Assembly: GCA_040222015.1 (NCBI GenBank)
Contig: JAVJWO010000129.1
Coordinates: 1-16,581 of the forward strand
Reading direction: 5' to 3'
DNA from: Coleofasciculus chthonoplastes F2-STO-03
Lineage (GTDB): Bacteria; Cyanobacteriota; Cyanobacteriia; Cyanobacteriales; Coleofasciculaceae
DNA: 16,581 nt
The translations under genes were made by a program, and so were the position numbers. The notes under the pieces are model-generated. The model did no database searches. It saw nothing but the letters and a program-made list of their open reading frames with translations, and was not told the DNA's origin. Shown here piece after piece: positions 1 through 16,581 of the stretch. Each line of letters begins with the position of its first letter. Position 1 is the stretch's first letter.

Positions 1-137
1 AACCAAGCCCCATAATAATTGTAGCGCCTCAGCTATTCAAAATTGAGAAAAACATCCAGATAACGCCCAAACCTTTTGTTATATAAAGGCTTTGAATATT
101 TCAACTAACAATTTAGCATAATAAGTACTGAAGAACC
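1..137 (+). mobile_element. Probable terminal segment of an ISL3-family insertion sequence (rest outside window)
   Basis: Kinase homology stops abruptly after DFGIAREF (~139). The minus strand from 137 reads GGTTCTTCAGTACTTATTATG, matching the GGYTCT start typical of ISL3 terminal inverted repeats. The + strand reads ..SIISTEEP into the end. The other end and target-site duplication are not visible. Confidence 0.4.
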
Positions 138-661
138 AAAACTCCCGCGCAATTCCAAAATCAATCAAAACCGCTTCAAAAGTTGTCGGATTGCTCTGAC
201 GAAGCATAATATTTCTGGGCTTAACATCTCGATGTAACAATCCTTTCTCATGAACAATAGTTAACGCCTCACCAATTTGCTTAATGTACAGTAATGCATC
301 TACTTCAGATAAAAATTCATTTTTTTCTACATAAGTTTCTATGTTTTCGCCTTTAATGTATTCCATTGCCATGCAATACAGATCTTCATGATCTTGATTG
401 TGGATAAAAAAATCGTAAAACTTTACAATATGCTTATGATTTAACTTTCGTAGAATTTTGGCTTCGTCCCAAAAGTTGTCTTTCAACTTCTCCCAGTTAT
501 CATGTTGTTTATTTTTGTAATTCAAGGTCTTAATTACAGTTAAATTACCCTGTTCATCTTCTGCTAAATAGGTAATTCCAAATCCACCACCGCCGTCTGG
601 AAGTCGTTTTTTTTATAGTATATTTGCCACGGTTTAGCTTTTGTCCGTCATTGAAAATCAT
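79..661 (-). pseudogene. Ser/Thr protein kinase (Pkn2-type), frameshifted and truncated
   Basis: ATG at 661 gives MIFNDGQKLNRGKYTIKK. One extra A in an A8 run (T607-614 on +) shifts the frame. The other frame continues RLPDGGGGFGITYLAEDEQGNLTVIKTL into ORF 79..525 with HIV, MEY, HRDVKPRN and DFG motifs. There is no APE motif or C-lobe. Confidence 0.85.
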
Positions 662-726
662 GGATCTTTTGTCAAATCATTATTTAAATATTTTACAAAA
701 TCTCTATTTACTATTAGTTTACTTGG

Positions 727-1038
727 TTATTTCTTGCTGATAACCATTTTGCTGTTGTGGCAAAGATGATGGATTTTGAAAAAGTCGTCTTGAAACTGGG
801 CAATATGATCATGTTTGCATCTTTTTAACTTTTTGGCTTCGTCCCGAAACTTTGAGAGAAGTTTGTCACGCTTGACTTGACCGAGTGAGTACAGTAAATC
901 CTCGTCTAACGTTTTGATGACAACACCATCTCCATTGGAATTTCTCGCCAGATAAGTAATACCAAAACGACCTCTTCCTAAAACTTTTTGAATAGTGTAC
1001 TTGCCACTTTTAAGTTTGTCTTTTGCTTTTAAGGCCAT
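727..1038 (-). pseudogene. Ser/Thr protein kinase N-lobe fragment
   Basis: LGRGRFGITYLA glycine loop, VVIKTL catalytic Lys, FRDEA helix-C Glu and CKHDHI, then divergence and a stop at 103 aa. No HRD or DFG. GGGGAG SD upstream of the ATG; only 43 bp after the tubulin-like gene stop. Confidence 0.8.
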
Positions 1039-1081
1039 GGTTACTCCCCAATATTTAATTAAAGTTAATCAGCCCAATCAT

Positions 1082-4000
1082 TCAATTCAATTTAACCAAT
1101 TGAGTCCCACACTTAAAACAGAACTTAGAATTGCTAGGATTCTTCGTCCCACAATTCGTACAGAAAACATGGGCTTGCGGCGTTACACTCTTCGCCTCAA
1201 TCTGAGTTGGCGCATTCCCCCCATCACTCCGAGGCTGCTGCACAACCCCTGGCGACACAGACTGACTCTCTACCTTCAATTTATACCGCTCAATCACATC
1301 CAACAAAATCCGCGCCTCTCGCTTATAATCAGGACTATCCTTTCCCCCTTGCTTATCCAACTCCAACGCCCGTTGTTCCAAATATCGCGTCAATTGCCCA
1401 AAAATGGCTTGCTTTTGTGTAGGCGTTTCCGCTGCATTCAGCTTCTGCATCACTTGACGCTGAATCTCCTCCCTATCTGGGCGACAAGCTAACACCTCCA
1501 ACACCTGAGACGCTTCTTCCCAACTCGAAGCAATATCTACCGATTCTGCACCAATTGCTGTTTGCCGAGTATAGCGAATCACAGTTTCCTTGGTGGTGCG
1601 ATTTTCCTCTTGACGCAACACCCCCAGCGCCCGGGCTTGAACCACTAAACTAAAAATAGCCGGATCTTCGGGAAACACATCCCAAAACGGCGGTTCTTTT
1701 TGCAGATGCACCGGAATGGGTAAATCGCGACTTTCTCCCCGTAACTGCGCCCGTTTCGCCACAATACTTTCCCCTTTCCAATCTTGATAGGATTGGCGTA
1801 ATTCTTTCATCCCATCAATACAACGCAGGGAAAAACCGCCTGTTTCCTGGACAAATACCAGGCGATGTCGTTCTAAATCGCCCAAGGGTTTAATCGCTTC
1901 CTCATTCCCCAGAAATTCTTCTAATTTAGGGATAATTTTCTGTGCGGCTGGATCACTGGTGTTTCGCCCACCCAATAGCGCCACATTCGTATTAGTGGCT
2001 GGCGTAAACCCGGCATCTTTCCCCGTTAATACGGAACGCGAAAGCAGAATTAACGGCTTCGACTTGTTATAAGCAATGCGTAAATTATTCACAATCTCCG
2101 CATCATCATTAAACAGCTTAAACAGGCGATCGCACGCTGCCAAGTCTTGCTGCAATTTACTACTCTGCGGCGCTTTAGCCACTACTCCCTGACTGCGGTC
2201 AACAATAATCTGCCGCAAATCCTCATCTTGCACATCCGGGATTTCAGTAATATCAAATAACCGCATCACCTCATCTGCCATCCGGGTTTCTTTCCACAAG
2301 GGACTGGCTAAATTTAGGACTTCTTCAGATAAGGTACTACAAACCCCATTCATACCCATCTCATAAGCGGTTTGACTCCCCTCAGACGCCCCTGCCAACT
2401 GCTCAATTAAATCCTGATATAATCCATTCAGTTCCTGTCGGTCATACAGTTTAATCCCATTAATCACTAACGCATCCGCACTATCCGCCTGCCGATCCGC
2501 TTGTTCCTGATACAAATCCCGTGCCTGAATCAGCTTTTGTGTCCATCGGTTGAATCGCCGCTCTAATACCGTTAAATGCTCTTGTAACCGACTAATTACC
2601 TCCAATCCGAGTCCCCGTGCCTTCCGTTGAATGGTTGCCGTTAAACAGCCTTCTAACCCAATCAACGCTGATTCACAATACTCTTCCATTTTGGCTTGTT
2701 TGGTCACACCAAACTTATCCTTAAATTCAGTAATATCTTGCAGCGCCGCTTCATATTGTCGCTGGCGTTCCGTTTCCTTCGGTGACCAAATCTTATCCTG
2801 TTCCCGGCGAAACTTGTCACTGGCATCCTCAAAAATCTGTCGCACCGTCGCTAAGAAGGCATCAGCAAATTTAGGTCCTTGACGGCGGTTCTCTAGAATC
2901 TGATAAAACTCATCTTCTAAGGCTTTTCGCCCCCGTTTAATTAATTGATCTCGGTTATCGTACATCTTTTTCAGGAAGTCCCCATGTAACCGTTCATCGG
3001 GACTTATTTCGCGAAAATGATCGGTGCGATAGTTATCAACCTTTGGCTTGAGATACCCTGAGACAAATTGCAGGATTTTACCCTTTTCTGACGCCAACAT
3101 CTTCACCCCTTGCTGGGTACATTGCAGCCAGTTATCGCTGGCGATTTCATTCCGAATTTCATTTACCCATTCAGAAATTACCGCTAAATAAGACCGATCA
3201 GCCGCCGCTGATAAATCAGCTATAAGTTCCGCCTCCGTTAACCGCATCCGCTTCAGGATATCCCCTCGCACCAATTCCAATAATTGCGGCGGTAATTGCA
3301 CCGATTCATTCAACCACCACCCGATTAAATCTTTTGCCAAACGATTAGATAAGGATGTTCTAATTTGAGCGATAGGAATTTCTATCGTAGACAAACCAAA
3401 ACTCATAAAGTTCTTGGGATACCCTCGTCCCCCCGGATCAGCCTGCGCCCAAGCCCCCTTAATATTGTCCCGAATTGAACGTTTATGGGGGGCAAAATCT
3501 GAGGTTAAATCCAGGAAAATGTTCTGAGCAATCATTTCCCGCAGTTGATCCAGTTTAAAGTCACTTTCGCCGTTTTTAGTACCGACTAAATAGGTAAAAT
3601 CAAAGGGAGGGCGTTTGCTGCGGACTTCATCGGTTAAACTATTACTAAACTGGGCAACATATTCGGTGCGGTAATCAGAGAAATAGCTCAACTCCATTAA
3701 AGCCGCATAGCCATTTGCCAAAACGCGATCGCCCACACTAATTCCGACAAAGGCATTCGGCATCGGGACAATGGCGGTAATTAGGGGACTGCCTTCTCCC
3801 TGTAACCACTTGCGAATACTATAGCCCATATCGATGAGCATTCCACTGCCCGTTCCGCCGGATAAAGACCCCGTGATGAAGACGTTAATCGCATTGGTAC
3901 TCACTTTAATGCCATAGCGATCTAACATAAAATTTTCCCGCCCTTTCACCCGTTGACAGGCGGCGAGAAATTTATCTCGAATCTCGTGATAGTTACACCA

Positions 4001-4381
4001 TAAAGCAAATCGCCCACAAGCCCGAATTTGTCCCGCACCGGCTTCTAATGAGGTGATGTTGCGTTCTAATTCTCTAGGAAACCAACGATTAATCCAGGGA
4101 TAGTTTTCCATGTTAGACACCATATCCCGGACTTGTTTACCACTGACACTTGCCCAGTGTTTTTCGTTATCTTTTAAAGGGGAACCTGCGGCGTCGGGGT
4201 TGTTGATTTTATAGTCTTTGTCGGTGTCGATAACTAGGAAGCTAAGGATGGGAAAGTTGGTTAAGTTGCCGTAAGTTTCTGCAACTAAGCGTCGGACTCG
4301 GGAGACGATTTCGGCACCGGTGCCACCAATCCCAATGAGGATGGTGGGAACCATGCTTTTTTCTTCGACTTGAGTTGCCAT
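1082..4381 (-). CDS. Tubulin/FtsZ-like GTPase (Tubulin_2 / FtsZl1-type) with long helical region and C-terminal zinc ribbon
   Basis: N-terminal IGIGGTG, IDTD, GAGQ and tubulin signature GSLSGGTGSG. Long Q/E/R/L-rich helical middle. C-terminal CTNCG..CFKCG after a P/Q/S linker. 1099 aa. Confidence 0.9.
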   Translation of the reverse strand: MATQVEEKSMVPTILIGIGGTGAEIVSRVRRLVAETYGNLTNFPILSFLVIDTDKDYKINNPDAAGSPLKDNEKHWASVSGKQVRDMVSNMENYPWINRWFPRELERNITSLEAGAGQIRACGRFALWCNYHEIRDKFLAACQRVKGRENFMLDRYGIKVSTNAINVFITGSLSGGTGSGMLIDMGYSIRKWLQGEGSPLITAIVPMPNAFVGISVGDRVLANGYAALMELSYFSDYRTEYVAQFSNSLTDEVRSKRPPFDFTYLVGTKNGESDFKLDQLREMIAQNIFLDLTSDFAPHKRSIRDNIKGAWAQADPGGRGYPKNFMSFGLSTIEIPIAQIRTSLSNRLAKDLIGWWLNESVQLPPQLLELVRGDILKRMRLTEAELIADLSAAADRSYLAVISEWVNEIRNEIASDNWLQCTQQGVKMLASEKGKILQFVSGYLKPKVDNYRTDHFREISPDERLHGDFLKKMYDNRDQLIKRGRKALEDEFYQILENRRQGPKFADAFLATVRQIFEDASDKFRREQDKIWSPKETERQRQYEAALQDITEFKDKFGVTKQAKMEEYCESALIGLEGCLTATIQRKARGLGLEVISRLQEHLTVLERRFNRWTQKLIQARDLYQEQADRQADSADALVINGIKLYDRQELNGLYQDLIEQLAGASEGSQTAYEMGMNGVCSTLSEEVLNLASPLWKETRMADEVMRLFDITEIPDVQDEDLRQIIVDRSQGVVAKAPQSSKLQQDLAACDRLFKLFNDDAEIVNNLRIAYNKSKPLILLSRSVLTGKDAGFTPATNTNVALLGGRNTSDPAAQKIIPKLEEFLGNEEAIKPLGDLERHRLVFVQETGGFSLRCIDGMKELRQSYQDWKGESIVAKRAQLRGESRDLPIPVHLQKEPPFWDVFPEDPAIFSLVVQARALGVLRQEENRTTKETVIRYTRQTAIGAESVDIASSWEEASQVLEVLACRPDREEIQRQVMQKLNAAETPTQKQAIFGQLTRYLEQRALELDKQGGKDSPDYKREARILLDVIERYKLKVESQSVSPGVVQQPRSDGGNAPTQIEAKSVTPQAHVFCTNCGTKNPSNSKFCFKCGTQLVKLN

Positions 4382-4502
4382 GGTGGTTTCTTTGGTGAAT
4401 GAACGAGAATTGTTAGGGGTTGTAGCTTTTTGTCTGAAGCCTTATGTGTCGAGTCTATAGGTAGGCATATTTTCCCATGATGAAAAGTATACCATAGAAA
4501 AA

Positions 4503-4575
4503 CACTGATTTCACGGATTTACAGCAATCATTGAGGTGGGGCTTGGGGATGTTAGTTGCACTGATTTCACAGATT
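4503..4575 (+). repeat. Short direct repeat CACTGATTTCAC(G/A)GATT x2
   Basis: 4503-4519 and 4559-4575 are 16/17 identical, in the vWA-tubulin intergenic region. Confidence 0.7.
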
Positions 4576-4632
4576 GATAGAGGTTTGAGACTCTAATGAA
4601 AAGAGGATTGGATTGAGCCAGATATGAAACAG

Positions 4633-5538
4633 TTAACAGAGTGAAATAAACGGTAATCCTTTAGCTAAGTGCCAAATAATTAAAAGGGTAGCGACTGTCC
4701 AGAAAAAGGCATTGCCCAAGGCGAGTTGACCCGCAAGATTCATGGGCAGTTTTAGCCATCCTTGGAAAATCCAGCGATCTAAGGGGAGGATGAGTAACCA
4801 CATCAGAGAAATCCAGGCGGCACCCAGCCAAAAAATGACCCAGCGTCGATTACTGTTAAAATTCCTAAAGAATTGATTGGTGAAAACGGTTTCTAAATTA
4901 GTGACTTGACCGGAGTGATAGATCCCACCTGTAGTAGCCGCCGCGTTGCGTAAATCAGGTGCTTCATCACCCACGACAACAGCGTTAATCTTCACCCGAC
5001 GGGCGGCGGCGGCTTGAATCACCTCAGCATCAACGTCGGCTTCACCATCAGTGACTAAGAGTAATTCTCGGCAATGCTCCTGAATTGGACTTAAGGCGTC
5101 TGTTCCTTCCTGAATCGCTAAATTTAAATCCGTTGTACCCGGTACAATTCGCTGAATCAGGTTGGGATTTTGCAACGCCTGGTTCAATTCAGCGCTTACC
5201 TGTTGACTATCGGTTTGAAAGGAATCGGTCAGGGGTAAAACAACTCCCGCAAAACCAAAAACCTGAATTTGATTGGGAACTCTTAACAGTTGAGCATTTT
5301 GGTCAAGATAAGACTCAACGGCGATAACTTCCTGATACATCACCGTACCCGGTTGGTTGAACTGGGAGGGTTCAGAGAAGGTGCTGCTACTTAAATCTAA
5401 CGCGATCGCGACGGCTACCGATGGTCTACCCAGTCCGAGTAAGGCAAACAACGCAGCCGCGACTAAACATATACCCAAACAGATTAGGGGGATTTGGAAT
5501 AGGGGATACAACCAAAGACGGCGACGATAACGAAGCAC
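4633..5538 (-). CDS. Membrane-anchored von Willebrand factor A (vWA) domain protein
   Basis: GTG start. N-terminal TM helix. MIDAS elements DLSSS, GTTDL and LLVTDG, plus AAATTGGIY. Two C-terminal hydrophobic helices. Confidence 0.88.
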   Translation of the reverse strand: MLRYRRRLWLYPLFQIPLICLGICLVAAALFALLGLGRPSVAVAIALDLSSSTFSEPSQFNQPGTVMYQEVIAVESYLDQNAQLLRVPNQIQVFGFAGVVLPLTDSFQTDSQQVSAELNQALQNPNLIQRIVPGTTDLNLAIQEGTDALSPIQEHCRELLLVTDGEADVDAEVIQAAAARRVKINAVVVGDEAPDLRNAAATTGGIYHSGQVTNLETVFTNQFFRNFNSNRRWVIFWLGAAWISLMWLLILPLDRWIFQGWLKLPMNLAGQLALGNAFFWTVATLLIIWHLAKGLPFISLC

Positions 5539-5658
5539 CAGAAATCCTATAGAATTTTAAATCAGTGTTTTATCCTGTATTATAAGGCTTCCCTGGTTTT
5601 GGTAATTCGCACAATTGGCTAGAAACGTGAAGCCGGAACGTCTCATTCTCCATTAAGC

Positions 5659-5724
5659 AAAGGGCGACCCGAGTCAATTGAGTGGATTGGTGATGTTCAT
5701 TTGTGCAAGCGGGTCGCCCCTACA
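5659..5724. repeat. GTAG-type REP-like hairpin, left arm of a 55-bp inverted repeat pair
   Basis: GGGCGACCCG...CGGGTCGCCCCTACA (reverse complement TGTAGGGGCGACCCG). 5659-5713 matches the reverse complement of 6211-6265 at 46/55. Confidence 0.8.
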
Positions 5725-5770
5725 GGGGAATTATAGGTGTTGATTATTTATATGGATGCGAGGTATAACC

Positions 5771-6016
5771 ATGAGCGTTACCATTCCCGATGAAATCGTT
5801 AAAGCCTCACGACTCTCAGAAGCAGAGTTGATTCAAGAAATTGTGCTGATGCTTTTCCAGCAAAAAAAAATCAGCATCGGCAAAGCCAGTCGGTTACTGG
5901 GGATGAATCTAATCCAGTTCCAGCATTTGATTGCCAGTCGGGATATCTGTGTTCACTACGATGTTGCGGATTTCAGAGAAGATCTGAAAACAATTAATGC
6001 GTTGTATCCACAATGA
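5771..6016 (+). CDS. UPF0175 family protein, putative antitoxin
   Basis: MSVTIPDEIV..ISIGKASRLLGM..F..L..R.I..HYD..DF.EDL pattern. ATG 5771 has GAGG upstream (alternative start 5756). The stop overlaps the next ATG (ATGA). Confidence 0.8.
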   Translation: MSVTIPDEIVKASRLSEAELIQEIVLMLFQQKKISIGKASRLLGMNLIQFQHLIASRDICVHYDVADFREDLKTINALYPQ

Positions 6017-6237
6017 TTGTCGTTAGCAACACTTCACCCATCAGTAACTTAGCCGCTCTGGGGAATCTCCCTCTACTGCAACAGGTTTACCACAACATCA
6101 TTATTCCCAGTGCTGTTGCCGATGAAATCGCTCCTACAAGAGGGGGAGGACAGAGGATGCTTCGCTTTTGTTGCACGGGAGAAGGGGTTGAGCTTAAGTT
6201 GACACGGATGCCCGCTTCCATAAATGAACAACTCTAG
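6013..6237 (+). pseudogene. Truncated DUF3368-like PIN-domain toxin
   Basis: MIVVSNTSPISNLA..G.L.LL..VY..IIIP.AV.DEI is the family N-terminus. Similarity is lost at about residue 39 (~6130) at a REP-like AAATCGCTCCTACA; the rest is repeat-derived sequence. Confidence 0.75.
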
Positions 6238-6265
6238 TCCACTCAATCGGATCGGGTCGCCCTTT
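6211..6265. repeat. Right arm of 55-bp inverted repeat (REP-like)
   Basis: Reverse complement AAAGGGCGACCCGATCCGATTGAGTGGACTAGAGTTGTTCATTTATGGAAGCGGG aligns ungapped to 5659-5713. Confidence 0.8.
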
Positions 6266-6364
6266 CCTCAAATCTTTGGGTTAGAATGTATTTCTCATAT
6301 TCTGGAAGCATCTAGTTATCTGTGTTGTTAGGGAATTCAGAATGACGAGAAAATTAATATTTAT

Positions 6365-8023
6365 TTACTGAACGGGATCAAACTGATACCGCGAACCCGT
6401 CGGACCTGCAGAACCAGGAACGGCTTTAACCAGAGGGATTTGATTAAACAGATTAAAGTCTTGTGCTGTCCCAGAAATCGGAATTCCTTGATTTAGCTGT
6501 TGGTAAACTCCGGTTCGACTAGGATTTTGACTCAATGCTGTAGCTAAAGCATCCGTGGCATCATAAGCTGTGGTAGTACGCCAGCTAATTCTACCTCGCC
6601 AAATCTGGGCGGCTTCTTGAGCAAAAGCGTTGTTAGGTTGCCAACTCCAGGGAACAGCCAAGACCATTCCCGCGATCGCATCACCGCCTTCAATTAAAAT
6701 GGTTGGGTTATACAGTTCATCTCCCCCAATTAAACCTAACGGGTTTTCGGCTTGAGCGGCATTAGCTTGAGCCAGTGCGATCGCGGTATCCACTTTATTT
6801 TTACTCAATGCCAGAAATGCCATTGTCGCACCCGCTTGAGTAGCACTCTGAATTTCCCCGGCTGGGTCAAAACTGGGATTGGCGGTAATATCAACCGTTT
6901 TCACCACCTTCCCTTTCCCTTGAGACAAAGCAGCCGTAAACTGAGCGTTTAGGGCTTGGCTATAGGGACTGTCGGAATTGTAGAATACCACTACTGATGC
7001 CGGAGAAGATTGTTGGGCGGCATAATTTGCCAAGGTTTCACCCACTTGTTGCAAATAGGTGGCGAGTAATTCTTGGTCTTGTTGAGTCAGAGAAATAGTT
7101 TTTAAGATAGACTGACCTGTCGCGTCAGATGTCACATTGGTACTCACCGGTGAGAGTACAGCTAACCCCGCTTTTTCATATTGTGCGATCGCTTGTCGGG
7201 TTCCTGCATCTACTCCATGTCCAATCACGCCTAAAACCGGGGGAAACTTAATTAAATCCTCTGCCAAAGAAACGGTTTTTCCCATGCCATCATCATTGAC
7301 AATTATGACCTCCAATAAGCGATTGGCTGGCGTTGGAGAGGCGTTAAATTCCGCCTGTGCAGATGCGACACCCCTCAACACTTCTTTGGCTTCATTCTCA
7401 CTTGGCGTAATCGGAACTACAACCGCGATTGTCAATGGATTACCGATTTGCCTAGCTTTGGCATTATTGAAATAGAGTTTACTTTCTGGATCATTTGGGT
7501 CAGCATTTGTCGCTTGTTGATATTGTGCGATCGCCTGATCCCAATCTTGTTGAGCAAATGCAGCCGCGCCAGCTTGTTTGGCAGATGTTGTATCCAGTAA
7601 TATCTTTTCACCCTGACTCATCAGTGACGCATTACGTGGACTGGCGGTATCACTGAGTAAAGCGGTAGAGTTCTGGGGTGAGGGTGACGTCGGCGTCGGC
7701 GTTCCATTGTCGGTGACAGGTTGCGTCTGATTTTCCCTTGTCGCCAGATACCAACTCACACCACCACCCAACAGAACTAAGAGTGCGATCGCGACTAGAA
7801 TGGGCAGGGAAAATCGTGGTATTTTAACACCCTTACTCGACATGACTGTTTTTTTCTGCATCGCCTCTCGGGGCAAGCCACAGACTGAGCAATCTGGACC
7901 ATAATTTTCTTGGGGAGCATGGGAACCTGTACCAACATAAGACTGATCATTATTTTTCGGTTCACCATCGCAGATCCATTTCCCTTGTGAACTCACCTTG
8001 CCCACTCTCCTAGCCTTAGTCAT
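6365..8023 (-). CDS. Membrane-anchored LivJ/PBP1-type ligand-binding protein with TPR-like helices and N-terminal Cys/His motif
   Basis: N-terminal WICDG..H..CSVCG. TM helix LPILVAIALLVLLGGGVSW. SQGEKIL and TPR-like DWDQAIAQYQQA..DPNDPE..YFNN. IAVVVP..E.LRGVA, GGDELY and WRTTTAYDAT are typical of cyanobacterial branched-chain-amino-acid-binding-like domains. Confidence 0.8.
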   Translation of the reverse strand: MTKARRVGKVSSQGKWICDGEPKNNDQSYVGTGSHAPQENYGPDCSVCGLPREAMQKKTVMSSKGVKIPRFSLPILVAIALLVLLGGGVSWYLATRENQTQPVTDNGTPTPTSPSPQNSTALLSDTASPRNASLMSQGEKILLDTTSAKQAGAAAFAQQDWDQAIAQYQQATNADPNDPESKLYFNNAKARQIGNPLTIAVVVPITPSENEAKEVLRGVASAQAEFNASPTPANRLLEVIIVNDDGMGKTVSLAEDLIKFPPVLGVIGHGVDAGTRQAIAQYEKAGLAVLSPVSTNVTSDATGQSILKTISLTQQDQELLATYLQQVGETLANYAAQQSSPASVVVFYNSDSPYSQALNAQFTAALSQGKGKVVKTVDITANPSFDPAGEIQSATQAGATMAFLALSKNKVDTAIALAQANAAQAENPLGLIGGDELYNPTILIEGGDAIAGMVLAVPWSWQPNNAFAQEAAQIWRGRISWRTTTAYDATDALATALSQNPSRTGVYQQLNQGIPISGTAQDFNLFNQIPLVKAVPGSAGPTGSRYQFDPVQ

Positions 8024-8073
8024 GCTTTGTCTACCATTCTAGATGCTTCAAATATCCAATTTTGACTTTTCAC

Positions 8074-8568
8074 TTAAGGCGCAGGTGGGAAATCTTGGGC
8101 TGGTATATCTTGGTAAGGAGACGGGGGTGAAGCCTCTGGAGAGTCGTGTAGCAGGTTTGAAACGAGGCTATAACTTAGATAGGCAGGAACAGCGATCGCA
8201 ACCAGTACGGCGACTAGACCCAACCCGCTTCGGGCAGTCCATGATGACCCATAATAGCAACGGTAGGGATCAAAGGGTAGCTGTTGGGGATCAATGATAT
8301 TCCGTAACGCAATCAGTCGCTTAAATCGAACGCGCCGATCATCGAGTTTTTCTAATAGAATCCAACCTGCCAGTGCTTCTTCTTCACACAATTGTTGAAA
8401 TACAGCCGGTTTATGAAATAAGTCTCGGTGCGATCGCACAATTTTGAATTCCCAGCCAACCAGTTGCGGGTCTACAGAAGGTTGTTCTGGATGGCTCATA
8501 CGGTCAATCGTGCCGTTAGCTTGTCGCTGCTGTAATAACGCTGAGTCTTCTTTTGCCTCAAAACCCAT
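8074..8568 (-). CDS. Hypothetical membrane protein
   Basis: Core WEFKIVR..EEEALAGWILLEKLDDRRVRFKR, one C-terminal TM helix and a Pro-rich tail. Start moved from 8700 to ATG 8568 because a GAGGAG SD precedes it. Confidence 0.65.
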   Translation of the reverse strand: MGFEAKEDSALLQQRQANGTIDRMSHPEQPSVDPQLVGWEFKIVRSHRDLFHKPAVFQQLCEEEALAGWILLEKLDDRRVRFKRLIALRNIIDPQQLPFDPYRCYYGSSWTARSGLGLVAVLVAIAVPAYLSYSLVSNLLHDSPEASPPSPYQDIPAQDFPPAP

Positions 8569-8703
8569 CACAATCTCCTCTTCCTCCTCCTGATAATGAT
8601 GACTCCCGATCATCTGTCGCCAGCGCAGCCATGTACTGACAACCACTGACTGCCAACCCAAATTGCCGACTAACACGCTGAAAATGGTCACTTCAAGCAT
8701 TTT

Positions 8704-8783
8704 TTAGTCATTCGTTATTCGTCATTCGTCATTCGTCATTCGTCATTTGTTATACTCGCTTCTCTCCAAGCCAGCACTGAGTC
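8704..8783 (+). repeat. STRR-like heptamer array (TTCGTCA)x7 plus ~30-bp conserved tail
   Basis: ttagtca ttcgtta (ttcgtca)x4 tttgtta at 8704-8752, followed by ACTCGCTTCTCTCCAAGCCAGCACTGAGTC. Confidence 0.85.
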
Positions 8784-8809
8784 AAATTCATAATTTATAA
8801 TTTATAAAT

Positions 8810-9952
8810 TCATGAAACATAACCTTCCACAACATAATCTGATCCAAGCTGACGCCAACTGACTCGTTCGAGAGTTAGGGCGTCTGTCATCCTTGCTAGT
8901 CCTAAATCCCCAACCGGTGAGGGCGCTGTTATACCGCCAACAATTTTCGGAGCAATAAATGCCAGTACTTTTTGGACGGTGCCATCCGCGATCGCTCTGG
9001 CTGCCAAGGTGCCACCACATTCCCATAACACCGTTGAAAGCTGTCGGTCGTACAGATACGCCATTGCCTTAGCGGGTGTCAGAGGCGTCATTTCAATCAC
9101 TTCTACTCCCTTGTTCACTAGCTGGTGCTGTAAATCCGGATTGGCTCCGATCTCGGTCAAAACTAACGTGGGAGCATCATCGGTTTCCCATAAACGGGCA
9201 TCGATGGGCAAGTCTAGGGTGCGACTCATGACCACTCGCAACGGATTGTGGGTATCGGTATCGTGACTGGTGAGATGAGGGTTATCCAGGCGCACAGTAT
9301 TACCGCCCACAATAACGGCATCACAAGCCGTCCGCAGTTGATGCACATACCGCCGCGCCTCTTGACCCGTCACCCAAGCACTGTGACCACTGGCGGTGGC
9401 AATTTTGCCGTCTAGTGTCATAGCATATTTCAACATTCCCCAGGGACGCTTGTGCAGGATGCGATGAATAAAGGCTTCATTAAGCTGACGACAAGCCTCC
9501 GTTTCCACACCCACGACAACCTCAATCCCAGCCTTTGTGATCCGCTCAATCCCACCCCCTGCCACCAGAGGATTGGGATCAACCATACCGACGACAACCT
9601 TGGCGACTCCTGCGGCAATTAAGGCTTCTGTGCAGGGGGGCGTTCGTCCATAGTGATTACAAGGCTCTAAGTTGACATAAATAGTCGCTCCCTGAGACTT
9701 GTCACCCGCTTGACGGAGAGCAAAAATTTCTGCGTGGGGTTGACCTGCGCCGGGATGAAATCCCTCTCCTACGATCGCTCCATCCCGGACAATGACGGCA
9801 CCCACTAAAGGATTGGGGCTAGTTCGTCCGAGGGCACGGCGGGCTAGTTCGATGCACTGTTGGATCATCGTGCGATCAAATGGCGTCCAATGAGGAGACG
9901 CCGATGACACCGATTGAGTATCAGGTTGGGCGTCAACGGGAGAGTGTTCCAT
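8810..9952 (-). CDS. ribD: Bifunctional riboflavin biosynthesis deaminase/reductase RibD
   Basis: TSPNPLVGAVIV, HAE, LEPCNHYGRTPPC zinc motif, KYAMTLDGKIA and ECGGTLA. Confidence 0.97.
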   Translation of the reverse strand: MEHSPVDAQPDTQSVSSASPHWTPFDRTMIQQCIELARRALGRTSPNPLVGAVIVRDGAIVGEGFHPGAGQPHAEIFALRQAGDKSQGATIYVNLEPCNHYGRTPPCTEALIAAGVAKVVVGMVDPNPLVAGGGIERITKAGIEVVVGVETEACRQLNEAFIHRILHKRPWGMLKYAMTLDGKIATASGHSAWVTGQEARRYVHQLRTACDAVIVGGNTVRLDNPHLTSHDTDTHNPLRVVMSRTLDLPIDARLWETDDAPTLVLTEIGANPDLQHQLVNKGVEVIEMTPLTPAKAMAYLYDRQLSTVLWECGGTLAARAIADGTVQKVLAFIAPKIVGGITAPSPVGDLGLARMTDALTLERVSWRQLGSDYVVEGYVS

Positions 9953-10032
9953 TGGTCTGCTATCTTTCTGGTTATTCTTGAGTGTAGAATATACTCCCCC
10001 CGGATCACGGATTCAGGAATGTCTTTTCTGGC

Positions 10033-11052
10033 TTATCGTCGATATTCGTCGCCACAATCGCCGATGATTTGATCCAAATCATAAGACTTGACCAATACCG
10101 CTTCAATCTTCTCCTTATCCTGGGCATCGAGAGTCATGGTAAATACTCTGGCATTATCGTCTATATGTTCCGATATGCCTAACCTCGCACCAACAATCAC
10201 ACCAGCTACGGCTGGCTGATCGAGGATATACCGCACGGCTACGTTGGGGATACTCACATTATGGTGAGTCGCTATGTCCTGGAGTACGGTTAGCAATTCT
10301 TGAAATAAACTCCAACCGCCCCAAGCATTGATCATGTTCTTGTATTTTCTCAAGCTAGCCGTAGACAGTTGTGCCCCACCCGGTTCAGGTTTTCCTAAAT
10401 ACTTTTCTGATAACAAGCCGCCGCAGACTGTACCATAGGTGAAAAGTTTAATCTCATGGTCTTGACAAAACGGTGCCATGTTGACTTGAGGACGGCGGTC
10501 AATCAGGGAATACTGGACTTGATTGGAGAGGATGTTGATCCCGGCGTCGATGATAATTTTTAGGTGTTCGGTATCAAAGTTGGTTAACGCCAGGTGCTTG
10601 ATTTTCCCTGACCTTTGCAGTTGTGCCATCTGCTTGAGGGCGTCCAGATAGTTGCGATCGCGGTAGTCCCACCAGTGGAATTGCAACAAGTCTAGGCAAT
10701 CCATTCCCATCCGTTGGCGAGAGCGATCGATATTTTTCTCTACCCATTGTCGAGTCATCCGACCCGGGCGGGGTACCCATTTGGTAAAGGCTTGGATGTT
10801 TGCTAACGCCTCCTCACCGCGAGTCGCCACCAGTTGACGCCTAAATTCGCCAATAAAATCTTCAGCCGGTCCGTAATGATCAGCCAGATCCCAAGTGGTA
10901 AAGCCAGCATCTAGATAATCAAACATACTGGGGATGGCTTTTTGGGGATCAATGCGTCCATGAGCGCCAGATACTTGCCATAAGCCATTTAGGATGCGAC
11001 AGATGTTTAAATCTGGGGCTAATTGCAATCGGCTTGATTCAGGTAAAGTCAT
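10033..11052 (-). CDS. Aldo/keto reductase family protein
   Basis: GLWQVSG, DLADHYG, FTK, LDLLQFHWWD, GKIKHLALTN and NQVQYSLIDRR. Start placed at ATG 11052 because the extension to 11112 is an octamer repeat. Confidence 0.92.
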   Translation of the reverse strand: MTLPESSRLQLAPDLNICRILNGLWQVSGAHGRIDPQKAIPSMFDYLDAGFTTWDLADHYGPAEDFIGEFRRQLVATRGEEALANIQAFTKWVPRPGRMTRQWVEKNIDRSRQRMGMDCLDLLQFHWWDYRDRNYLDALKQMAQLQRSGKIKHLALTNFDTEHLKIIIDAGINILSNQVQYSLIDRRPQVNMAPFCQDHEIKLFTYGTVCGGLLSEKYLGKPEPGGAQLSTASLRKYKNMINAWGGWSLFQELLTVLQDIATHHNVSIPNVAVRYILDQPAVAGVIVGARLGISEHIDDNARVFTMTLDAQDKEKIEAVLVKSYDLDQIIGDCGDEYRR

Positions 11053-11060
11053 GGGGAGGA

Positions 11061-11100
11061 GGGTAGAGGGGTAGAAGGGTAAAAGGGTAGAAGCGGTAAT
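11061..11100 (+). repeat. Octamer tandem repeat GGGTAGAA x5 (degenerate)
   Basis: gggtagag gggtagaa gggtaaaa gggtagaa gcggtaat. Confidence 0.8.
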
Positions 11101-11249
11101 GCTTCCTTCCAAATAACTACGGCTATGATAGGCGCACTATACAGCCGAACCTAATATTACAGGCTACTTTATTAAGTGCCACCGTCGCTTATTTTCCCAA
11201 AAACAGAGGTCGCCGATCAAGTTTGAATTAGATGCATAACCGTTTAGTT

Positions 11250-11266
11250 GAGGGGTCTCACCCCTA
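11250..11266. promoter_or_regulatory. HetR-box-like palindrome 1
   Basis: GAGGGGTCTCACCCCTA, a perfect AGGGGT-N3-ACCCCT inverted repeat. 15/17 to the hetP-promoter HetR site GAGGGGTCTAACCCCTC as I recall it. Confidence 0.7.
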
Positions 11267-11304
11267 TTTACGTTGCAGAATTTACCAATTAATCTTGAAT
11301 AAGA

Positions 11305-11355
11305 GAAAAACAAGAGCCATAAGTGGCTCTCTCGATTATCAGGGTGCATCTACAT
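11305..11355 (-). ncRNA. Putative small RNA copy A (~50 nt)
   Basis: -10 CATACT (11361-11366), then ATGTAGATGCACCCTGATAATCG, hairpin AGAGCCA-CTTA-TGGCTCT and a T-tract. 28 bp identical to copy B. Confidence 0.65.
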
Positions 11356-11379
11356 AACACAGTATGGAATTTGGGGGGT

Positions 11380-11396
11380 GAGGGGTGTTACCCCCT
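11380..11396. promoter_or_regulatory. HetR-box-like palindrome 2, over the -35 region of sRNA copy A
   Basis: GAGGGGTGTTACCCCCT, centre 11388, about 33 nt upstream of the predicted TSS. Confidence 0.65.
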
Positions 11397-11434
11397 ATTT
11401 AGATCAATCTTGGCAGCTACCTTGATCCAGACCA

Positions 11435-11494
11435 AATAAAAAAGGAGAGCCCTAAAATTAGGCGACTCTCCCGATCATCAGGGTGCATCTACAT
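11435..11494 (-). ncRNA. Putative small RNA copy B (~60 nt)
   Basis: Extended -10 TGCTATACT (hexamer 11500-11505), then ATGTAGATGCACCCTGATGATCG, hairpin GGAGAG..CCTAA-TT-TTAGG..CTCTCC and TTTTTTATTT. Confidence 0.7.
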
Positions 11495-11518
11495 AACACA
11501 GTATAGCACTGTGGGGGT

Positions 11519-11535
11519 GGGGGGTGTCACCCCCT
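11519..11535. promoter_or_regulatory. HetR-box-like palindrome 3, over the -35 region of sRNA copy B
   Basis: GGGGGT-GTC-ACCCCC, centre 11527. Contains GTGACA on the minus strand. Confidence 0.65.
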
Positions 11536-11588
11536 ATTTTATTTTTTTTGCTGAAGTTCTAGTCCCTGTTGCCCGTTCCCCGTTCCCT

Positions 11589-12482
11589 TTAATGGTATTT
11601 GAGTGTCTTTTTCACCAAGTCGGGAATTTTGGAAGGGTACTCAGCGACAGGTATATTTGCCTGTTTGAACGCCGCCACCTTATGTTGAGCTGTTGTCGTA
11701 TTTGCGATCGGTCCGGATAGTTGAGCCGCGATAATGGCGCTGGTATCCCCGACTTGTTTGTCTTCAGGGGTATATTGTCCAGCAACATAAGCAATAACGG
11801 GTTTCTCTATGGCTTGGGCAATAAACTCTGCGGTTTCATCTTCACTATCGCCCCCCGTCTGATCCACTAAGACAATCGCTTCTGTCCGTTTATCCTGGGC
11901 TAGAATCTCCAGCCACTGACGAAATGACGAGGCGATAATGGCTTCACTACCGAGATTCACAGCAATGGATTGTCCAAGTTTAGCTTGGGTTAACCCTAAA
12001 GCCACTTCATAAGTGAGAGTACTGACTCGGCTAATCACACCAATTGTACCGGGCGTATAAAATTCACACTCCTGAGTCCCCAGTAACAGTTTTCCTGGCA
12101 CAATAATCCCAGAACTACTCGGTCCAACAATCAGGGTTTCCCTGGCTTTGGCTTTGGCTAGCAAGTGAATCATATCTAGAGGTGGAATACCACCCGTCAC
12201 TAGAATAATGGGTGACAAGCCAGAATCTATCGCTTCTAACGCTGCATCCAAGGCGCTGTAGGATTCGGCAAAAATAACCGTGGCGTCGCAATATCCAACT
12301 TCGGATAACGCCTCTTCTACCAGGTCAAAGACGGGAATCCCATGCAACGTCTGTCCTCCCTGACCTGCACTAACCCCAGCCACTAGATTTGTGCCATAAG
12401 CTTTCATTCGGGCGGCATAATAGGAACCGATGGGTTGGGTGATGCCCTGAACCAGGATTTTCATGTCTGGTGTGAATTTCAT
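11589..12482 (-). CDS. sucD: Succinyl-CoA synthetase alpha subunit homolog (divergent; catalytic His absent)
   Basis: KILVQGIT, YGTNLVAGVS, PVFD.V.EA, GTIGVISR..TLTYE, GQS.AV and KPVIAYVAG. Follows sucC. Start placed at ATG 12482. Confidence 0.9.
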   Translation of the reverse strand: MKFTPDMKILVQGITQPIGSYYAARMKAYGTNLVAGVSAGQGGQTLHGIPVFDLVEEALSEVGYCDATVIFAESYSALDAALEAIDSGLSPIILVTGGIPPLDMIHLLAKAKARETLIVGPSSSGIIVPGKLLLGTQECEFYTPGTIGVISRVSTLTYEVALGLTQAKLGQSIAVNLGSEAIIASSFRQWLEILAQDKRTEAIVLVDQTGGDSEDETAEFIAQAIEKPVIAYVAGQYTPEDKQVGDTSAIIAAQLSGPIANTTTAQHKVAAFKQANIPVAEYPSKIPDLVKKTLKYH

Positions 12483-12570
12483 AGGCGTTGGATGCAGCAA
12501 TGTAGTAGATGCGATCAACAATATCAGTAAAGGTTTGGCGCAAGGGGTAACTATAGGATACCGATAAGTA

Positions 12571-12627
12571 CTGGTTATTCGTCATTTGTCATTCGTCACA
12601 CTCACTTCTCTCCCAGCCAACTAAGTC
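12571..12627 (+). repeat. STRR-like heptamers (x4) plus the same conserved tail as 8704-8783
   Basis: ctggtta ttcgtca tttgtca ttcgtca, then CACTCACTTCTCTCCCAGCCAACTAAGTC. Confidence 0.75.
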
Positions 12628-12662
12628 TTATGTTGCACAATGATCGCATTCCCAATTCAGTC

Positions 12663-12722
12663 AGGGTGGGTTGAGTCACATCGGGGCGGGAAAAAACGAT
12701 AATAGTGAAACCCGCCCCTACA
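12663..12722. repeat. GTAG-type REP-like long hairpin between sucC and sucD
   Basis: AGGGTGGGTT / GGGGCGGG ... AAACCCGCCCCTACA (reverse complement TGTAGGGGCGGGTTT). Confidence 0.7.
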
Positions 12723-12736
12723 CACTCACAACTCTT

Positions 12737-13990
12737 TCAACTTGCCAGAGAAATCGCTTGTGCCACTGCCTGATCCAAGTTACCCATCCAGTGTACAGGG
12801 AGTGCCGCTAAACGGTCTTGGATAGTGTCTATTTTGCCGTTAGCTAAGCGAATGACTAGGTGAGGTAACTCTGTCCTAGATAAAGATTTCGGAGTGAGAT
12901 GGCGGCGGCGACGATTGCGTGAGTCACGGGAGTGCAATTTTCCTGTCGTTGGTGTTTTGGCGGGATCTACTGCACTGACTCCGGAGTTATTTTCATCTTT
13001 CGATAGTAGATAACTGGCAATTACCTCAGCCACGGCTTCACTAGCTGCTTCGTTGCTCAAAATATTCACTAAGACAACTTGGATGTTTTGAGTGTCCGTC
13101 AATTGCTGCAAGGCATTTTGTAACTGTTGGACTGGAGAGGCGGCGGACGGTACATCCCAACTGGCATAACCGTCTACAATTAAACAGTTTGCTGGCTTAC
13201 CTTTGGCTTTGTACACTAAATCCAATGTGGCGGCAGCAAGACAAGGACTATTACACAGAATACCAATATTTCCTTGACTATCCGTCCATTGCAGATCCGT
13301 TGGTTGGTCAGTGGGTTGGGGGGTGTGGGTGAGGCTTGATGCCAGGTTTGCCAACTCTGATTGGCGTCCCAAAGCGTGATCATTGACCGCAATTTTGCCA
13401 TCTAGCGCCATGACTTCACCGCTAGCACTGACGCCGAGGGGATTAATTTCCACTAAATCCAGGTCTTTTTGGATCAGAAGTTGATACATTTTCTGGACAA
13501 TATCGCTGACTGATTCAATCAGATGACCTTGCAGTCCCATTTTGAAGGCTAGACGTCGGGCGTAAAAGGGAGAGAAGTCTTCCTCGACGACGACTCGCTG
13601 CATCTGTGCCATGACGTTTTCCACATGGATACCACCTTGACATGAACCCAACAGAACGGGGCGTCTTAAGGTGTAGTCGAGGATAACCGCTAGATAGAAT
13701 TCTTGTTCAGCATCATAATGGGATTCCGCTAGCAGCACGTTGGGATATTTACCGAGAATGGATAGATTAAAAATAGCCCGTGCGGTGGCGATCGCGTCAA
13801 TTGTATTTTCCACTGTCCGGATACCACCGGCTCTACCCCGCCCGCCTTTGGGGACTTGGGATTTGAGAACCACGGGATAGGGAATGTCTAACTGCTTGAG
13901 ATCTCTGGGATGATCGATGCATTGAGAGGGCAAGACGGGAATGCCGATCTCGCGGAATAAGGCTTTGGCTTGGTATTCTAGTAAGTCCAT
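12737..13990 (-). CDS. sucC: Succinyl-CoA synthetase beta subunit homolog (ATP-grasp intact, C-terminal domain divergent)
   Basis: MDLLEYQAK.LF, VLKSQV..GGRGRAGG, EFYL, GG...E, EINPL, ALDGKI and GNIG. Confidence 0.92.
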   Translation of the reverse strand: MDLLEYQAKALFREIGIPVLPSQCIDHPRDLKQLDIPYPVVLKSQVPKGGRGRAGGIRTVENTIDAIATARAIFNLSILGKYPNVLLAESHYDAEQEFYLAVILDYTLRRPVLLGSCQGGIHVENVMAQMQRVVVEEDFSPFYARRLAFKMGLQGHLIESVSDIVQKMYQLLIQKDLDLVEINPLGVSASGEVMALDGKIAVNDHALGRQSELANLASSLTHTPQPTDQPTDLQWTDSQGNIGILCNSPCLAAATLDLVYKAKGKPANCLIVDGYASWDVPSAASPVQQLQNALQQLTDTQNIQVVLVNILSNEAASEAVAEVIASYLLSKDENNSGVSAVDPAKTPTTGKLHSRDSRNRRRRHLTPKSLSRTELPHLVIRLANGKIDTIQDRLAALPVHWMGNLDQAVAQAISLAS

Positions 13991-14281
13991 GAATTTAGAT
14001 GTTCAGCTAAGGGGATCTTCTTAAAGGGTAAGAACTCTTAGCCTTTAACGTTACAAAAACCTGACTCTAACAGCCACTCATTCACCCTGATGGTTGCTCA
14101 ATCTACCTGAAGTGATTGAGATTGCCAATTAATATGATAAAGTGTTCCTATCAGTTTTGCTCAACGAATCCCCCTGTAGGGTAGCGTAAAAATGGGCAGT
14201 CGGGCATCGCCGATGAAAATGCAATTGGTATAATTTTACTCAACTACTGCTTCTTCGATTTCCTAATTCATACTTCATACT

Positions 14282-14977
14282 GTGTTCCCCATTAGTGATG
14301 ATAATCCGACGCGCATTACTCCTTATGTAACCTACGCGCTCATTGGTGTTAATATTGCGGTTTTTATCCATCAATTACTCTTAGCACCGCCCCAGCTTAA
14401 TTCATTTTTTCATCTGTATGCAGTTGTCCCCAAAGAGTTAAGCGCTAGCTTTCAGGGAATTCCGGTCAATCAACCCGTGCCCGAATGGTTTACCTTGATC
14501 AGTTCTCAGTTTCTCCATGGGGGGTTTTTGCATATTGGCGGAAATATGTTGTTTTTATGGATTTTTGGCAACAATATTGAAGACCGCCTGGGTCATATCA
14601 AATATTTTATATTTTACATTGCTTGTGGTATACTTGCCGCTCTGTCTCAGTGGTTTTTCTCCATGGAATCCGGGATTCCATCCCTAGGAGCGAGTGGTGC
14701 GATCGCGGGAGTTATGGGTGCTTATATTCTCAGGTTTCCTAGGGCTCAAATCAATACCTTAATCTTTTTAGGGTATTTCGTGACCACCATTCGATTACCT
14801 GCTGTTTTATACTTAGGATTATGGTTTGTCCAACAAGCGTTTAGTGGCGTGGCGAGTATCAGCGTGCAAACGGATTTGGGGACTGAAACCGGAGGAATTG
14901 CGTATTGGGCGCATGCAGGCGGTTTTGTGTTCGGAGCCATCCTGGGTCCTTTATTTGGATTATTGTCTGAAGATTAA
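14282..14977 (+). CDS. Rhomboid family intramembrane serine protease (copy 1)
   Basis: GTG start, FPISDDNP, FLHGGFLHIGGNMLFLWIFG, GASGAIAG catalytic Ser and WAHAGG catalytic His. Confidence 0.95.
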   Translation: MFPISDDNPTRITPYVTYALIGVNIAVFIHQLLLAPPQLNSFFHLYAVVPKELSASFQGIPVNQPVPEWFTLISSQFLHGGFLHIGGNMLFLWIFGNNIEDRLGHIKYFIFYIACGILAALSQWFFSMESGIPSLGASGAIAGVMGAYILRFPRAQINTLIFLGYFVTTIRLPAVLYLGLWFVQQAFSGVASISVQTDLGTETGGIAYWAHAGGFVFGAILGPLFGLLSED

Positions 14978-15097
14978 AGGATTTTGTCATTTGTCATTTG
15001 TAATGGGTTGAGGATTAGTGATAGAAGTTAATGAATTTGGATTTATTCCCACCCACCTACTTAAATAATTGTTGATTGTCAATAAGGAAATAGACTT

Positions 15098-15829
15098 ATG
15101 GTTCCATTACGTGATGAAAATCCAGTTAAGATTACACCATATATCACATATATCCTAATTGCGGCAAATGTCCTAATTTTTATTTTTGAGCTAACTTTAA
15201 GCCCTCAACAACTGGATGTATTCTTCCATCTATTTGCCGTTGTTCCGAAAGAACTTACAGCCAGTTTGAACGGAATTACGGTAAATCAGCCGATACCTGA
15301 ACCGCTAACGTTAATCACTGCACAGTTCCTTCATGCGGGGTTTACCCATGTGGGATTTAATATGTTATTTCTCTGGATTTTTGGCAATAATATTGAAGAA
15401 GAACTGGGTCGGTTCAAGTTTCTGATATTTTATCTAACCTGTGGCGTATTAGCCAGTTTAACCCAGTGGTTTTTCTCCGCCCAATCGGGGATTCCGTCTC
15501 TGGGTGCCAGTGGTGCGATCGCGGGCGTGATGGGTGCTTATATTCTTAAGTTTCCCAATGCTAAAGTGGTTACATTAATTCCCCTAGGCTTCTTTTTTAC
15601 TACGCTAAGATTACCATCTGTCTTCTTCCTCGGATTTTGGTTCTTACAGCAAGCTTTTAATGGATTAGCCATGTTAGAAGCCCCAGCAAATGTGGGGATG
15701 GAAAATGGAGGTATCGCTTACTGGGCGCACGCTGGCGGGTTTGTCTTTGGTGCTGTCCTCGGTCCTTTGTTAGGATTATTTTCTGATGATACAAAATCAT
15801 CATTTGGGGATTCCCAAAATCTTTCTTGA
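15098..15829 (+). CDS. Rhomboid family intramembrane serine protease (copy 2)
   Basis: VPLRDENP, FLHAGFTHVGFNMLFLWIFG, GASGAIAG and WAHAGG. AAGGA SD upstream. Confidence 0.95.
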   Translation: MVPLRDENPVKITPYITYILIAANVLIFIFELTLSPQQLDVFFHLFAVVPKELTASLNGITVNQPIPEPLTLITAQFLHAGFTHVGFNMLFLWIFGNNIEEELGRFKFLIFYLTCGVLASLTQWFFSAQSGIPSLGASGAIAGVMGAYILKFPNAKVVTLIPLGFFFTTLRLPSVFFLGFWFLQQAFNGLAMLEAPANVGMENGGIAYWAHAGGFVFGAVLGPLLGLFSDDTKSSFGDSQNLS

Positions 15830-15907
15830 ACGTTGAAATAAGTAAGATTAAATAACGGAAATAGTAGCGAATTCCGGGAAAATGAAAGAGAGTTAGTCGC
15901 TGAATTA

Positions 15908-15957
15908 AGCCCTCAACTAAAGTTGGGGCTAAAAGCTTAAACCCGTTTAAACGGGTT
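15908..15957. repeat. Two adjacent palindromes downstream of rhomboid 2
   Basis: AGCCCTCAACT-AA-AGTTGGGGCT (15908-15930) and the perfect 18-bp palindrome AACCCGTTTAAACGGGTT (15940-15957). Confidence 0.75.
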
Positions 15958-15990
15958 GAATGATTTACCCGGTAAGCGTGTTACCGAGCG

Positions 15991-16050
15991 AAGCCGAAGT
16001 AAGCCGAAGTAAGCCGAAGTAAGTCTAGGTAAGTCTAGGTAAGTCTAGGT
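15991..16050 (+). repeat. Composite 10-bp tandem repeat
   Basis: (AAGCCGAAGT)x3 immediately followed by (AAGTCTAGGT)x3. Confidence 0.95.
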
Positions 16051-16126
16051 GTTCCCTAATCTCAACCGTTAACTTTAATTGTGTCCACCTACTTAGCCGA
16101 GTACCCGATCTGAGAATAAGCATATT

Positions 16127-16168
16127 GTAGTTATTTATACTCTATTAATTGTTAAATCCAGATAGATT
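16127..16168 (+). promoter_or_regulatory. Putative NtcA-activated (class II) promoter
   Basis: GTAGTTATTTATAC (GTA-N8-TAC, 16127-16140), exactly 22 nt, then TAGATT (TAN3T, 16163-16168). Confidence 0.55.
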
Positions 16169-16431
16169 TTTGTGGGATAGTACAGGTTGAAAAGATTTAT
16201 AAAATCAGTAGTTTAAGAGATAATCCGTCCTGGAGACCTCCGATACTATATAGTAATCCTCCGCAAGGTTGTGGCGATTTTCAAAACTGAAACCCTTGCT
16301 GTACTGGGGTTTCAATCCGTTCACTAGAGTAATCCTACTCACGGGGTGACAAGATAGCTGAAGTGTTGAGCTATCCTGCTTTTAGCCCATTTTTTCTCGT
16401 CACAGATAGGGTCAAAGATAGGAGTTTGTCT

Positions 16432-16490
16432 CTGGGGGATCAGCCCCCCAGACCCCCCGATGGGGGACGAGCGCCTCCCCCATACCCCCT
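16432..16490. repeat. G/C-tract double-hairpin small dispersed repeat
   Basis: TGGGGGATCAGCCCCCCAGACCCCCC followed by TGGGGGACGAGCGCCTCCCCCATACCCCC. Confidence 0.7.
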
Positions 16491-16581
16491 GCGCAACGCT
16501 TCGCTAATCCCATACCTCATCCGGTGGTCTTCATCTGTCAATAAGGATGTCAATAAGACTTTATCTTTGGAGATATTGATG

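Follow-up and report, generated by a model that had tools for sequence, protein, structure and literature searches.

Two similar units resembling small RNA genes, each preceded by a palindrome that recalls the binding site of HetR, lie in the intergenic region that separates a sucD-like gene from an aldo/keto reductase gene in Coleofasciculus chthonoplastes F2-STO-03. Coleofasciculus is a non-heterocystous genus. The locus raises the question of which RNA family the units belong to, whether HetR would read the palindrome, and with what effect. An initial annotation had proposed a HetR-controlled multicopy sRNA, possibly related to NsiR1 and placed beside sucCD. The window, i.e. the whole stretch of 16,581 nucleotides, was analysed together with the rest of the genome and with related genomes.

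The two units and their predicted RNA

A repeat search in the window recovered two tandem units of 81 nt each, 85% alike and 139 bp apart, which share a maximal identical core of 28 bp (11338-11365 = 11477-11504); the coordinates and the distance first given for this pair were reproduced. On the minus strand each unit reads palindrome GGGGT-N3-ACCCC, 15 nt, TATACT or CATACT, 7 nt, GTAGATGCACCCTGAT, hairpin and T-run. Every element of this layout, as initially described, was found in both units, and TCCGGA is indeed missing from both promoters. An order-4 Markov model predicts 0.003 occurrences of the 16-nt seed in the 7.7 Mb genome, where 6 are found. The features of the intergenic stretch and its two neighbours are as follows.

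11589..12521, minus strand: sucD-like gene, upstream neighbour (TIGR01019, 258.6 bits, cut-off 353)
11521..11533, no strand assigned: palindrome A, predicted HetR site (centre 33-35 nt upstream of the predicted start)
11500..11508, minus strand: extended -10 element of copy A, TG-C-TATACT (from the sequence)
11436..11494, minus strand: predicted sRNA copy A, about 57-59 nt (start predicted at 11492-11494; Rfam NsiR1 23.1 bits)
11477..11492, minus strand: 16-nt seed of copy A (equal to the first 16 nt of PCC 7120 NsiR1)
11436..11472, minus strand: terminator hairpin (about 11443-11472) and U-tract of copy A (folding, covariation)
11382..11394, no strand assigned: palindrome B, predicted HetR site (13/17 against the hetP site)
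11361..11366, minus strand: -10 element of copy B, CATACT (TG-C-TATACT at the same place in relatives)
11304..11355, minus strand: predicted sRNA copy B, about 50-52 nt (start predicted at 11353-11355; Rfam NsiR1 26.1 bits)
11338..11353, minus strand: 16-nt seed of copy B (exact core match)
11304..11331, minus strand: terminator hairpin (11312-11331) and U-tract of copy B (folding)
11252..11264, no strand assigned: third palindrome, without seed (15/17 against the hetP site)
10033..11052, minus strand: aldo/keto reductase gene, downstream neighbour (PF00248, E 3e-65)

The promoter of copy B may be weakened, since relatives have TG-C-TATACT where copy B has CATACT. Both sRNA copies are kept in 8/8 genomes of the same genus, and two Coleofasciculus sp. 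loci carry the same pair of units beside SucD proteins that are 95-96% identical. Repeating the period of the first two, the third palindrome lies a further 130 bp on, but no seed follows it. It is the closest of the three to the HetR site of hetP and precedes the start of the aldo/keto reductase gene by about 200 nt; its arms are kept and its centre varies in 8/8 same-genus genomes, and it is probably either a decayed third repeat or an operator of the aldo/keto reductase gene. Four purine-rich repeats with an 8-bp period are found directly before the start of the latter gene (11053-11091).

Taken whole, the two RNAs have unremarkable folding z-scores (-1.3 and -1.6). The hairpin part folds better than shuffled sequences (z below -2) in 127 of 132 copies. 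Because alifold on the 132 sequences gave no structure, covariation was read from an alignment of 22 sequences chosen for diversity, in which the 9-pair hairpin shows two-sided changes at 4 of its 9 pairs and 95% of cells are paired, against 58-70% in slid registers. The core is invariant and unpaired in this alignment. The idea that structure is conserved while sequence changes thus holds for the two hairpins of the window, which differ and both pair, and extends to the relatives through covariation. An invariant unpaired core joined to a covarying hairpin is the usual build of a base-pairing sRNA, and by analogy with NsiR1 a base-pairing action is likely.

It is very probable that the units are transcribed, and the RNAs are predicted to measure 50-59 nt. 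Among contigs from four of nine RNA sequencing runs on mixed samples, some cover the repeats; since they extend through the promoter and its flanks, in libraries whose contigs reach 15-78 kb, they may derive from DNA. In the accessible part of a Trichodesmium start-site table, which gives coordinates without sequences and omits RNAs shorter than 300 nt, nothing is recorded behind the gene labelled GatB/Yqey, and the accessible Nodularia supplements hold no match to the RNA.

Relationship to NsiR1 and distribution with hetR

The best Rfam matches in the window are to NsiR1 (RF02399), at both copies, with 26.1 and 23.1 bits. The suggested kinship with this family stands in so far as NsiR1 is the best match of both copies, but both scores fall under the Rfam gathering cut-off of 39 bits. 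In the Rfam alignment the 16-nt core GUAGAUGCACCCUGAU is exact (16/16 in both copies) and the 3' part is unlike NsiR1. The NsiR1 of PCC 7120, as printed in an excerpt of the supplement of PMC4734099, opens with the same 16 bases. The exact seed and these best matches support the proposed relationship.

The same genome holds four further copies that pass 39 bits and have TCCGGA promoters, one on contig C31 (39921), about 270 nt upstream of hetF and antisense, and three in tandem on C75 (1124-1385). Palindrome-type copies number six: besides the two in the window, C167, C181, C85 and C113 each carry one, slightly altered on C85 and C113. The window units probably work as NsiR1 does, but they depart from it in three membership features (score, promoter and position) and are therefore assigned to a sister class of the NsiR1 family; since canonical TCCGGA-type NsiR1 is present in the same genome, they represent a second promoter class of that family. 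With the two promoter classes found side by side across families, neither can be placed first in origin.

Relatives of NsiR1 are on record: a table in the consulted portion of PMC4734099 carries 38 ticks for NsiR1 homologues, 27 for heterocystous and 11 for non-heterocystous strains, and RNA162 of Limnospira indica is described as NsiR1-like in the relevant passage of PMC8400943. The name CsfR1, under which such RNAs might already have been described, was not found in passages of PMC4734099, and the ten best results of a literature search on it were all unrelated work. Neither a HetR-boxed class nor patU as a target was found in the accessible text of PMC9045159, PMC4734099, PMC13342950, PMC4192349, PMC4649674 and PMC8400943, nor in that of PMC4030482, PMC6596454, PMC11797042, bioRxiv 10.1101/2020.04.15.042648, PMC4143802 and PMC3610870. 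Within these texts the HetR-boxed class was thus not found in print; Ionescu 2010, Brenes-Alvarez 2020 and Mitschke 2011 could mention such copies.

A scan of species representatives returned at least 120 stretches (estimated total 640), and the named genomes in its listing are cyanobacteria, nearly all of them filamentous, with and without heterocysts. Among the loci listed, a strict box is present at 162 of 173 core occurrences. Of 301 evenly sampled genomes of the class, 122 have the palindrome layout, 155 have hetR and 143 have TCCGGA-type copies. The layout is present in 121 of 155 hetR-positive genomes vs 1 of 146 hetR-negative ones; comparing the two lists, 121 of the 122 genomes with the layout have hetR. 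Conservation in related genomes, on which the initial proposal depended, is therefore wide and follows hetR, and the gene itself is present in the genome studied here. As kin are not independent, this co-occurrence is to be read as a lineage pattern and not as a statistic. The single exception, G011, has no hetR match by family or protein; its hetR may be unassembled, since the genome has hetZ and a second hetZ-like gene. In some hetR-positive genomes the box is eroded or no such copy was found.

Because these patterns demanded the box, a search by the RNA body alone was run; it required A or T at the first position, whereby some copies were dropped, and gave 95 matches in 81 of the 301 genomes. 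By hand count, 87 of the 95 have GGG-N5-CCC at the expected place and none has TCCGGA. Seven of the exceptions are eroded boxes in hetR-positive genomes (G147, G157, G175, G200, G292, G039 and G052), and the eighth, G079, has no trace of a box and no hetR or hetZ match. In the genus of G079 no hetR match was found in 3/3 genomes, one of them assembled in 3 contigs, and in all three the RNA, its -10 box and its position between gatB and argJ are kept while the palindrome is lost. This single lineage provides the best evidence here, drawn from sequence comparison, that the box would answer to HetR. The co-occurrence as a whole would fit equally well with another regulator inherited alongside hetR.

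The genome also has hetZ, a second hetZ-like gene, a hetP-like gene and nifH, the last (C80:4418-5230, locus L172) above its curated cut-off. Directly upstream of hetR lies a frame of 88 aa with RGSGR near its end (L017 2380-2646; C85:76136, minus strand); no other small frame of this kind was found in the genome, and this one is probably patX.

Most genomes have one copy of the RNA gene, commonly behind gatB. In 160 flanking frames of the longer loci, gatB was counted 42 times upstream and argJ 24 times downstream, and gatB-argJ is the usual locus. Two Spirulina loci (L027, L064) have a palindrome-type RNA gene that adjoins hetR in convergent orientation. The gene sucD flanks 2 of 127 loci and is specific to the genus, so that the supposed synteny with sucCD does not extend beyond it; a link with succinyl-CoA synthetase was considered and rejected on this count. 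In the genome studied here gatB and argJ are split between two contigs, and gatB is not followed by a copy of this kind, for which reason the sucD site is, from gene order, read as a relocation with no evident functional meaning.

The sucD-like and sucC-like proteins beside the units (11589-13990) score 259 vs 353 and 214 vs 370 bits against the NCBIfam cut-offs. As these scores are well under the cut-offs, the two may be divergent paralogues. Elsewhere in the window, positions 1082-8023 include a 1099-aa protein that has no match in NCBIfam and whose N-terminal GIGGTG motif is tubulin-like. Beside it are a 301-aa unmatched protein, a substrate-binding-like protein and broken kinase-like frames (79-1038), and two tandem rhomboid-family protease genes occupy 14282-15829.

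The palindrome as a predicted HetR operator

According to passages of the published work, HetR binds a 17-bp inverted repeat before hetP (PMC4192349), and GGG-N5-CCC is essential for binding by EMSA (PMC4649674). All three palindromes of the window contain GGG-N5-CCC, and identity to the hetP site is 12/17 for palindrome A, 13/17 for B and 15/17 for the third, in agreement with the likeness to HetR boxes noted at the outset. By itself the palindrome is only modestly enriched, since GGGGT-N3-ACCCC occurs 19 times in the genome against 7.5 expected; 7 of the 19 are at these RNA loci. Judged by motif and distribution, HetR probably binds the palindromes.

Across the 156 unique copies among the loci listed, the distance from box to seed is exactly 28 nt in 120 and 26-29 nt in 155, and the TG of the extended -10 is kept in about 75%. 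A promoter scan of the minus strand gave no consensus sigma-70 promoter, and there is no -35 hexamer. On the RNA strand the palindrome is followed by CACCCC (11514-11520 and 11375-11381), which repeats the half-site 7 bp further on and is kept at 53-84% per position among copies of the loci listed. Similar palindromes were observed at other sites of the genome. One lies about 78 nt upstream of a KAP-type P-loop ATPase gene (L256; C94:13131-14544) and is kept in the genus and in some relatives of the family and order. Two more (L258 about 1112, C155:21612; L259 about 1377, C12:18577) each have a degenerate seed-like stretch nearby, and on C155 the gap between palindrome and TATAAT is some 10 bp wider than that of the RNA promoters.

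We propose that a housekeeping-type extended -10 promoter would drive the predicted 50-59 nt RNA, that HetR on the palindrome over the -35 would shut this promoter off, and that the seed would pair with mRNA start regions. For this model as a whole, i.e. NsiR1-seed RNA genes with an extended -10 promoter, HetR repression and seed pairing with mRNA starts, we estimate a probability of about one half. Provided that HetR binds, we lean towards repression rather than activation, because the box is at -33 to -35, the -10 is of the extended type, and promoter and RNA outlast the box, as at the eroded boxes of L140-L142, G039 and G052 where RNA and -10 persist. An excerpt of PMC4192349 offers a precedent in the HetR-dependent repression of alr2242.

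Activation is the less probable course but stays a serious rival, since box and seed keep a fixed distance and the promoter has no -35 hexamer. The same RNA and HetR site would then form an early direct feed-forward arm ahead of the HetZ-driven NsiR1 copies. The tight range of 26-29 nt in 155 of the 156 copies among loci listed and the failure of the promoter scan to find a consensus sigma-70 promoter on the strand would suit an activator, as would reports that HetR activates PhetZ and PhetP in E. coli (section of PMC13342950) and that NsiR1 promotes differentiation (section of PMC9045159). A box placed on the -35 position, one turn closer than at hetZ, and a -10 box and RNA that outlive box loss in several lineages point instead to the repression that we prefer. 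We consider it improbable that the RNA is real and the palindrome is bound by some other regulator confined to filamentous cyanobacteria, or is an opposite-strand terminator that protects the gene, even though the palindrome with its T-run scores terminator-like on the plus strand, the co-occurrence with hetR largely follows lineage, and G011 has a box without detectable hetR. The motif is the HetR core. In the 95 copies of the body-only search its arms stay GGG/CCC, with no compensatory swap, around a variable centre, and the copies often lack the flanking A-run; the terminator hairpin of the RNA, by contrast, covaries.

A departure from any RNA-based reading would be to see in the units a short peptide starting M-H-P-D or a small mobile repeat, and we give this very little credence. 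An ATG inside the seed does open frames of 23 and 61 codons. These frames cross a terminator of variable length and leave no room for a ribosome site, and the third codon positions of the core are invariant in the 156 copies among loci listed, the first 12 bases being fixed by the search. The six dispersed copies of this genome could suggest mobility, but the single copy of most genomes, commonly behind gatB, does not.

Candidate targets and comparison with known systems

Under the preferred repression model the seed would act on mRNA starts, and 6097 start regions were ranked by duplex energies with no accessibility term. With the core as query, the start of patU, a name assigned from protein matches, takes rank 5 of 6097; the two 22-nt 5' ends place it at 8 and 12. 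The predicted duplex joins 13 bases, is interrupted by a single bulge and lies immediately ahead of the ATG. Over 14 loci of the same order, no window of the hetZ gene scores better than the hetZ-patU junction, a result equalled by 0 of 40 shuffled seeds. In other orders (17 loci) the site gives no signal, 21 of 40 shuffles being as good, and within the order it is missing in two families (f3 and f10). The same bases encode part of hetZ and form the spacer of a HetZ promoter. As G079 keeps the RNA without hetZ, patU cannot be the sole target; its start is the best target lead, albeit a tentative one.

The hetR, hetZ, patX and hetP-like genes rank between 455 and 5622 of 6097; the hetP-like gene, which is related to the known target alr3234, is at 3386-4843. 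A match in the hetZ 5' leader was considered as a target site and rated weak: it is found in 27 of 31 loci, with 1 of 300 shuffles as good and the site chosen post hoc, and it coincides with the codons for N-A-P-x-D-G in the divergent gene, where synonymous sites vary freely. The complementarity upstream of hetF is explained by a sister copy in antisense orientation, about 270 nt ahead of the hetF start. The KAP-type ATPase gene on C94 has a 9-nt seed match in its first codons, confined to one family (f1), and is a minor lead. A seed complement before the aldo/keto reductase gene was set aside, being lost in most same-genus relatives.

TCCGGA promoters are described in the accessible part of PMC13342950 as read by the sigma factor HetZ, itself activated by HetR, with PatU as a likely anti-sigma factor. 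The family would then have two inputs, HetR acting indirectly through HetZ on the TCCGGA copies and directly on the palindrome class, so that RNA with the same seed would be supplied in both cell states. One could go further, though with considerable doubt, and see here an old sRNA arm of the HetR-HetZ-PatU circuit common to filamentous cyanobacteria, which in this order would block PatU translation.

Few direct HetR targets are established, and the element is a short (promoter of about 50 bp), highly conserved candidate that bears on the role of HetR in filamentous cyanobacteria that make no heterocysts. If the model is true, this operator would count among the direct targets of HetR, widely conserved and usable as a reporter of HetR action in species without heterocysts. 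NsiR1, treated as a heterocyst marker, would have a sister class under different control, as our data suggest; if this class is expressed, probes against the NsiR1 seed would also detect it in strains that carry it.

Among known systems the closest is NsiR1 of PCC 7120 (RF02399; PMC9045159 and PMC4030482, in the passages at hand), with which the units share the 16-nt 5' core, the length of 50-60 nt, an intrinsic terminator and a tandem arrangement with one promoter per copy, in arrays of up to 8 in relatives. Both are confined to hetR-bearing lineages among those searched. They differ in the promoter, TCCGGA (DIF1) for NsiR1 vs a palindrome over the -35 and an extended -10 here, in the sequence of the hairpin and the sub-threshold scores of the window copies, and in position, upstream of hetF for NsiR1 vs usually gatB-argJ, and sucD/aldo/keto reductase in this genome. 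NsiR1, whose expression is HetR-dependent and heterocyst-specific, pairs with hetP-like (alr3234) and hetF mRNAs; the hetP-like start ranks low here. NsiR1-like sequences outside heterocyst formers are already listed in PMC4734099 and PMC8400943; in the portions of these two sources consulted, promoter classes are not separated and no HetR site is mentioned. Compared with the HetR sites of the hetP and hetZ promoters, as described in extracts of PMC4192349, PMC4649674 and PMC13342950, the palindromes have the same GGG-N5-CCC core and a variable centre. Those sites precede hetP and hetZ, whereas the predicted site precedes a non-coding RNA; the hetZ site is centred at about -45, as computed from Nodularia coordinates in an extract of PMC3610870, whereas the centre is predicted at -33 to -35 here, about one helical turn closer to the start.
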